This document shows positions 1 through 64,000 of a stretch of 64,000 nucleotides of DNA, piece by piece. Each line of letters opens with the position of its first letter. Within the stretch, counting starts at the first letter, position 1. Location of the stretch: the NCBI GenBank assembly GCA_026195895.1, contig JAPHRO010000030.1, positions 23,910-87,909 of the forward strand. Reading direction: 5' to 3'. A program made the position numbers and the translations under genes. Source of the DNA: Gammaproteobacteria bacterium (GTDB taxonomy: Bacteria > Pseudomonadota > Gammaproteobacteria > SZUA-229). Under the pieces are notes generated by a model that was not told the DNA's origin, made no database searches, and saw only the letters and a program-made list of their open reading frames with translations.

Positions 1-570
1 AAAAGCTTCCCGTACCTGGTCGATATCGTTATAGGCCAGGGTCATGGTGTATTCCGCCAGAGCGGCGGGTACGCCGGGTGAGCTGGGAACGCCCAGTGTC
101 AGTGCGCCTGAGCCGGCTTTAACCAGCAGTGAATCAGAGTGGCCATGATAGCAGCCCTCGAATTTCACAATGGTATCGCGACCGGTGAAACCGCGCGCCA
201 GGCGGATGGCGCTCATGGTAGCTTCGGTGCCTGAGCTAACCATGCGAACCAGTTCGATCGAAGGCAGGAGCTGACAGATTTTTTCGGCCATTGCGGTTTC
301 TATAACCGTCGGTGCGCCAAAGCTCAGGCCCTTGTCGGCGGTATCTTTAACCGCCTGAATAACCTCTGGATGGGCGTGGCCCAGAATCATCGGGCCCCAG
401 GAGCCGACATAATCGACATAGCGTTTACCATCGGTATCCCAGGTATAGGCACCCGCCGCCTTATCAATAAATATCGGATCGCCACCCACGCCCTTGAATG
501 CGCGTACCGGTGAATTGACACCGCCGGGAATAAAAGTCTGGGCCTGTTTAAACTGTTCAGCTTGTGACAT
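1..570 (-). CDS. hemL: Glutamate-1-semialdehyde 2,1-aminomutase, N-terminal ~190 aa; the gene runs off the window start
   Basis: Reverse-strand translation from the ATG at 568-570 reads [30 protein letters not shown]...[10 protein letters not shown]...[20 protein letters not shown]..., collinear with E. coli HemL (class III PLP aminotransferase). It is absent from the ORF track because no stop lies within the window. The listed 387..578 ORF is a different frame. Confidence 0.9.
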
Positions 571-735
571 GGGGACATCCTGATGAATTATTTGGAGGCG
601 TGATTTTACATTATTTTTCTCTGCTTGGCAGGTCAGGGGTACGGTTATGGCAGCAAAGACGGTTTAAAATAGATATAGTGATTTGTAGTGGCCAGCAGCC
701 AGGACTGGCAGGCCGCTTTCGATAAGGACTGAAAA

Positions 736-1299
736 ATGAAACCAGAAAAACGCTGTGACTGGGTGACAGATAATGAACTGTACCGGCAATACCATGATCA
801 GGAATGGGGTGTACCCAGTTATGACGACCAGCATCTGTTTGAGATGTTAATTCTGGAAGGCGCCCAGGCCGGTTTAAACTGGATCACTATTTTAAAAAAA
901 AGGGAAGGCTATCGAAAAGCTTTTGATAATTTCGATGCGCAAAAAATGTCTCGCTATAGCCAGAATAAAATTGACAGGCTGTTGCAGAATCCAGCGATTG
1001 TGCGCAATAAATTAAAAGTCAATGCGGCAGTTAATAATGCTAAAGCCTGTCTGCGGGTGGTGGAGGAATTTGGCAGTTTTTCGGATTATATCTGGCAGTT
1101 TGTAAATGGGAAGCCCATTAATAACAGGTGGAAAAAAATTGCGGATGTGCCAGTAACCACCGCCGAGTCAGATGCCATGAGTAAAGATTTAAAAAAACGG
1201 GGATTTAAATTTGTCGGATCAACAATCTGTTACGCATACATGCAGGCAGTGGGAATGGTGAATGATCATACGATGGATTGTTTCAGGTATAAGAAATAA
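736..1299 (+). CDS. tag: DNA-3-methyladenine glycosylase I
   Basis: 187 aa; YHDQEWGVP, FEML(I)LEG(A)QAGL(N)WIT(I)LKKRE and KKRGFKFVGSTICY..MQA.G.VNDH match E. coli Tag along the full length. Confidence 0.95.
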   Translation: MKPEKRCDWVTDNELYRQYHDQEWGVPSYDDQHLFEMLILEGAQAGLNWITILKKREGYRKAFDNFDAQKMSRYSQNKIDRLLQNPAIVRNKLKVNAAVNNAKACLRVVEEFGSFSDYIWQFVNGKPINNRWKKIADVPVTTAESDAMSKDLKKRGFKFVGSTICYAYMQAVGMVNDHTMDCFRYKK

Positions 1300-1355
1300 T
1301 GAAAAATATTTTCAGAGTATGCCTTTGATTGTGCAAATAAAAAACATTGATTCAG

Positions 1356-1547
1356 CTACTCATTTTCATGGAAGGCCTCAATGATTAGTTCATCATCGGC
1401 GGATATGGATATTTTAAAAACAATAGGTCTGCAGCATACCTGGCAGTCTTCGATGTATTCCTGTTGTGCTATTGATCCATCTACCAGAATAGCAATCGGT
1501 TCGCCACAATAAGGGCAGTTCAACTTGTGTTCGACCAGATTTTGCAT
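1356..1547 (-). CDS. Small cysteine-rich CPxCG-type zinc-ribbon protein
   Basis: 63 aa; CPYCGEPI....CQVCCRPI gives two Cys pairs typical of the CPXCG small-protein family. Convergent with tag. Confidence 0.5.
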   Translation of the reverse strand: MQNLVEHKLNCPYCGEPIAILVDGSIAQQEYIEDCQVCCRPIVFKISISADDELIIEAFHENE

Positions 1548-1815
1548 CTATTTTTCTGCCAGATTGTTGATGACGGATATATTAATAATGGTTTCGTCAG
1601 TTTGCTGTTGGGTAATAATTAAGGACGGCGCAAAGCATGCGAATGATTGTGATTAATACTGCTTTGTTCTTTCCTTATACTGGATAAAACTATATTATTT
1701 GAAGTATAGTTTTTTTGAATCCATTATGCGTAGAATTATTCGACTTTTTGAAGGGATAAAGTCGTTTTTGATAATTTTTTGCTTGCAGCGTAAACAGGGA
1801 TTATAACTTTTAGGT

Positions 1816-2115
1816 ATGAACTCAATTTTAGCCAAATATAGATTACATAGCTTGCTTGTCATCAGTATGTTGTTGCTGATGATGCAGTTTGTAACGGCTG
1901 CCCATTCTATTGATCATATCTTTCATGAGCATTCGATTGAATGTGATTTATACCTTGCCTCAGAACATAATAGTTCTGGCTTGCTTAGTGATTTTATCGT
2001 TTTGTCTCCGGCTTTCCAGTCTGGTAGCGAAATAGATTTTTATATATATGCTGATATATCAGTCGATAAAATACAACCCTCAAGTCGTGACCCGCCTGCT
2101 CATCACTTTGTGTAA
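1816..2115 (+). CDS. Small secreted hypothetical protein (His-containing)
   Basis: 99 aa; N-terminal hydrophobic signal-like segment (LLVISMLLLMMQFVTAAHS); HxxxH, HEH patterns; sits directly upstream of the His-rich OM protein and the Znu-like genes. Confidence 0.35.
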   Translation: MNSILAKYRLHSLLVISMLLLMMQFVTAAHSIDHIFHEHSIECDLYLASEHNSSGLLSDFIVLSPAFQSGSEIDFYIYADISVDKIQPSSRDPPAHHFV

Positions 2116-2179
2116 TTAAAATTATTTATTTTAGTTAACAAACGTTTTTTTAACGTTTTGCTAGTGATGAAATTTAACA

Positions 2180-3460
2180 ATGAATTCTAGATATGTTTTC
2201 CCATGCCTGTTCGCAGGCATGGCTATGTCAGGTAATGTCTTATCTGAAACTTTTGATCAACAGGGTATTCAGCAACTGGAGCAGAGAGTCGCACAACTGG
2301 AGGCAGGCGCGTTACCCAATGCGGACAATGCCTTTAATCCAGCGATCAGTATTATTCTTGATGGGCGTTATGCAAATTTTGATGATAACTCTGAAGGCTA
2401 TCATTTACCCGGGTTTCAGTTAGGGGGTGAAGCTGGAGTGGGAGAGACAGGTTTTTCGCTCGGTCATACGGAGATAACTGCCAGTTCCAATATTGATAAT
2501 TACTTTTTCGGCAAAATGACTTTAGCCATTGCCGAGCACGAGGGTGAAACCGAAATTGAACTGGAAGAAGCTTTTTTACAGACGCTGGGTTTGGGGTCTG
2601 GTGTAACACTTACCCTTGGGCGTTTTTTTTCTGATTTTGGTTATCTTAATAAACAACATCCCCATGCCTGGGATTTTGCAGATGCGCCATTGGTGTATCG
2701 CGCGATGATGGGGAATCATTTAATTGATGACGGCGTGCAGTTTTTATATCTGGCGGATAGTGACATGTTCCTGCAGTTTGGCGCTGAAGCATTCCGCGGC
2801 AGCCGGTTTCCCGCAGGTGGCGAGCAGGACAATATTGGTGCCTGGACAGCTTTTGTCGAATTTGGTGACGACATTGATGACAGTAATAGCTGGCAGGCAG
2901 GCATCAGTCATTGGCGGGCAGATAATATTCATCGGGAAGGCGGGCATGGCCATGATCATGGCGGTGGCACTGCGGAAACTCCCGTGTTCATTGGTGAAAG
3001 TAACATGAGTGCGCTGGATCTGGTTTATAAATGGGCGCCCAATGGAAACCCGGTGAACAAAAATTTTAAATTACAGTTTGAATATATTCTGCGTGATGAA
3101 CAGGGTGATGTTGAGCTTGAAGGTTCTGATCCATTGGAAAGCACATCGTATGATGGAGAGCAAACAGGTTGGTATTTACAGGGTGTTTACCAGTTTGCCC
3201 GTCAGTGGCGAACCGGTTTACGCTATGACGCATTGAGTTCTGATAATCGGGCATCTGATGAGAGTGTGTTAGAAGCGGCAGGTTTGCACGATGAAGGGCA
3301 TGATCCCAGACGCATTTCTGCGATGCTTGAGTGGGTGCCTACGGAATTTAGTCGAATTCGATTGCAGTTTAATCGTGACGAATCGACCCTTGTTGCTAAT
3401 AACCAATGGTTTGTGCAGTACACGGTGAGCATGGGTTCTCATGGCGCACATCAATTTTAG
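2180..3460 (+). CDS. Putative outer-membrane beta-barrel protein with His-rich loop (porin-like)
   Basis: 426 aa; signal peptide; N-terminal coiled-coil-like QQLEQRVAQLEAG; alternating hydrophobic beta-strand pattern; C-terminal aromatic residue (…HQF) typical of OMP barrels; HREGGHGHDHGGG His cluster. Co-oriented and 6 bp upstream of a TroA/ZnuA-like binding protein. Confidence 0.5.
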   Translation: MNSRYVFPCLFAGMAMSGNVLSETFDQQGIQQLEQRVAQLEAGALPNADNAFNPAISIILDGRYANFDDNSEGYHLPGFQLGGEAGVGETGFSLGHTEITASSNIDNYFFGKMTLAIAEHEGETEIELEEAFLQTLGLGSGVTLTLGRFFSDFGYLNKQHPHAWDFADAPLVYRAMMGNHLIDDGVQFLYLADSDMFLQFGAEAFRGSRFPAGGEQDNIGAWTAFVEFGDDIDDSNSWQAGISHWRADNIHREGGHGHDHGGGTAETPVFIGESNMSALDLVYKWAPNGNPVNKNFKLQFEYILRDEQGDVELEGSDPLESTSYDGEQTGWYLQGVYQFARQWRTGLRYDALSSDNRASDESVLEAAGLHDEGHDPRRISAMLEWVPTEFSRIRLQFNRDESTLVANNQWFVQYTVSMGSHGAHQF

Positions 3461-3466
3461 TAAAGG

Positions 3467-4381
3467 ATGACTGTAATGCATAAAGTAATAAAATTTATAT
3501 TTGTTATGGCCATGTTCGCATACGCGAACATGGTAAACGCCCAGCTTAATGTATTTACATGTGAGCCGGAGTGGGCTTCACTGGCAAAAGAACTGGGCGG
3601 GGAAAAAATAAAAGTTTTTTCTGCCACCACTGGATTGCAGGACCCACATCATATCCAGGCGCGGCCCAGTTTATTAGCCAGGGCCCGACGCGCAGATTTA
3701 CTGGTCTGCACGGGTGCGGAACTGGAAATTGGCTGGTTGCCTATTCTGTTACGAAAAACGGCTAATGCTGAAATACAGCCAGGAAAACCTGGCAATCTGA
3801 TGGTAACAGAATATTTGTCACTCAAAGATAAGCCCGACCGGCTGGATCGTCGTGAAGGTGATATGCATGCGGAAGGCAATCCCCATGTGCAAACCAGTCC
3901 CTACAATATTTCAAAAATTGCACTTATTTTATTAAAACGATTGCAACAAATTGATGCGGGCAATGCGGCTGTGTACCAAAATAATTATGACGATTTTATA
4001 CAACGCTGGCAGCGAGCCATAGCAAGATGGGAAGAAGAGGCATCGGTCTTGCGCGGAAAATCCCTGATTGTATATCACAGGAACTGGGGGTATATGACCG
4101 ACTGGTTAGGTTTAAATGTTGTTGCTGTAATCGAGCCCAGACCCGGGATACCACCCAGTAGTGCCTATTTGTCAAAAATTATAAAACAGATGGAAGTGTC
4201 GCCAGCCAAAATGATTATTCATGCAGCACATCAACCGGCTAAAGCGAGCGACTGGTTATCGAGTAAACTCGCTATTAAAAAAGTTCAATTGCCGTTTACT
4301 GTGGGCGGCAGTAAAACAGCGCATGATTTGTTTTCCCTGTTTGATGAAACTATTCAACTGCTGGTGTCGGGATTGCAATAA
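3467..4381 (+). CDS. Metal (Zn/Mn-type) ABC transporter substrate-binding protein, TroA/ZnuA family
   Basis: 304 aa; signal peptide; DPHHIQARPS and EGNPHVQTSP motifs correspond to the two metal-ligand DPH / NPH motifs of cluster A-I binding proteins. Confidence 0.8.
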   Translation: MTVMHKVIKFIFVMAMFAYANMVNAQLNVFTCEPEWASLAKELGGEKIKVFSATTGLQDPHHIQARPSLLARARRADLLVCTGAELEIGWLPILLRKTANAEIQPGKPGNLMVTEYLSLKDKPDRLDRREGDMHAEGNPHVQTSPYNISKIALILLKRLQQIDAGNAAVYQNNYDDFIQRWQRAIARWEEEASVLRGKSLIVYHRNWGYMTDWLGLNVVAVIEPRPGIPPSSAYLSKIIKQMEVSPAKMIIHAAHQPAKASDWLSSKLAIKKVQLPFTVGGSKTAHDLFSLFDETIQLLVSGLQ

Positions 4382-5151
4382 TGATGGATGGTCTTGAACT
4401 AAGTATCCTGGGACCTGCTTTTATTGCGGGGCTGTTGGTGTTGATTACCCACGTGCCTCTGGGGCAAAAAGTGTTAGCACGAGGTATTATTTTTATTGAT
4501 CTGGCGATAGCTCAAATAGCGGGCTTGGGCGTGATAGCTGCCTATAGTATGGGCTGGGAAGAACAGACGTACATGGTGCAATTATCTGCCGCTTTGTTTG
4601 CTATAGCCGGTGCATTATTTTTAAGCTGGACAGAAAAATTCTGGGATAATTATCAGGAAGCAATTATTGGGGTGGTATTTGTACTCAGTGCCTGCATAAG
4701 CATTTTGTTATTGGTTGATAATCCGCATGGTGGAGAGCATTTAAAAGAACTATTAGTGGGCCAGGTGCTATGGGTTAATGTTCACCAGCTTATTTATGCC
4801 GCCACTGTTACCGGCTGCATTGTTGCATTCTGGTTGTTTTTGAAAAATAAATTATCCGGAATTTGGTTCTATATATTGTTTTCCATTGCAGTAACCACTT
4901 CGGTGCAACTGGTTGGCGTATATCTGGTGTTTTCCAGTCTTATAATGCCTGCTTTGTTTGTTTCAATAGCTGGCAGGGAAAAGAAACTGACCGATGCCTA
5001 TGTCATTGGCATAGTCGGCTATGCCCTGGGTTTATTGTTGTCGGCCTGGCTGGATTTACCTAGTGGACCCATGATTGTTGTGCTACTGGCTTTTTCCGGA
5101 GTCTTGTATGTTGCGGTAAACCGATATGTCTCTGGCCTCAAGCAGGTCTGA
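4381..5151 (+). CDS. Metal ABC transporter permease (ZnuB-like)
   Basis: 256 aa; 7-8 predicted TM segments; size and hydrophobicity profile of ZnuB/MntB-type permeases; start codon overlaps the binding-protein stop (ATGATGG). Confidence 0.75.
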   Translation: MMDGLELSILGPAFIAGLLVLITHVPLGQKVLARGIIFIDLAIAQIAGLGVIAAYSMGWEEQTYMVQLSAALFAIAGALFLSWTEKFWDNYQEAIIGVVFVLSACISILLLVDNPHGGEHLKELLVGQVLWVNVHQLIYAATVTGCIVAFWLFLKNKLSGIWFYILFSIAVTTSVQLVGVYLVFSSLIMPALFVSIAGREKKLTDAYVIGIVGYALGLLLSAWLDLPSGPMIVVLLAFSGVLYVAVNRYVSGLKQV

Positions 5152-5212
5152 CTGATGTTCCAGTGCATAAGCTATACTTGTGTATGCTACTGGATGATAA
5201 AGGTCTATTGAT

Positions 5213-5623
5213 ATGCAAAAATGTCGTGAGTGCCAGCACCGAGTGAGTGAACAGGCTTTTAGCTGCCCACAATGTGGTGCGCCTTATCCAGCCAAAGAAA
5301 AATGGGATGGCTGGGGATTTGAATATAAATCAGCAGCAGCATTCCTGGGTTGGCCTTTGCTACATATATCGTTTAAATTTCGTCCGAATAAGATGCCGGT
5401 GCCAGCAAAGGGTATTATTTCCATTGGCCAGTTTGGCATGGGTGTCATAAATATTTCGCAATTTGGTATAGGCGTGTTTAGTTTAAGCCAGTTTACGATT
5501 GCCGGATTTGCCGTCGCCCAGTTTGGAGTTGCTTATTCGCTGGTGGCGCAATTTGGAATATATGTTGAGCAGGGTTATGGACAGATGGTTGTGCAACTTG
5601 GCGAGCTTTTTTCCGGGGTATAA
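5213..5623 (+). CDS. Zinc-ribbon protein with five tandem QFGxGV hydrophobic repeats
   Basis: 136 aa; N-terminal C-x2-C-x13-C-x2-C (CRECQ…CPQCG); C-terminal half ISIGQFGMGV / INISQFGIGV / FSLSQFTIAG / FAVAQFGVAY / SLVAQFGIYV. Confidence 0.5.
   Translation: MQKCRECQHRVSEQAFSCPQCGAPYPAKEKWDGWGFEYKSAAAFLGWPLLHISFKFRPNKMPVPAKGIISIGQFGMGVINISQFGIGVFSLSQFTIAGFAVAQFGVAYSLVAQFGIYVEQGYGQMVVQLGELFSGV
5414..5590 (+). repeat. Five tandem 33-nt coding repeats (cagtttggNNtNggNgtN…)
   Basis: DNA units cagtttggcatgggtgtc / caatttggtataggcgtg / cagtttacgattgccgga / cagtttggagttgcttat / caatttggaatatatgtt, spaced 33 nt apart inside the 5213..5623 CDS. Confidence 0.5.
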
Positions 5624-5636
5624 AAACTAATATGTT

Positions 5637-6125
5637 TTAATTTGACTGTTGCCTGGTCAGGCTAATAACAACGGTGAAATAGGCAGCTATCACCCCCAGT
5701 ATCAAAGCTGAAACATCCAGCATATCAAAATGGCCATAGATAAAATAATTGGCGATAGCGTGATTAAACCAGTCGGGTAGTATGTCAATAATAGAGTCCG
5801 TCATTGATGGTTGCTGACCAATTTCAAATAGCAACTCTACCACCAGCCAGAAAATACAAATCAGACGCAGAGTTATAATATTTGCAGAAATAACCGCAGT
5901 GCTTAAAAGAATAAAAGCATAAATATGCAGAAAAGAGGGTATTGAGTAAATGATGCTGTTCGAAAAGACCTGCGGCATGAGATTTGTTTCCGGCAGGTAA
6001 TTGAGGAAAAGTGGTTGTTGGTGTAATCGAGTTGTGAGATATAACAACACACCTGTTAATAGCGCCGAAAGTGCTGCTACTAACAGGAGTGTCCTGTTCT
6101 TATTTGTCCATTTATATTGAATCAT
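5637..6125 (-). CDS. Small integral membrane protein, unknown function
   Basis: About 160 aa from MIQYKW…; four hydrophobic helices. The ORF-track start at 6188 overlaps the upstream gene, so the internal Met at 6125 is preferred. Immediately downstream of the PKD-repeat protein on the same strand. Confidence 0.45.
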   Translation of the reverse strand: MIQYKWTNKNRTLLLVAALSALLTGVLLYLTTRLHQQPLFLNYLPETNLMPQVFSNSIIYSIPSFLHIYAFILLSTAVISANIITLRLICIFWLVVELLFEIGQQPSMTDSIIDILPDWFNHAIANYFIYGHFDMLDVSALILGVIAAYFTVVISLTRQQSN

Positions 6126-6151
6126 TTTTCTGGCTGATGATTTGATTTCTA

Positions 6152-7834
6152 TTAAGGGCAATCTCCTGGGTTTGCGCCGCAACGGCAACCGCTAAGGGTT
6201 TCAATTTGAACTTCGGCCATAACGGTACCCGTAAAGGCGGCATCAATTCGGTAATACATGTTATCCGCAATATTACGCACCACGAAGGATGGTGAGTTAA
6301 TATCGCTAATCGGATTTGCATGGCTTCGACTAAATTCTTCCCAAACCGCAGGAAGAAGTATCGTGAATTCGGCCTGATCCGGGAAATTGGTGCCATCAGG
6401 AATTATGGCCTGATAAACCACCGAATCGGGAATGGGGCCACCTCCTGCTGTCGCGCTTATTTCATCACTGCCGGCTGCATCAATCTGAATATAAGTTGCC
6501 ACTTCACCCATGTCTGGTGCAAATGGCAAAGCGGTTACCAGCGACAGTGGCGTTGAGCAGGCGCCTGGTAAGCTGGTGGTGGATATACGAACAATATCCG
6601 GATAGCTATCATCAGTGCCATCATTGACCACTAGCCGAACCAGATAATTGCCATCACGATCCGGCGTGAGCTGAGTAGTTTGTGTGTCTAATGATGACAG
6701 GGCAGCCGTGCTTCCCGTCGGTTGTTTAATCAACGTCCAGACATAAGTGAGGGTTTGCATTTCGGGATCGCTGCTGCCATTGCCGTTTAAGTTGACAGTG
6801 ACCCCGGTGTTGACACTTTGATCGACGCCGCCATCGGCAATGGGTAGCTGATTATTGCTGGCGATGACGACCACGCGATCTTCGTAGATATCGTCCAGCG
6901 ATCGACTGCTGTCACGAAAGCCGTCGTTGACGCGCAGTCGAATCAGATAAGCGCCTGCGACATCGGCAATGAAAGAAGGCTGCATGCCTGTTTTATCGGT
7001 TAGCTGTGTGGAACTGCCCGTGGGTCGATAAAGCATGCGCCAGTTATAGGACAGGGGGTTGCCATAGGCGCTGTAACTGTTTTGGCCATTGAGTTGCACC
7101 TGGCTACCGATATTAACGAACTGGTCGGTGCCGGCTACGGCAACCGGTAGTGAAAAGTCGCTATTTTTTGATCGGATAATCACAGTATTGCTCGCACTAT
7201 CGACGGCACCATCATTGACGACCAGGTCGAGCATGTAATCAGTATCGCTATCAGCAACAAATGTGGTTGTGGCTGATGTTGTGCTGGAAAGTGTGGCTGA
7301 AGCAGAGCCTGGCTGGAAACTCCAGTTATACGACAGTGAGTTATCGTCGGCATCGGTCGCAGTGCCATTGAGTTGCACGGTGTCACCGACGCTCACTTCC
7401 TGGTAGGCGCCCGCTTCGGCAACCGGTCTGGCATTGCCGGTATAGGCGGTGATTCTGGTGGTGATCGATTCCTGGTTGGCGCCCGTTGAAGTTTTCAGGG
7501 TAGCAACATATTCGCCGTCTACATCCGCTATAAAACTGCTCATCATGGTGAAATCAGTCAGGACACTGCTGCTATCTGCAGGTTTGGAGGTTAATTGCCA
7601 GATAAAATCCAGATAGGCGGTATCGGGTGCGGCTTCGGTGAAATCGCTACAGCGTCCATCCAGAATGACTCGCGAGCCGGTGCGCACGTGCTGGCTTTTT
7701 CCGATGCACGATAGGGTGGTTTGTGTATAGCTATTGCTACCGGTGCCAATAATACTAAGCAGTCCAACGGCAACTACAACACCCAGTGCAGAAAATTGAA
7801 TTAAAAATTTGTAGATACTGGATCGATTTTTCAT
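6152..7834 (-). CDS. Secreted protein with four PKD/Ig-like repeat domains
   Basis: 560 aa; signal peptide (FSALGVVVAVGLLSIIGTGS); repeated ~90-aa modules each ending L(V/R)VNDG..D(S): LDLVVNDGAVDSAS, LRVNDGFRDSS, LVVNDGTDDS, plus a first degenerate copy; C-terminal Cys-rich tail CRCGANPGDCP. Confidence 0.65.
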   Translation of the reverse strand: MKNRSSIYKFLIQFSALGVVVAVGLLSIIGTGSNSYTQTTLSCIGKSQHVRTGSRVILDGRCSDFTEAAPDTAYLDFIWQLTSKPADSSSVLTDFTMMSSFIADVDGEYVATLKTSTGANQESITTRITAYTGNARPVAEAGAYQEVSVGDTVQLNGTATDADDNSLSYNWSFQPGSASATLSSTTSATTTFVADSDTDYMLDLVVNDGAVDSASNTVIIRSKNSDFSLPVAVAGTDQFVNIGSQVQLNGQNSYSAYGNPLSYNWRMLYRPTGSSTQLTDKTGMQPSFIADVAGAYLIRLRVNDGFRDSSRSLDDIYEDRVVVIASNNQLPIADGGVDQSVNTGVTVNLNGNGSSDPEMQTLTYVWTLIKQPTGSTAALSSLDTQTTQLTPDRDGNYLVRLVVNDGTDDSYPDIVRISTTSLPGACSTPLSLVTALPFAPDMGEVATYIQIDAAGSDEISATAGGGPIPDSVVYQAIIPDGTNFPDQAEFTILLPAVWEEFSRSHANPISDINSPSFVVRNIADNMYYRIDAAFTGTVMAEVQIETLSGCRCGANPGDCP

Positions 7835-7960
7835 ATTCCATCCCCTTGCTAATCCTGGTGCGCAATAAATATTTCCTGAAAGGTTAATTAAATTTTAAAA
7901 TGTTGTCTGTCAGGGGTATTGATCTGAGTCAGTTGATTACTAATATGAACAATTGGCTTT

Positions 7961-8593
7961 TTAGAGATTAGTTTTATTATCCAGTAGCTGGCTTATGCGT
8001 TGACTGGCTGCGCGGATATCGGCTGCGTCGAATATGTCCGAAATCACCGCCAGCATATCTGCGCCGGCAGCGACTAACTGGGGCGCATTTGCATGGGTAA
8101 TGCCGCCAATAGTGCAAATCGGGATATTTAGTGTTTTTGCCTGATGAATAAGACTTAGATCGGCTGTTGCCGCTTCAGGCTTGGTGGGTGAGGGGAAAAA
8201 ACTACCAAAAGCAATATAGTTGGCGCCTTCGATTTTGGCCTGCTGGGCCAGTTCGAGTTTATTGTAACAGGACACGCCGATGATTTTTTCAGGGCCTAAT
8301 TTCTGTCTCGCCTGATCAATAGATTCATCGTTGCTGCCAATGTGAACGCCGTCGGCATTGACTTCAAACGCCAGTTCAATATCGTCATTAATAATCAGCA
8401 AGGCCTGATGTTGATCACACAGTTTTTTTAGCTGCAGGGCCTGCTCGAAACGTTTATTAGTGTCACTGGTTTTATCACGATATTGAATAATACGCGCGCC
8501 ACCTGACAGTGTTTGTTCGACAATTTCAATAAAATTTTCCTGAATAAGAAGGTTGGCGCTGGTAATTGCATATAAGCCATGTAGTTGCTTCAT
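7961..8593 (-). CDS. thiE: Thiamine-phosphate synthase
   Basis: 210 aa; LYAIT…, ILINDD.ELA….DGVH.G, IGVSCYN…, IAFGSFF.S.TKP family pattern. Confidence 0.9.
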   Translation of the reverse strand: MKQLHGLYAITSANLLIQENFIEIVEQTLSGGARIIQYRDKTSDTNKRFEQALQLKKLCDQHQALLIINDDIELAFEVNADGVHIGSNDESIDQARQKLGPEKIIGVSCYNKLELAQQAKIEGANYIAFGSFFPSPTKPEAATADLSLIHQAKTLNIPICTIGGITHANAPQLVAAGADMLAVISDIFDAADIRAASQRISQLLDNKTNL

Positions 8594-8600
8594 GGTCGAG

Positions 8601-9392
8601 TTATTTATTCCAGTAAAAACGGTTGGGAATTAATTGTCCACTGCCCGGAGAGTGTGCGTCTTTCAATGATTGCAGGGTATAGTTTTGCGCGCGCCGGATA
8701 GCCTGGCTGATGTCATGGCCCTGAGCAAGCAGGCCCGCAATAGCTGAGGTCAGGGTGCAGCCCGAGCCATGGTATTCATGCTCCAGGCGTTCGGATGAGA
8801 AACTGTTCAGGCAGCGGAAATTGCCAAATAGATGATGCTGTACATCTTTGGTATCTGCATGGCTGCCAGTCACCAGTACATATTCAGTACCCATGTCTAA
8901 TAATTGCATGGCAGCGGCACTGTCGGTGTCCGCTTCTGCGGTAAGCTTATGCAGTTCATGGGTATTCGGTGTTACCAGATAACAGAGAGGAAGCAGCAGA
9001 GATTGAATGGCTTCGATCAAATTCTGTTGTGATAAGCTGGCGCCACCGCCGGCTGCCAGCACCGGATCGAAAATAACCGGGATGTCTGGATAACTGGTTA
9101 AAATACTGTGAATAGCTTCTGCGGTTTCAGCACTCCCCAGCATCCCCAGCTTAATGGCGGCAACGGGCATATCTTCCAGCACGGCACGGGCCTGTTGAAT
9201 AATAATTTCAGCCTTTACCGGTGCGAAATCTTTTACATTATTCGTATCTTGCACCGTTAATGCGGTCACTACTGGCGCTGCATGGCTGCTTTGTGCCGCA
9301 ATGGCTTCAATGTCAGCCTGAATGCCGGCGCCGCCGGTTGGATCGAGTCCGGAAAAACACAGCACAACGGGCTTGTTGGTTTGATTTGTCAT
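8601..9392 (-). CDS. thiD: Hydroxymethylpyrimidine/phosphomethylpyrimidine kinase
   Basis: 263 aa; GLDPTGGAGIQADIE N-terminus, …VTPN..E…, GTGCTL.SAIA ribokinase-like ThiD motifs; 8 bp upstream of thiE. Confidence 0.9.
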   Translation of the reverse strand: MTNQTNKPVVLCFSGLDPTGGAGIQADIEAIAAQSSHAAPVVTALTVQDTNNVKDFAPVKAEIIIQQARAVLEDMPVAAIKLGMLGSAETAEAIHSILTSYPDIPVIFDPVLAAGGGASLSQQNLIEAIQSLLLPLCYLVTPNTHELHKLTAEADTDSAAAMQLLDMGTEYVLVTGSHADTKDVQHHLFGNFRCLNSFSSERLEHEYHGSGCTLTSAIAGLLAQGHDISQAIRRAQNYTLQSLKDAHSPGSGQLIPNRFYWNK

Positions 9393-9395
9393 CGG

Positions 9396-9959
9396 CTACA
9401 ACGTGCCCGCCTGTTGCGCAATAAAACAGGTTTTAGCGGAGAGTTCGAACGAGCAGGTCCATTTGTAAGCCAGATTGATGGATTCGGCGGCGGCGTATAC
9501 GCCATGGCCACGCACTACCGCGACCTTGTGGCTGGCCAGTGCATCCGATATCGCATCGGCGGCCAGTTCCAGGTATTGATCATAGGGGATGGAGATAACC
9601 GGGATACGATCAAAATAATACTGGCCTTCAAAATCCTGCGGCATAAAGTCCTCGCCCTGCATGGTCATGGCCACACTGTAAGCGCCGTGACTGTGTAGAA
9701 TGGCATTGGCTGTGGGGTTTTTCTGGTACACCAGCGCGTGCAGTTTGGCATCCAGCGACGCACCTTCGCCCAGTTCTCCATTAACCGAACAGGAGCAGGC
9801 AACCAGGTTTTTAGCTTCAAGCAGGTCGGCGCAGGCCCCGGTTGGTGTCACCCAGAACTGGTCACCGTCGCGCACGGAAGCGTTGCCGGAATGGGAGTCG
9901 TTGTAGCCGTACTGTCTGAGCCAGTGATAATGGCGAATAAGATCCTGTTTAATGTCCAT
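9396..9959 (-). CDS. Class II aldolase/adducin-family protein
   Basis: 187 aa; SGNASVRDGDQFWVTPTG… and H.HG..S.AM… motifs of class II (metal-dependent) aldolase/epimerase family; stop is 3 bp from the thiD start. Confidence 0.75.
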   Translation of the reverse strand: MDIKQDLIRHYHWLRQYGYNDSHSGNASVRDGDQFWVTPTGACADLLEAKNLVACSCSVNGELGEGASLDAKLHALVYQKNPTANAILHSHGAYSVAMTMQGEDFMPQDFEGQYYFDRIPVISIPYDQYLELAADAISDALASHKVAVVRGHGVYAAAESINLAYKWTCSFELSAKTCFIAQQAGTL

Positions 9960-9996
9960 AGTGGAATTTTACTCCGGAATGGAGCGGGCATCCAGA

Positions 9997-10836
9997 TTAG
10001 CTAATATGACGACAGATATCGGCCAGTTCCATAATGCGGGCACGTATGTATTGCGCCGCCTTGTCGTTGGGTGAGGTTTTAAGGTATGCCTGAAAATCGT
10101 TGAGCGCGGCCTGGTAACATTCCAGTTCATTGTAAATGGCGCCGCGGGCTTTCAGCGCATCGGATTTATCCGAATCCAGACTGACAATATAATCTGCCAT
10201 GGGCAGGGCTTTTGCCCAGTTTTCATTTTGCATGTACAGGTTTCTTAAATTACGCAGTACCCGCACGATAATATCCTTATTGCTGCTGGTGGCCAATAAT
10301 CCGTAAAAGTGGGATTTTTTTAATTTGTCACCATAAAATTCCTGCAGGCGATCTTCCAGATCATCTTCGCTCAGTGAGATGCCGCCAAAATAGGGATCAA
10401 GCACAATCGCGCCGTCATCAATTTCCAGCTTAACCAGAAAGTGCCCGGGAAAGGCGACGCCGGCTAATGGCAGCCCCAGTTCTTTGCCCAGTTCGATATA
10501 TAAAATGGATAAACTAATGGGGATGCCCAGTTTGCGTTCCAGTACATCGTTGAGGAAGCTGTTTTTGGGGTCGTAATAATGCTCTGAATTGCCCTCGTAA
10601 CCCAGTTCGTCAAATAGCGTCCTGTTGAGCTGGGTCAGGGTATCGCCGGCATTTGGATTTTCTGGCAGGCGATTGCGAATCTCGTCGGCCAGTGAATGGA
10701 TGCGATCCAGGTAGCTGTTTACATCCAGGTCGGGGTATTCCATGCGTGCGACCATGAGTGCACCTTCTGCGAGATCGATATTTTCGTCTGGCTGGCGAAG
10801 AAATTGTTCGAATTCTTTTTTAATGCTGTTTTCCAT
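9997..10836 (-). CDS. Transglutaminase-like/TPR protein of the SirB1/YchA (UPF0162) family
   Basis: 279 aa; length and N-terminal transglutaminase-like core followed by C-terminal TPR-like helices (…ALNDFQAYLKTSPND…). Confidence 0.6.
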   Translation of the reverse strand: MENSIKKEFEQFLRQPDENIDLAEGALMVARMEYPDLDVNSYLDRIHSLADEIRNRLPENPNAGDTLTQLNRTLFDELGYEGNSEHYYDPKNSFLNDVLERKLGIPISLSILYIELGKELGLPLAGVAFPGHFLVKLEIDDGAIVLDPYFGGISLSEDDLEDRLQEFYGDKLKKSHFYGLLATSSNKDIIVRVLRNLRNLYMQNENWAKALPMADYIVSLDSDKSDALKARGAIYNELECYQAALNDFQAYLKTSPNDKAAQYIRARIMELADICRHIS

Positions 10837-10995
10837 TATTGTATGGCGGTAGTGTGATAGCTGAAGTCTGGGTCAGGCAATGGCTTTTAGCAAGTCGGTC
10901 TGTCGATATGATTGACTGACTGACCGTGGTGGTTGATTAGGGCCTGATTTTTCTTTGTGCCTGGATAGCGTCATTGTCAGTATCTGGCTAGGACT

Positions 10996-11349
10996 TTATT
11001 TGCACTGGCGATAACGTAAGCGCGTACCATGCTCCAGCGATAAATTGATTTCTGCGGCTTCCAGTTCGGCTGGAAAATAAGCCCCCGAAATTTGTGCCCC
11101 GTGAATACTGGCGCCTTCAAGATTGGCTTTAGAGAAGTCTATGCCGCGTAAATTAGCCATGCGGAAATAACTGTTGCTAAGGTCCAGTCCGTCGGCGTCT
11201 AATCCATTCAGATGGACGCCTCGAAAATCAGCACCGGTTAAATCACAGGTTTCACCCGCGGCTTTGCGCTGGTTGAATTCTTCTACCTTGCCTTCGCGTA
11301 GTAAGCGGTAGAGTTCATCGTTCTTAATTTCAGGTGCTGATTGCGCCAT
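10996..11349 (-). CDS. Pentapeptide-repeat protein
   Basis: 117 aa; consecutive A(D/N)(L/F)xx quintets: CDLTGADFRGVHLNGLDADGLDLSNSYFRMANLRGIDFSKANLEGASIHGAQISGAYF. Confidence 0.75.
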   Translation of the reverse strand: MAQSAPEIKNDELYRLLREGKVEEFNQRKAAGETCDLTGADFRGVHLNGLDADGLDLSNSYFRMANLRGIDFSKANLEGASIHGAQISGAYFPAELEAAEINLSLEHGTRLRYRQCK

Positions 11350-11398
11350 GACTTTACTCCGTGTTAGTTATCTAAAAGTATAGCCTAAGGGATGTTTT

Positions 11399-11815
11399 TT
11401 ACTCACCGTAGACAGTGACGGTAATGCGCCGGGTGTGGGGGTGGGTTCGGTGTTCCCACAGATAAATCCCCTGCCAGGTGCCGAGCAGGGCGCTGCCATT
11501 GTTGATCGGTATGCTCAGGCTGCTGTCGGTTAATACCGTGCGAACATGTGCGGACATATCATCGGGGCCTTCATCTCGGTGCTCATACATCGGATCACCA
11601 TCCGGGGTGATTTTTTCCATAAAATATTCAAGATCACTGCGCACGCTAGGGTCTGCATTTTCACAGAGAATAAGCGAGGCACTGGTGTGCTGGACAAAAA
11701 TATTCACCAGGCCAACGCGAATGTCACACTGCCGAATAATGTCTTCAATCTGGCGGGTGATGTTCGATGTGCCTCGGCCCAGGGTAGACAGGTTAAACGT
11801 ATGTTGATGAACCAT
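11399..11815 (-). CDS. yjbQ: YjbQ-family (UPF0047) secondary thiamine-phosphate synthase-like protein
   Basis: 138 aa; HTSASL.L.ENADP.V..D and ..G.W.GIYL.EHR…R.I.VT… YjbQ-family hallmarks. Confidence 0.8.
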   Translation of the reverse strand: MVHQHTFNLSTLGRGTSNITRQIEDIIRQCDIRVGLVNIFVQHTSASLILCENADPSVRSDLEYFMEKITPDGDPMYEHRDEGPDDMSAHVRTVLTDSSLSIPINNGSALLGTWQGIYLWEHRTHPHTRRITVTVYGE

Positions 11816-12579
11816 TATGCGCTACTGTGAATTTGTTCAAGCATGTCGAGATTAACATAGCTGAAACCATGATTGTCGCCAGCTAGCGTTTTAAAACCCT
11901 GATCTGGCTCACCCATGTTATCCAGTACGATGGCCGCGCCATCGAAATTATCCTGTTCAGTATAGCCATTTACGGTAATGATGGTTTTCAGCCTGGCGCC
12001 CTGGGATGACAGAATGCCATTTCTCGAATCTTCGAAAGCCAGGCAGGCGTCTGCCGGCAAGTTCATTTTTTCCAGTGCCCAGGTGTAGATGTCCGCGGCC
12101 GGTTTTTTAGCCGGCACAATATCGCCAGCGGCAATGACTTCGAACCATTCAGTCGAACCCGGCGCCAGTGCGTGTTCCAGCAGGGCGGTAACATTGGCTG
12201 GTGTGGTGGTAGTCGCCACCGCGAGGCGCATGTTTTTATCACGCGCCTCCGTTATGAGTCGTTTTACGCCGGGCCGCAGCGGGATGGCGCCGGTGGCCAG
12301 TAGCTCGGTGTAATGACGGGTTTTGGCTGCATGTAATTCCCTGATGAGCTCAGGCGTTGTTTCATTCTGTGGATATGCAGTATTGAATTTCTCCAGGTAA
12401 TACGCCATGCGTTCCTTGCCACCGGTAACTGCCAGTAGCTTGCCGTAGAGTTCTTCATCCCAGTACCAGTCCAGATCATATTCTTCAAATGCCTGATTAA
12501 AAGCGACGCGGTGGCCATCGCGTTCGGTATCTGCCAGGGTGCCATCGACATCAAAAATTAGTGCTTCCAGTTTACTCAT
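11815..12579 (-). CDS. HAD-superfamily hydrolase, CbbY-like
   Basis: 254 aa; N-terminal LIFDVDGTLADTE (DxDGT motif I); overall CbbY/phosphatase subfamily IA architecture. Confidence 0.8.
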   Translation of the reverse strand: MSKLEALIFDVDGTLADTERDGHRVAFNQAFEEYDLDWYWDEELYGKLLAVTGGKERMAYYLEKFNTAYPQNETTPELIRELHAAKTRHYTELLATGAIPLRPGVKRLITEARDKNMRLAVATTTTPANVTALLEHALAPGSTEWFEVIAAGDIVPAKKPAADIYTWALEKMNLPADACLAFEDSRNGILSSQGARLKTIITVNGYTEQDNFDGAAIVLDNMGEPDQGFKTLAGDNHGFSYVNLDMLEQIHSSA

Positions 12580-12635
12580 TAATCTTTTTCCGGTTTGGGA
12601 AGGGAGGGCTATTCTATAAAAATGTTGATTTGTTT

Positions 12636-12666
12636 GAAATAGATCAGATGAAATAGATCAGATGAA
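12636..12666. repeat. Tandem direct repeat (gaaatagatcagat x2)
   Basis: Exact 14-mer duplicated head-to-tail at 12636-12649 and 12650-12663 in the intergenic region between the HAD hydrolase and the FAD oxidoreductase. Confidence 0.5.
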
Positions 12667-12865
12667 TGGCCAGCGTCATCGCTACCAGGATTATCAGGAA
12701 TGACAATATGCTGGAATATATTTCGCTAATAGGCCTGTCTGTATCTTCAATTAAGGCTAAAGATGTGCAATCGAAAGAATCTTTGTTTGATGATTATCTG
12801 GTCAGGCCTGTTAAACCGCCGGTGCTGGCAAACGCAGTTGACGGTTTTTTAATTACCAGACGATC

Positions 12866-13975
12866 CTATTTCAAAAATTTATTTACTACGGCAATGACTT
12901 GTCGGGCTGTGGCTCGATGTGCCGTTAATTTGCCACCATAAAGCGTAAAAACCACAGGCTTGAGTCTGTCGTAATGGATAATGGTATTTCGTGGCCTTGA
13001 GAAAATATTCCCCGTCTGTTTTGGTAGTACACGTAAACCAGCAAAAGCATCGCTAACCTGTGATCTTGTTACAGGCTGGTTGAAATAATGGTTATACACA
13101 TCGATAAGATATGAAATATCAGTTTCTGGTGGTTCAACCATGTCGGGAGAATGATTGAAAAAATGTTCAGTTGTGCCAATCATCGTTTGTCCCTGCCAGG
13201 GCATAACAAATACTGCACGCCCGTCAGTTGGCGACTCCAGATAATACATGCCCTGTTGTAACTGGTTGGCAACGACAATATGCGTGCCTAATACCAGGTC
13301 TACGTCACGGATGGTTTGTGCCGGCGTGATTTTTTGTAAAATCTGATTTGCCCAGGGGCCTGCTGCGTTGATAATTAACCGGCTGTTAATGGTTTTATGT
13401 TGCTGGTTTTTTAGATAAGAAATGGTGCAGTAATCCTTAGAACATTCGGCGGATGTAAATAAAGCGCTGGTCTCAATGTGTGTGCCCAGGTGTTGTGCCT
13501 GAGTGATGACTTTTTCTGTTAGCTGCTGATCATTTGTCTGCGCATCATAATACTGAAATACCGTTTTTAAATTGCCGGTTTTTATATTGTCCAGTGTTTG
13601 CCATTGATGCCTGGGAATAATTTTAAATCCCTTGCCACTGAACAGGGAATAGATGACGAGTCCAAGCCAGATGCGCCAGCTTGAGCGGCGGCTTTCGGTA
13701 TAAACGGGAATATAAAATGGCACCAGCTTTACCAGCTCTGGTGCACTGGCTAATAAATGTTTTCGTTCCTGTAAGCACTCGCGCACCAGTTTGAATTGAC
13801 CGGATTCAAGATACCTCAGGCCACCATGTATAAGTTTACTGGATTTGCTCGAAGTGCCGAGACCCGGCTTTTCATATTGTTCCAGTACCAGTACTTTATA
13901 ACCCTGTTGTGCAGCTTCACGGGCACAGGCGGCACCGTGTATGCCGCCGCCAATTATGATCAGGTCATAGATCAT
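12866..13975 (-). CDS. FAD-dependent oxidoreductase (glycerol-3-phosphate dehydrogenase/DAO family)
   Basis: 369 aa; N-terminal dinucleotide fold DLIIIGGGIHGAACAREAA..G.KVLVLE. Confidence 0.75.
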   Translation of the reverse strand: MIYDLIIIGGGIHGAACAREAAQQGYKVLVLEQYEKPGLGTSSKSSKLIHGGLRYLESGQFKLVRECLQERKHLLASAPELVKLVPFYIPVYTESRRSSWRIWLGLVIYSLFSGKGFKIIPRHQWQTLDNIKTGNLKTVFQYYDAQTNDQQLTEKVITQAQHLGTHIETSALFTSAECSKDYCTISYLKNQQHKTINSRLIINAAGPWANQILQKITPAQTIRDVDLVLGTHIVVANQLQQGMYYLESPTDGRAVFVMPWQGQTMIGTTEHFFNHSPDMVEPPETDISYLIDVYNHYFNQPVTRSQVSDAFAGLRVLPKQTGNIFSRPRNTIIHYDRLKPVVFTLYGGKLTAHRATARQVIAVVNKFLK

Positions 13976-14723
13976 GTTGACATGTATTGAGCGCCAGAAC
14001 CGGGTGCTCCAGCATGCTACATATGTCGCGAGTTTCTATGAGTGGGATATTGTGGCTGGCGTAATGAATGGCCAGTTCAGGGTCGGTTACATCATAAATC
14101 ATCCAGTGCCATTCACCCTGCCAGGGCGCTTCGTTGGTGGGTATTTTTCGGTGATTTATAATCAGGTATTCTGGTTTTAGCTGATTTGCTTTACTGAAAG
14201 TTTCATCATCGTAATTATTCAGCACCCAGCCCGCCTGAAAATCGCTATGGTCCTTAACATAATTTATCGCAGCAGCATCGAAAGAAATAATGACGCATTG
14301 CTGGTGAATGATTTCCAGTTGTTTAAGTAGTGCCGGCATTATGTTTTTGATGCCGAATTGCTGCAGGCTTTCTTCCTTGATTTCGATGAATGCAGTTACT
14401 TTCGGATAGTGCTGCAACAGCCGAACGACTTCCTCAAGTGTGGGTATGCGTTGATTAAAAAACGCCAGCGAAAAACGATTCGGTTCGTGGGCGCGAATCT
14501 TTTTTAATTCCTTTTGAGTCATCTCAAAAACATTGCCGCTGACGCCGGTGGTGCGCTCGAGTTCGGTGTCATGGAACACAACAAATTTCCCGTCGGCGGT
14601 GCATTGCACGTCAAATTCGACATAGCAGCCGCCACATTGAAATGCGGTTTCTATGCCAATCAGGGTGTTTTCCGGATACTGATCCATGAATCCGCGATGT
14701 GCGACCAGGTGGGGTATGGCCAT
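13965..14723 (-). CDS. Glycerophosphodiester phosphodiesterase family protein
   Basis: 252 aa; VAHRG….PENTL..I..A…G…VE.DV…DG..VV.HD GDPD catalytic motifs. Confidence 0.8.
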   Translation of the reverse strand: MAIPHLVAHRGFMDQYPENTLIGIETAFQCGGCYVEFDVQCTADGKFVVFHDTELERTTGVSGNVFEMTQKELKKIRAHEPNRFSLAFFNQRIPTLEEVVRLLQHYPKVTAFIEIKEESLQQFGIKNIMPALLKQLEIIHQQCVIISFDAAAINYVKDHSDFQAGWVLNNYDDETFSKANQLKPEYLIINHRKIPTNEAPWQGEWHWMIYDVTDPELAIHYASHNIPLIETRDICSMLEHPVLALNTCQHDL

Positions 14724-14770
14724 ATTGGCAAATCTCTTGTTATTACTTAAAGCTTATTGTAGTCGGAATC

Positions 14771-16171
14771 TCAGAGACTGTGGATTTCATGGCAAAATTT
14801 CTGGTAACGGGCAACAAGTTCTGGCTGGCTTCGGGGAAGAAATATTTGCTCAGTCTGTGGCTTGTGCCAGTCGCTGGGGCAGCCTGCTGCAAGCCATGCC
14901 GCACCTTTAGCGGTGGCTTCGGTTTCCGTCATTCGTGCAATGGGCAGTTTGCTCAGGTCAGCCAGTTTCTGGCACAGCTCATCCAGTTGAGACAGGCCGC
15001 CAGAAATTTTTAGTTGCTGCAGATTGATATGTTGCTGCATTTGTTCGAGATTGGTTTGTAACAGGAAAACAATGCTTTCGATGACGCCGACAAATCGAGC
15101 TTCGATGGATGCCGATTGATCGTCGATAAAATACGCAGGGCAGCCGCTTTTCCACCACGGTGATCCCAGACCGCCAATAGTGTTGATAAATATGGGTGGC
15201 GACTGTTCTTTATCTAACCAGTCGGGTAACTGCTGAAATAGATTGCTAACGGGATATTTTTGCTCGGCCCAGCTAAGGGCCGCCCCCGCACCGTTGACCG
15301 TGCCTTCAAGTAGATAAGTACAGCTTGTGTCTGTTGTCAGGCCAATGCCGCAGAGCAAATCGGTGTTGGTTATTATGTTGTCGCAGGGGGCAAGCACAAA
15401 GGCGCCGGTACCAATATTGATAATGGCGTGACCCTGTTGTACGACACCCTGCGCATGTAAGGCGGCGCTCTGGTCACCACTGACGGCAGTAACCGGGATG
15501 GGGTGAAAATTGAGTTTGCCATAATGATAAAGCATGGGTTTGCATTCAGGAAAAATAGCGTGGGGTAGATCAAACAGATGGAATAATTTTTCCGACCATT
15601 GCAATGCTGCCAGATCAAACAGCAGGGTTCTGTTGGCATTGCTATGATCAATCAAATGCGGGTTTCCTGAAATCAGATGATAGAGTAAAAAACTGACCAG
15701 CGTGCCCATCTGTAGTTGCTGATCTAGCAGCGCCTGTTGAACCTGCGGATTATGCTGGATTAGCCAGCGGCATTTGCCCGCTGCATAGTGGGGCGACAGT
15801 GGCAGGCCGGTAATGGCTTTGATCTGTTTTTCCTGCGGTTTAAATTGTTGCAGGTCGTCCAGGCTGCGACGGTCCTGCCAGCTAATAGCTGGACTCAATG
15901 CTTCGCCGGTTGTTGAATTCCATGCCAGTACGGTTGATCTTTGCGTGGTAATGCAGCACTGGTGGGTATCAGATAATCGGCTTTTATCCAGTTGGCCAAG
16001 GGCGGTGATAATCGAAGTTAATATTTCTTCCGGATCCTGTTCGATATGCGTATGGTTGAGTTGCTGCAGCTTAATCTCAACTTTGGCTTTATCGACTATT
16101 TCACCATTTGATGAAAACAGCATCGCACGTGATGCATGGGTGCCCTGATCAATGACAAGAATATATGGCAT
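14771..16171 (-). CDS. FGGY-family carbohydrate kinase (glycerol/xylulose kinase-like)
   Basis: 466 aa; N-terminal ILVIDQGTHASRAMLF (FGGY motif 1); length appropriate. Confidence 0.75.
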   Translation of the reverse strand: MPYILVIDQGTHASRAMLFSSNGEIVDKAKVEIKLQQLNHTHIEQDPEEILTSIITALGQLDKSRLSDTHQCCITTQRSTVLAWNSTTGEALSPAISWQDRRSLDDLQQFKPQEKQIKAITGLPLSPHYAAGKCRWLIQHNPQVQQALLDQQLQMGTLVSFLLYHLISGNPHLIDHSNANRTLLFDLAALQWSEKLFHLFDLPHAIFPECKPMLYHYGKLNFHPIPVTAVSGDQSAALHAQGVVQQGHAIINIGTGAFVLAPCDNIITNTDLLCGIGLTTDTSCTYLLEGTVNGAGAALSWAEQKYPVSNLFQQLPDWLDKEQSPPIFINTIGGLGSPWWKSGCPAYFIDDQSASIEARFVGVIESIVFLLQTNLEQMQQHINLQQLKISGGLSQLDELCQKLADLSKLPIARMTETEATAKGAAWLAAGCPSDWHKPQTEQIFLPRSQPELVARYQKFCHEIHSL

Positions 16172-16302
16172 AGGATGAGTGATGGCTGCTAAATATCTAC
16201 AGTATAGTCAGTGAGTCAGTTAAAACGACAACAGATTGCTTAATCATCGGCTGAATATAATGTCATAATGCTGCAGCATGTCTCACTTGTTTACTGAAGC
16301 GA

Positions 16303-18147
16303 ATGTCTGTACCTGAACATCAACTCATATCCGATGAATCATCATTGGAAAAATTGCAGCAGGAGACGCTGCAACAATATAGCTGGTCGTATGTGATCAA
16401 GCTGGCGCGCCGCCATAAAAAACTCCTTATTCATGCGCACATCATTGCCATACTGGCGGCTCTAGTCAGCGTGCCCGTGCCGCTGCTGATGCCCTTGCTG
16501 GTCGATGAAGTGCTGTTGCAGCAGCCGGGGGTCATGGTTGGCGTGGTGGATCAGATGTTTCCCGAGAGCTGGCAGGGCCCGGTGCTGTACATACTGGTGA
16601 TTATGCTGGTTACCATGATACTGCGTTTTATCGGGCTGGCATTTGCGGTCTGGCAAACCCGTGAATTTACCCAGGTCGCCAAAGACATTACCTATCGCAT
16701 CCGCAGTAGTCTGTTAAAGCGTTTGCAGTATATTTCGATGGCTGAATACGAAACCCTGGGCAGTGGCGCCGTGGCTTCGCATCTGGTAACTGATGTGGAA
16801 GCGATCGATGTATTTATCGGATCGGCACTGAGTAAATTTGTCGTTGCGCTATTGACCATTGTTGGTGTGGCGGTGATTTTATTGTGGATGCACTGGCAGC
16901 TCGCCCTGTTCATTCTGGTGATGAATCCGATGGTGATTTATTTCACTACGGTGCTGGGTAAAAAAGTTAAACAGCTAAAGAAAAACGAAAACTTTGCATT
17001 TGAACTGTTTCAGCAGTCACTCGGTGAAACGCTGGATGCCATCCAGCAGATCCGGGCGAGTAATCGAGAGCGTCATTATATTCTGCAGGTGATCGATAAA
17101 GCGCGCGGGGTCAAACAGCGGTCATCCAGTTTTAGCTGGAAGAGTGATGCCGCGAACCGCTTGTCTTTCTTTGTGTTTCTGATGGGCTTTGAAGTGTTTC
17201 GCGGCGTTAGCATGTTGATGGTGGTGTTCTCCAGTTTAAGCATCGGTCAGATGTTTGCCGTGTATGCCTATCTCTGGTTCATGATGTCGCCGGTGCAGGA
17301 GGTGCTGGGTATCCAGTACAGTTATTATTCTGCCAATGCCGCGCTGTCCCGTTTGAATCGATTGCTGGGTTTACAGCAGGAACCGCAGTATCCGCACAAG
17401 GCGAATCCCTTTGCCGGCAAGCACACGGTGGGACTGCGTTTGCAGGATATAGATTTCGCCTATGGTGATGGTGAGCCGGTACTGGAAAATGTGTCACTTG
17501 AAATACGTCCCGGGGAAAAAATTGCTCTGGTAGGCGCCAGTGGTGGGGGTAAATCGACCCTGGTGCAGGTGATACTGGGTTTGTATCCCCCCCACCGAGG
17601 GCAGTTGTATTTTGATGGGGTGGCAGTGACCGATATAGGGCTGGATGTGGTGCGTGAGCATGTGGCAACGGTGCTGCAGCATCCCGCATTATTCAATGAC
17701 ACTATTCGAAGCAATCTTGATCTGGGGCAGCAGATTGATGATGCAAAATTATGGCAGGCCCTCGAAATAGCCCAGCTAAAGGATGTGGTCGAGGAAATGC
17801 CGGCGCAACTGGATAGCATTGTGGGCCGGAATGGTATTCGGCTTTCCGGCGGTCAGCGTCAGCGACTGGCGATAGCCAGAATGATCCTGATGGATCCTAA
17901 GGTGGTTATCCTGGATGAAGCAACTTCGGCGCTGGATACTGAGACAGAATATCGCCTGCATCAGGCCTTGCAGGGCTTTTTACAAAACCGGACAACTTTG
18001 ATCATTGCCCATCGGCTGAGTGCGGTTAAACAGGCGGATCGGGCCTATGTGTTTGATAATGGAAGAATTATTGATGAAGGACATCACGATGAGCTGGTTA
18101 ATCGAGATGGCCTGTATCAGCAGTTATATGGCAAGCGACAGAGATAA
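16303..18147 (+). CDS. ABC transporter, fused permease/ATP-binding (MsbA-like exporter)
   Basis: 614 aa; six TM helices N-terminal; Walker A GASGGGKST, signature LSGGQRQR, Walker B ILDEATSALD. Confidence 0.9.
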   Translation: MSVPEHQLISDESSLEKLQQETLQQYSWSYVIKLARRHKKLLIHAHIIAILAALVSVPVPLLMPLLVDEVLLQQPGVMVGVVDQMFPESWQGPVLYILVIMLVTMILRFIGLAFAVWQTREFTQVAKDITYRIRSSLLKRLQYISMAEYETLGSGAVASHLVTDVEAIDVFIGSALSKFVVALLTIVGVAVILLWMHWQLALFILVMNPMVIYFTTVLGKKVKQLKKNENFAFELFQQSLGETLDAIQQIRASNRERHYILQVIDKARGVKQRSSSFSWKSDAANRLSFFVFLMGFEVFRGVSMLMVVFSSLSIGQMFAVYAYLWFMMSPVQEVLGIQYSYYSANAALSRLNRLLGLQQEPQYPHKANPFAGKHTVGLRLQDIDFAYGDGEPVLENVSLEIRPGEKIALVGASGGGKSTLVQVILGLYPPHRGQLYFDGVAVTDIGLDVVREHVATVLQHPALFNDTIRSNLDLGQQIDDAKLWQALEIAQLKDVVEEMPAQLDSIVGRNGIRLSGGQRQRLAIARMILMDPKVVILDEATSALDTETEYRLHQALQGFLQNRTTLIIAHRLSAVKQADRAYVFDNGRIIDEGHHDELVNRDGLYQQLYGKRQR

Positions 18148-18162
18148 GTTTGAAATCTCGAC

Positions 18163-18174
18163 ATATGGCCATAT
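18163..18174. promoter_or_regulatory. Perfect 12-bp palindrome ATATGGCCATAT upstream of thioredoxin
   Basis: Seen 67 bp upstream of the thioredoxin GTG start; possible operator. No further support. Confidence 0.2.
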
Positions 18175-18240
18175 ATAAGGAAATACTAAAGTGTTATACT
18201 GTTTCGCTAATATATAGTCAGTCCCCAGCAGGAGAATATT

Positions 18241-18621
18241 GTGGCCACCATCGAGCTTAATGAACAGAATCTAGAATCCACGGTTAATGACAACGATATC
18301 GTCATTATCGATTTCTGGGCACCCTGGTGTGGACCCTGTAAGTCATTTGGTCCTATTTATGAAGAAGTGTCCGAGAAGCACGCTGATGTTGTCTTTGGCA
18401 AAGTAAATACGGAAGACGAGCAGGCAATTGCGGCGCATTTTCAAATTCGTTCGATTCCAACGCTGATGATCTTCCGCGAACAGATTATTATTTTCGCCGA
18501 AGCAGGCATGTTGCCGGCAACCGGCCTTGAAGAAGTCATTGAGCGGGTAAAAACCCTGGATATGGACAAGGTTAAAGAGGACATAGCCACGGCACAGGCA
18601 GAAGCCGAAGCTAACTCCTAG
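18241..18621 (+). CDS. Thioredoxin with ~20-aa C-terminal extension
   Basis: 126 aa; WAPWCGPCK active site; GTG start; extra acidic/Ala-rich tail (…DIATAQAEAEANS). Confidence 0.85.
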   Translation: MATIELNEQNLESTVNDNDIVIIDFWAPWCGPCKSFGPIYEEVSEKHADVVFGKVNTEDEQAIAAHFQIRSIPTLMIFREQIIIFAEAGMLPATGLEEVIERVKTLDMDKVKEDIATAQAEAEANS

Positions 18622-18661
18622 TTTATTTGCCGGATAGTCGGGGCGGGGCCGTCCTGACTGT

Positions 18662-19111
18662 TTACATGCTTTGTCCGATTGGAGAAGGCTTCCAGTCTGC
18701 AATCCATTGCTCTACTTTCTGTAGATGTTTGCTGGATAATCTGCTTTTCAACTGTTTTCTCTTGTCCGCTATAGCTTCCGCCAGTCGGATGTTGTTGCGC
18801 GATGCGATGCTCAGCCATTTGTAAGCCAGCAGGTCATTTTTCTCGACGCCTTTCCCGGAAAAATACATATTGCCCAGCATGTGCTGGGCTGAGCTCCAGT
18901 TGCTTTCAGCCAGCGCCTTAAACAGTGCTGCCGCTTTTTCTGCAGATTTCTGTTTTCCATTTCGCCCAAGTAGATAATTGAGAGCTTCCTGATAAACCAG
19001 TAGAGGTTGATAGCTGGTACCAACTAGAGAGTTGCCGGGATCAGCATGTACTGTGGCGGCCAGTGAATTGCCCAGTAATAAAACCAGGCCGAATACTGTG
19101 TTTTTGAGCAT
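18662..19111 (-). CDS. Sel1-repeat periplasmic protein
   Basis: 149 aa; signal peptide; Sel1-like repeats (…AQHMLGNMYFSGKGVEKNDLLAYKWL…). Confidence 0.7.
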   Translation of the reverse strand: MLKNTVFGLVLLLGNSLAATVHADPGNSLVGTSYQPLLVYQEALNYLLGRNGKQKSAEKAAALFKALAESNWSSAQHMLGNMYFSGKGVEKNDLLAYKWLSIASRNNIRLAEAIADKRKQLKSRLSSKHLQKVEQWIADWKPSPIGQSM

Positions 19112-19664
19112 GTCCAGGGCTCCTGCGAAACTGTGTTTTCATATTAAATTCCATGTTCAGGGGCAATGCCGGTTAACGGCTTGCATCATCCATGCTTATA
19201 TTTTTATTTTTAGTACGCCTGTTTTGTGCTGTTTTTTAAGATTGCATGATGAACAGGTGGAAATTAACTATAGCAGCAAATGTTCCAGATTCCATGATAT
19301 CTATAAAATTAGTTATTTAAATGAAAAATATATAAATATACGGATGTAAATAATAAATAGTGTAAATAATTGCGACGGGATTTAAGTTTTTTATGGCTGT
19401 GTGAGTTTGTTTATTTATTGAAAAAACAATGATTTATGTTTTATTTTTGGGTTTATTTGAGATTTTTAACTTAATTATGAAATTGTGTTTTTTTATTAAA
19501 AATATCAATATTTAGCATGCCCACAGGGCGGCAATGGTTAGTCGGAAAACTTGCTAAGACAGGAAGCCTGCAGGGCGTCGTCAGCATGTTGAAATCGAAT
19601 ACCCGGGTTACCCCCACCGTCCCTGGTGGTTTGTAACGATGAGGCTACAGGGTCTGCTGCGGGT

Positions 19665-20996
19665 TTATTTCAGTTTTTTAAGCCGCTTCAAAACATCTTT
19701 CTCCCAGTCGGCAGAAAATTGGCCGCGCACCTTGTCTTTACCGGTTTCAATGGCCAGCAGCGCATCTGATCGGCTCTGTACCTGTTTCAGTTCTGCCTGT
19801 ACCCGCTTGAGCTCATCCTGCATTTTTTTCAGATTGTTTTTCATTGCTGTGACAGGGTCAGTGCGGATCGGTTTTTTAGCTACCGGCGACTTTTTGCGGG
19901 TAACTTTCTTTTTAGCCGTGGCTTTTTTCTGTGGAGCGGCCTTTTTCGCGGGGGCTGCCGTTTTCTTTGTGGCGGCCGCTTTTTTCCTGGTTACCGGCGC
20001 TTTCTTTTCTGGAGTTTTCCTGGTCGCGGGTTTGATGGCTTTTTTCTTTGCTGGTTTTTTGGCAGCTGTTTTTTTAGCGGGTGCTTTTTTCGGGGCAGGT
20101 TCTTTTGCAGCAGTGGGAGCTGTTTCTGCCGTTGAAACTGCTGGCTTATCTTTTTTAGCAGGCTCTTTAGTCGGTTCTTGTGCTGGGGCAGGTGCAGGTT
20201 TTTCAGCGGCTACCGGTTTTTCCTCGATCGGAGTAGAAACCGGCACAGGCGCAGGGGCAGGTTTCACCACTACAGGCGCAGGGGCGGGTTCCACCACCAC
20301 CGGCGCGGGTGCCGGTGTTTTCACAACTAATGGTGCAGGCTGGCTTCTACTGGCTGATTTCAGTGCTGTCAGGATGTCTTTAAATATGTCCCTGATGTCG
20401 CCTTTGCCGTCTACTGACGCCAGTTTCTTCTGGTCGCGATAAAAATCGACCACGGGTTGTGTCTGTGATTCATACACGCGTAGACGTTTACCAATAGTGT
20501 CTTCGTTGTCATCGGAACGGTGGTGTAGTTTGCTGCCGCATTTATCGCATTCATTTTCCATTACCGGTGGATTGGTAAAGGTGTTGTAGACTTCGCCACA
20601 GCTTTCGCAGGACAGGCGGCCAGTGAGGCGTTGCATCAGAATATCGAAATCAACGTCAATTAACAGTGCCGTATCGATGGGCTGTCCAAGGTTTTTTAAT
20701 AAATTGTCCAGCGCTTCTGCCTGTTGCGTATTGCGGGGGAAACCGTCCAGAATAAAGCCATTTCGGGCATCGGGGTTGTTCAGGCGCTCACGAATCATGC
20801 CCAGTACAATTTCATTAGGGACTAACTGGCCAGCATCCATAATGGCTTTAGCCTGTCTGCCCAGAGGTGTCTGGGCAACGACGGCTGCTCGAAGCAGGTC
20901 ACCGGTGGAAATTTGAGGTACATTGTATTTGTCGACCAGTTGTTTGGCCTGTGTGCCTTTACCAGAGCCTGGTGCTCCCAACAGTACGATTCTCAT
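19665..20996 (-). CDS. adk: Adenylate kinase (Zn-lid type) fused in frame to a Pro/Ala-rich linker, a histone-H1-like Lys/Ala-rich region and a C-terminal coiled coil
   Basis: 443 aa single ORF. Residues 1-215 are a complete Adk (GAPGSGKGTQ P-loop, four-Cys lid CESCG…CDKCG). Residues ~216-270 are PAPAPVVV repeats; ~270-380 are AKK/KKA-rich; ~380-443 are a heptad-like MKNNLKKMQDELKRVQAELKQVQ coiled coil. No stop between the domains. Confidence 0.9.
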   Translation of the reverse strand: MRIVLLGAPGSGKGTQAKQLVDKYNVPQISTGDLLRAAVVAQTPLGRQAKAIMDAGQLVPNEIVLGMIRERLNNPDARNGFILDGFPRNTQQAEALDNLLKNLGQPIDTALLIDVDFDILMQRLTGRLSCESCGEVYNTFTNPPVMENECDKCGSKLHHRSDDNEDTIGKRLRVYESQTQPVVDFYRDQKKLASVDGKGDIRDIFKDILTALKSASRSQPAPLVVKTPAPAPVVVEPAPAPVVVKPAPAPVPVSTPIEEKPVAAEKPAPAPAQEPTKEPAKKDKPAVSTAETAPTAAKEPAPKKAPAKKTAAKKPAKKKAIKPATRKTPEKKAPVTRKKAAATKKTAAPAKKAAPQKKATAKKKVTRKKSPVAKKPIRTDPVTAMKNNLKKMQDELKRVQAELKQVQSRSDALLAIETGKDKVRGQFSADWEKDVLKRLKKLK

Positions 20997-21090
20997 GGCA
21001 GTGGATCCCCCAATGGTCCTGTGCTTATCTGAAATGATTCTGGATTGTAATCAATGCGGGGACAATGTCGAGTATTCTGTGCAGAGTTAT

Positions 21091-21099
21091 TGATATAAT
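21091..21099 (+). promoter_or_regulatory. Extended -10 promoter element TGATATAAT
   Basis: Exact TGnTATAAT on the + strand, ~140 bp upstream of the ppa remnant and ~420 bp upstream of mrdA; the -35 is weak. Confidence 0.3.
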
Positions 21100-21232
21100 C
21101 CCGGAAAAGTCACTCCGGACAAATCTGCAGCTTGTCTTCGTGCAATACAGGTCTTTGAATCTTCAGGTTATTATGAATTCAATGTATGCGTTTTGTGTCG
21201 TACGGGTCACTGATTAACCGGGGAGTTTCTGT

Positions 21233-21436
21233 TTGTTGAGCAAATTGTATGACGATAACCAGCAGCCGGCTGGCCTGTATGACGGACTGCTGGGGCAGAT
21301 CACGCATTTTTTTGAACAATACAAAGCGCTGGAATCGGGGAAATGGGTCAAGGTGGAAAACTGGCTTGGGGCGGAACAGACTCACCAGGAAATTCTTATC
21401 AGCATTGAGCGATATAATCGTATGGGAATGAAATAG
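21233..21436 (+). pseudogene. ppa: Inorganic pyrophosphatase, 3'-terminal remnant (last ~60 codons only)
   Basis: The encoded …QITHFFEQYKALESGKWVKVENWLGAEQTHQEIL… aligns with the E. coli Ppa C-terminus (…[34 protein letters not shown]…). The frame is closed by a stop at 21215, and no upstream frame encodes the N-terminal ~115 residues; the adk start lies only 237 bp away. Confidence 0.6.
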
Positions 21437-21512
21437 CGACGTGTATCTGGGGTTAGTAAAAAATTCATGGGCATAATTCACAGCACTTTGTGTGAGCTGT
21501 ATTTCTATTCGG

Positions 21513-23375
21513 ATGTATAGTCGCACCGTCATCAAAGACCACAATCAGGAGGCGCTGCTATTCAGGCGACGTGCCCTGGTCGCCGCAATATTCAGTTTGC
21601 TCCTGCTGGGGCTGCTGTTACTGCGGCTGGTGGATTTGCAGTATTTTGAGCACAAGCATTTTAAAACCCTGTCGGAAAATAACCGCGTCAGGCTGATGGC
21701 GATTGCACCGAACCGGGGGCTGATTTATGACCGGAACGGCGTGGTGCTCGCCGAGAACCGTCCGTCTTATCGACTGGAAATTATTCCCGAGCAGATAAAA
21801 GACATGGATGCGACCCTGGACGGGCTGGCACAGTTGATTACGCTAGATGATTCCACGCTTAAACGCTTTAAAAAAACCGTGCGCCGCAGCCGGAAATTCG
21901 AAGGTGTGCCACTGCGTACTAAATTATCCGATGAAGAAGTCGCGCGACTGGCTGTTAATCGTCACCGCTTCCCGGGGGTAGAGATAACCGCCCGCCTGAG
22001 TCGCTATTATCCGCTGGAGAAACGCGCTGTCCACGTTGTCGGTTATGTGGGTCGCATTGACGAAGAAGAGCTAAAGCGAGTTGATGTGGCCAACTATTCT
22101 GGCACCAGCCATATTGGCAAGGTGGGGCTTGAACGCTATTACGAAGATGAATTACATGGTGCTGTTGGCTACCAGAATGTTGAAGTCAACGTTGAGGGTC
22201 GAATACTGCGTGTGCTGGAGAAAACACCACCGATCCCCGGTAATAACCTGGTGTTGTCGCTGGATGCCGAGCTGCAGGCAGTTGCTGAAGATGCGATGGG
22301 CGAATATACCGGTGCGGTGGTGGTGATTGAACCGGAAACGGGGGACGTGCTGGCAATGGCCAGTATGCCGACGTATGATCCTAATCTGTTTGTTCACGGC
22401 ATCAGTGTTAAAAATTATAAGGCCTTACGGGAATCAGTCGATCGACCATTGTTTAATCGTGCGTTGATGGGGCAGTATCCACCGGGTTCAACCATTAAGC
22501 CATTTGTCGGACTGGCCGGGCTGGAAAGCAAAGTTATCGGGCATAAGGAAGAAATTTTTTGTGAGGGTTATTACCTGCTGCCCAATGAAGAGCGAAAATA
22601 TCGAGACTGGAAAAAAGAAGGTCATGGCCATACTGATCTGAATGTTGCCCTGGAACAGTCCTGTGATGTTTACTATTACGAGCTGGCTTACCGTCTGGGC
22701 ATCGATCGCATCCATGCATTTATGCAGAAATTTGGATTTGGCCAGAAAACCGGTCTGGATACCATCGGTGAGCGCTCTGGTCTGTTGCCATCCAGGGAAT
22801 GGAAAAAGCGTAGCCGGAATAAAATCTGGTTTCCCGGTGAAACGCTCATAACAGGCATCGGTCAGGGTTATATGCTGACCACGCCATTACAGTTGGCTGC
22901 GGCCACTTCTACTTTGGGCATGCGTGGGGTTTCCATGCAGCCTCATTTATTGAATGAAATACAGTATCCTGATAGCCAGCAGACGGTGCAGATTGAAGTA
23001 AAAAGTCGGCAACAGATTAATCTGCAGCGTCCAGCCAACTGGCGTCATGTTATCAAGGGCATGATTAGCGTCATGCACAGCCTCAGGGGTACAGCCCGGC
23101 TTTCGGGGCTGGGGCTAGAATTTCAAATGGCTGGGAAAACCGGTACAGCACAGGTTTTTGGTATTGCCCAGGATGAGGAGTATGACGAAGAAACCGTCGC
23201 CCGGAAATTACGCGATCATGCATTATTTGTGGGTTTTGCCCCCCAGGATAAGCCCCAAATAGCCGTGGCCGTGATTGCTGAAAATGGCGGTCATGGCAGC
23301 AGCGTAGCGGCGCCAATCGCGCGTAAAGTGATTGATGCCTGGATGGAAAAAGAGAAGGCCAATGGTCGGAAATAA
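21513..23375 (+). CDS. mrdA: Peptidoglycan D,D-transpeptidase MrdA (PBP2)
   Basis: Collinear with E. coli PBP2 from ...EALLFRRRALVAA...; STIKP (SxxK), SxN and KTGT motifs present. Start chosen at MYSRTV (the ORF track begins at 21492). Confidence 0.9.
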   Translation: MYSRTVIKDHNQEALLFRRRALVAAIFSLLLLGLLLLRLVDLQYFEHKHFKTLSENNRVRLMAIAPNRGLIYDRNGVVLAENRPSYRLEIIPEQIKDMDATLDGLAQLITLDDSTLKRFKKTVRRSRKFEGVPLRTKLSDEEVARLAVNRHRFPGVEITARLSRYYPLEKRAVHVVGYVGRIDEEELKRVDVANYSGTSHIGKVGLERYYEDELHGAVGYQNVEVNVEGRILRVLEKTPPIPGNNLVLSLDAELQAVAEDAMGEYTGAVVVIEPETGDVLAMASMPTYDPNLFVHGISVKNYKALRESVDRPLFNRALMGQYPPGSTIKPFVGLAGLESKVIGHKEEIFCEGYYLLPNEERKYRDWKKEGHGHTDLNVALEQSCDVYYYELAYRLGIDRIHAFMQKFGFGQKTGLDTIGERSGLLPSREWKKRSRNKIWFPGETLITGIGQGYMLTTPLQLAAATSTLGMRGVSMQPHLLNEIQYPDSQQTVQIEVKSRQQINLQRPANWRHVIKGMISVMHSLRGTARLSGLGLEFQMAGKTGTAQVFGIAQDEEYDEETVARKLRDHALFVGFAPQDKPQIAVAVIAENGGHGSSVAAPIARKVIDAWMEKEKANGRK

Positions 23376-24495
23376 TCAGTTTAGACAGAATCAGGGCGGT
23401 GAAAGCCTGACAGCACGGATCGTGCAATTGTTGCACATGGATCCATTACTGCTGATGGGGATATTTCTGCTCACCGCGACCGGCATGGGCGTGCTATACA
23501 GTGCCGGCGATCAGTCGATTGCATTAATCAACCGGCAAACAACCCGTCTGGTACTGGCGTTTGCGGTCTTGCTCATCCTTGCTCAAATCCCCCCGTCTAC
23601 CTATCGCTTCTGGTCGCCCTGGATATACGGTATCGGGGTGATTTTACTGGTGCTGGTGCTGGTGGCGGGTGATGTAGGTAAGGGTGCGCAGCGCTGGCTG
23701 GATCTCGGTTTTGTGCGATTTCAGCCATCTGAAATGATGAAGCTGGCAACACCGATGATGGTTGCCTGGTTTTTCTCGGAACGGCCTTTGCCGCCAAGCT
23801 ATAAATCGTTATTAGTTGCGGCCACGCTGCTCATTGTGCCGACCCTGTTAATTGCCAGGCAGCCGGATTTGGGAACCTCATTGCTAATTTTTGCAGCGGG
23901 TTTTTTTGTTATTTTTCTTGCCGGTTTAAGCTGGCGGCTGATTGTTGTGTTAGGCATAGCAGGGGCATCGTTATTGCCGGTGCTCTGGCACTTCATGCAC
24001 GAATATCAGCGCAATCGGGTGCTGACTTTTCTGGATCCGGAACGTGATCCACTGGGGGCCGGCTACCATATTATCCAGTCTAAAATCGCCATCGGTTCCG
24101 GCGGTATTTATGGCCGAGGCTGGATGAATGGCAGCCAGTCGCACCTTGATTTTCTACCTGAGCAGTCTACGGATTTTATCTTTGCGGTTTTCGCAGAAGA
24201 ATTTGGGCTGTTGGGCGGCATAGTGTTATTAAGTCTGTACGGTTTTATTATTATACGAGGACTGATAATCGCCGCGCAGGCACAGGATACTTATGGCAGA
24301 TTACTCGGAGGGAGTTTGAGTCTGACCTTCTTTGTCTATTTGTTTGTTAATGTGGGCATGGTCTCAGGCATTTTGCCGGTGGTTGGGGTACCATTACCCC
24401 TGATAAGCTATGGCGGTACATCGATGGTGACTCTGATGGCTGGATTTGGCATCCTGATGTCAATAAACTCACACCGACGATTGTGGTCAAAATGA
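23362..24495 (+). CDS. mrdB: Rod-shape-determining protein RodA (SEDS family)
   Basis: Collinear with E. coli RodA (…GAQRWLDLG.VRFQPSE…KIAIGSGG…GKGW…). Start chosen at MVGNNQ, overlapping the mrdA 3' end. Confidence 0.9.
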   Translation: MVGNNQFRQNQGGESLTARIVQLLHMDPLLLMGIFLLTATGMGVLYSAGDQSIALINRQTTRLVLAFAVLLILAQIPPSTYRFWSPWIYGIGVILLVLVLVAGDVGKGAQRWLDLGFVRFQPSEMMKLATPMMVAWFFSERPLPPSYKSLLVAATLLIVPTLLIARQPDLGTSLLIFAAGFFVIFLAGLSWRLIVVLGIAGASLLPVLWHFMHEYQRNRVLTFLDPERDPLGAGYHIIQSKIAIGSGGIYGRGWMNGSQSHLDFLPEQSTDFIFAVFAEEFGLLGGIVLLSLYGFIIIRGLIIAAQAQDTYGRLLGGSLSLTFFVYLFVNVGMVSGILPVVGVPLPLISYGGTSMVTLMAGFGILMSINSHRRLWSK

Positions 24496-24545
24496 TGAAA
24501 ATAACGGGAAATGATACTCAAAGCACGATGAGATTTTGCATAAAT

Positions 24546-25556
24546 ATGAAACGATTACACACATTGTTACTGACTTCTTTTTTGCTTTTACCTGCGGTCA
24601 GTAATGCTAATTACAGCAAGCGTCCGGATGTGAAGGAATTTATTGCTGATATGGTCAGTCAACATGGCTTTGATGAGCAACAACTGAGTCTCTGGATGCA
24701 GGATGTGCAACAACAGAAAAGCGCATTAGAAGCGATTGCGCGCCCGGCTGAAGCAAAACCCTGGAAAGATTATCGGCCTATATTCATCACATCAAAACGT
24801 ATTAACAGAGGCGTTGAGTTCTGGGCAACACATGCTGAAACTTTGCAGCGTGCAGAACAGAAATATGGCGTACCCGCGGAAATTATTGTTGCCATCATCG
24901 GCGTGGAAACTTTTTATGGTAAACGTGCAGGTAATTATCCGGTGCTGGATGCATTAACCACGCTGGGTTTTGACTACCCGCTGGAAAACACAACCCAGGA
25001 AAGAAGAGACAGGAGAGAACGGTTTTTTCGTAAGGAATTGAAAGAATATCTGTTAATGACCCGGGAAGAAAAAGTAGATCCGCGAACATTAAAAGGTTCC
25101 TATGCCGGTGCTATGGGTATGCCGCAATTTATTTCCAGTAGCTTTCGTGCTTATGCCATTGATTTCGATGGTGATGGCAAACGTGATTTATGGAATAGCA
25201 CAGCCGATGCTATCGGTAGTGTGGCAAATTATTTTAGTCGTCATGGCTGGAAAGGTGGTCAGCCGATAGTGAGTCGAGCCTCGGTTGCCAAACCAGCCGA
25301 TGGGCTGGGCAGTAAAAATATGCGCCCGCATAAGGCAATTGGTGACTATAAGCAATTGGGTGTGACACCAGTAAAAGCATTCAATGACAGTCAAATGGCA
25401 ACCTTACTAAAGCTTGAGGGTAGTCGAGGCAATGAGTATTGGCTGGGATTGGAGAATTTCTATGTCATCACCCGATATAATCATAGTCCGTTATATGCTA
25501 TGGCTGTATATCAACTGGGTCAGGCTGTAGCCAGCAAATATCGCTCGAGAGATTGA
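24546..25556 (+). CDS. mltB: Lytic murein transglycosylase B (soluble SltB-like; signal peptide, no lipobox)
   Basis: Strong collinearity with E. coli MltB (…MVSQHGFDEQQL…, GVETFYG…, GAMGMPQF…, YVITRYNHS.LYAMAV.QLGQAV). Start chosen at MKRLHT. Confidence 0.85.
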   Translation: MKRLHTLLLTSFLLLPAVSNANYSKRPDVKEFIADMVSQHGFDEQQLSLWMQDVQQQKSALEAIARPAEAKPWKDYRPIFITSKRINRGVEFWATHAETLQRAEQKYGVPAEIIVAIIGVETFYGKRAGNYPVLDALTTLGFDYPLENTTQERRDRRERFFRKELKEYLLMTREEKVDPRTLKGSYAGAMGMPQFISSSFRAYAIDFDGDGKRDLWNSTADAIGSVANYFSRHGWKGGQPIVSRASVAKPADGLGSKNMRPHKAIGDYKQLGVTPVKAFNDSQMATLLKLEGSRGNEYWLGLENFYVITRYNHSPLYAMAVYQLGQAVASKYRSRD

Positions 25557-26338
25557 TGCGCACCAGTATTGTATTTTTTATTAGTGTTTTTTTTATTAAT
25601 TCATGCGCCACGCATGATAGTGCGCCATCGGATTTCTATAAATCAGCCGATGAAATAAAAAATGCGGTGCCGGTGAATGAACCCCTGAGTCGGTACGGCA
25701 ATCCCGAATCCTATACCGTGATGGGCAAAACCTATCAGGTCATGAAAAACAGCAATGGATTTACCCAGCAGGGCGAGGCCTCCTGGTATGGCACCAAGTT
25801 TCATGGTCAGAAAACATCCAGTGGCGAACCTTACAATATGTACGCGATGACGGCCGCACATAAATCATTACCGTTGCCTACTTATGTCGAGGTAACCCAT
25901 AGGAAAAATGGCCGCAAAGTCATTGTCAAAGTGAATGATCGCGGCCCTTTTCATGACGGCAGAATTATTGATCTGTCCTATGCAGCAGCCAGGAAGCTGG
26001 GTATTTCTGGAGCAGGTACCGGGCCAGTTGAAATCAGAGCGATCAATACCAGCGCACTAGATTTAAATACCAGTTCGGTAGTTTTGCCCGAGACAGCTAA
26101 TGATGGAAAAATTCATGTGCAGGTGGCGGCAATGGGCAGTGAAAATGCCGCCGAAGAGGTTGCGGTAAATTTGCGTGATAATAGTTTCAATAGCGTGCGG
26201 GTACATGTTGTTGAGTCTGACGGTAAAAAACTTTACCGGGTTCGCATCGGTCCAATACCCAGTGTCGATCTCGCCTATCAGGTGCTGAAAAATTTAAATG
26301 ATATCGGTCACAATGCAGCCCGTGTTGTGACTGATTAA
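25553..26338 (+). CDS. rlpA: Septal ring lytic transglycosylase RlpA (DPBB + SPOR domains)
   Basis: 261 aa; GEASWYG..FHG..T..GE.Y….MTAAH..LP…V.VT…NG…V.VNDRGPF DPBB core; C-terminal SPOR-like domain (…YRVRIGP…). Confidence 0.85.
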   Translation: MMRTSIVFFISVFFINSCATHDSAPSDFYKSADEIKNAVPVNEPLSRYGNPESYTVMGKTYQVMKNSNGFTQQGEASWYGTKFHGQKTSSGEPYNMYAMTAAHKSLPLPTYVEVTHRKNGRKVIVKVNDRGPFHDGRIIDLSYAAARKLGISGAGTGPVEIRAINTSALDLNTSSVVLPETANDGKIHVQVAAMGSENAAEEVAVNLRDNSFNSVRVHVVESDGKKLYRVRIGPIPSVDLAYQVLKNLNDIGHNAARVVTD

Positions 26339-26371
26339 ATATATCCAACTTAAACATATAGTGAGTGGAGA

Positions 26372-27532
26372 ATGTCAGCTTTTATGAAAATGACCAAATT
26401 AGTTAAGTCCGTATTTATTGTCACAAGTTTACTGTTTTTTGTTTCCGTCCATGCTGCTCTTGCACCTGTTCCATCTCCGCCAAAAATAGCTGCAAAAAGT
26501 TTTCTGCTTATTGATGCTGATAGTGGCAGAGTGCTGGCAGAAAAAAATATTGATAAAAAAATAGAACCCGCCAGTATTACCAAATTAATGACCGCGTATG
26601 TTGTTTATAAGGAACTGGAAGCTGGTCGACTTAGCCTGGAAGAAAAAGTCACGATTAGTAAAAAAGCCTGGCGTATGAAAGGTTCAAAAATGTTTCTCGA
26701 AGTGGGCAAGCAGGTCACTATTGAGGATTTACTTAAAGGTTTGATTATCCAGTCCGGTAATGATGCAAGTGTTGCGCTAGCAGAGCATATAGCAGGTAGT
26801 GAATCCGCATTTGCAGACTTGATGAATCAGTATGGCCAGTCTTTGGGTATGCTTGGTACCAATTTCGTTAACAGCACCGGCTGGCCCGATAAGAAACATT
26901 TGACTACGGCAAAAGATATAGCGACTTTAGCGAAAGTGGTGATTAATGAATTTCCTGAGCATTACAAGTTGTATGCGGTTAAGGAATATAGTTTCAATGG
27001 CATTAAGCAATACAATCGCAATAAATTATTATGGCGAGATAAAACCGTTGATGGCATAAAAACCGGCCATACTGAATCGGCAGGCTATTGCCTGGTGTCA
27101 TCCGCATTACGTAACGATATGCGTCTCATCGCCGTTGTGCTGGGTACTCGTAGCGAAAAAGCACGCGCCAATGTCAGCCAGTCGCTGTTGAGCTATGGTT
27201 TCCGCTTTTATGAAAGCAATAAACTGTATTCGGCGGGTGAAGGGCTGAACAAAACGCGTATCTGGAAAGGCGATAGTGAAAATTTAAATCTTGGTTTGCA
27301 GGAAGATTTACACGTTACTATTCCAAGAGGACAGTACAAGCATCTGGATGCGGTGATGGATGTTAATAAAGACATCGAAGCGCCAGTTCAGAAAGGTCAG
27401 CAGTTAGGTACCGTACGAGTAACATTGCACGGCGAGGAGATTATTAGCCGGCCATTAGTTGCGTTGCAGTCAGTTGGAGAAGGTAGCATCTGGCAGCGTA
27501 CCAAAGATCAAATTATTCAGTTGTTCCAGTAA
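26372..27532 (+). CDS. dacA: D-alanyl-D-alanine carboxypeptidase (PBP5/6 family)
   Basis: 386 aa; signal peptide; SITKLMT (SxxK), SGN and KTG motifs; C-terminal domain present. Confidence 0.9.
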   Translation: MSAFMKMTKLVKSVFIVTSLLFFVSVHAALAPVPSPPKIAAKSFLLIDADSGRVLAEKNIDKKIEPASITKLMTAYVVYKELEAGRLSLEEKVTISKKAWRMKGSKMFLEVGKQVTIEDLLKGLIIQSGNDASVALAEHIAGSESAFADLMNQYGQSLGMLGTNFVNSTGWPDKKHLTTAKDIATLAKVVINEFPEHYKLYAVKEYSFNGIKQYNRNKLLWRDKTVDGIKTGHTESAGYCLVSSALRNDMRLIAVVLGTRSEKARANVSQSLLSYGFRFYESNKLYSAGEGLNKTRIWKGDSENLNLGLQEDLHVTIPRGQYKHLDAVMDVNKDIEAPVQKGQQLGTVRVTLHGEEIISRPLVALQSVGEGSIWQRTKDQIIQLFQ

Positions 27533-27566
27533 TTGCTGGCAATTTTTCTGCGAGTGTAGATCGCCA

Positions 27567-28430
27567 ATGTCGACAGTGTATTTAAATGGCCAGTTTATGC
27601 CCATTGAGCAAGCAAAGGTGTCCGTGCTTGATCGTGGTTTTTTGTTTGGTGATGGCGTCTATGAAGTTATCCCTGCTTATGGCAACCACTTGCTGCGACT
27701 CAATGAACACCTGCGTAGACTGCAAAACAGTCTTGATGCCGTGCGTATTAACAATCCCCTGAGTCAGCAGCAATGGACAGAAATATTGCAGACCCTGTTG
27801 GCTAAAAATGAGGGTCAGGATCAGTCTGTCTATTTGCAGGTCTCGCGGGGAGCGGCACCGGTAAGGGATCATGCCTTTGCAGCGGATTTAGTCGCGACGG
27901 TTTTTGTCATGGCAAATCCCATGAAAGCCGTTTCAAGGGAAAAACTGGAGCCGGGCGTATCTGCTATTACACTGGACGATATTCGCTGGAAGGCGTGCAA
28001 TATAAAAGCAACAGCCTTGCTGGCTAACGTATTGTTACGCCAGCAGGCCGCTATCGAAGGTGCGGCAGAAGCCATTCTGATTCGTGATGGTAGGGCGACC
28101 GAAGGCGCCGCAAGTAACGTCTTTATTGTGCAGGATGGCGTAATTGTGACGCCACCGACCAGTCCTATGTTGTTGCCCGGCATAACCCGCGATTTAATTC
28201 TGGAGCTTGCCCATCAAAATGATATGCCCTGTGCCGAACGAGATATAAGCGAAGCCGATCTGCGCGCTGCCAGTGAAATATGGCTGACCAGTTCAACCAA
28301 GGAAATATTGCCGGTTATCAGCCTGGATGAACAGCCGGTTGGAAACGGTCGTTATGGCCCCATATGGGGAAGTATGATTGATATCTACCAGGCATATAAA
28401 GCTAAACTGCGGGCAGGCGAAATCCAGTGA
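27567..28430 (+). CDS. Class IV (D-amino-acid / branched-chain / ADC lyase) PLP aminotransferase
   Basis: ~288 aa from MSTVYLNGQF…; fold-type IV pattern (…VLDRGFLFGDGVYEVI…, …E….T.S…V..V..LD…); inserted between dacA and ybeD. Confidence 0.75.
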   Translation: MSTVYLNGQFMPIEQAKVSVLDRGFLFGDGVYEVIPAYGNHLLRLNEHLRRLQNSLDAVRINNPLSQQQWTEILQTLLAKNEGQDQSVYLQVSRGAAPVRDHAFAADLVATVFVMANPMKAVSREKLEPGVSAITLDDIRWKACNIKATALLANVLLRQQAAIEGAAEAILIRDGRATEGAASNVFIVQDGVIVTPPTSPMLLPGITRDLILELAHQNDMPCAERDISEADLRAASEIWLTSSTKEILPVISLDEQPVGNGRYGPIWGSMIDIYQAYKAKLRAGEIQ

Positions 28431-28702
28431 GCACGCAGCATGAAGAAGAAACTCTGTTTGAGTTTCCCTGTCAGTTTCCGATCAAGGCGATGGGAAAATC
28501 TGGTCCTGATCTGGAAGGGGCGGTGCTGGAAATTATTAATCGTCATGTCGATGATCTGTCCGAGGGCGCGATTAAGTTGAACGCCAGTAAAGGCGGCAAA
28601 TACACCAGTATTACTATCACTATCACCGCACAAAGCAAGGCTCACCTGGATGGTATTTATATGGAATTGACCCGTTGTGAGCACGTCCTGTATTCCATTT
28701 AA
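28427..28702 (+). CDS. ybeD: UPF0250/DUF493 protein YbeD
   Basis: 91 aa; LFEFPCQFPIKAMGK…YTSITITI… matches YbeD; conserved position upstream of lipB. Confidence 0.85.
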   Translation: MSTQHEEETLFEFPCQFPIKAMGKSGPDLEGAVLEIINRHVDDLSEGAIKLNASKGGKYTSITITITAQSKAHLDGIYMELTRCEHVLYSI

Positions 28703-28705
28703 ATT

Positions 28706-29344
28706 ATGTCTGTAATCGTTCGTCATCTTGGCTTACAGGATTACCTGCATAGCTGGCAACAGATGCAGCAATTCAATCAGCAGCGTGATGAATCCACTAC
28801 TGACGAAATCTGGTTGTTGCAACATCCTCCGGTTTACACACTGGGCCTGAATGGTAAAAAAGAACATGTGCTGAATATCGGCGATATTCCTCTGGTGGAA
28901 ACCGATCGTGGCGGGCAGGTGACGTATCATGGTCCGGGCCAGCTAATAGCCTATTTTTTATTTGATATTCGGCGTAACAGGTTGGGTGTCAGGCAAATGG
29001 TCAGCCATCTCGAACAGGCGGTAATAGATTTACTGGCTGAAGAAGGTATTGTCGCAGCAGCAAAAAAAACAGCCCCCGGGGTTTATGTTGAAGATAAGAA
29101 AATTGCCGCACTAGGATTAAGGATAAAGCAGGGTGGGAGTTACCACGGTCTTAGCCTTAATGTCGATATGGATTTGTCACCTTTCAAAAATATTAATCCC
29201 TGTGGCTATGAGGGTATGGAAGTTACCAGTCTGGAGCAACTGGGTTTAGGTTATACTATGCCCCAGATCGAAGCCAGACTATTGCAGGCCCTGTGTCAGC
29301 AATTTGATCTGGTGGACTTTCAGGAAATTCACGAGTCAGAATAA
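28706..29344 (+). CDS. lipB: Octanoyltransferase LipB
   Basis: 212 aa; W…HPPVYTLG…, [12 protein letters not shown]…, catalytic Cys region (…PCGY..) in place. Confidence 0.9.
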
Positions 29345-29348
29345 CATC

Positions 29349-30293
29349 ATGAAACAGAAACTGGTTGCGGGTGAAAAACAGCGGGGTGCGGATAAAGTTT
29401 CCCGCATTCCTGTAAAAATAGCCAAAACAGAAAAGCCATTACGTAAGCCAGACTGGATACGTGCTAAATCACCTGCCCATCCAGAAGTAAAACGGCTTAA
29501 AAAAATCTTACGTGACAAAAAATTGTTCACAGTATGTGAAGAAGCGACCTGCCCAAACCTGGGTGAATGTTTTGGACATGGTACCGCTACCTTTATGATC
29601 ATGGGAGAAATCTGTACGCGGCGTTGTCCCTTCTGCGATGTTGGTCATGGCAAGCCACTGGCGCTTGATCAGGACGAACCAGAAAATTTATCTGAAACCA
29701 TTCAGGCGATGGGCTTGAAGTATGTTGTGATTACTTCAGTGGATCGCGATGATTTACGCGACGGCGGTGCACAGCATTTTGCCGAATGTATTAAACAAAC
29801 GCGAGAACTGAATCCGGAAATTAAAATTGAAATTCTGGTGCCAGATTTTCGTGGTCGAGTAGCCACAGCCCTGGAAATTTTAGCGACGACGCCACCCGAT
29901 GTATTTAATCATAACCTGGAAACAGTGCCGCGCTTATACAAACAGGCAAGGCCTGGTGCAGATTACCAGGGGTCGCTCGATCTGTTACAGGACTATAAAA
30001 AATCCTGTCCTGATGTGCCGACAAAATCGGGTCTGATGCTGGGCTTAGGTGAACAGAAAGATGAAGTCATTGAAGTGATGCAGGACTTGCGAGAGCATGG
30101 CGTTAATATGTTAACCCTTGGACAATACCTGCAGCCCAGTGTGCATCATTTACCAGTAATACGTTATTTAACGCCGGCTGAATTCGATGAGTTGAAATCA
30201 GTGGCTGAAGATATGGGATTCACCCAGATCGCCTCCGGACCTATGGTGCGTTCTTCTTATCATGCTGATTTACAGGCAGCGGGAAAATTTTAA
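29349..30293 (+). CDS. lipA: Lipoyl synthase LipA
   Basis: Radical-SAM [10 protein letters not shown] and N-terminal CPNLGECF cluster; start at ATG 29349 just after the lipB stop (the ORF track begins at 29304). Confidence 0.9.
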
Positions 30294-30297
30294 TACA

Positions 30298-31185
30298 CTA
30301 ATTCCATATCTGGATGCAATCGCGGCCAGCCATTTTTGCATTTAATAAGGCATTGTCGGCAAGCTCAATGGCATTATGTACGCTTATATCGCCGTGCATG
30401 GATGCTACGCCGATAGATATGCTGACATCGATATTGCTGCTGTTAAACCTGATATCAATGGTTTTGATACCTTTTCTTAATCGATCAAGAATTTCTACCG
30501 CTTCTTCAACTCCTGTTTCAGGCAGCAGGAACAGGAACTCTTCACCGCCATATCTAAAAATAATATCGTACTTTCTGATTTGATCAACAAAATACTCCAT
30601 GGACGTTTTCAGTACCTGATCACCAGCCAGATGGCCATGTTGATCATTAATATTTTTAAAATGGTCAAAATCAATAATAGCAATCACACATGAGTTGCCG
30701 GTTCGAGATATCCGATCATGTTCCTGGGTCAGTCGATAAGACATGGCATACCGATTCCAGACGCCGGTTAAATGATCCACGGCACATATTTTACTAACTA
30801 ACGTAAACTGGAGGTCCTGTACAGTTGTGCGAAAGTCATAGGCAATATTAATAAAGTCATCATAGACTTCGCTGGTTATATCCTGGCCATCATGTTTTAG
30901 TTTTAGCAGATAGCGGGCTCTTTCATGGACGGAAATGTGCAATTTCTCTACTTCCTCAAATAAAGCAAGATCCAGCAACTGGTCATCTTCTACGGCATAG
31001 TACCATTGACCAAAACGACAGAGATGATGAGCGTCTTCAGCCATATCTTCTGGTGAAGGCGTTCCGCCACAAATAAGTATTCTATGAAATGTTTTTAGCC
31101 AGCCACTATGGTGGGTCAGTGCTACGCCCAGTTCTTTGAGAGTTTTTAATACATTGGAGGGAAGTTGTGGCTCGTCAATTAGCAT
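30298..31185 (-). CDS. Diguanylate cyclase (GGDEF) with N-terminal sensory domain
   Basis: 295 aa; RYGGEEF active-site motif; DHLTGVWNR… A-site region. Confidence 0.85.
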   Translation of the reverse strand: MLIDEPQLPSNVLKTLKELGVALTHHSGWLKTFHRILICGGTPSPEDMAEDAHHLCRFGQWYYAVEDDQLLDLALFEEVEKLHISVHERARYLLKLKHDGQDITSEVYDDFINIAYDFRTTVQDLQFTLVSKICAVDHLTGVWNRYAMSYRLTQEHDRISRTGNSCVIAIIDFDHFKNINDQHGHLAGDQVLKTSMEYFVDQIRKYDIIFRYGGEEFLFLLPETGVEEAVEILDRLRKGIKTIDIRFNSSNIDVSISIGVASMHGDISVHNAIELADNALLNAKMAGRDCIQIWN

Positions 31186-31361
31186 TATGTCGCCTGAAGC
31201 AAGTGAAAAGGGTGTTATTTGTATTCAAGTATAGAGTAACAAATTGCTAATGCACATTAAGTGCTCGCTAATCGAGTAATTATCCGATGGCCGGGAGCGC
31301 AGCAAATTATCGGTGTCGACAGGTAGATTATAGGATTCAGGTTGTTGAGTTTTCGTGTCTA

Positions 31362-31937
31362 TTAATTTTTAATATCAGTCGATTTTGGGGGGAAATTTTC
31401 TAAAATAGTTTTTACAGCATTGTTTATTTTTGCTGTTTGTTTTTCAGGTGTGGAGGCGGGATTAATCGTGTCTTTGGCGGTTGCTCGCCAGAACAGTTTT
31501 TTAGTCCTTGCATCAATGAAATCCAGTATTAAGGTGCCTTCCTGGTAATGATAAGTATTAATGCCACCGGTGCTATAGCCGAAGCTGGCTTCCGGGTATC
31601 TATAACCATAACCTCGGTAGACGGTGTATGGCGCGTAGGTATATCCCCAGGTGCTAATGTCAACTTTGTCTTCTTTACCTACATGAGTGGCAATTTCAAA
31701 GTCTGGCTGAGAGCTGTTTTTAGTTAGTCCTTTGCTGGCCAGGTCTGCATCTATGGCATTGATGAAGCGTGCCTTGTTGAGTTCATCAATGTCAGCATCC
31801 CTGGGAAATGGCAGCCAGTTATAGGTCCTGATGGTAGAGAAGTTTTTGTTGGTATCATAGTCATAGTGAACTGATAAAGTAGAGCATGCACTGGTGATAG
31901 AGATCGAAATGATAAGCACAACAAATTTAAAATAGGC
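31362..31937 (-). CDS. DUF4136-like lipoprotein
   Basis: Start chosen at MAYFKF…ITSAC (lipobox-like); …GTLILDFIDARTKKLFWRATAKD… resembles the DUF4136 lipoprotein family. Confidence 0.5.
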   Translation of the reverse strand, partial: AYFKFVVLIISISITSACSTLSVHYDYDTNKNFSTIRTYNWLPFPRDADIDELNKARFINAIDADLASKGLTKNSSQPDFEIATHVGKEDKVDISTWGYTYAPYTVYRGYGYRYPEASFGYSTGGINTYHYQEGTLILDFIDARTKKLFWRATAKDTINPASTPEKQTAKINNAVKTILENFPPKSTDIKN

Positions 31938-32018
31938 CATTGCGAGTCCTGCAATTTTTTGATGAAAAGACCGATCCATTTCATTCTACATCTCAGATAA
32001 ATTTATCACCACCATATT

Positions 32019-32630
32019 TTACTGGTTCTGTTGTTTAATGCCGGGCATAGAAATATAACCTGGCAGAGCTTCAATCTGCCGGAACCAGCGTTGGATGGCC
32101 AGGTATTTATCTGTATTTACCTGTGCCTGATCTGCCAGCGCGATATAGGGATAACAGGCCAGGTCAGCAATGCTCACCTGTGAGCCGGCAATCCACGCTT
32201 GCTTATGTAACTGATTGTCGATTATTTCCAGCGTTTTTGTTGCAAGTGTCTGGCATTCCGCAAGGTTGCCGGGGCGACCAAATTTCAGAATGCCACGCGC
32301 TCCGGCCAGACCCGAAAATAATTCTTCGCCAGCCACGCTTAACCATTGCATGACGGAGGCGAGATTATCGGCGATATCAGGCAACCATAATTTATCAGCA
32401 TACTTTTTTGCCAGATAAACGAGTATAGCCTGGCTGTCCCACACAATTAATGATTGATCAATTAATACCGGTATTTCGCCTCTTGGATTGAGTGATAGAA
32501 AACTATTGCTTTTGTGCTCATTCTTTTTTAAATCAACCGGTATGGATTCATACTCTAATTTAAGAATATTAAGGAATAAACGAATTTTGTAACAGTTGCC
32601 TGATTCGTGCATATCGTAAAGTTTAATCAT
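32019..32630 (-). CDS. Glutathione S-transferase
   Basis: 203 aa; N-terminal thioredoxin-like GST domain (…SGNCYKIRLFL…IPVL..) plus C-terminal helical domain. Confidence 0.75.
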   Translation of the reverse strand: MIKLYDMHESGNCYKIRLFLNILKLEYESIPVDLKKNEHKSNSFLSLNPRGEIPVLIDQSLIVWDSQAILVYLAKKYADKLWLPDIADNLASVMQWLSVAGEELFSGLAGARGILKFGRPGNLAECQTLATKTLEIIDNQLHKQAWIAGSQVSIADLACYPYIALADQAQVNTDKYLAIQRWFRQIEALPGYISMPGIKQQNQ

Positions 32631-33139
32631 CAGGCTGTTTCCTGTTTAATTAAATGAGGAATATTTCGGCTACAGTTACTGAAAATCTGATTGATATCAA
32701 CCTTAACAACTAGATGGCAATCCGGCCAGAAAGATGTGAATTTTTCCAGCGGCTGTTCAATGATATTTGCGTTGCCGTTAATTCGTAGACGTTGTTGAGT
32801 TTCAAAATTGATAAATAACATGCCGAGTTTATTTGATGTCAGAATATTGCCAATGCTTTGCATCATGTGATTGCCAATTATTTCTGGATAGTAAAGAGTT
32901 GTGTCAGATTCGATATAAACCAGTCCGTTTTGGTAATTGTTGCCACTACCCTTAAAACTACACTGAATATCATTTTTGCCATCACTGGTAGCAATGAAAA
33001 AAAATTCGCTTGAATGGATCAGGTTCTTATCGATAGAATTCAGTTTGCTATGAATGCCTGTACTTACCTTTCTGGCAATATTCTTATTAGCGAAGGCGTC
33101 CTGTGCATAAAGCTGTTGTTCAGTAAATAGTGTATTCAT
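32630..33139 (-). CDS. Pyridoxamine 5'-phosphate oxidase-like FMN-binding split-barrel protein
   Basis: 169 aa; pattern FFFIATSDG…G.PNFQ-like…LVYIES… typical of the PNPOx-like family; overlaps the GST start by 1 nt (operon). Confidence 0.5.
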   Translation of the reverse strand: MNTLFTEQQLYAQDAFANKNIARKVSTGIHSKLNSIDKNLIHSSEFFFIATSDGKNDIQCSFKGSGNNYQNGLVYIESDTTLYYPEIIGNHMMQSIGNILTSNKLGMLFINFETQQRLRINGNANIIEQPLEKFTSFWPDCHLVVKVDINQIFSNCSRNIPHLIKQETA

Positions 33140-33208
33140 AAGATCTCCGTCAATGCCATGGCGATAACAATGTTGTTGCCTAAGGCGGGTGAGAATTTAC
33201 ATAAGGCT

Positions 33209-33625
33209 CTATTCTATCTGTTGACGTATTGTGCGCATGGTTCTGACCAGGTCGGTAAAGTTTTTCTTACCCAGCAAATCATTCATTTGCTGAAATAATT
33301 GCTGGCCTGTTTGTTCCAGTTGTAGCCGCATAGCTTCGGCTTTAGAGGTTGGCCACACGGTGGAGCCTCGTTTATCAGTAATATCAGCATCGCGACGTAA
33401 CAGATCTTTATGAATCAGACTATCGACAAAGCGAGTAACTGTAGACGGTGCCAGTTCAAGTTCGTCGGCGAGCTTCTTCATTGAAATGCCGGGCTGGCTG
33501 AGCACCATGCGTACCAGGTAGGCATGTGCTGGCGACAGGCCGGTAGGTTTGAAGGCTTCATCCCATATTCGGTTGATGCTGCGGGCCAGGGCATTGCTAT
33601 TAAAATAGATGCATTTTTCAAACAT
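33209..33625 (-). CDS. MarR-family transcriptional regulator
   Basis: 138 aa; winged-HTH GLSPAHAYLVRMVL..PGISMKKLADELELAPSTVTRFVDSLI.KDLLRR. Confidence 0.85.
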   Translation of the reverse strand: MFEKCIYFNSNALARSINRIWDEAFKPTGLSPAHAYLVRMVLSQPGISMKKLADELELAPSTVTRFVDSLIHKDLLRRDADITDKRGSTVWPTSKAEAMRLQLEQTGQQLFQQMNDLLGKKNFTDLVRTMRTIRQQIE

Positions 33626-33653
33626 GTGTCTAGTTAAATATAAATTAGTTGTA

Positions 33654-33675
33654 CATACAAGTACTATTTTGTATG
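33654..33675. promoter_or_regulatory. Inverted repeat CATACAA-n8-TTGTATG in the MarR/DUF1015 divergent intergenic region
   Basis: 7-bp arms with an 8-bp spacer, 28 bp from the MarR start; candidate MarR operator. A TATAAT sits at 33728-33733 facing DUF1015. Confidence 0.3.
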
Positions 33676-33776
33676 GTTATTGCACGTAGTCTGTTTCCGG
33701 GTTCATTTATTTAATCGGGCAGGGCTGTATAATAGCGCCGAGAAAAATATTCCATTTAACAACACTGGATACCAAC

Positions 33777-35000
33777 ATGCCTTTGATTCGCCCCTTTGCC
33801 GGACTCCGCCCTGTTGCTGAACATGCTGACGATGTAGTTGCGCCACCTTATGATGTCCTGAATAGCGCCGAAGCGCGTGAACGGGCAGCAGGCAAGCCGA
33901 TGAGTTTTCTGCATATTTCTAAAGCCGAGATTGATTTGCCAGAAGATACCGATCCCTATGATCCAGCCGTCTATGCCAAGGCAGCAGAAAATTTACAGAA
34001 ACTGATTGATAGCGGCGTTTTGATGCGTGAATCTGCGCCGCGTTACTATGTCTACCGGTTAACCATGGGGGACCATGTACAGACCGGTCTGGTAGCGGCT
34101 TCATCGGTAAAACACTACGATAGCAATCGTATTCGCAAACATGAATTTACCCGCCCGGCGAAAGAAGATGACCGGGTGCGTCAAATCGAGGCACTGAATG
34201 CGCAAACCGGGCCAGTATTGCTGGCATATAAATCAGTAGCTGAAATCGATGCTTTGCTGGATAAAGTTGCAGAAGGTACGCCGGTTTATGACTTAACCGC
34301 CGATGATGGTATTGGTCATACCTTCTGGGTGGTGGAAGACGAAGATATCACTAATAAACTAAGTGCCGGTTTCGATGCCATGGATGCCATTTATATTGCC
34401 GATGGTCATCACCGTTCTGCCTCCGCCTCACGGGTGGCTAAATCAATTGGTGGCTCAGATGATCAGATGAGTCATTATTTTCTGTCAGTTATTTTTCCGC
34501 ATAATCAAATGAAAATATTTGATTACAATCGCGTGGTAACGGATCTGAATGGATTATCAAAAGATGAGCTGTTGAACAAAATTGCTGAAAACTTCACCTG
34601 TGTTAAGGAAGATGCGCCAGTGAAGCCCGCGCATGCTGCGCAATTTGGTATGTACCTGGATGGCGAATGGTATCGTCTCGATATCAACAAGGATTTAATT
34701 CCAGCAGATCCGGTGGCCAAACTGGATGTGAGTTTACTGGCGAATAATTTACTCGAACCATTGCTGGGTATTTCCGATCCCCGTACCGATCCCCGCATTG
34801 ATTTTGTTGGGGGCATTCGTGGACTGGACGGCCTGGAAAAACGTGTGAATAGTGGTGAAATGGCGGTCGCTTTTTCCATGTATGCCACCAGTATGGAAGA
34901 CTTGATGGCAGTCGCCGACGCAAATGAAGTCATGCCACCGAAATCAACCTGGTTTGAACCCAAGCTGGCGGATGGCTTAATATCGCATGTGCTGGATTAA
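33777..35000 (+). CDS. DUF1015-family protein
   Basis: 407 aa; N-terminal …PFAGLRP….VVAPPYDV… signature of DUF1015. Confidence 0.7.
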   Translation: MPLIRPFAGLRPVAEHADDVVAPPYDVLNSAEARERAAGKPMSFLHISKAEIDLPEDTDPYDPAVYAKAAENLQKLIDSGVLMRESAPRYYVYRLTMGDHVQTGLVAASSVKHYDSNRIRKHEFTRPAKEDDRVRQIEALNAQTGPVLLAYKSVAEIDALLDKVAEGTPVYDLTADDGIGHTFWVVEDEDITNKLSAGFDAMDAIYIADGHHRSASASRVAKSIGGSDDQMSHYFLSVIFPHNQMKIFDYNRVVTDLNGLSKDELLNKIAENFTCVKEDAPVKPAHAAQFGMYLDGEWYRLDINKDLIPADPVAKLDVSLLANNLLEPLLGISDPRTDPRIDFVGGIRGLDGLEKRVNSGEMAVAFSMYATSMEDLMAVADANEVMPPKSTWFEPKLADGLISHVLD

Positions 35001-35049
35001 GCATGGTTTCGGCTTTAATTTAGTAACAAAAAAATAAGTAACAAAGAAA

Positions 35050-35076
35050 AGGTCAGCAAGTGCTGACCTTTTTTGT
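35050..35076. terminator. Rho-independent terminator (bidirectional candidate)
   Basis: GGTCAGC-aagt-GCTGACC stem followed by TTTTTTGT; preceded by AAAAG on the other side. 50 bp after the DUF1015 stop and ~90 bp after the convergent 35164..35961 gene. Confidence 0.6.
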
Positions 35077-35163
35077 GAGTAGATGTTTGTCAGTAAAATA
35101 CAAGCCACTTTTGTTAATGGTGTTCATTCCCGTAAATATTAATGCAGAAGTGAATAATGACAT

Positions 35164-35961
35164 CTAGCCTGCAATAGCAGTCTGGTGAGTGCCAATTGTA
35201 TTAAACCTATGCTCATTATTCGTTGTAAAAGCAACATCATTTTTATTGATCGTGATAAATCCTGTAAGTTCTTCTATTTCCAGTTCTTCGGCCTGTGAAT
35301 CTATCTGCACAAGAAGCCGCTGTAAGGCAAGACCCATATCAGTTTGTCGTTCTGGATCAAGTCCGAGTTTTTTCCAGCTAATTTTGGCATGATTCTCGCC
35401 AGCTTTGCCTATGCAGTAAAAATGCCTGACTAGTATTTCATTGAGTCTGGCTTTGCCTGTTTTATTTTTAAGAAAGGTTATGATTTCCCGGTCAGACATA
35501 TTTTTTTTCAGCGGTAACAAATCAGCCAAATCGTTGGGAAGAAAAGACCGCATGGTTTCGCCATTGATTCTGCCATGTAAAATATCTTCATCGATTATCT
35601 GCTTATAATCAGGCGTTGGGCTGGCGCCAGTGCGCTTTGATAACTGGATAAGGGCCATTGCCTCGCTTCTATGGCCGCTTATGCCAAATCCGGATAGATA
35701 ATGATCCAGAATGTCATGCACAAAAACCGAAGTATTTATTCGTTGTCCGGTTTCTCGTGTGCTGGCGATTATTTGTGGGTCGCCAATTGAGGCATCTACT
35801 TTCCAGCCCCTGGCGCCAAAACCATCATCCCAGGATTTTTTATAAGTAACGGCCAGTCGAATTCTATTTGATTCAATGTGTAGATATTTTGCCGGATACT
35901 GCAATACATCGTGATATGCGTCTGTAAAAGATTTCCGCACAGCCATCTCTCCAGTAGTCAA
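35164..35961 (-). CDS. Hypothetical protein (last gene of MerR-led operon); weak HD-like H…HD…H pattern
   Basis: 265 aa; no signal peptide or TM; VFVHDILDHYLSGFGISGH could be a degenerate HD-type metal site. No confident family match. Confidence 0.45.
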   Translation of the reverse strand: MTTGEMAVRKSFTDAYHDVLQYPAKYLHIESNRIRLAVTYKKSWDDGFGARGWKVDASIGDPQIIASTRETGQRINTSVFVHDILDHYLSGFGISGHRSEAMALIQLSKRTGASPTPDYKQIIDEDILHGRINGETMRSFLPNDLADLLPLKKNMSDREIITFLKNKTGKARLNEILVRHFYCIGKAGENHAKISWKKLGLDPERQTDMGLALQRLLVQIDSQAEELEIEELTGFITINKNDVAFTTNNEHRFNTIGTHQTAIAG

Positions 35962-35990
35962 ATATCTAACGACCTGTCAATTTATAGTAT

Positions 35991-36455
35991 TTATTCCCAG
36001 ATCAGATTAAGCACTTCTATTTTGCCAAGATTCCGGTTGATTGGACAGTCAGGGCAGCCCTGACTTGAGGGCTCATTCTGACAGCCTGCACATTTCTTTA
36101 CCTGCCTGTCTGCTGCTTTTAATTCAGCTTTGAGCAGCTTTAAATTGTTCATCTGGTCTTCGATATTTTTTATCGCGCTTTCGATGATATTAGATACTTT
36201 TTCACTGCCTTCATCGCCGGTTGAACAGGTATTTCTGGTGGTTCCAATTAATCGAATTACGTCAAGAGAAAATCCATTTTCAGCCAGATGCATAATGGCT
36301 TTCAAACGCGCAATATGTTGAGTGGAATATAAACGTGTAGCACCACCCGTTCTATAAGGCTCTATCAGTCCTTCTTCCTCATAGTAGCGAATGGTGCGGA
36401 CAGTAGTTGTTAACAAATCGGCCACATCACCAATTTTCAAGTAGTCGTTTGGCAT
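35991..36455 (-). CDS. MerR-family transcriptional regulator with C-terminal four-Cys cluster
   Basis: 154 aa; N-terminal HTH IGDVADLLTTTVRTIRYYEEEGLI; dimerisation coiled coil; C-terminal CAGC-x8-CPDC. Confidence 0.85.
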   Translation of the reverse strand: MPNDYLKIGDVADLLTTTVRTIRYYEEEGLIEPYRTGGATRLYSTQHIARLKAIMHLAENGFSLDVIRLIGTTRNTCSTGDEGSEKVSNIIESAIKNIEDQMNNLKLLKAELKAADRQVKKCAGCQNEPSSQGCPDCPINRNLGKIEVLNLIWE

Positions 36456-36683
36456 CTATAAACCTACTAATTGCGCTTCAAATCCTTCTGCCTTAACTTT
36501 ATTTAACAAAGTCAGGGCGTTAGTAATTTCTGCATCGTATGCTACGAAAAGCATATGCTCTTTATCGGTGTTGAATTTTGGAGTAATTACACCATCTACA
36601 TGGCTAAGTTTATTCATTAAGTTATCTTTTGCTTCAGTATTTGTTTTATCGTTTAAATGGATAAGTACATCTGAGTATTTCAT
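36456..36683 (-). CDS. Small hypothetical protein (75 aa), first gene of MerR-led operon
   Basis: Good SD (AGGAG-n6-ATG); predicted beta-alpha-beta-beta-alpha-beta-like composition; no Cys. Stop abuts the MerR start (36455/36456). Confidence 0.5.
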   Translation of the reverse strand: MKYSDVLIHLNDKTNTEAKDNLMNKLSHVDGVITPKFNTDKEHMLFVAYDAEITNALTLLNKVKAEGFEAQLVGL

Positions 36684-36689
36684 GGTTTA

Positions 36690-36750
36690 CTCCTGTATCT
36701 CACGTTAGCGTAAGGTCACTATCTCACGTAAACGTTAGATAGTCAAGTTG
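36690..36750 (-). promoter_or_regulatory. Promoter/operator region of the small-protein/MerR operon with direct repeats ATCTCACGT (x2) and ACGTTAG (x2)
   Basis: On the minus strand: TTGACT-atctaacgtttacgtgagatagtgacc…AGGAG-taaacc-ATG. The repeats at 36697-36705 and 36721-36729 are 24 bp apart and lie between the putative -35 and the start. Confidence 0.35.
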
Positions 36751-36988
36751 TATGGGTCGTATTTAATGTATTGCTTACAGGAAAGGGGCAGGAGATAGCG
36801 ATTAATTAATTGCGAGGCTGTTATAGCGGTGGTTTTATCTGCTCGCCGAAAACAGTTGTTTAGTCTCTAAGGTTGGAGATAAAAAACAGTGCATGGTGGT
36901 GATGAGGCTTATGATTTATTGAAATTCATAAGCCTGATATTTCTATCCGGTTTTTCTGGCGGCTATGCGCCGGGAAAGACCGGCATTA

Positions 36989-38296
36989 TTATAAATATCG
37001 CGCTATCAGGCCACGCTCCGCCATGGCTTCGGGTAAATGCAGGCGCACCTGATAGCCGCCACCCAGGGCGGCATCCATTTTGTTGCCCTTGAGATCTTCC
37101 ATGTGATCCAGAACGATATCTACGTTGCCAGATGGCATTATCAATTCCAGCTTATCGCCGACACCAAATTTATTTTTCACGTCGATTTCTGCCATGCCGG
37201 TTGCTTTATCATATGAAGTAATTTCGCCGACAAACTGTTGTTGATGGCTCAATGAATTGCCCTGCATATAATTTTGATATTCATGGGTGTGATGGCGTTG
37301 GTAGAAGCCATCGGTGTAACCACGGTTAGCAAGGTTTTCCAGTACGCCAATTAATTCCGGATTAAATTCTTTTTTATTCAGAGCGTCGTTTATAGCCTGT
37401 TTATAACTCTGTGCGGTACGCGCTACGTAATAATGGGATTTGGTACGGCCTTCTATTTTTAAACTGTCCACGCCAATTTCTACCAGCCGTTTAACATGTT
37501 CTACCGCCCGCAAATCTTTTGAATTCATAATGTAGGTGCCGTGCTCATCTTCTTCCATTGGCATCAGTTCCCCGGGACGACCGGCTTCTTCGATAAATAC
37601 TGGTTGATCTGCTTTGGGATTTCGTTCATCGCCCATATCGGATTTGCCTGGTTTATAAACGCCTTCCGCATTTTCTTCGGCAGGTGTTGTTTTGTAATTC
37701 CAGCGACAGGCATTGGTGCAGGTTCCCTGGTTGGGATCGCGATGATTGAAATACCCAGACAATAAACAGCGGCCCGAATAGGCAATACACAGGGCGCCAT
37801 GGACGAAAACTTCCAGTTCCATATCGGGACATTGCTGGCGAATTTCTTCAATTTCATCGAGCGACAATTCGCGGGATAAAATAATGCGTTCGATCCCCAC
37901 GGATTGCCAGAATTTTACCGTGGCATAGTTTACGGTATTTGCCTGAACAGAAAGATGCACGGCCATATCTGGCCAGGTTTCACGAACCATCATAATCAGG
38001 CCTGGATCCGCCATGATGAGTGCGTCGGGCCCCATTTCGATAACGGGTCGCATGTCATCAATAAACGTTTTAATTTTACTGTTGTGGGGCATCAGGTTGG
38101 AAGTGAGATAAAACTTTTTCCCCAGCTTATGCGCTTCAGCAATGCCAATAGCAAGATTCTCCTCGAGAAAATCATTATTGCGCACTCGTAAACTATAACG
38201 CGGCTGCCCTGCGTAAACGGCGTCAGCACCATAGGCAAATGCGTAGCGCATATTTCTTAAAGTACCGGCTGGCGATAATAATTCTACTTTTTTCAT
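36989..38296 (-). CDS. Peptidase U32-family protein (YegQ/TrhP-like length class)
   Basis: 435 aa; MKKVELLSPAG…, …E.HGALCIAYSGRCLLS.Y…RD.N.G.C…CRW conserved U32 Cys cluster; the C-terminal extension places it with the ~450-aa YegQ group rather than UbiU/UbiV. Confidence 0.8.
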   Translation of the reverse strand: MKKVELLSPAGTLRNMRYAFAYGADAVYAGQPRYSLRVRNNDFLEENLAIGIAEAHKLGKKFYLTSNLMPHNSKIKTFIDDMRPVIEMGPDALIMADPGLIMMVRETWPDMAVHLSVQANTVNYATVKFWQSVGIERIILSRELSLDEIEEIRQQCPDMELEVFVHGALCIAYSGRCLLSGYFNHRDPNQGTCTNACRWNYKTTPAEENAEGVYKPGKSDMGDERNPKADQPVFIEEAGRPGELMPMEEDEHGTYIMNSKDLRAVEHVKRLVEIGVDSLKIEGRTKSHYYVARTAQSYKQAINDALNKKEFNPELIGVLENLANRGYTDGFYQRHHTHEYQNYMQGNSLSHQQQFVGEITSYDKATGMAEIDVKNKFGVGDKLELIMPSGNVDIVLDHMEDLKGNKMDAALGGGYQVRLHLPEAMAERGLIARYL

Positions 38297-38382
38297 GGGT
38301 ATTCTGTTCTAGTTCAGGGGGGGTAATTGCTTATTTTAACTGATTGCTGTCATGTGTGATATGGAGGCGTTAAACTGTTTTT

Positions 38383-39483
38383 ATGGTCGAATTACTTGCA
38401 AATATCTGGTCGGTTTATCTGGATACTGCCTTCTGGTTGCTGGTGGGCTTGATTGCAGCGGGCCTGGTCAAAGCCTATATACCGGAAGATGCCATGCAGC
38501 GCTGGCTGGGTGGTCGCGGTTTCTCCGCAGTAGGTCGTGCGGCCCTGTTCGGCGCACCTTTGCCTTTGTGCTCCTGCGGCGTGTTGCCTGCAGCACTGGG
38601 TATTCGCAGAAGCGGCGCCTCAAAGGAAGCGACGGTTTCTTTTTTGATTTCTACGCCTGAAACCAGCGTCGATTCCGTCGCGGTGACTTATGCCTTGATG
38701 GGGCCGGTGATGGCGGTGTACCGACCATTGGCTGCGCTACTGAGTGCGATAGTGACGGGCATGATGACAGTATATGTGGATGACGAAAGGGAGGCTGTAA
38801 GTGAGCCTGCAGAACCCTTATCTTGCTGCAATAAGGAAAAAACCGTCGAGTCGGCAACCGCTTGTTGCAGCAATAGCTCGACCCCGACCAATGGCACCGA
38901 TATCTGTTGCGGCACTTCGGCAAAAATCGCCACTAATCGTTTCAGGCAGGCACTGCAATTTGCCGGTAGCGAATTGCTGGACGATATTTCTAAATGGCTG
39001 TTTATTGGCATTGTAGCGGCAGGTGTAATGACCACGATCATACCCCCTGGCTGGCTCGAGCAATGGGGGCAGGGTGTATTGGCAATGCTGGTGATGGCTC
39101 TGATTGGAATACCTATGTATATCTGTGCGGTCGCTTCCACGCCGGTTGCTGCTGGCTTATTAGTCGCCGGTGTATCGCCGGGAACGGTGCTGGTGTTTTT
39201 ACTGGTGGGTCCGGCAACCAATATTGCGAGCCTCATTTTAATCAGCAGGGAACTGGGTCAAAAAGTCACTGCGGTATATCTGGCGGGTATTACTGTTAGC
39301 AGTATTGTTATGGGACTGATTCTTGACGGCCTGATCAGCAATATGGGATTTACAGTCATTGCTGAGATAGGTGATAGCCAACGCATGTTACCCGACTGGC
39401 TGGCTTTATCCAGTGCAATAATATTGTTGATACTTGCCGTGCCTTTTTTAAGAAATCGAGTGATACCATTTCTAAGATATTGA
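38383..39483 (+). CDS. DUF318 (ArsP/YraQ-like) permease with Cys-rich central loop
   Basis: 366 aa; two 4-TM halves; PLCSCGVLP (the CSC motif found in ArsP-type permeases); cytoplasmic loop CCNKEK….ACCSNSS….DICCG with three CC pairs. Confidence 0.7.
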   Translation: MVELLANIWSVYLDTAFWLLVGLIAAGLVKAYIPEDAMQRWLGGRGFSAVGRAALFGAPLPLCSCGVLPAALGIRRSGASKEATVSFLISTPETSVDSVAVTYALMGPVMAVYRPLAALLSAIVTGMMTVYVDDEREAVSEPAEPLSCCNKEKTVESATACCSNSSTPTNGTDICCGTSAKIATNRFRQALQFAGSELLDDISKWLFIGIVAAGVMTTIIPPGWLEQWGQGVLAMLVMALIGIPMYICAVASTPVAAGLLVAGVSPGTVLVFLLVGPATNIASLILISRELGQKVTAVYLAGITVSSIVMGLILDGLISNMGFTVIAEIGDSQRMLPDWLALSSAIILLILAVPFLRNRVIPFLRY

Positions 39484-39575
39484 AAAAAATAGAAATTTAT
39501 TTGGTTCTTGCTTTACAAGGCTAATCTTTCTGACTATAAAAAACAGCAATAATTATTATTCGAGCAGGGCCTGGT

Positions 39576-39950
39576 ATGTCTTTATTTAAAAAGAGTTTGT
39601 TTGTTTTAGTGGCTGGCAGCGTGTTGGTGGGGAATCTGGCTTTGGCCGAGGGCGTGTTTCAGGAAAGAAAACGTGCCGGACATGAGCTGACTGCGGCGGA
39701 GCAAAGACAGTTAACGATAGAGTTTTACGAAAAATTTGGACATCAGAAGTCATCACCGATCAAAAAATCCAATAATCCATGGCAGGCTAAAAAGCAGCGT
39801 AGCATGACGCAATCGCCAGCTATTAGCTGGGGTGAGTGTCGGGATTATGCGCTGCAAAAACGTAATAGCTGTTATAAACAGGGAAAGGATGCTTACAATT
39901 GTGAGCGTTTTTATGAGGCGCGGACACAGAAATGCAATCAGGATTTTTAG
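39576..39950 (+). CDS. Small secreted 4-Cys protein (paralogue of 54217..54597)
   Basis: 124 aa; signal peptide. C-terminal domain NNPWQAKKQ…CRDYALQKRNSCYKQGKDAYNCERFYEARTQKCNQDF aligns with NNPWASKKAKQ…CQQFALKQRNQCYAVGNDGSICELYYKARVGHCAEYF of the second copy. All four Cys are conserved. Confidence 0.6.
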   Translation: MSLFKKSLFVLVAGSVLVGNLALAEGVFQERKRAGHELTAAEQRQLTIEFYEKFGHQKSSPIKKSNNPWQAKKQRSMTQSPAISWGECRDYALQKRNSCYKQGKDAYNCERFYEARTQKCNQDF

Positions 39951-39981
39951 CCGCCGTGACGATGTGAATAGTCAAAATACT

Positions 39982-40359
39982 TTAGCTTAATAATTTATAA
40001 GACAGTATGGCGCCGGCAATATAGCAGGGAAGTATAAACAGAATAGCAAAAATTTTACTGTACCGGTCCATGTCCCTGTTTTCCTGTTCTGAGAGATCCG
40101 GGTAATTTGATGCTTTTATATACCTGAGTGCGTATTGATCCCAGGCGATCGCATAAACCAGGAAGGGCAGTACCATCCAGCTCAGTAGACCAGCCAGTTC
40201 CGGCTTCCAGTGAGCCGTTATGAAAACGATACCAATAGCACCGGAAAAGACTTCACCCAGGATATAGGCAATGCTTCGCTTATCAAGATAATCTTTGATA
40301 ATAGATATGAAGATAACAGCTGTCAGTACGACTAAATACGCAATCGCCCACCACGGCAT
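39982..40359 (-). CDS. Small integral membrane protein (4 TM), unknown
   Basis: 125 aa; four hydrophobic helices. Confidence 0.45.
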   Translation of the reverse strand: MPWWAIAYLVVLTAVIFISIIKDYLDKRSIAYILGEVFSGAIGIVFITAHWKPELAGLLSWMVLPFLVYAIAWDQYALRYIKASNYPDLSEQENRDMDRYSKIFAILFILPCYIAGAILSYKLLS

Positions 40360-40428
40360 AGCTTTCCCTCACTAATTTATAATTTTTATTTATTAATTAT
40401 AGACAATAAACAAAATTTATTTTTGGCT

Positions 40429-41043
40429 TTACAAAGCCTGTTTAACTAAATAGTGCGATAGTTCCAGTGCGTGATTCTGTTCATCCGTCAGGTCATTATC
40501 ATCTTCCTGATCAAGATGATGCGTGGGTCTGGAATGGTCTTTTTGCAACAGAGTTTCCAGTACGGCGGACAAGGCATGTATACGTTCCTGCGCAATAACC
40601 AGTTCCAGCATCCGGCAAAAAGGTTTGAGCAGATCAATATATTCAATGCTGTGTACCAGGGGGAGTTGTAGCTCTTCGGTCTCACTGGTTTTATAGGCCA
40701 GTGGCTGATTATCTAAAATCGGTAAATTTTTTATTTTTATAACATCCAGTTCATTTCGGCTTTGTTTTATACAGATCAGCAGGTGCTTCAGGTGGGATTC
40801 GATTTCTTTACGTTCGGCATAACTGGTACGTTGTATAAACTGGTCTCGATTGGCGGTGATGGTGAGAAACTGGATAGCGAGATTGTCGAGGCTATTGATT
40901 AATGATTTGGAGCTATATTCGTGCTCGGGTCCAAATCGTAGTGAGGTATCGAATCCCGTCTGCTGCAAACTGATCAACAGGGAGTTATTGGCTGTTTTTA
41001 TATCAACAAGTAATGCATTGATCACCGCTATAGATTTAATCAT
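40429..41043 (-). CDS. Hypothetical cytoplasmic protein, unknown
   Basis: 204 aa; no TM; acidic C-terminus (…HHLDQEDDNDLTDEQNH…). Confidence 0.45.
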   Translation of the reverse strand: MIKSIAVINALLVDIKTANNSLLISLQQTGFDTSLRFGPEHEYSSKSLINSLDNLAIQFLTITANRDQFIQRTSYAERKEIESHLKHLLICIKQSRNELDVIKIKNLPILDNQPLAYKTSETEELQLPLVHSIEYIDLLKPFCRMLELVIAQERIHALSAVLETLLQKDHSRPTHHLDQEDDNDLTDEQNHALELSHYLVKQAL

Positions 41044-41082
41044 GCTGTTTTATACGCTGTGTTTTTAGATGCTTAATCAGGC

Positions 41083-41115
41083 CTGTTGAATTACGAGAGC
41101 TTATGAATTCAACAG
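41083..41115. promoter_or_regulatory. Perfect 10-bp inverted repeat CTGTTGAATT-n13-AATTCAACAG
   Basis: 40 bp upstream of the 40429..41043 gene start; no adjacent U-run, so more likely an operator than a terminator. Confidence 0.4.
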
Positions 41116-41192
41116 TAAATACCATCAGTCCGGCGTCAGTTAATTCAGGATTTAAGCCGTGTGGCTGGAGAATATCTGCTTCAAATTGGCGC

Positions 41193-41326
41193 TGTGGATA
41201 TTTTATTGTTCTATCTTCCCTGAACCATTTTTTATTAGGTTTCCACTATATATGGGGGTTTGGGTAAGGTCAAGCACAACAAACTGTGTATGTCTTTGTG
41301 GGCATGTATGGGAAAAGCTGTGGATA
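41193..41326. promoter_or_regulatory. Two DnaA-box-like 9-mers (TGTGGATAT at 41193-41201; exact TGTGGATAA at 41318-41326) in a 320-bp AT-rich intergenic region
   Basis: The exact reverse complement of TTATCCACA plus a one-mismatch copy in the same orientation ~125 bp apart, with T-rich runs between. Confidence 0.3.
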
Positions 41327-41362
41327 AAGTTACATAATACCACTGAAATCAAGCGGATATTA

Positions 41363-41785
41363 TTAATAGCTCGGGGGCTTATTAAGTATATAAATTACAT
41401 AGCCCGCGGCAATAAATTGGGAAAAATGCCCAATATTCTGTACCAGTTTCAGCAGGCGCAATGCGCGCTGGCTTTCTGGGGAATGCTGCCCTGAATGACT
41501 GGCGATGCCCTTTAGCAGGTGCATATTCGCAAATACATAGGTTGCGGCGAGAATAGCCAGGAGCAGGGCAGCCTGCTGGTTTTTGATCAATGCAGCAATC
41601 AGGCCGCCAAGTAAACACAGGGTACTATTTAAACGGTAAAAGCGTCGATAAATGAGTAGCTGTTGTTGCTGCTCGAGTTGTTGTGCGATAAGCGGTTTGT
41701 AAAGGATCGTCAGCAGTAGAAAACTACCCATTGTGCTGCCTGCAAATGCAGCGCTTACCAGTGTTAAAAAATCATAAAGATGCAT
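41363..41785 (-). CDS. Small integral membrane protein, unknown
   Basis: 140 aa; 3-4 hydrophobic helices; QQ-rich loop. Confidence 0.4.
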   Translation of the reverse strand: MHLYDFLTLVSAAFAGSTMGSFLLLTILYKPLIAQQLEQQQQLLIYRRFYRLNSTLCLLGGLIAALIKNQQAALLLAILAATYVFANMHLLKGIASHSGQHSPESQRALRLLKLVQNIGHFSQFIAAGYVIYILNKPPSY

Positions 41786-41924
41786 CTGGCGATTGTAGCA
41801 TTATTCTTTACCCGCAATGACGGCAGGGAAGCTGTGGGGAATTTTAAGTTGGTAATGCTGACGAATCGGTAAAGATAAATCATGGCTGCATGAATATTCA
41901 TGCAGCCATGCAAAACTTTCGGGA

Positions 41925-43190
41925 TTAATAATTTTCCAGCTTACGCATACTGGCCGGTAGCATTTTGAAATCTACCAGTGAACTGACGAAGGCTTTAACA
42001 AAGGTCGCTTCATCTTCGTGGATTAATTTATAGTACTGGATTTTCATGGTCAGAGCGCTGCCGAATATGATCGAGACCAGTGCCAGCATGGAGCCAACGG
42101 CAAGTGTAGAAACTCCCGTAATCCCCTGGCCAATAGTGCACCCAAGCGCAAGTACACCGCCAATGCCCATCAGGATGCCGCCAATAATATGGGTGGCAAA
42201 GTCCCTGAAACTGGCGAACCATTCAATGCGGAAATTTTTTGAAACCAGTGACCAGAACAGGGCGCCGGTTATAACACCAAATAAAGCCGCCAGGCCAAAG
42301 GTCAGATTCAGGCTGTTAAAGCCATTTAACGCGTAACGCAGAGATTCGCCAATGGGATTAATAAAGGTGTATGACTGAACCGCGATGCCATCCGGTGATT
42401 TGGATTCTTCGAGCATGCTCCAGTTGTCAACATTGGCATAAGATACCCAGCTATAGGTTTCACCATCTACTTCTATGGTTGCCATGCCACCACTGATGTA
42501 CCAGGCACCCAGGACACACAGGCCAATGACGCTGCCTGAAATAATATTGTCTTTGGTGCTGCGGAAATCTGCTGAGCGAAACACGATAATAAGCAGGGCT
42601 ACGCCAATGACCAGTCCCAGGATCAAACGTAGTGAAGCTACCTCAGTAGCCAGGATACCCGCCAGTAAGGAGCCCAGATCCTGTTGTCCTATCAGGCTTA
42701 TAGTGGTTGCATTGGTCCAGCCATAGAACACTTCGGAGTAAATGGTTTTATCTGTGCCTGGAAAAGGGTTGACCATGAAATAGGCGCAAACCGCAATAAC
42801 GGCAAACAGCACGATAGATTTGAGATTGCCGCCACCAATACGGATCAGGGTTTTGTTACCACAGCCGCTGCCCAGTGTCATACCGACGCCAAACATGACG
42901 CCGCCCAGGATGTATTCCAGCCAGGCAAAGCTGCTACCACGATAGGGTGGACGTGAAACATCAACCGAGAGCAGATTCATGGATTCAACGATGGTGACGC
43001 CAATCATGGCCACCGCGATGGCTAAAAACCAGGCGCGAATACGGCCAGAATCACCCATGTTTACCAGGTCTGATACAGCGCCCATGGTGCAGAAGTTTGT
43101 CTTTGTGGCGACAGCTCCCATGATAAAGGCAATGGCAAATGCCAGCCAGATAATAGTTGAATGGGCTGAAGCAAAGCTTTCAAATGACAT
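41925..43190 (-). CDS. YeeE/YedE-family sulfur-compound (thiosulfate-type) transporter
   Basis: Start chosen at MSFESF… (43190). Paired conserved motifs FCTMGAVSD and LGCTIGQGITGVS (one per repeat half) are characteristic of the YeeE/YedE family; ~10 TM helices. Confidence 0.75.
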   Translation of the reverse strand: MSFESFASAHSTIIWLAFAIAFIMGAVATKTNFCTMGAVSDLVNMGDSGRIRAWFLAIAVAMIGVTIVESMNLLSVDVSRPPYRGSSFAWLEYILGGVMFGVGMTLGSGCGNKTLIRIGGGNLKSIVLFAVIAVCAYFMVNPFPGTDKTIYSEVFYGWTNATTISLIGQQDLGSLLAGILATEVASLRLILGLVIGVALLIIVFRSADFRSTKDNIISGSVIGLCVLGAWYISGGMATIEVDGETYSWVSYANVDNWSMLEESKSPDGIAVQSYTFINPIGESLRYALNGFNSLNLTFGLAALFGVITGALFWSLVSKNFRIEWFASFRDFATHIIGGILMGIGGVLALGCTIGQGITGVSTLAVGSMLALVSIIFGSALTMKIQYYKLIHEDEATFVKAFVSSLVDFKMLPASMRKLENY

Positions 43191-43529
43191 CTCAGCGTCC
43201 TCGTCAGTGTTGATTGTGTAACCCGGCAGAAAATCTCTGATCAGGGGGTGATGATTATAAGGTATATGAACAGCATTTAGCATTTGCTAAATATCGCCAT
43301 TATTTCCCTGGTTTTTATAATAGAGACAGCTACGCTAATGAAAACATTTCTGAATGGAAATGCAGGTTATATCTAAATATCCGATCTAAGCGTCGGCTTT
43401 ATTGGTCTGAGGAATAATACCCGCAGATTTCAGAAAAGCAACGAGCATAATAAAACGCTAATATTGAAGTTTGTGTGGCCTGTGTTGATTAAACAGGCAC
43501 CATGCAACAAGGCCGGTGGTCAAAGCCTG

Positions 43530-45236
43530 TTATTTGTACAGTGGTTCCAGTTCGCTTGTGGTTGAGGATTTTCGATCATCTATAGCCGATAGTGTTTGCC
43601 GACTGGCGCGCCATAAATTAGCGCTGTTCCAGTCGGCTGGGCTGTTTGAATAAAGGGCTGCACTAAGATTATTTATTTCTGTTTTTAAAGGCTCACCCGC
43701 TTTGTCTGCCAGTTCGCCCAGGCTAGTCGGCGGCTGGTCAGCAAAGACAGTTTTACCCCATTGCAGGAAGGCATCTTTACAGGCACCGGCATTACCCGAA
43801 TCACAGGCCTGTTTTAAAATTTTATCGATTTGTTGCAGCGAGTCTGTATGCCTGGTCGAGGGTTGTTTTTTCTGTTTTGATTTTTTTTGTGAACTGAAAA
43901 ACCAGAACAGGCCGGTTAGTAACCAGCCCATAGCCAGTGCCAGGCTTAGCCAGATCCAGAATGAAGACGTCGCCTGGCTGCTCGTTCTGGATTCCGGTTC
44001 TGTCAGCGGTATAAGTTCTGGTGCTGGCTGGACGGGTTCAGCAGGTGTCGCCTGCGTGGCCTGAGGTTTGCCGCTGGCGACAACGACCAGATGCTTTGCA
44101 GGTAATTTAGCGATTTCCATTTTATCGGTCTGGCTATTCCACCAGGGGATTTCTATTGCAGGCAAAACAAACTCGCCGGCACGGGCGGGAATCAGGGCGA
44201 TGTTCTGTTCATATTTGCTGGTTATGCCGGTAGACGACTTAACATCGCCGGTGACTGGCTGGTCCGGGTACTGTTTTAATCCGGCAATGGCAGGCATGGT
44301 GATTTCGGGTAACTGTGAAAAACTGACGCCGTCCGCCAGCACGGTGATATTACGTGTAATCGGTTCTCCGACTTTATATTCCGTCTTATTGTCTGGCCAG
44401 TGTTCCAGCAACTGGATGCTATTTGCTACCAGCCAGTGCTGAGCCTTAAACTGTTTGGGGACGGGTAATACTTCCAGATCGATAGCTCTGGATAGCGCGC
44501 GTTTCGTTTGCGCGTTGCTGCGGAATGGATCGTAATAGTTTGAATTGCTACCAATATTTACCCTGGCCGCAGCAAGGCTCGGTTCGATATGCAGCTTTCC
44601 TGATTGTTGCGGGAAAATAGCGAAGCGAATTTCGGCGACCTGATAAGTTATGTTGCCGCGACGCGTGTTAAAAAGTTTTCCTTCATCAAGTTGTTCGACA
44701 ATAATATCAACACCGCTGGTTTTTAATTCATTGAATTGCGGAGTTGAAGCAAAACGACGATTGCTCAGTAATCGGCGGGTAACAATTATCTGGGCGTTTA
44801 CATAGGCCTGGTTGCTGCTGACTTCCAGTTCAGAAATAAAATCACCGGACGCTGTTGCTGCATTTTGATCCAGCGGTTTGATGGTTAACTGAATTTGTGG
44901 ACTCAGGTCTTTACCGAAATGAATTGATGGTATGGTAAAGACGCCGGCTTTTAATGGCATCAATGTCACTGTCCAGGTGGCTGTTTTTTTATAGTTACCA
45001 TTGATGATGCTGATGTTGCTGCTTTTACTTTCGCCGAGATTACTAAAGTTATTTTCCAGTGGTGAAAAATCCGGATCGTCATCAACAGAGCCAGTGGCTT
45101 CAAAAATCAATTGAAAGGTTTCATTGGCGTAAAGCGTGCTTCTGTCTGTTTGCACCGTGATATTCGCCGCCAGGCTGTTGGCGGCGAATACAAAAAACAA
45201 TACAAATATGTAAGTTAATTTATTTAAAACGTGCAT
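43530..45236 (-). CDS. BatD-like protein (Bat/MoxR-vWA operon)
   Basis: 568 aa; signal peptide; large periplasmic region; a single TM near aa 440 (FWIWLSLALAMGWLLTGLFWFF); last gene of the MoxR-vWA operon. Confidence 0.65.
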   Translation of the reverse strand: MHVLNKLTYIFVLFFVFAANSLAANITVQTDRSTLYANETFQLIFEATGSVDDDPDFSPLENNFSNLGESKSSNISIINGNYKKTATWTVTLMPLKAGVFTIPSIHFGKDLSPQIQLTIKPLDQNAATASGDFISELEVSSNQAYVNAQIIVTRRLLSNRRFASTPQFNELKTSGVDIIVEQLDEGKLFNTRRGNITYQVAEIRFAIFPQQSGKLHIEPSLAAARVNIGSNSNYYDPFRSNAQTKRALSRAIDLEVLPVPKQFKAQHWLVANSIQLLEHWPDNKTEYKVGEPITRNITVLADGVSFSQLPEITMPAIAGLKQYPDQPVTGDVKSSTGITSKYEQNIALIPARAGEFVLPAIEIPWWNSQTDKMEIAKLPAKHLVVVASGKPQATQATPAEPVQPAPELIPLTEPESRTSSQATSSFWIWLSLALAMGWLLTGLFWFFSSQKKSKQKKQPSTRHTDSLQQIDKILKQACDSGNAGACKDAFLQWGKTVFADQPPTSLGELADKAGEPLKTEINNLSAALYSNSPADWNSANLWRASRQTLSAIDDRKSSTTSELEPLYK

Positions 45237-45242
45237 TGCGAT

Positions 45243-46991
45243 TTACCAGGGTTGGTTGGCATCAGACTGGTGGCCCTGTCTATTATATTGATAAAGAAAT
45301 TTATTTCGTAGCAAGCCGCCAGGATCATTGGGGATTTTTTTGAGCCACTGTTGTTGTTCCTGTTTGCTCAGGTCCTGTTGCGATGATTCTGTGCTTGCTT
45401 GCTGTTCTTCTTCAGGCTGCGTTTTCTGTTGTTGTTCTTCAGTCTGGTTTTGCTGTTGCTGCGAAGATTCATTTTCAGCTTGCTGTTCTTCTGTTGACTG
45501 ATTTTCTGCCGACTGTTGATCTTTTTTTTGCTGCTGCTGGGATGAATCCTGTTGCTCGGATTTATCCTGCGACTGCTGTTCAGAGTTTTTCTGATCTTTG
45601 CTCTGTTCGTTGTTTTGCTGATTGTTTTGCTGTTTTTCCTGTTGCTGTTTTTCCAGCAGCTCTCTGTTGAATTTTGCGTCTTCATGGTTGTTATCAAGTT
45701 GCAGCGCCTGGTTATACGCATCAATGGCTTCGCCTGCTCGGCCCATCCTGGCCAGCGCATTGCCGCGATTGTAATGAGCGTCTGCAGTGTCTATGTCCGT
45801 TAACTGTTCGATGCTTTGTTCAAACTCACCGGCTTTATAAAAAGCACTGGCTTTCCATTCTGGCTGCTTGAATAGTTCGGCGGCTTCGGCGTTATTGCCA
45901 GCGGCAAATTGCTCACTGGCACGTTGATTATCGTTGCGCCACAGTTCATCCCAGCTCAACGCATCGGCAGGTTGTGGGAAGGGTATCAATAAAATAAAAG
46001 CCAGTGATAAATAACCTTTGCGAAAAGCAAACGCGGCCAGCGGCATTAGCAATAATAATAGCCAGGGCCCCTGTTCGCGCCAGACGTCGGTTTTCATTTC
46101 TGTTTCGGTTGAATCTTTTTTAGTGTGGCTGGCTACCAGTAAACCGAGGATGTGTTTGATATCTTTATCGGAAGCCGTGAGACGACTAAATCGCCCGTCG
46201 CCACTGCTGGCGATAGCTTTCAGTTTGGCTGCATCAAGTTTAGGAATAACGATCGCGCCACTGGCATTTTTTACAAAGCCACCGTTGCCTGAGGGAATAG
46301 GTGCACCATCCGGCGTGCCAATAGCGAGGATTGATAAACGATGCCCCTGGCTGGTGAGTTCATCAATAGTTGAGTCGGCGTCGTCTACATCGTCGGTAAT
46401 TAACAGTATATCGCCTTTACTGATGCCGGCATTTTTCAGTAATTCGCTGGCCCTGTTTAAAGCCTTGCTGATATTGCTACCCTGGGCGGGCATCAGCTCG
46501 GTGCTTAAACTGGGTACCAGTGAATTAATGGTAGCGGCGTCATCGGTTAACGGGCTTATGGTAAAGGCTTCGCCGGCATAGCCAATCAGTGCCGTCTGGC
46601 CTTCTTTTCTGAATTTTAAAATATCGGAAATTTTGTGCCGCGCGCGTGCTAATCGACTGGGTTTAATATCCGTGGCATCCATTGATAATGATAAGTCCAG
46701 AGCAATCACCAGCGCCGACTGTTTTTTGAAGACTGGTTGCGGGCGTTTTTCCCAGGCCGGCCCGGCAAGAGCAATAACAGCGAGTATACCGCCGATAAAA
46801 AATAACATAACCGGCAGTCGGCTATTTTTTCCGGGTTTGCCAATGAGCAGATGGGGAAGCAGGGCAGGATCGATGACTGATTGCCAGCTTCGGCTGAACA
46901 GTTTTTTGCGGAGCAGCAGCCAGGTCAACAATAGTAAAGGCAGCAGTGCCAGTAGCCAGCTCGGACGAATGAAATGAAACTGTTCAATCAT
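45243..46991 (-). CDS. Fused vWA-domain + TPR protein (BatB/BatC-like) with ~100-aa Q/E-rich low-complexity tail
   Basis: 582 aa; N-terminal TM helices; vWA MIDAS (DLSLSM); TPR region (…YNRGNALARMGRAGEAIDAYNQALQLD…); QQNNQQNNEQSKDQKNSEQQSQ… low complexity. Confidence 0.7.
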   Translation of the reverse strand: MIEQFHFIRPSWLLALLPLLLLTWLLLRKKLFSRSWQSVIDPALLPHLLIGKPGKNSRLPVMLFFIGGILAVIALAGPAWEKRPQPVFKKQSALVIALDLSLSMDATDIKPSRLARARHKISDILKFRKEGQTALIGYAGEAFTISPLTDDAATINSLVPSLSTELMPAQGSNISKALNRASELLKNAGISKGDILLITDDVDDADSTIDELTSQGHRLSILAIGTPDGAPIPSGNGGFVKNASGAIVIPKLDAAKLKAIASSGDGRFSRLTASDKDIKHILGLLVASHTKKDSTETEMKTDVWREQGPWLLLLLMPLAAFAFRKGYLSLAFILLIPFPQPADALSWDELWRNDNQRASEQFAAGNNAEAAELFKQPEWKASAFYKAGEFEQSIEQLTDIDTADAHYNRGNALARMGRAGEAIDAYNQALQLDNNHEDAKFNRELLEKQQQEKQQNNQQNNEQSKDQKNSEQQSQDKSEQQDSSQQQQKKDQQSAENQSTEEQQAENESSQQQQNQTEEQQQKTQPEEEQQASTESSQQDLSKQEQQQWLKKIPNDPGGLLRNKFLYQYNRQGHQSDANQPW

Positions 46992-47974
46992 CGACTCAGT
47001 CCTGTTGCTTTGAGTACACTAATGAAAAATACAATGACCAGAGCAAAGCCCAGTGGCCAGAAATATAACGCCATAATCGGACGAAAGCTCTGGCTTTCCT
47101 GCTCAACCGGTTCCAGTTCATCAAGCAGGCTGTAAATTTTATTCAATTCTTCTGTATCTCGCGCACGGAAATATTTACCGCCGGTTTGTTCAGCAATGGC
47201 GGTTAATGTTTTTTCGTCGATTTCCCGGTTTTTTACCTGACGATTAAAAAAGAAGCCGCCCCGTTCAACCATCTCCGCACCGATGCCAATGGTATAAATT
47301 TTCAGTCCCTGTTCGGCCGCAATTTCTGCCGCTTTAATCGGTTCAACTTCACCAGCCGTGTTTCTGCCATCGGTGAGTAATATCAATACCCGGCTGTTCA
47401 CTTCGAGATTCTGCAATCTTTTTATACCCAGACCAATGGCGTCACCGATAGCCGTGGCTTTGCCCGCGATGCCGATGAGTGATTCCTGCAATAAAGTATT
47501 CACCGTGGTGATATCGAATGTTAAGGGTGTCTGTAAATAAGCGCGTTCACCAAACAGGATGAGTCCCAGGCGATCGCCTTCACGGCGCTTGATAAATTCA
47601 CCGGCCACCAGTTTTACTGCCTGCAAACGATTGATGGTTTGATTGCCGATGGCAAAATCTTCTTCGGCCATACTGCCAGATAAATCAACCGCCAACATTA
47701 AATCACGGCCGGAGACAGGAATATCGAGCCGATCGCCTAACCATTGTGGTCGACTTGCCGCCAGTACCAGCAATATCCACGCGATGCTGGCCAGCATCAA
47801 TAGCCAGCGATTCAGCTTGCGGGTTTTATCCAGGCTGGTGTCGGCGGCAAAATCCTCAATAAAAGGCACGCGCAGGGCAGCATCCTGTACAGTATTGGCC
47901 GCGGGTAGAATAAAGCGCAGTATCAGGGGCAGCGGTAAACAGAGTAATGCCCAGGGCCAGTCGAACTGAATCAT
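46988..47974 (-). CDS. vWA-domain protein BatA-like
   Basis: 328 aa; N-terminal TM helices; MIDAS DLSGSM; overlaps neighbours by 4 nt (ATGA). Confidence 0.8.
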   Translation of the reverse strand: MIQFDWPWALLCLPLPLILRFILPAANTVQDAALRVPFIEDFAADTSLDKTRKLNRWLLMLASIAWILLVLAASRPQWLGDRLDIPVSGRDLMLAVDLSGSMAEEDFAIGNQTINRLQAVKLVAGEFIKRREGDRLGLILFGERAYLQTPLTFDITTVNTLLQESLIGIAGKATAIGDAIGLGIKRLQNLEVNSRVLILLTDGRNTAGEVEPIKAAEIAAEQGLKIYTIGIGAEMVERGGFFFNRQVKNREIDEKTLTAIAEQTGGKYFRARDTEELNKIYSLLDELEPVEQESQSFRPIMALYFWPLGFALVIVFFISVLKATGLSR

Positions 47975-48483
47975 GTCGATGCCCCCTGAGCGTTTTTGGG
48001 TAAGGCGGCGATCCAGTTGTTACAGCTAGCCAACAATTGCTGTGTGTCGATATGAATTTGTTTCTGGTAGGGCGCAGTTAATAAAATATCGCCCAGTTGT
48101 TCAGAGAAATAATCTGCTTCGGTCAGCGAATTTAATTGTGCTATCCAGTGACTGCCGATAGTGCTGGCGCTTTGTTCCCGCGGCAGATAGCTGATACAAA
48201 CTCGACGCAGCAATACGGAGAGTTGCTGCACAAGTAACAGTTCATTTTTATGTTGCACAAAAGCTTGCTGAATCTGGTTGAATTCATTGAGGGCTGTTTT
48301 TTTCAGCGGTTTCTGTTTGAGTTTGCGCAGTAACCCGGGCACTAAAATAATCAGCGCAATAATCAGCACTGCCAGCAACCACCAGCCGGGTGCGGGTGGC
48401 CACCAGCTCACCGGGTCGGGTAAATGGATGTCGCGTAGCGGTAGTTCGCTCAGCTTGCCGGGATTCATTTGCGCGGGATTCAT
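47971..48483 (-). CDS. DUF4381-like membrane protein
   Basis: 170 aa; LPDPVSWWPPAPGWWLL motif and a single TM, as in DUF4381 members of MoxR operons. Confidence 0.55.
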   Translation of the reverse strand: MNPAQMNPGKLSELPLRDIHLPDPVSWWPPAPGWWLLAVLIIALIILVPGLLRKLKQKPLKKTALNEFNQIQQAFVQHKNELLLVQQLSVLLRRVCISYLPREQSASTIGSHWIAQLNSLTEADYFSEQLGDILLTAPYQKQIHIDTQQLLASCNNWIAALPKNAQGAST

Positions 48484-49418
48484 TTTTTCAGTCCAAGCCC
48501 CGCCTGCAAGCTGGCAACTAAATTATCATCGGTAGCAAGACTCAAATAAAACATATTCAGTTTGTGACAGGTGTCGCGCAAATATTGCTGGTGCTGAACA
48601 AAGCGTTGTTGATAGTTCTCGCGAACACTGGCTCGACGCGTATTCAATCCCATTTCGTTGCTACCGTCGGAGACGCGATAAAATCCCGCCGGTGGTAATT
48701 CAGTTTCCAGCGGATCGTGAATGGACAATAGCACCACGTCATTGTGTCGAGCCATCATGGATAAATGTGAATAGGCAGCTTCATCCAGATGGCGAAAGTC
48801 AGAAATTAAAAAAATCAAACTGCCGGGTCGTGCCACACGTCGCAATCGATTCATCGCCTGTGCGCCGCTGCTTTCATTGGGCGAGCTGTGTTTAAAGTCC
48901 TGCCATGCCGCATGTTCAGCCAGTTTTTTAATAAAGTGCAGGGTGCCGGCCTTGCCCCGTTGTGGTCGCAATTCTTCGTGGCTGTGTTCCGAGAAAATCA
49001 GGCCGCCCAGTCGGTCTCCGTGTTGGGCGGCACTCCAGGCCAGCAGTGCCGCCGCTTTGGCCGCGACCACGGACTTGAACGAATTCCGGGTACCAAAAAA
49101 CATTGGTTGTCGGTAATCCACCCACAGCAACACCGGTCGCTCGCGTTCTTCACGAAACAGTTTGGTATGGGGTTTGCCGGTGCGAGCAGTCACGCGCCAG
49201 TCCATGGAGCGAATATCGTCACCGGGCTGATAGGGGCGCACTTCATCGAATTCCATGCCACGACCCTTGAAGGCAGATAAATAATTACCGCTGAACTGGG
49301 CGCCAATTTTGCCTGATTTCAACGGTAATTTGCGCGCTTCCCGATTCAGCCCAATGAGAGTGGACTGGCGAATACGGACGATATCGTCGGCTTCAGTTTG
49401 TTGTTTAACAGCAGACAT
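48480..49418 (-). CDS. DUF58-family protein
   Basis: 312 aa; canonical position after MoxR; …F.G.G.EF…R.Y..GD..R.IDW… pattern. Confidence 0.8.
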   Translation of the reverse strand: MSAVKQQTEADDIVRIRQSTLIGLNREARKLPLKSGKIGAQFSGNYLSAFKGRGMEFDEVRPYQPGDDIRSMDWRVTARTGKPHTKLFREERERPVLLWVDYRQPMFFGTRNSFKSVVAAKAAALLAWSAAQHGDRLGGLIFSEHSHEELRPQRGKAGTLHFIKKLAEHAAWQDFKHSSPNESSGAQAMNRLRRVARPGSLIFLISDFRHLDEAAYSHLSMMARHNDVVLLSIHDPLETELPPAGFYRVSDGSNEMGLNTRRASVRENYQQRFVQHQQYLRDTCHKLNMFYLSLATDDNLVASLQAGLGLKK

Positions 49419-50369
49419 TTATGGCACAGCAACTCGTGCAATCAGTTCATCAATAAATTTATCGGTGGTGATGCCTTCAGCCTCGGCTTCAAAGCTGAGA
49501 ATAATACGGTGGCGCATCACATCATGGGCCATGGTCTGGATATCTTCCGGGGTGACAAAGTCTCGCCCAGCCAGCCAGGCGTGGGCGCGGGCACAGCGAT
49601 CCAGTGCCATGCTGGCGCGTGGGCTGGCGCCATATTGCAGCCACTCGGCCAGGTCTGCACCATAGGCGCCCGGATTGCGGCTGCTGAGTACCAGGTGTAA
49701 TAAATAGTCTTCCAGGTTCTCCGCCATGTGGATATCCAGCACTTCCTTGCGCGCCGCAAACAGATCGGCCTGGGAAATCTGGGTCGCCGGTTTTGCCGGT
49801 TCACGTAAATCTTCGCGGGCTTCCTTGCGCGTTAGATGGAGAATTTCTTTTTCGGATGCCGCATCCGGGTAATCAATGAACACGTGCATCAGAAAACGAT
49901 CCAGCTGGGCTTCCGGCAAAGGATAGGTGCCCTCCTGCTCGATCGGATTTTGTGTGGCCATGACCAGGAACAGGTCGGGCAATTTATACGTAACTGAGCC
50001 CACTGTGATCTGCCGTTCTGCCATGGCTTCCAGCAGTGCCGATTGCACCTTGGCCGGGGCGCGGTTAATTTCATCCGACAGGATCAGGTTATGAAACAGC
50101 GGGCCCTGCTGGAATTTGAATGAGCCGTCCTGTGGGCGATAAATTTCAGTACCGGTTAAATCAGCGGGCAGCAAATCCGGGGTGAACTGGACGCGATGAA
50201 AATCACCTTCGATACCTTCGCTGAGTACTTTGATCGCGCGTGTCTTCGCCAGGCCCGGCGCCCCTTCCACCAGTAAATGGCCGTCTGCCAGCAGGGCGAT
50301 GAGCAAACGATCCACCAGTATTGACTGGCCTATAATCTGCTGGCTGACATAGTCTCGAAGTTGTTGCAT
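49419..50369 (-). CDS. MoxR-family AAA+ ATPase
   Basis: Walker A GAPGLAKT, Walker B LILSDEINRA; start chosen at MQQLRD… (the ORF-track start at 50567 adds ~66 unlikely residues). Confidence 0.9.
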   Translation of the reverse strand: MQQLRDYVSQQIIGQSILVDRLLIALLADGHLLVEGAPGLAKTRAIKVLSEGIEGDFHRVQFTPDLLPADLTGTEIYRPQDGSFKFQQGPLFHNLILSDEINRAPAKVQSALLEAMAERQITVGSVTYKLPDLFLVMATQNPIEQEGTYPLPEAQLDRFLMHVFIDYPDAASEKEILHLTRKEAREDLREPAKPATQISQADLFAARKEVLDIHMAENLEDYLLHLVLSSRNPGAYGADLAEWLQYGASPRASMALDRCARAHAWLAGRDFVTPEDIQTMAHDVMRHRIILSFEAEAEGITTDKFIDELIARVAVP

Positions 50370-50621
50370 GGCCTGTTGATGTGACAAAGTTATTCCCCCC
50401 TGATGTACCTGAAAATGCCCGAGTATTCTAATGATTCCACCGGCAGGCGCCAAGCGTGTATCATTGCGTTTTACAGACAGTGAAAAAATCAGATAGTTTA
50501 AACCTGAAAAATCGCAGTTGACCCTGGGTGCATAAAACCAAGATATGATCAGAAAAGTATTTTTCAATATTATTGTATTTAGCCATTGGATGAGTGTCCT
50601 GTGCAGCGGATTGCGTATTAA

Positions 50622-51131
50622 ATGAAACAGCTCATCATAGGTGGTGCCCGCTCAGGTAAAAGCCGTTATGCCGAACAACTGGCGGGTGAAACGGGCAAGC
50701 GGGTGATTTATATCGCCACCGCCGAGGCCGGTGATGCTGAAATGCAGGCGCGCATCGAACAACATCGGCAGCAACGTGACAATAACTGGCAGCTTGTCGA
50801 AGAACCAGTGTTTCTCGCCGATGTCCTGAAACAAAATGACGCCGGCGAGGTATGTATGCTGGTCGATTGTCTGACCTTGTGGTTAAGCAATTTGTTATGC
50901 AGTGTTGATGAAAATGTGTTTCAGTTACAACGACTCAAGCTGCTGGAAGTTCTGCCTTATCTGAAAGCCGATGTTTTGCTGGTGAGCAATGAAGTTGGTC
51001 AGGGCATAGTGCCTATGGGTGAGCTGAATCGTCGCTTTATTGATGAGTCGGGACGTTTGCATCAGGAACTGGCAGATACCTGCGACAAGGTAAGCTGGAT
51101 CATGGCGGGTTTGCCGCAGCGATTAAAATAA
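50622..51131 (+). CDS. cobU: Adenosylcobinamide kinase / adenosylcobinamide-phosphate guanylyltransferase
   Basis: 169 aa; P-loop GGARSGKS; …YIAT…, …VLVDCLT.W..N… CobU/CobP family. Confidence 0.9.
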   Translation: MKQLIIGGARSGKSRYAEQLAGETGKRVIYIATAEAGDAEMQARIEQHRQQRDNNWQLVEEPVFLADVLKQNDAGEVCMLVDCLTLWLSNLLCSVDENVFQLQRLKLLEVLPYLKADVLLVSNEVGQGIVPMGELNRRFIDESGRLHQELADTCDKVSWIMAGLPQRLK

Positions 51132-51157
51132 CCGACGTTAAAAAAGTCTTTACAGGA

Positions 51158-52216
51158 ATGAACTTGAGTATCGATTGGCTAGAAAAAGACACGGCGATTA
51201 TCAATAAAGACTGGTTGAGCTACGCACGGGATCGACAAAACAGTCTCACCAAGCCACCGGGTTCAATGGGATTACTGGAAAATATTGCTATTCGCATTTC
51301 TGCACTACACGGTTGTGCAAAGCCCTCACTAGAGCAGGTGCAGATCGTTGTATTTGCTGCCGACCATGGCATTGCTGAAGAAAATGTGTCGGCTTTTCCC
51401 CAGGCAGTGACGGTAGAAATGGTAAAAAATTTTTCCCGTGGCGGTGCCGCGATCAGTGTGCTGGCAAAACAGTTGCACGCGGACCTGGAAGTCGTCAACG
51501 TGGGTACGGTGAGCGAGCATGAATCCCTGCTCGGCGTAATTGATCAGCGTATCGCCGCCGGCACGGCTAATTTCAGTAAACAGGCTGCCATGTCGCAAAG
51601 TCAGCTGGCCGAAGCTCTGAACGCCGGTAGAGATGCTGCGATACGTGCACGGCGGGCCAGTGCAGATTTATTTATCGGCGGTGACATGGGGATCGCCAAT
51701 ACCACCTCGGCATCCGCCATTGCCTGCGCACTATTAAATGAGTCGCCGGAAAAACTTGCCGGGCCGGGCACCGGACTGGACGAACATGGCGTGAGTCACA
51801 AGGTGCAGGTTATTGCGGATAGTTTGCGCCTGCATCAGACTAATTTAAGCCGTCCACTCGATGTGTTGCAGCATCTGGGTGGGTTTGAAATCGCCGCCCT
51901 TACCGGCGCCTATATAGCCAGTGCGCAGAGTGGCATGGCCATACTGGTGGATGGTTTTATTGCCAGTGTAGCGGCGCTGGTGGCGATAAAAATAAAGCCT
52001 GGCGTAAAAGAGTGGATGTTCTTCTCTCACGCTTCGGCTGAACCCGGCCACAAAACGATTATGCAGGCAATCAATGCGCGACCGATGCTGGACTTGAACA
52101 TGCGCCTGGGCGAGGGTAGCGGTGCCGCCGTTGCGGTACCCATCATGCGCATGGCCTGTGCACTACATACTGGCATGGCGACGTTTGAGCAGGCGGGTGT
52201 GTCTAATAAAGATTAG
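51158..52216 (+). CDS. cobT: Nicotinate-nucleotide--dimethylbenzimidazole phosphoribosyltransferase
   Basis: 352 aa; …KP.GS.G.LE…, …AADHGI…, …GGDMGIANTT…, E…GEGSGAA CobT motifs. Confidence 0.9.
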   Translation: MNLSIDWLEKDTAIINKDWLSYARDRQNSLTKPPGSMGLLENIAIRISALHGCAKPSLEQVQIVVFAADHGIAEENVSAFPQAVTVEMVKNFSRGGAAISVLAKQLHADLEVVNVGTVSEHESLLGVIDQRIAAGTANFSKQAAMSQSQLAEALNAGRDAAIRARRASADLFIGGDMGIANTTSASAIACALLNESPEKLAGPGTGLDEHGVSHKVQVIADSLRLHQTNLSRPLDVLQHLGGFEIAALTGAYIASAQSGMAILVDGFIASVAALVAIKIKPGVKEWMFFSHASAEPGHKTIMQAINARPMLDLNMRLGEGSGAAVAVPIMRMACALHTGMATFEQAGVSNKD

Positions 52217-52223
52217 TTTTTTA

Positions 52224-52847
52224 ATGTCAGAAAATATCACCACGATTTATTTATTACGCCACGGTGAAACCGCTGCCGGTTCATGTTTTTTAGGCGCAAC
52301 GGATGCGCCATTGACTGTCTATGGCTGGCAGCAAATGACTGAAGCCTGTGAGCATAAAATAGATTATGCGTGGCTGGTATCATCACCCTTAAAACGCTGT
52401 GCAGATTTTGCCAGGCAGTTGTCCAATAAAAATAACCTTCCGTTGTTGATTGAAAATGATCTACGGGAAATACATTTTGGTGACTGGGAAGCTAAAACCA
52501 GTGATGAGCTCTGGCAAACGGATCGGGAAAGATTGTCGGCCTTCTGGGATGATCCGGTCAATAATTCACCGCCGGGTGGTGAATCTCTATCGCAGCTTTA
52601 TACTCGGGTTATCAATTCAATGACCGATTTAATAAAAAAATATCCGGGTCAGAAAATATTGTTGATCGCGCACGGTGGTTCCATTCGTTGTGCACTGGCG
52701 TGGGCGCTGAAAATGCCAGTTGCCAATATCAATAGCATCAGTCTGGCGCATGGGTCACTGAGTTGTATTAAAGTCAGCCAGGATAAACAGCAGCTTTATC
52801 CGGAGGTTGAATTTATCAACGCGCCATCAAATTGCGTTCATGGATAA
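52224..52847 (+). CDS. cobC: Alpha-ribazole phosphatase (histidine phosphatase family)
   Basis: Start at ATG 52224 (MSENITTIYLLRHGET: RHG catalytic motif); …IAHGG… second His; follows cobT by 8 bp. Confidence 0.8.
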   Translation: MSENITTIYLLRHGETAAGSCFLGATDAPLTVYGWQQMTEACEHKIDYAWLVSSPLKRCADFARQLSNKNNLPLLIENDLREIHFGDWEAKTSDELWQTDRERLSAFWDDPVNNSPPGGESLSQLYTRVINSMTDLIKKYPGQKILLIAHGGSIRCALAWALKMPVANINSISLAHGSLSCIKVSQDKQQLYPEVEFINAPSNCVHG

Positions 52848-53254
52848 TAGGTTTTTATCCGCTCGCAGTTACGCACATCAAAATGTAACCAGGATACGCC
52901 AAGTTCGATGCTGCCAATCAGTTCAAAGGCGGCATCATCGGGATGAGCCAGAATATCCTGGCGCACCTGTTCGGCTGTTTTGTGTTTAAACAGACAGTCG
53001 GCGGCACGGCCAAAGGAATGCTGGCTGAAATGGCTGTAGTAGGGGCTGTCGCTGGTGCGCAATCCGCTCCATTCTCTTGCTTTGCCCCAGTGGTAATTAT
53101 TGACCGTCATCGAACCGTAGCGCTCGCGTAATCGATCGAGGCTAATCAGCAATCGCTCATCCAGTAATTCCCAGGCTTTTTCGCCGCGGGAATAAAAAAC
53201 CTCAGGGGGCACCAGTTCATGAATTGCAAAGTGTGTACATTTGTATATGGTCAT
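52838..53254 (-). CDS. Peptidase M15-family (D-Ala-D-Ala carboxypeptidase/endolysin-like) small protein
   Basis: 138 aa; H-x6-D (SQHSFGRAADC) and a downstream H (WLHFDV), the Zn ligand arrangement of the M15/VanY/Hedgehog fold; no signal peptide. Confidence 0.6.
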   Translation of the reverse strand: MTIYKCTHFAIHELVPPEVFYSRGEKAWELLDERLLISLDRLRERYGSMTVNNYHWGKAREWSGLRTSDSPYYSHFSQHSFGRAADCLFKHKTAEQVRQDILAHPDDAAFELIGSIELGVSWLHFDVRNCERIKTYYP

Positions 53255-53284
53255 GGCTAATCCTTTAGTAAATTTTATATAGTT

Positions 53285-53770
53285 ATGATCGAAATTATAC
53301 AGGCCGACTTACATAATCAAAGCCATGCCAGTGCGTTGCTGGAATTATTGAATGGCTACGCCATGGATCCAATGGGCGGCGGTGAGCCATTATCAGAATA
53401 TACCCGGCAAAATTTGATCACCGCACTGCAGCAACGGGAAGATGCCGTAGTGGTTCTGGCTTTTGTCGATAATAGGCCAGCCGGGCTGATAATTTGTTTT
53501 GAAGGTTTCTCCACTTTTGCCTGCAGGCCGTTGCTGAATATTCATGACGTAACTGTTGCGAATGAATTTAGGGGCATGGGTTTGTCGACGCGAATGCTGG
53601 AAAAAGTGGCCGCCATCGCGATACAGCAAGGCTGCTGTAAGCTCACCCTGGAAGTGCTGGAAAATAATACGATTGCTCAGGCGAGTTATATTAAATCCGG
53701 TTTCCGGGCGTATCAGCTTGATCCATCGATGGGCCGGGCGCTATTCTGGGAAAAGAAACTCACACCATAA
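53285..53770 (+). CDS. GNAT-family N-acetyltransferase
   Basis: 161 aa; motif A RGMGLSTRML; …KLTLEVLE.N..A…Y.K.GF. Confidence 0.8.
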   Translation: MIEIIQADLHNQSHASALLELLNGYAMDPMGGGEPLSEYTRQNLITALQQREDAVVVLAFVDNRPAGLIICFEGFSTFACRPLLNIHDVTVANEFRGMGLSTRMLEKVAAIAIQQGCCKLTLEVLENNTIAQASYIKSGFRAYQLDPSMGRALFWEKKLTP

Positions 53771-54216
53771 AATCTCGATGAATTAACCAAACAGGCGCAA
53801 TGCAGCAGCTGGTGACCACCAGTTGCCGCGTGCTACGCGCAGGTATCGAGCGGGTGGTGCTCTCGGCACTGGCTGCAATGGCCCGGGCTGGCGTTAGCTA
53901 TTCTGCTGCTGATGGAGCTGCATAAGCTGATCGGGCCAAATTGCGACAATCCAGCAATATAAGTAAATCAGAATAGTTTGATATTCTTCCGGCTTTATTC
54001 TAAAATCCCACCCATATTGTTCAGATACTATCTGGATGAGATCAGATTTAGGTGCCATGGGGCCTGTCCATACTGTCGCCGACTTAAGTCTACAAATGAT
54101 AAAAGCACTGCCAGTACCGCTGGTCTCGAGAGCATTTCCTTCGTAACTACCAGGAATCAAAACGGATTCAGGAATGGGAAATGCGTAGCTTTTAATCAAT
54201 TTTGTAAGGAATATTC

Positions 54217-54597
54217 ATGCACTTTACCAAAATATTAAGCACTGCGATTTCTACTATCCTGTTAATTTCTGTTATGTCGGGCGCTAATGCAGCGGGTACC
54301 GCGCAAAAACGCGTATTGAGCGATCAGGAAAAGCAAAGAATTGCCGCTGAGTTCAATCAGCATTTTCGTGCTACGGACTCAGGTTCGTACCAGAAATTGA
54401 ACAATAATCCCTGGGCGAGCAAAAAAGCGAAACAGAAAAGACATGCTGAAAAAATGCTCAGGTTGAGCGGCTCAATGGATAGCTGTCAGCAATTTGCGTT
54501 GAAGCAGCGTAACCAGTGTTATGCCGTAGGGAATGATGGTTCTATCTGCGAGTTGTACTACAAAGCCCGCGTCGGTCATTGCGCTGAGTATTTTTGA
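54217..54597 (+). CDS. Small secreted 4-Cys protein (paralogue of 39576..39950)
   Basis: 126 aa; signal peptide; shares NNPW.(A/S)KK…C..ALKQRN.CY..G.D…CE.(F/Y)Y.AR…C…F with the 39576 copy. Confidence 0.6.
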   Translation: MHFTKILSTAISTILLISVMSGANAAGTAQKRVLSDQEKQRIAAEFNQHFRATDSGSYQKLNNNPWASKKAKQKRHAEKMLRLSGSMDSCQQFALKQRNQCYAVGNDGSICELYYKARVGHCAEYF

Positions 54598-54606
54598 TTC
54601 AGCAGC

Positions 54607-54645
54607 AAAAAAACCGACATCAGTGCGGCGCTCGCCGCGCCTGAT
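54607..54645 (-). terminator. Candidate rho-independent terminator for the cytochrome c4 gene
   Basis: Imperfect GC-rich hairpin (atcagtgcggcg-ct-cgccgcgcctgat) followed on the minus strand by a 7-U run (aaaaaaa at 54607-54613 on the + strand). Confidence 0.4.
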
Positions 54646-54672
54646 CAATACCAGCAGTTTCTCTACTGGCTA

Positions 54673-55308
54673 TTAAAGCCGCGACAGGTAGTCAGCAACG
54701 GCATCCAGATCAGTATCCGACAGGGCCTTTACCTGCTCAACCATCGCCGGGTTGCTGTTTTTCCGGAAACCATCGCGAATCCATTTTAACTGGCGCAACA
54801 GGTAGGCATGATGCTGTCCTTTTAAGCGTGGGAAATATGCGTCATTGTTCCCCTGGGCATTGTCACCATGGCATTGCATGCAACGCTGGCGATAGATTGT
54901 TTTACCCAGTTCCAGTTGCTGGCTATTACCCATACCAGGAGTAGGGTCCTGATCCATGGAAGCGATGTATGCTGTAACATCGGCTATAGCCTGTACCCCG
55001 CCGATGGATTCAGGATCGGTGAATGGATACATGGTGGGGTTTACCCGGTTCATGGCGCGAATATCGGCCAACTGTTTTATCAGGACCTTGCGGTGCTGTC
55101 CGGCAATGACGGGAAAGCTGCCATCTTTTTTGCCCCAGCCATTTTTCATATGACAGGCGGCACATAAAGGATAGATTTTTTTGCCGTTTTCGATATTGGG
55201 TGTAAGCTCCAGTGACTGGTGAATTTCATCAGGAGTTGATAAGGCACAAAGCGGTACCAGGCCGGTTAGTATTAAAATAAAGCCCGTTAGTAAATGTCGT
55301 CTATTCAT
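54673..55308 (-). CDS. Dihaem cytochrome c4-like protein
   Basis: 211 aa; signal peptide; two CxxCH haem sites (CAACH, CMQCH), each followed by a Met-containing distal region. Confidence 0.85.
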   Translation of the reverse strand: MNRRHLLTGFILILTGLVPLCALSTPDEIHQSLELTPNIENGKKIYPLCAACHMKNGWGKKDGSFPVIAGQHRKVLIKQLADIRAMNRVNPTMYPFTDPESIGGVQAIADVTAYIASMDQDPTPGMGNSQQLELGKTIYRQRCMQCHGDNAQGNNDAYFPRLKGQHHAYLLRQLKWIRDGFRKNSNPAMVEQVKALSDTDLDAVADYLSRL

Positions 55309-55363
55309 GCGCGTAGCATAGCATTGCTGGACGGTGTTTTTTTATAAACCAGATCAATTTATT

Positions 55364-56119
55364 ATGAATTTAAAAACAGTTTTAATTTGCCTGGCTATTT
55401 TTGCACTTGGTTCCCCGGTACAGGCAAAAGAAGTTAGAACCATAGAGACCGACGATGTTGATCTTGATGTGCGTATATTCCCTGCCAAAGGTAATGTTTT
55501 GCTGCTCGGCTTCCCCTGTGATGAAGGCAGAAGTATTGCGGAAGAAAAAACTGCGGCGGCATTGGCCGAAGATGGGGTGGAAGTCTGGATGCCGGATATG
55601 CTGTCGGCCTTCATGTTGCCCAAGGTGCGCAGTAGTCTGGCCAATATTTCGACAGATGCGCTGCTGGCCCTGATTGATGAAGCAACCAGTACCGGTAAAC
55701 GGGTTTACCTGATTGCCAGTGGCCCCGACACCGAGCTGGTCTTACGCGGTGCCAGTCAATGGGAACAGGGCCATAAAAATACTGCTCTGGCAGGCGCGAT
55801 ACTCATGTTCCCTCGTTTGTTCAAAGCAGAACCTGAGCCGGGGAAAATACCGGAATATGTCGATGCGGTAGGTAAAACCCGATTGCCTATCATGTTACTG
55901 GAAGGTGAGCGCACGCCCAATCGCTGGGGCATCAATACCCTGAGTGAAGAATTACAAAAAAGCGGCAGCACGGTGAAAGCGGAAGTGATCCCGATGGTGC
56001 GCGGTTATTTTTTTAAACGACAGGATGCTAACTGGTCAGAAGACGTGGTGACCTCGCAAATGGCGGGACTGATCAAAGTAAGTTTATTTTATCTTGAGGA
56101 AAAAGAAATCAATGATTAA
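55364..56119 (+). CDS. Secreted alpha/beta-fold-like protein, stand-alone copy of the N-domain of 57207..58487
   Basis: Start at MNLKTV… (signal peptide). …AGVEVWMPDMLSAFMLPKVRSS… and …TGKRVYLIASGPDTELVLRGASQW… parallel …AGVEVWMVDLAESLYLPRGPST… and …TGKTIALIGRSYSAIPVLRGVRDW… in the fused gene. No canonical GxSxG nucleophile motif. Confidence 0.55.
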   Translation: MNLKTVLICLAIFALGSPVQAKEVRTIETDDVDLDVRIFPAKGNVLLLGFPCDEGRSIAEEKTAAALAEDGVEVWMPDMLSAFMLPKVRSSLANISTDALLALIDEATSTGKRVYLIASGPDTELVLRGASQWEQGHKNTALAGAILMFPRLFKAEPEPGKIPEYVDAVGKTRLPIMLLEGERTPNRWGINTLSEELQKSGSTVKAEVIPMVRGYFFKRQDANWSEDVVTSQMAGLIKVSLFYLEEKEIND

Positions 56120-56615
56120 ACGTTTATTCGTTTTCGCTATGCTAGTTAGTGTGACTGGGTTATTGCAGGCAAGCAATCTGAAACCTTACACGGCCAAAGG
56201 CCCGACGCCCCCGTTAGTATTGCAGGATTTGCAGGGCAATCTCCATGACCTGAAAGATTATAAAGGCCAGGTGGTGCTGGTTCAGTTCTGGGCGACTTAT
56301 TGTACGCCCTGCCGGAAGGAAATGCCGTCAATGAACAAGATGATGAAAAAAATGGGCAATGTACCATTTAAAATTCTTGCCGTTGATATGGGCGAAACCA
56401 GAGCGGAAGTGACGCAGTTTGTTAATGAAGTAAAACCCGAGTTTACTATCCTGATGGATGAGTCAGGTAAAAGCATTGCTGACTGGCGTGTATTTGCCGC
56501 GCCTTCAAATTTTATTCTCGATCCCGAAGGTAATATTCGTTATACCCTGTTTGGTGGTGTGGAATGGGATTCCGATGAGCTGGTGGATAAATTAAAAGCC
56601 CTGGCGACCAGGTGA
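56094..56615 (+). CDS. TlpA/DsbE-family periplasmic thiol:disulfide oxidoreductase
   Basis: 173 aa; signal peptide; WATYCTPC active site; thioredoxin fold with cis-Pro region. Overlaps the 3' end of the preceding gene (likely start at MIKRLF, 56112). Confidence 0.8.
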   Translation: MRKKKSMIKRLFVFAMLVSVTGLLQASNLKPYTAKGPTPPLVLQDLQGNLHDLKDYKGQVVLVQFWATYCTPCRKEMPSMNKMMKKMGNVPFKILAVDMGETRAEVTQFVNEVKPEFTILMDESGKSIADWRVFAAPSNFILDPEGNIRYTLFGGVEWDSDELVDKLKALATR

Positions 56616-56690
56616 TTTTTGCAAAACAGATTGAAGTTAAGCTGATCGGTTTTTAATGTGGAAGTTTTATCTCGTTGTTGAGAGAAGTGA

Positions 56691-57134
56691 ATGGCTGTTT
56701 TAGACGATTCAATACTTGCTTTGATTGCGCGATTTGTTGTTGATGATATTGATCATCTCAGTATATCGGATGAGAAGTTTTTACAGCAGCAGGTCGCCGA
56801 AATAAAAAACCAGATTGGTGATGTGCCGGATGATCAGCGCCAGCGATTAGTGCTGGCCTGGATTCAGGAACATGCCGAGCGCTATCGTGAAGAATGGAAA
56901 AGAAAATCTTTTTCTGAACTGCCGTTGAGTCAGCGCTGTTCTGATTGCCCCATTATTCACAATAGCCATATATCCCATTGCATGATCCACAAAAAATGGA
57001 CCCGTTTGTTGCACGATTATATTAATGGTAATCTTGATTCCGAAAAATATATCAACGAGACTCTGCATCTGCTGGACGCACATAAAAACAAATTAAAAAT
57101 ATCTCAGATTTCCAACCAGTTAAATTCAAAATAA
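56691..57134 (+). CDS. Hypothetical cytoplasmic protein with C-x2-C…H…H-C cluster
   Basis: 147 aa; QRCSDCPIIHNSHISHCMIHKKW; sits between the two TlpA-type modules. Confidence 0.4.
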   Translation: MAVLDDSILALIARFVVDDIDHLSISDEKFLQQQVAEIKNQIGDVPDDQRQRLVLAWIQEHAERYREEWKRKSFSELPLSQRCSDCPIIHNSHISHCMIHKKWTRLLHDYINGNLDSEKYINETLHLLDAHKNKLKISQISNQLNSK

Positions 57135-57206
57135 ACCGGTTTTATTCCTTGCGAAGGATTTGCTCCACTAAACCATTTTGAACATGATGTGGAGGCTTAG
57201 GTTACA

Positions 57207-58487
57207 TTGACTACTATGCGTTTTTTACTGTTACTGATGAGTTTCTGGCTGGCTGCGGCTCAGGCTGCGACCCAGGAATCTGCAGATGAATTATCGATAG
57301 CGGTTGATGATCAGGAATTAAATGTAACTCGGTTTGGCGCCACAGGTGCTCGGCTGGTAATCTGGATTATGCCCGGCTTCGGCGAGCCGGATCGAATGAT
57401 TACCAGCGCACAGCAACTGGCGCAGGCCGGGGTCGAAGTCTGGATGGTCGATCTGGCAGAAAGTTTATACCTGCCCAGAGGGCCATCAACCATGCGTAGT
57501 ATTGATGGTCGCTATGTTGCTGCGTTGATCGAAGCCGCCCACAAACAAACGGGCAAAACCATTGCGTTGATCGGCCGCAGTTATTCCGCTATTCCTGTGC
57601 TACGTGGTGTGCGTGACTGGCAGCAGAGTCAGCAACGGGCGGGAGCAACTAAGGCCTATGTATCAGGTGTGCTGCTGTTTTCGCCTGAATTGTACGCAAC
57701 CATACCGGCGCTGGGCCTGGATCCGATATTTGAACCCATTGCTCAGGCGACCAATGTTCCGATCATGTTATTCCAGGCAGGTAAACGCGGTAATCGCTGG
57801 CAACTGGATAATTTATTATCCCGCTTGCGTTCAGGTGGTGCCCAGGTGTTTGTGAAAATCATGCCTGGTGTGACCGGATTGTATTATCACGAAGACAGTG
57901 CGCCGGAAACACTGGCCATGCTGCAGCAGATGCCTAATCAGATAATTAACAGTCTGCGCCTGCTGGAAAATATACCCACGCCGCTGGTTGCTTTGCCCTT
58001 GCCGAAGCAGGCCAAAGCAAAAGGCCGCGGGCTGGATAATGCATTAAAACCTTTCCAGGGTAATCCAGAGCCGCCGCCGATTGCGTTAATCAATGCCCAG
58101 GGTAAAAAGCTAATCCGTAAAGATTATCGCGGCAAGGTTACGGTGATGAATTTCTGGGCTAGCTGGTGTCGGCCCTGTGTTGAGGAAATCCCTTCGTTAA
58201 ATAATTTGCGTAAAGCAATGGCCGGTCGGCCGTTCGAATTAATTTCGGTAAACTATGCAGAAGATACCGAACAAATCACCGACTTTCTAAAAATGGTAAA
58301 AGTTGAATTTCCTGTACTACTGGATACCGATGGCTCCGAATCAGCAAAATGGAATGTACTGGTATTTCCTTCTACCTTTGTCATTGGTCCCGATGGGCGT
58401 ATAGTTTACGGATTAAACGGCGCGATTCACTGGGATAGTCCCGAAATCGTCACACAATTAAAAGCGTTGTTGCCGAAATCAAAATAA
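57207..58487 (+). CDS. Fusion protein: secreted alpha/beta-fold-like domain + TlpA/DsbE thioredoxin domain
   Basis: 426 aa; signal peptide; N-domain paralogous to 55364..56119; C-domain NFWASWCRPCVEEIPSLN…SVNY…FPVLLD…FPSTFVIGPDGRI… (classical CcmG/DsbE-like WCxxC). Confidence 0.7.
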   Translation: MTTMRFLLLLMSFWLAAAQAATQESADELSIAVDDQELNVTRFGATGARLVIWIMPGFGEPDRMITSAQQLAQAGVEVWMVDLAESLYLPRGPSTMRSIDGRYVAALIEAAHKQTGKTIALIGRSYSAIPVLRGVRDWQQSQQRAGATKAYVSGVLLFSPELYATIPALGLDPIFEPIAQATNVPIMLFQAGKRGNRWQLDNLLSRLRSGGAQVFVKIMPGVTGLYYHEDSAPETLAMLQQMPNQIINSLRLLENIPTPLVALPLPKQAKAKGRGLDNALKPFQGNPEPPPIALINAQGKKLIRKDYRGKVTVMNFWASWCRPCVEEIPSLNNLRKAMAGRPFELISVNYAEDTEQITDFLKMVKVEFPVLLDTDGSESAKWNVLVFPSTFVIGPDGRIVYGLNGAIHWDSPEIVTQLKALLPKSK

Positions 58488-58514
58488 CGCCGGCTTGCTG
58501 AAGGAGGGATTGTC

Positions 58515-58826
58515 ATGCAACAGGCGAAATTTCAGATTGGTCAGATCATCGAACATAAACTGTTTGGCTATCGTGGTGTGATCTTCGAAGTTGATCCGGT
58601 GTTTTCCCTGAGTGATGAATGGTATGAACAGGTCGCCAGATCCCGGCCGCCGAAAGACGCGCCATGGTACCAGGTGCTGGTCGATAAGGAATTACACACT
58701 ACTTACGTTGCAGAACAAAACCTGATCAGCACAGAAGAATTAACTGCTATTCATCATCCGGCGCTTAAAAGTTATTTCAGTGATTTCAAAGATGGTGTTT
58801 ATGTCACTCGTCAGCTTAGTATGTAG
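58515..58826 (+). CDS. hspQ: Heat-shock protein HspQ (hemimethylated-DNA-binding YccV-like domain)
   Basis: 103 aa; KFQIGQIIEHKLFGYRGVI..VD… YccV-like signature. Confidence 0.8.
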   Translation: MQQAKFQIGQIIEHKLFGYRGVIFEVDPVFSLSDEWYEQVARSRPPKDAPWYQVLVDKELHTTYVAEQNLISTEELTAIHHPALKSYFSDFKDGVYVTRQLSM

Positions 58827-59073
58827 GCTGGTTTATTCATTATAAAAATCTTGTGCTAGCATGCGGATTCAATATAAAAATGGAACAGACTCAGGGAAAT
58901 AAGATTAGTCATTCAAACAGGGAAACAATCGACCTCAAAGCTGGTTTCACTCTATGGTAGTTCTGTCATACAATCAAATGACCGAAGCAGCAATAACTAT
59001 GCTACTCAATTCGACCATCAGGTATTTTTCTGAATGATTGTAAGTAATTTAGCCAATCACATTGGGGAAGATA

Positions 59074-60792
59074 ATGGTGACAAAAGATCAACTTCAGAAA
59101 AAAATTACCCCATTAGACGGCATGGATTACGGGGCCTATCAATCTTTGATTGGAACTTATGATTTTGATCGGTTTTCATTAATTATCGAGCAGATCCCAA
59201 AAGATCCTTACGCTCCTCCCCATACTGGAATTTATCGGATTCAATTTCCCCTGACTGATACGGCAATTGAAGCTGATATGATCGATTCAGGAATTGAGAA
59301 AATTGCCTGTCGTGATTTTTATGCCCGTCAATTTTTTTATAATAGTACTAAAATCGCAGGTCAAAGGCGGGGACCTGGTTATAGCGGTATCATAACTATC
59401 AATGAACCGGGGCAGACAATCCTGGAGAGAAGCTCGGTTGTCATTAATGAAAATAGTCTGGAAATCCGTTGCTTTGTTGGACTTCCAGCATCCAAAAGAA
59501 ATATCAAAGCCAGGCTGGCCGTTAAAATGTTGCTTGAAGAGCTACCGGAAATTGTCAGTTTGTCATTGCATCGGGGTCATACGGATAGTGATGATTTACT
59601 GTCTCACATACATACTGCCGTAGATGCAGAGTTTTTGCGGCAAAAACTGCCTGATATGGGCCTGGTGGCTTTTATAGCCGACGGTGCCATCCTGCCCAGG
59701 GAAAGCGGCATCAGTGACTGCACCATGAACAAAGACTCGGTCATACCATTTGAAACCCCTGAAAGTCTGAAAACTGAAATTGATCTGCCTTATGCTGGAA
59801 AAATAACCGGTATGGGAATCCCGCAAGGCATCACTCTGCTTGCCGGTGGTGGCTATCATGGTAAATCGACCCTGCTGCAGGCAATCGAGATGGGTGTGTA
59901 TAACCATATAGCCAGTGATGGTAGAGAACAGTGTGTATCGTTAACAGAGACTGTGAAAGTCAGATCCTATAGCGGCAGACATGTGGTTAAGACAGATATT
60001 TCCCCCTTTATCAGGAATCTCCCGTTTCGCGAAGATACCAGTGCTTTTTCAACCGAAAATGCCAGTGGCAGTACCTCCCAGGCGGCAAATATTATTGAGG
60101 CCATGGAGGTGGGTGCAAAAGTAATTCTGATGGATGAGGATACCTGTGCCACTAATTTTATGATTCGTGACATGTATATGCAGAAGCTGGTAAAAAAATC
60201 AGATGAACCGATTACTTCATATATAGATAAAGTTCGTCAGCTATATCTTGAAAAAAAGATATCGACAATTCTCGCATTGGGTGGAGTGGGAGATTATTTT
60301 GAAGTGGCAGATCATGTCATCCAGATGATTAAATATCATCCGCAAGATGTTTCTGCACAGGCAAAGGATATCATTCACAACTATCCAACAAAAAGAGTAA
60401 AAGAGGATATTGAATACCCCATTCAACCCAAAGCACGTATTCCAGTCGCTGAAAGTGTTGACCCGATGAGTGAGTATGGAAAATGGCGTCTTTATACGAC
60501 GGAGGTTAATACCCTGCATTTCGGCCAAAATAAAATCGATCTAACTGATCTTGAGCAGTTGATTGAGCTGTCACAGACAAAGGCGATTGGTTTTTCTATG
60601 CTTTATGCCAGGCAGTATATGGATGGGAAAAGAACTCTGAAGCAAGTCATTGATTTAGTTATGGCTGATCTTGAGGAAAATGGACTCGATATTCTCAATG
60701 AAAAGATTTCCGGACATTTTGCGCAGTTCCGCTCTTTTGAACTGGCATTTTCTTTGAACCGAATGCGCTCTTTTAACGTTAACCAGATATAG
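59074..60792 (+). CDS. ABC-class ATPase domain protein (PF09818-like 'predicted ATPase of the ABC class')
   Basis: ~572 aa; P-loop GGGYHGKSTLLQAIEMG in the middle of the protein; Walker B-like ILMDEDTCATNF; overall size and layout of the ABC_ATPase family; no transporter partner adjacent. Confidence 0.65.
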   Translation: MVTKDQLQKKITPLDGMDYGAYQSLIGTYDFDRFSLIIEQIPKDPYAPPHTGIYRIQFPLTDTAIEADMIDSGIEKIACRDFYARQFFYNSTKIAGQRRGPGYSGIITINEPGQTILERSSVVINENSLEIRCFVGLPASKRNIKARLAVKMLLEELPEIVSLSLHRGHTDSDDLLSHIHTAVDAEFLRQKLPDMGLVAFIADGAILPRESGISDCTMNKDSVIPFETPESLKTEIDLPYAGKITGMGIPQGITLLAGGGYHGKSTLLQAIEMGVYNHIASDGREQCVSLTETVKVRSYSGRHVVKTDISPFIRNLPFREDTSAFSTENASGSTSQAANIIEAMEVGAKVILMDEDTCATNFMIRDMYMQKLVKKSDEPITSYIDKVRQLYLEKKISTILALGGVGDYFEVADHVIQMIKYHPQDVSAQAKDIIHNYPTKRVKEDIEYPIQPKARIPVAESVDPMSEYGKWRLYTTEVNTLHFGQNKIDLTDLEQLIELSQTKAIGFSMLYARQYMDGKRTLKQVIDLVMADLEENGLDILNEKISGHFAQFRSFELAFSLNRMRSFNVNQI

Positions 60793-61141
60793 TGTTTAAA
60801 TTACCCGGTAGACATTCGTTTCTCACTACGCAACATTTTTCCGGCAATTGATGTGTTACTAAAGGTTTAGTTCTGGCCTTAATCGAAACTGAATTTTAAA
60901 ATATTCAAGTTCAGACAAAGGGGGAAGAAGGAAAAACCGGGTCAGAGTGAGCCGCCCCCAATAAATCGGACACTCAAAAACAGGAGTAATTGTGAAGTAC
61001 AGACCAGGGATTTCTAAATTATATTCCGAAGCATCAATCAGGAGTAAATTTAATAGTCGAATTATTGCTGAAACATTGTTATTAATAGCATTGCCCTGAA
61101 TATTTTCTGGGCGTTGACACAAATAATGGAGGTAAGTTGTC

Positions 61142-61726
61142 ATGGCTATTCCCTGGGCATTAAAACCAAGCAGCAAAAATGTAGTCGCCGATTATCATCA
61201 GTGGGTTAAAACCCATTACAAACTACACAACCGCAATCCATGTTTATGTAACTGGTTTCCATTGCGCATCCTGGTTGAATTTGCTGCTGAACATGGTGTA
61301 CGTCTGAAATTAATTTACTGGCCAGGCTCTGCTTCAACCACAGGCGGTCGCAGAGCATGGAATACTAAAAAAGAATTAGTCCATGATTCCCACGGCGGAA
61401 AATTCAATTCTAAAATAGCCTATCGACGAAAAGTAGAAAGCACAGTAACCGCGCGTATGATTGGTACGCTGAATACGTCAGCTATTTTGAAGGCTGAAGC
61501 CCGTGTGGGCGATTTGTTGTTACGAGATCTTACAGCCAGTTTTTGGCATATTGAATTAATCACCGATATAACGGGTAATGTGATTACTACCGAGGCGGGT
61601 AGTACGCCAGCGGTGGTGCCGAAGAACCATAAAGAGGTTTACGGGGACACGCTGACTGATGGTCGAAAACTTTACGAAAATAAACCCAGACGATGGGATT
61701 TTACCAGTATATGCAGTGGTGCGTGA
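61142..61726 (+). CDS. Hypothetical protein; candidate T6SS-associated Cys/His (papain-like) effector
   Basis: 194 aa; no signal peptide; N-terminal Cys pair (NPCLCNW), distal His/Asp (FWHIELITD); one gene away from tagH. Good SD (GGAGG) upstream. Confidence 0.35.
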   Translation: MAIPWALKPSSKNVVADYHQWVKTHYKLHNRNPCLCNWFPLRILVEFAAEHGVRLKLIYWPGSASTTGGRRAWNTKKELVHDSHGGKFNSKIAYRRKVESTVTARMIGTLNTSAILKAEARVGDLLLRDLTASFWHIELITDITGNVITTEAGSTPAVVPKNHKEVYGDTLTDGRKLYENKPRRWDFTSICSGA

Positions 61727-62107
61727 AGCCTGACAACTTTGGACCGATGGTGTTCCTGTTGATAATGCCGGACTGGTTGTCGGTGCGGGGCATGTTGTTG
61801 TTCTGGTCGGTATTCGAGCAAGTGCGACAGCGGACGAAACTTTTGATCTTAAAATTTATGATCACTGGCCACCGAATGTGGGTAACATGAGCTGGCGTCC
61901 GGGGAGTCACCTGTCAGCAATTGTTTCAGGTGTTGCCGGTAATCCAGATCGAAACATCTGTTTTCTGGTGAAAAGCTGATATTTGTCAGACGCGGTACTC
62001 GGTGTATTAATATTTAGCGGGCCTTGCGCGCCTGTTTTATCTAAACATGCCAAAAGCGTTGATAAAATACAAGGGTGCTTGTTTTTGGCTAATGCGTTAT
62101 TTTGATT

Positions 62108-63592
62108 TTATTTTGTGCTGTTTTTTGCCGCTTTCAGCTTGGCTACCTGTTGTTCATAGGCACGGCTAAACTCATCACCAAACAGGGTATGAAAATCATC
62201 TTCGACACTGGCAATGATTGCTTTGTAATGGGTGTTGAAGGCTTCCCAGTATTTCGCTTTTTTGCCACCTAGTGAAAAATCTTCGAGTGAAAAACTTTTT
62301 CCTTTTTCCCGCTGTTCGAAGTCCTGTTCCAGTATGATGGGATCGAACCGTTTCAAAACGGTGTGTAGCGCAGTTTGCATGCCGGCCATGACTGCAATCA
62401 TATGGGCTTCCAGGTCGTTAAAGCCTTCATCAACGGCCTGGATAGCAGGCATATAGCTTGATGATCCTGTAGAGAACATGTGATTAAGGGCATCCATTCC
62501 TGTAGGAGAAAACTTGATTGGATTGTTTTCCCGAGCCTGGATGGTTGTTAAGGACATGCGGAATTCGCTTTTAATACTGGCGCGCGCGCGCAGTACCGCG
62601 ACCAGTCCTTCTACTGATGCGCGTACCAGTTGTCCGGCCTGAAGGGCCAGGGCCGCTTCTTCTTCTGGTGTTAGAGAAAGATGTTCCAGCCCCATGCCCT
62701 TAAGCAAATTTTCCATTGCCCTGGTATTGCTACTCGTCAGTACTGATGCGGGTGTAGTTGATCGTGCCGACGGTGCGGGTCTGGCTGATGCCTTGTCGGG
62801 CGTTTCTACCTCTGCTGGTGGTGGAGTTTGACTGGGTGCACCGTACTGCCAGTTATTCGGGATAATAGGGCTGGCGCCATTCTCCGGCGGAGATTGTGGG
62901 GCCGGCGGGCTGACAGGCGGGGGCTCGAACTGTTGCTGCAATGGTGAGGCGTTATCGCCGCCGGTACTCGACAGAATATGTTGGTCATCCCCCGGTGTCG
63001 GTGTATCGAAAGGCGATGATGGGTTTAATTCACCAAGACCAAGATCATCGATGCTGCCAGGATCACTGGTTTTTTTTGGGGTGGTGGAATGGGCTGAGCC
63101 ATTCAACACCGCAAGTGGATCAAGCAGTTTTTCTCCGCCTACGTGAAAGGATGATGTTTCATTCAGGTGGCCAAGATCATCTGTTGATACGGGGTCGTCT
63201 GGCAAAGTTGAGCTGCCGTTGGGATTGCCTGCATGTTCAAATGGGGAGCTATCTGGATTGCCTAATGGCAGTGATGCGTCTGCCTGGATAGTAACAGAGA
63301 TATCGTAGGGTCCTATCCGTATACTATCGCCATGGCTAAGTTTAATTTGGTTGCCTTTACCTAATGCTTCAGTTGCATCATTAATAAATACACCATTGGT
63401 ACTGAGATCAGTCAGGAAATAGTCGCCATTGCTACTACTAATCTGGGCGTGTTTGCCTGAGGCGAGTCGCTCTGGGTCGACAAGTACCCAGGTATTTTCA
63501 GATGAACGACCAATCGTTCCTTCTGTATGAAAGGCTGCGCTAATCTCCTGACCTGGGTTAGGTTTATTTAAGATCGTTAGTATTAAGCTCAT
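62108..63592 (-). CDS. tagH: Type VI secretion system-associated FHA-domain protein TagH
   Basis: 494 aa; N-terminal FHA (…IGRSSENTWVLVD…ISSSNGDYFLTDLSTNGVFIN…); long Pro-rich linker; conserved TagH-type C-terminal domain (…LGGKKAKYWEAFNTHYKAI…FGDEFSRAYEQQ…). Confidence 0.65.
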   Translation of the reverse strand: MSLILTILNKPNPGQEISAAFHTEGTIGRSSENTWVLVDPERLASGKHAQISSSNGDYFLTDLSTNGVFINDATEALGKGNQIKLSHGDSIRIGPYDISVTIQADASLPLGNPDSSPFEHAGNPNGSSTLPDDPVSTDDLGHLNETSSFHVGGEKLLDPLAVLNGSAHSTTPKKTSDPGSIDDLGLGELNPSSPFDTPTPGDDQHILSSTGGDNASPLQQQFEPPPVSPPAPQSPPENGASPIIPNNWQYGAPSQTPPPAEVETPDKASARPAPSARSTTPASVLTSSNTRAMENLLKGMGLEHLSLTPEEEAALALQAGQLVRASVEGLVAVLRARASIKSEFRMSLTTIQARENNPIKFSPTGMDALNHMFSTGSSSYMPAIQAVDEGFNDLEAHMIAVMAGMQTALHTVLKRFDPIILEQDFEQREKGKSFSLEDFSLGGKKAKYWEAFNTHYKAIIASVEDDFHTLFGDEFSRAYEQQVAKLKAAKNSTK

Positions 63593-63982
63593 TTAAGCGG
63601 GCCTTAATCTATTCCGTCAGTAGATTTCACTGTGTGCTGTATGCCTGTTCTGAATGTATCAAACTAATACCCATCGATGATTTTGCTACTATACATCTGC
63701 TATGGAGTGGCGATATTAATATATCTTATGTTTATGATTATGGAGCGAAGTTCAGGTGTTGTCCAATACGTCGGATTAGCCTCATTGCAATAGCGGGGAT
63801 AGTTGAATTATGGTGGCAAAGTATGAAAATTGGGTGGTCGGGCAATACGCATCTCCGGCTGCTGTCGATTTGAAAGAAGTGGTTGATTTGTATAGAACCT
63901 CAGGATTCCAGAAGCCATGTTTCACATTGATATATGTGCCAGTTTTGAAGTGCGTATAGAAATTGCCAGGAGACGGCCAGAA

Positions 63983-64000
63983 ATGGCGGAAAGTGTGGAA
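63983..64000 (+). CDS. Start of a divergent ORF (MAESVE…), possibly T6SS sheath subunit tssB; truncated by the window end
   Basis: ATG with a strong SD (AGGAGA-n9-ATG) 390 bp from the tagH start on the opposite strand. Only 6 codons are visible. Confidence 0.2.

Follow-up and report, generated by a model that had tools for sequence, protein, structure and literature searches.

What occupies the roughly 1.3 kb between a housekeeping-type ABC_ATPase gene, which ends at position 60792, and the 3' end of tagH, a type VI secretion system (T6SS) gene near the right edge of this DNA? The earlier note, made on the whole 64,000-nucleotide stretch analysed here (the window), placed a possible papain-like T6SS effector in this space and, just behind it, a possible frameshifted immunity or partner gene. 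The features on which the answer depends are the following.

61127..61729, plus strand: transferable unit, from the Shine-Dalgarno sequence (GGAGGT) through the TGA stop (61727-61729), delimited by DNA alignment to the relative L019.
61142..61726, plus strand: stand-alone 194-aa NlpC/P60-CHAP-like Cys/His hydrolase domain, recognized from homologues and predicted fold; candidate cell-wall toxin and T6SS cargo effector.
61734..61979, plus strand: open frame of 81 codons, start-less at its 5' end, seen in translation and without a protein annotation in the NCBI record.
62108..63592, minus strand: tagH, for the type VI secretion-associated FHA protein; a 494-aa ORF identified by Pfam, TIGR03354 and its NCBI name.
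63593..63982: divergent intergenic region of 390 bp between tagH and the rightward ORF, read from the sequence.
63983..64000, plus strand: start of a rightward ORF, MAESVE, with six codons visible; ATG at 63983, AGGAGA at 63968-63973, 9-nt spacer.

The assignment of tagH in the earlier note is right. The product has the full TagH/Fha1 architecture, with an FHA domain at residues 26-94 (Pfam E 1.3e-14), a Pro-rich linker, and a T6SS_FHA_C domain at residues 298-482 (Pfam E 9.9e-57). It scores 328.4 bits against TIGR03354 (E 1.2e-97), above the equivalog cut-off of 120.25, and NCBI likewise names it TagH (MCW9013749.1). In the related clusters L015 and L016, tagH is followed by tssJ-tssK-tssL-tssM, whereas the tagH of the window is alone on its strand with no T6SS gene after it. 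A tblastn search with 16 proteins of L015 and L021, comprising T6SS core components and neighbouring ORFs, found no other T6SS core gene within the 64-kb window, so that any cluster can only lie past its end. A scan of metagenomes with TagH gave relatives only. One Logan contig carries a near-identical TagH (P0087).

At the end of the window, the start of the MAESVE ORF and its Shine-Dalgarno sequence are present as had been described, and a second in-frame ATG lies at 63917. This ORF had been suggested to be tssB. In L015, the one related and complete cluster examined, tagH diverges from tssA rather than from tssB, and tssB there starts MGSQSSQKF; an N-terminus like MAESVE was not found in any fetched locus. 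A promoter scan placed one sigma-70-like site (63765..63737, minus strand, 10/12 match) upstream of tagH, with a number of sites not above that of shuffles. Between 58.8 and 64 kb, the search for RNA elements and repeats returned nothing meaningful, and terminator-like sites numbered 8 against 3.4 in shuffles, nearly all of them within coding sequences.

The 194-aa gene is genuine and intact. It has 25 close homologues among 5.8 billion sequences, nearly all of 193-199 aa, and the ORF is therefore far beyond chance. The stand-alone homologues all end at its end position, with no longer form, and a Shine-Dalgarno sequence, GGAGGT, precedes the gene at 61128-61133. In L019, the closest relative (85% identical), pairwise alignment gives high DNA identity from the Shine-Dalgarno sequence to the stop codon, with unrelated flanks. 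The encoded protein (21.9 kDa, pI 9.7) contains the NPCLC and FWHIE motifs already named and, on inspection, has no N-terminal hydrophobic signal. The gene lies 381 bp from tagH and is convergent, not co-transcribed, with it. A minus-strand ORF at 60859..61176, whose 105 open codons are reached in 1.1% of shuffles, was set aside as probably spurious; its codon usage is poor (0.025), and it has neither a homologue nor a counterpart in L019.

The AF2 model of the protein (pLDDT 91.3) shows a papain-like alpha+beta fold of the canonical NlpC/P60-CHAP type, which the prediction shares with solved NlpC/P60 and CHAP enzymes. The best structural match of the model is MagC/DUF1175, and its 20 best neighbours either cleave peptidoglycan as endopeptidases or bind it. 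Scores are about 7 for CHAP lysins, and 7.0 and 5.9 for the T6SS proteins Tse1/Tae1 and Tae3. Foldseek against the PDB was weak, with a best E of 0.024. By sequence, neither Pfam nor NCBIfam gives a match up to E 1, be it to NLPC_P60, CHAP, Amidase_6 or any Tae family, and PDB sequences give none up to E 10. Relatives give only sub-threshold Pfam matches, at best 0.075 for CHAP and 0.008 for Amidase_6. The distant member P0059 combines LGFP repeats with CHAP at E 3e-4.

Conservation and the model together point to C36 and H136 as the proposed catalytic residues. C36, the second Cys of NPCLC, and H136, in FWHIE, are each kept in 76/77 domain copies, close and distant; G123-D124 is found in 79/79 and N111 in 77/80. 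In the AF2 model, C36 stands directly before helix 38-51, and H136 lies at the start of strand 135-144. A possible third catalytic residue is E151; at this position 46/75 copies have Q, E or H, and others have Y or R. The Asp of ITD, formerly put forward for this role, is variable in the alignment and not conserved. The family has the Cys-then-His, non-permuted order; the canonical NlpC/P60 order marks the peptidoglycan-cleaving branch, while the permuted branch targets lipid (PMC12994826).

The protein differs from its nearest structural kin. Compared with the canonical NlpC/P60 DL-endopeptidases (E. coli MepS/Spr, B. subtilis LytE and CwlO, M. tuberculosis RipB), it is 11-18% identical, below Pfam NLPC_P60 detection, lacks a signal peptide or lipobox, and shows an additional N-terminal helix (14-29) as well as a C-terminal RRW motif; its family is also distributed like a toxin cassette. 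MagC/DUF1175 of P. aeruginosa (PDB 7bk8) is a catalytically inactive peptidoglycan binder (PMC10318531), whereas the 194-aa family keeps Cys and His in nearly every copy (76/77). Additionally, the protein has no Pfam DUF1175 match, and there is no mag operon here.

The family is rare and travels on several kinds of carrier. It has one match among 185,579 species genomes, and a profile search of 1.84 billion representatives gave 63 matches. The domain occupies the very C-terminus of proteins 532-2495 aa long; the fused forms also stop at the domain end. P0057 and P0066 have RHS repeats, six shorter matches (P0048, P0049, P0053, P0054, P0058, P0063) have the Rhs tip motif (..YDPxxGRF..DPxGL) directly before the domain, and P0029 and P0032 have PG_binding_1 just upstream of it. 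Other carriers are proteins of about 1200 aa without a Pfam domain, BACON/InlB-repeat proteins and LGFP proteins, and in a Phycisphaerales MAG (L008) a 1273-aa ORF ends with the domain. In the locus L031, the domain begins after '..NFIDMKGD' in an Rhs toxin, which is followed, with a 10-nt overlap, by an ORF of 153 aa that has a hydrophobic segment at its N-terminal end, and then by an orphan Rhs tip carrying VanY. The position directly after an Rhs toxin is the classical place of an immunity gene. Neighbourhoods of homologues are not conserved, and mobile elements are often found in them (IS200-like, IS91 and DDE transposases).

This distribution bears on whether the protein is a toxin at all. 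It could instead be a cytoplasmic, non-toxic hydrolase, serving murein-peptide recycling like B. subtilis YkfC, or an amidase of a small thiol or polyamine conjugate like the CHAP amidase of glutathionylspermidine synthetase. Such an enzyme would need no immunity gene, and the protein indeed has neither a signal peptide nor an adjacent immunity gene. Homologues also lie near M14 carboxypeptidase genes in L001 and L025, and M14 includes murein-peptide amidases. We regard this role as quite improbable, however, for a family so rare and patchy (25 close members among 5.8 billion sequences, one match in 185,579 species genomes), without conserved gene neighbourhoods, whose domain also tips Rhs proteins, with an ORF in the position of an immunity gene behind it; fusion to the extracytoplasmic PG_binding_1 and LGFP does not fit either.

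A toxin may also act on something other than peptidoglycan, as a deamidase, transglutaminase, protease or lipid-acyl hydrolase, possibly in eukaryotic prey, and self-immunity would then not be needed. Phospholipase toxins of the NlpC/P60 kind do exist in T6SSs, namely Tox-Act1 and TseH (PMC12994826), and the stand-alone forms have no neighbouring immunity gene. We give the idea little credence, as the 20 best structural neighbours all cleave or bind peptidoglycan, the catalytic order is canonical rather than permuted (PMC12994826), and fused forms have PG_binding_1 and LGFP right beside the domain. The hydrophobic segment of the immunity-position ORF in L031 further suggests extracytoplasmic action.

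The connection of the putative cell-wall toxin to the T6SS comes from gene position. In L021, a homologue with 53% identity stands behind impE-tssE-tssF-tssG-clpV, on the strand of those genes, and in L022 a homologue again follows clpV; the family thus adjoins T6SS genes in two independent lineages. T6SS clusters make up less than 1% of a genome, and two independent T6SS-adjacent placements (tagH here; clpV in L021 and L022) would be unlikely by chance. In most homologue contexts (L001, L004, L005, L007, L020, L025, L028), T6SS genes are not within reach.

These contexts speak for the same enzymatic toxin module not being a T6SS substrate here but a stand-alone or orphan polymorphic-toxin cassette, whose position beside tagH is incidental. 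It could be a recombination reservoir, or could be delivered by an eCIS/PVC-like or Rhs-type carrier. Several scaffolds are not T6SS-specific (the carriers of about 1200 aa, BACON/InlB, LGFP), mobile-element neighbours (IS200-like, IS91 and DDE transposases) are frequent, the homology to L019 is limited to the Shine-Dalgarno sequence and the coding sequence, and Zhang et al. 2012 give T6SS, PVC and TcdB/TcaC delivery for Tox-NlpC/P60 (PMC3482391). However, the conserved Shine-Dalgarno sequence and ATG of its own and the full-length conservation in 25 homologues argue for independent expression, and the two placements beside T6SS genes stand against chance. We consider such a cassette unlikely. 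The Tox-NlpC/P60 polymorphic-toxin domains likewise lie C-terminally on Rhs-type toxins, with T6SS/PVC delivery predicted (PMC3482391); those domains are fused whereas the window protein is stand-alone, and the two are set side by side by description, not by sequence.

If the protein is a toxin, where is its immunity gene? No immunity-like gene was found beside the stand-alone homologues in about 10 contexts, nor any conserved neighbour, and the window has no intact ORF between 61727 and tagH. The genes that flank the homologues, up- and downstream, show no relationship with one another or with the 61734..61979 frame. An immunity-position ORF was found for the distant Rhs-borne copy of L031, and neither for the stand-alone clade nor for the window, in which the 153-aa candidate has no match. 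A missing immunity gene is atypical for a self-harmful periplasmic toxin. The survey table of Zhang et al. 2012 lists no immunity family for Tox-NlpC/P60 (PMC3482391).

The start-less frame had been read as an immunity or partner gene that has suffered a frameshift, or as the product of a programmed shift. It opens 5 nt after the TGA of the 194-aa gene and, as had been observed, has no start codon for about 50 codons, the earliest being a GTG (codon 49) and an ATG (codon 52). In codon usage it resembles coding sequence (0.199 bits/codon, against an off-frame 95th percentile of 0.117). Open frames of at least 82 codons occur in 21.6% of shuffles of 61727-62107, and its length is not beyond chance. 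It matches Pfam Peptidase_C70 (AvrRpt2-like) below threshold (E 0.022, 15.1 bits, cut-off 19) over profile positions 91-126 of 141, the His-strand part, with 'GAGHVVVLVG' as the His strand and D..W after it; the Cys-bearing N-terminal part is absent. No homologue appeared in the word-indexed search, the PDB or plasmids, tblastn against all fetched loci gave a best E of 0.16, and hhalign against the 194-aa family gave a probability of 0.1%. The region downstream of tagH in L010 has no synteny with the window, and the NCBI accessions of the genes on either side of the frame are consecutive. Judging from its sequence, the frame is probably the 5'-truncated 3' remnant of an unrelated papain-like gene.

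One gene, or one toxin/immunity pair, disrupted by a frameshift or read through a programmed shift, would accord with an open, coding-like frame that begins 5 nt after the TGA and lacks a start for 48 codons. But the stand-alone homologues share one end with no longer form, the fused forms end at the domain end, and DNA identity with L019 collapses right after the stop codon, at which place L019 has no ORF. The frame itself has no profile similarity to the family, no homologue, and a length readily reached in shuffles. A frameshift of either kind is therefore very improbable, and a programmed one was rejected, being largely refuted by the common homologue end and the L019 break at the stop.

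The whole explanation that we favour, at somewhat better than even confidence, is a cell-wall hydrolase toxin and T6SS cargo in a variable spot beside a decayed gene remnant. The space between the ABC_ATPase gene and the 3' end of tagH would be this spot, holding two items. The first would be a horizontally acquired, self-contained gene for a canonical-order NlpC/P60-CHAP cysteine hydrolase, with Cys36 at the N-terminus of helix 38-51 as nucleophile, His136, which opens the strand after the G123-D124 strand, as general base, and E151 as a possible third residue; the second would be what decay has left of the 3' end of a papain-like gene unrelated to the first. We infer that the hydrolase would be active and would cut peptidoglycan peptide or amide bonds in the periplasm of a target cell, as an interbacterial toxin. 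Because the protein has no signal peptide or trafficking domain, we propose that the T6SS of which tagH would be part exports it as a small cargo effector. It is reasonable to read the protein as a cell-wall hydrolase toxin linked to the T6SS because the domain tips Rhs and other long proteins, follows PG_binding_1 or LGFP, and sits after clpV. Counted against it are the missing immunity gene, an inactive best structural match (MagC), a weak Foldseek E and no sequence model reaching threshold, as well as a gene convergent with tagH, TagH as the sole T6SS gene in 64 kb, and mostly T6SS-free homologue contexts.

The suggestion of a papain-like Cys/His effector of Tae type is supported in kind, through the canonical fold, the near-invariant Cys and His, the Rhs C-terminal tips and the T6SS genes alongside in two lineages; it does not stand as membership of a Tae family by sequence, nor is there an immunity gene. 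Similarity to Tae1-Tae4 (Tse1/Tae1, PDB 3vpi; Tae3, PDB 4hz9) is at the level of fold only, for a protein without a Pfam match that is closer in structure to housekeeping NlpC/P60 endopeptidases and to MagC. It is larger than the Tae proteins, with about 100 residues from Cys to His, among them a conserved DSHGG/TARMIG insert. Tae systems carry a Tai immunity gene, whereas the 194-aa gene has no adjacent periplasmic Tai-like gene. The genetic linkage of the family to T6SS genes, tagH here and clpV in L021 and L022, is a Tae-like trait.

The mechanism is not new, as NlpC/P60-type toxins delivered by T6SS or Rhs are already well known. What is new is the sequence family, for which neither Pfam nor NCBIfam has a model and sequence comparison reveals no solved relative, and which could join the catalogues of effectors and toxin domains. 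It behaves like a toxin module on at least 4 carrier types, with C36/H136 as candidate catalytic residues, and the absent linked immunity of its stand-alone form is unexplained. The locus, in turn, would illustrate how the border of a T6SS cluster gathers exchanged cassettes and gene remnants. More speculatively, and with distinctly doubtful prospects, the stand-alone clade may be a cell-wall-active, or otherwise envelope-active, T6SS toxin kept without a linked immunity gene. The bond cut could be one that producers do not expose, for example a peptidoglycan chemotype or modification of other phyla, or protection could be non-genetic or come from elsewhere in the genome. If this is true, the family would be a small, portable, "immunity-free" cassette, consisting of a Shine-Dalgarno sequence and a coding sequence only, that hops between clusters of T6SS genes, tips of Rhs proteins and the carriers of about 1200 aa without a Pfam domain, and spans Proteobacteria, Bacteroidota-like genomes and Planctomycetota.

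The 194-aa protein defines a new sequence family of canonical NlpC/P60/CHAP-fold Cys/His hydrolases, an enzyme of a known kind, and the family is used as a polymorphic-toxin module or as a module associated with type VI secretion systems (T6SS). The features at the right end of the window are as follows. The coordinates in an earlier note for tagH, the 194-aa ORF, the start-less frame and the MAESVE ORF are correct on direct check, and the minus strand of tagH, which it left unstated, was implied by its mention of a divergent ORF.

59062..60792, ABC_ATPase/MRB1590-type protein, left of tagH and unrelated to T6SS
60859..61176, minus strand, 105-codon open frame filling a low-GC (37.5%) spacer and overlapping the start of the 194-aa gene
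61142..61726, plus strand, 194-aa ORF with GGAGGT at 61128-61133, convergent with tagH
61734..61979, plus strand, start-less open frame of 81 codons, +1 relative to the 194-aa ORF
62108..63592, minus strand, tagH, 494-aa ORF
63983..64000, plus strand, first six codons of the MAESVE ORF (ATG GCG GAA AGT GTG GAA), AGGAGA 9 nt upstream

For the 194-aa protein, a word-indexed search of 5.8 billion proteins gave 25 homologues with identities of 45-85%; they are metagenomic, almost all measure 193-199 aa, and none carries a Pfam annotation. They align end to end (alignment A1), and at L019, the locus with the closest protein (85% identity), the DNA match to the window spans the Shine-Dalgarno (~61127) to the stop codon (61729); the ORF is thus neither truncated nor frameshifted. 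The flanks of the two loci outside ~61127-61729 are unrelated, and the unit moving between genomes is the Shine-Dalgarno plus coding sequence alone. The product (21.9 kDa, pI 9.7) has by inspection no N-terminal hydrophobic signal sequence.

No sequence match for the protein was found in Pfam, NCBIfam or PDB. Compared with its predicted model, CHAP lysins reach structural scores of ~7, and the T6SS effectors Tse1/Tae1 and Tae3 reach 7.0 and 5.9; Foldseek E-values are weak and point in the same direction, while individual family members give sub-threshold matches to CHAP and Amidase_6. In an alignment of 93 domain copies, close and distant, C36 (76/77), H136 (76/77), G123-D124 (79/79) and N111 (77/80) are near-invariant. 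The model places C36 immediately before helix 38-51 and H136 at the opening of the strand that follows the 'GD' strand, which is the canonical NlpC/P60 arrangement. Since the Cys precedes the His in sequence, the protein falls within the canonical, peptidoglycan-cleaving branch and not the permuted, lipid-directed one (PMC12994826). Of the Cys…His…Asp arrangement proposed earlier, the Cys region and the His stand, both being conserved, but the Asp of ITD varies. A better, though tentative, choice of third catalytic residue would be position 151, an E in the 194-aa protein; 46 of 75 copies have Q, E or H there. The suggested Tae-type amidase effector likewise holds as to the Cys/His hydrolase fold, but membership in Tae1-4 is not demonstrated.

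When 1.84 billion representatives were searched with a full HMMER profile, the homologous region of ~190 residues, the toxin domain, turned up in only 63 proteins, many of them long and ending with it. Examples from the sequence searches are listed here.

C-terminal domain carriers of ~1200 aa: P0026 (1188 aa), P0030 (1265), P0038 (1266), P0042 (1202), P0043 (1177)
C-terminal domain carriers of other lengths: P0029 (695 aa), P0032 (663), P0028 (532), P0051 (805), P0057 (2495), P0066 (1891)

P0057 and P0066 are Rhs proteins, in P0029 and P0032 the domain is closely preceded by a PG_binding_1 module, and P0059 has LGFP cell-wall-binding repeats. In six shorter proteins an Rhs tip motif (…YDPxxGRF…DPxGL) opens the sequence and leads straight into the domain. 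A single match came from 185,579 species genomes: a Phycisphaerales MAG with a 1273-aa ORF that has the domain at its end. Such architectures are the hallmark of C-terminal toxin domains in polymorphic toxins. NlpC/P60 toxin tips of this type are already listed in a published survey, which gives T6SS or PVC as delivery route and assigns them no immunity family (PMC3482391).

At one Rhs locus (L031), the domain starts directly after '…NFIDMKGD', and the end of the toxin gene overlaps by 10 nt with a 153-aa ORF that has a hydrophobic segment at its N-terminus; this classical immunity position makes the ORF a candidate immunity gene. The next element is an orphan Rhs tip joined to a VanY D-Ala-D-Ala carboxypeptidase domain, and the cassette array (L031:12479-15732) continues beyond this tip with a 119-aa ORF with a signal-like N-terminus, a YD-shell fragment and a transposase. 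A separate observation concerns the ~1200-aa carriers, which are without any Pfam domain (L008:6764-10585 from the Phycisphaerales MAG, P0026, P0030, P0038, P0042, P0043, P0028, P0035). These share a conserved '…VFAEAVLGxSNxAEKLDITR…' segment, the L008 carrier has a long Gly/Ala-rich stretch, and together they look like an undescribed delivery scaffold.

Stand-alone homologues lie in varied neighbourhoods. In the window, the 194-aa gene and the 3' end of tagH are 381 bp apart. In L021, impE-tssE-tssF-tssG-clpV is succeeded on the same strand by a homologue of 53% identity, 90 bp past clpV, and a 55%-identical homologue likewise lies behind clpV in L022 to L024. T6SS clusters make up <1% of a genome, and from two independent placements beside different T6SS genes we infer that the linkage is non-random. 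No T6SS genes were within reach in L001-3, L004, L005/6, L007, L020, L025-27 or L028-30, and several of these contexts are of conflict type or mobile. Amidase_2 occurs in the L020 context, and transposases in those of L004, L022, L025 and L026. A LodA/LodB-like antimicrobial oxidase operon, LodA being a lysine-oxidase-type antimicrobial protein, stands beside the homologue in L028; throughout L028-L030 a LodA-like gene and a flavoprotein gene immediately precede the homologue, a further setting of antagonism type. Elsewhere, a trypsin-like gene, a 105-aa ORF and an M14 gene precede the homologue, 19 nt apart (L001:7600-10591), and an M14 carboxypeptidase gene lies 1.1 kb downstream of the homologue in L025:2821-7555. 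The homologue and M14 genes may together supply enzymes that degrade peptides or cell walls. The two 105-aa ORFs are mutually unrelated.

The identity of TagH is confirmed and ordinary. In line with the earlier note's reading, Pfam places an FHA domain at residues 26-94 of the 494-aa protein (E 1.3e-14) and T6SS_FHA_C at residues 298-482 (E 9.9e-57). The NCBIfam equivalog TIGR03354 covers the whole protein (E 1.2e-97; 328 bits, cut-off 120), and its NCBI entry, MCW9013749.1 (Gammaproteobacteria MAG), is named TagH. No other T6SS gene was detected by tblastn of the 64 kb with tssA, B, C, E, F, G, J, K, L, M, hcp and clpV queries from two related loci. Further non-T6SS genes left of tagH encode a YccV/HspQ-like protein and thioredoxin-fold proteins. 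Also in this region, a 426-aa protein (57207..58487) has an N-terminal half, with no Pfam match, that is 31% identical (E 4e-27) to a 261-aa protein (55334..56119), and its C-terminal AhpC/TSA-Redoxin (TlpA-like) domain matches in architecture a separate 173-aa protein (56094..56615), whose ORF overlaps the 261-aa ORF by 26 nt; 55334-56615 and 57207-58487 look like split and fused paralogues.

In two related complete clusters (L015, L016), tagH is followed by tssJ-tssK-tssL-tssM and faces tssA-tssB-tssC-hcp. In the closest TagH relatives (L010, 73% identical; L011, 55%), the divergent gene opposite tagH encodes a 640-667-aa protein (L010:303-2306, L011:1217-3142), which to the eye is more like a ShlB/FhaC-type (TpsB-type) two-partner-secretion transporter than a T6SS product. 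As the divergent neighbours differ, gene order around tagH is variable. The MAESVE frame, open from 63896 (stop at 63893-63895), contains an earlier in-frame ATG at 63917, reading MFHIDICASFEVRIEIARRRPE-MAESVE; that ATG lacks a good Shine-Dalgarno, which makes 63983 the likelier, though not certain, start of this rightward gene. Its six visible codons would be equally compatible with tssB, tssA or any other gene. That the right end of the window is the edge of a T6SS cluster is a reasonable expectation.

Stand-alone homologues have no conserved neighbour, their adjacent ORFs being mutually unrelated, and in the window the stretch from 61727 to tagH holds no intact gene. What speaks most against a classical Tae-type effector is this absence of a linked immunity gene, which is also the one mildly surprising feature of the locus. 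Upstream, the length of the 60859..61176 frame is slightly unusual (reached in 1.1% of shuffles); it was rejected as a real gene for its weak codon usage, lack of a homologue and lack of a counterpart in L019, and is probably spurious. The spacer also contains a 12-nt direct repeat, AAACAGGAGTAA / AATCAGGAGTAA, with copies 58 nt apart (60978-61099). A GTG ORF of 35 codons at 60992..61099, VKYRPGISKLYSEASIRSKFNSRIIAETLLLIALP, has an SD-like AGGAG 5 nt upstream that lies in the first copy.

The start-less frame had been read as a frameshifted partner or immunity gene, or a programmed shift. None of these readings is supported: homology with L019 ends before the frame, and the frame is unrelated to the 194-aa family. 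It begins 5 nt past the 194-aa stop codon, exactly where the L019 homology ends, and thus belongs to the recipient locus, not to the 194-aa gene. Early starts are absent, as described (first candidates GTG at codon 49 and ATG at codon 52), and the frame is unannotated at NCBI, its neighbours' accessions, MCW9013748.1 and MCW9013749.1, being consecutive. Its length is matched in 21.6% of shuffles, not significant alone, and no homologue was detectable in word-indexed, PDB and plasmid searches or by tblastn of relatives' loci. Its codon usage looks no less coding-like than that of the 194-aa gene (0.199 and 0.16 bits/codon, off-frame 95th percentile 0.117), and its 'GAGHVVVLVG…D…W' gives a sub-threshold Peptidase_C70 match (E 0.022) over the His-strand region (profile positions 91-126 of 141). 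The best reading, to which we give about an even chance, is that the frame is a pseudogene, the 3' remnant of another papain-like gene, whose 5' part would have been lost as the present cassette arrived or recombined in; the alternative is that the frame is nothing at all.

For the 194-aa protein itself, peptidoglycan cleavage after T6SS delivery is the likeliest action, favoured by a little over even chances, and the family is worth a catalogue entry.
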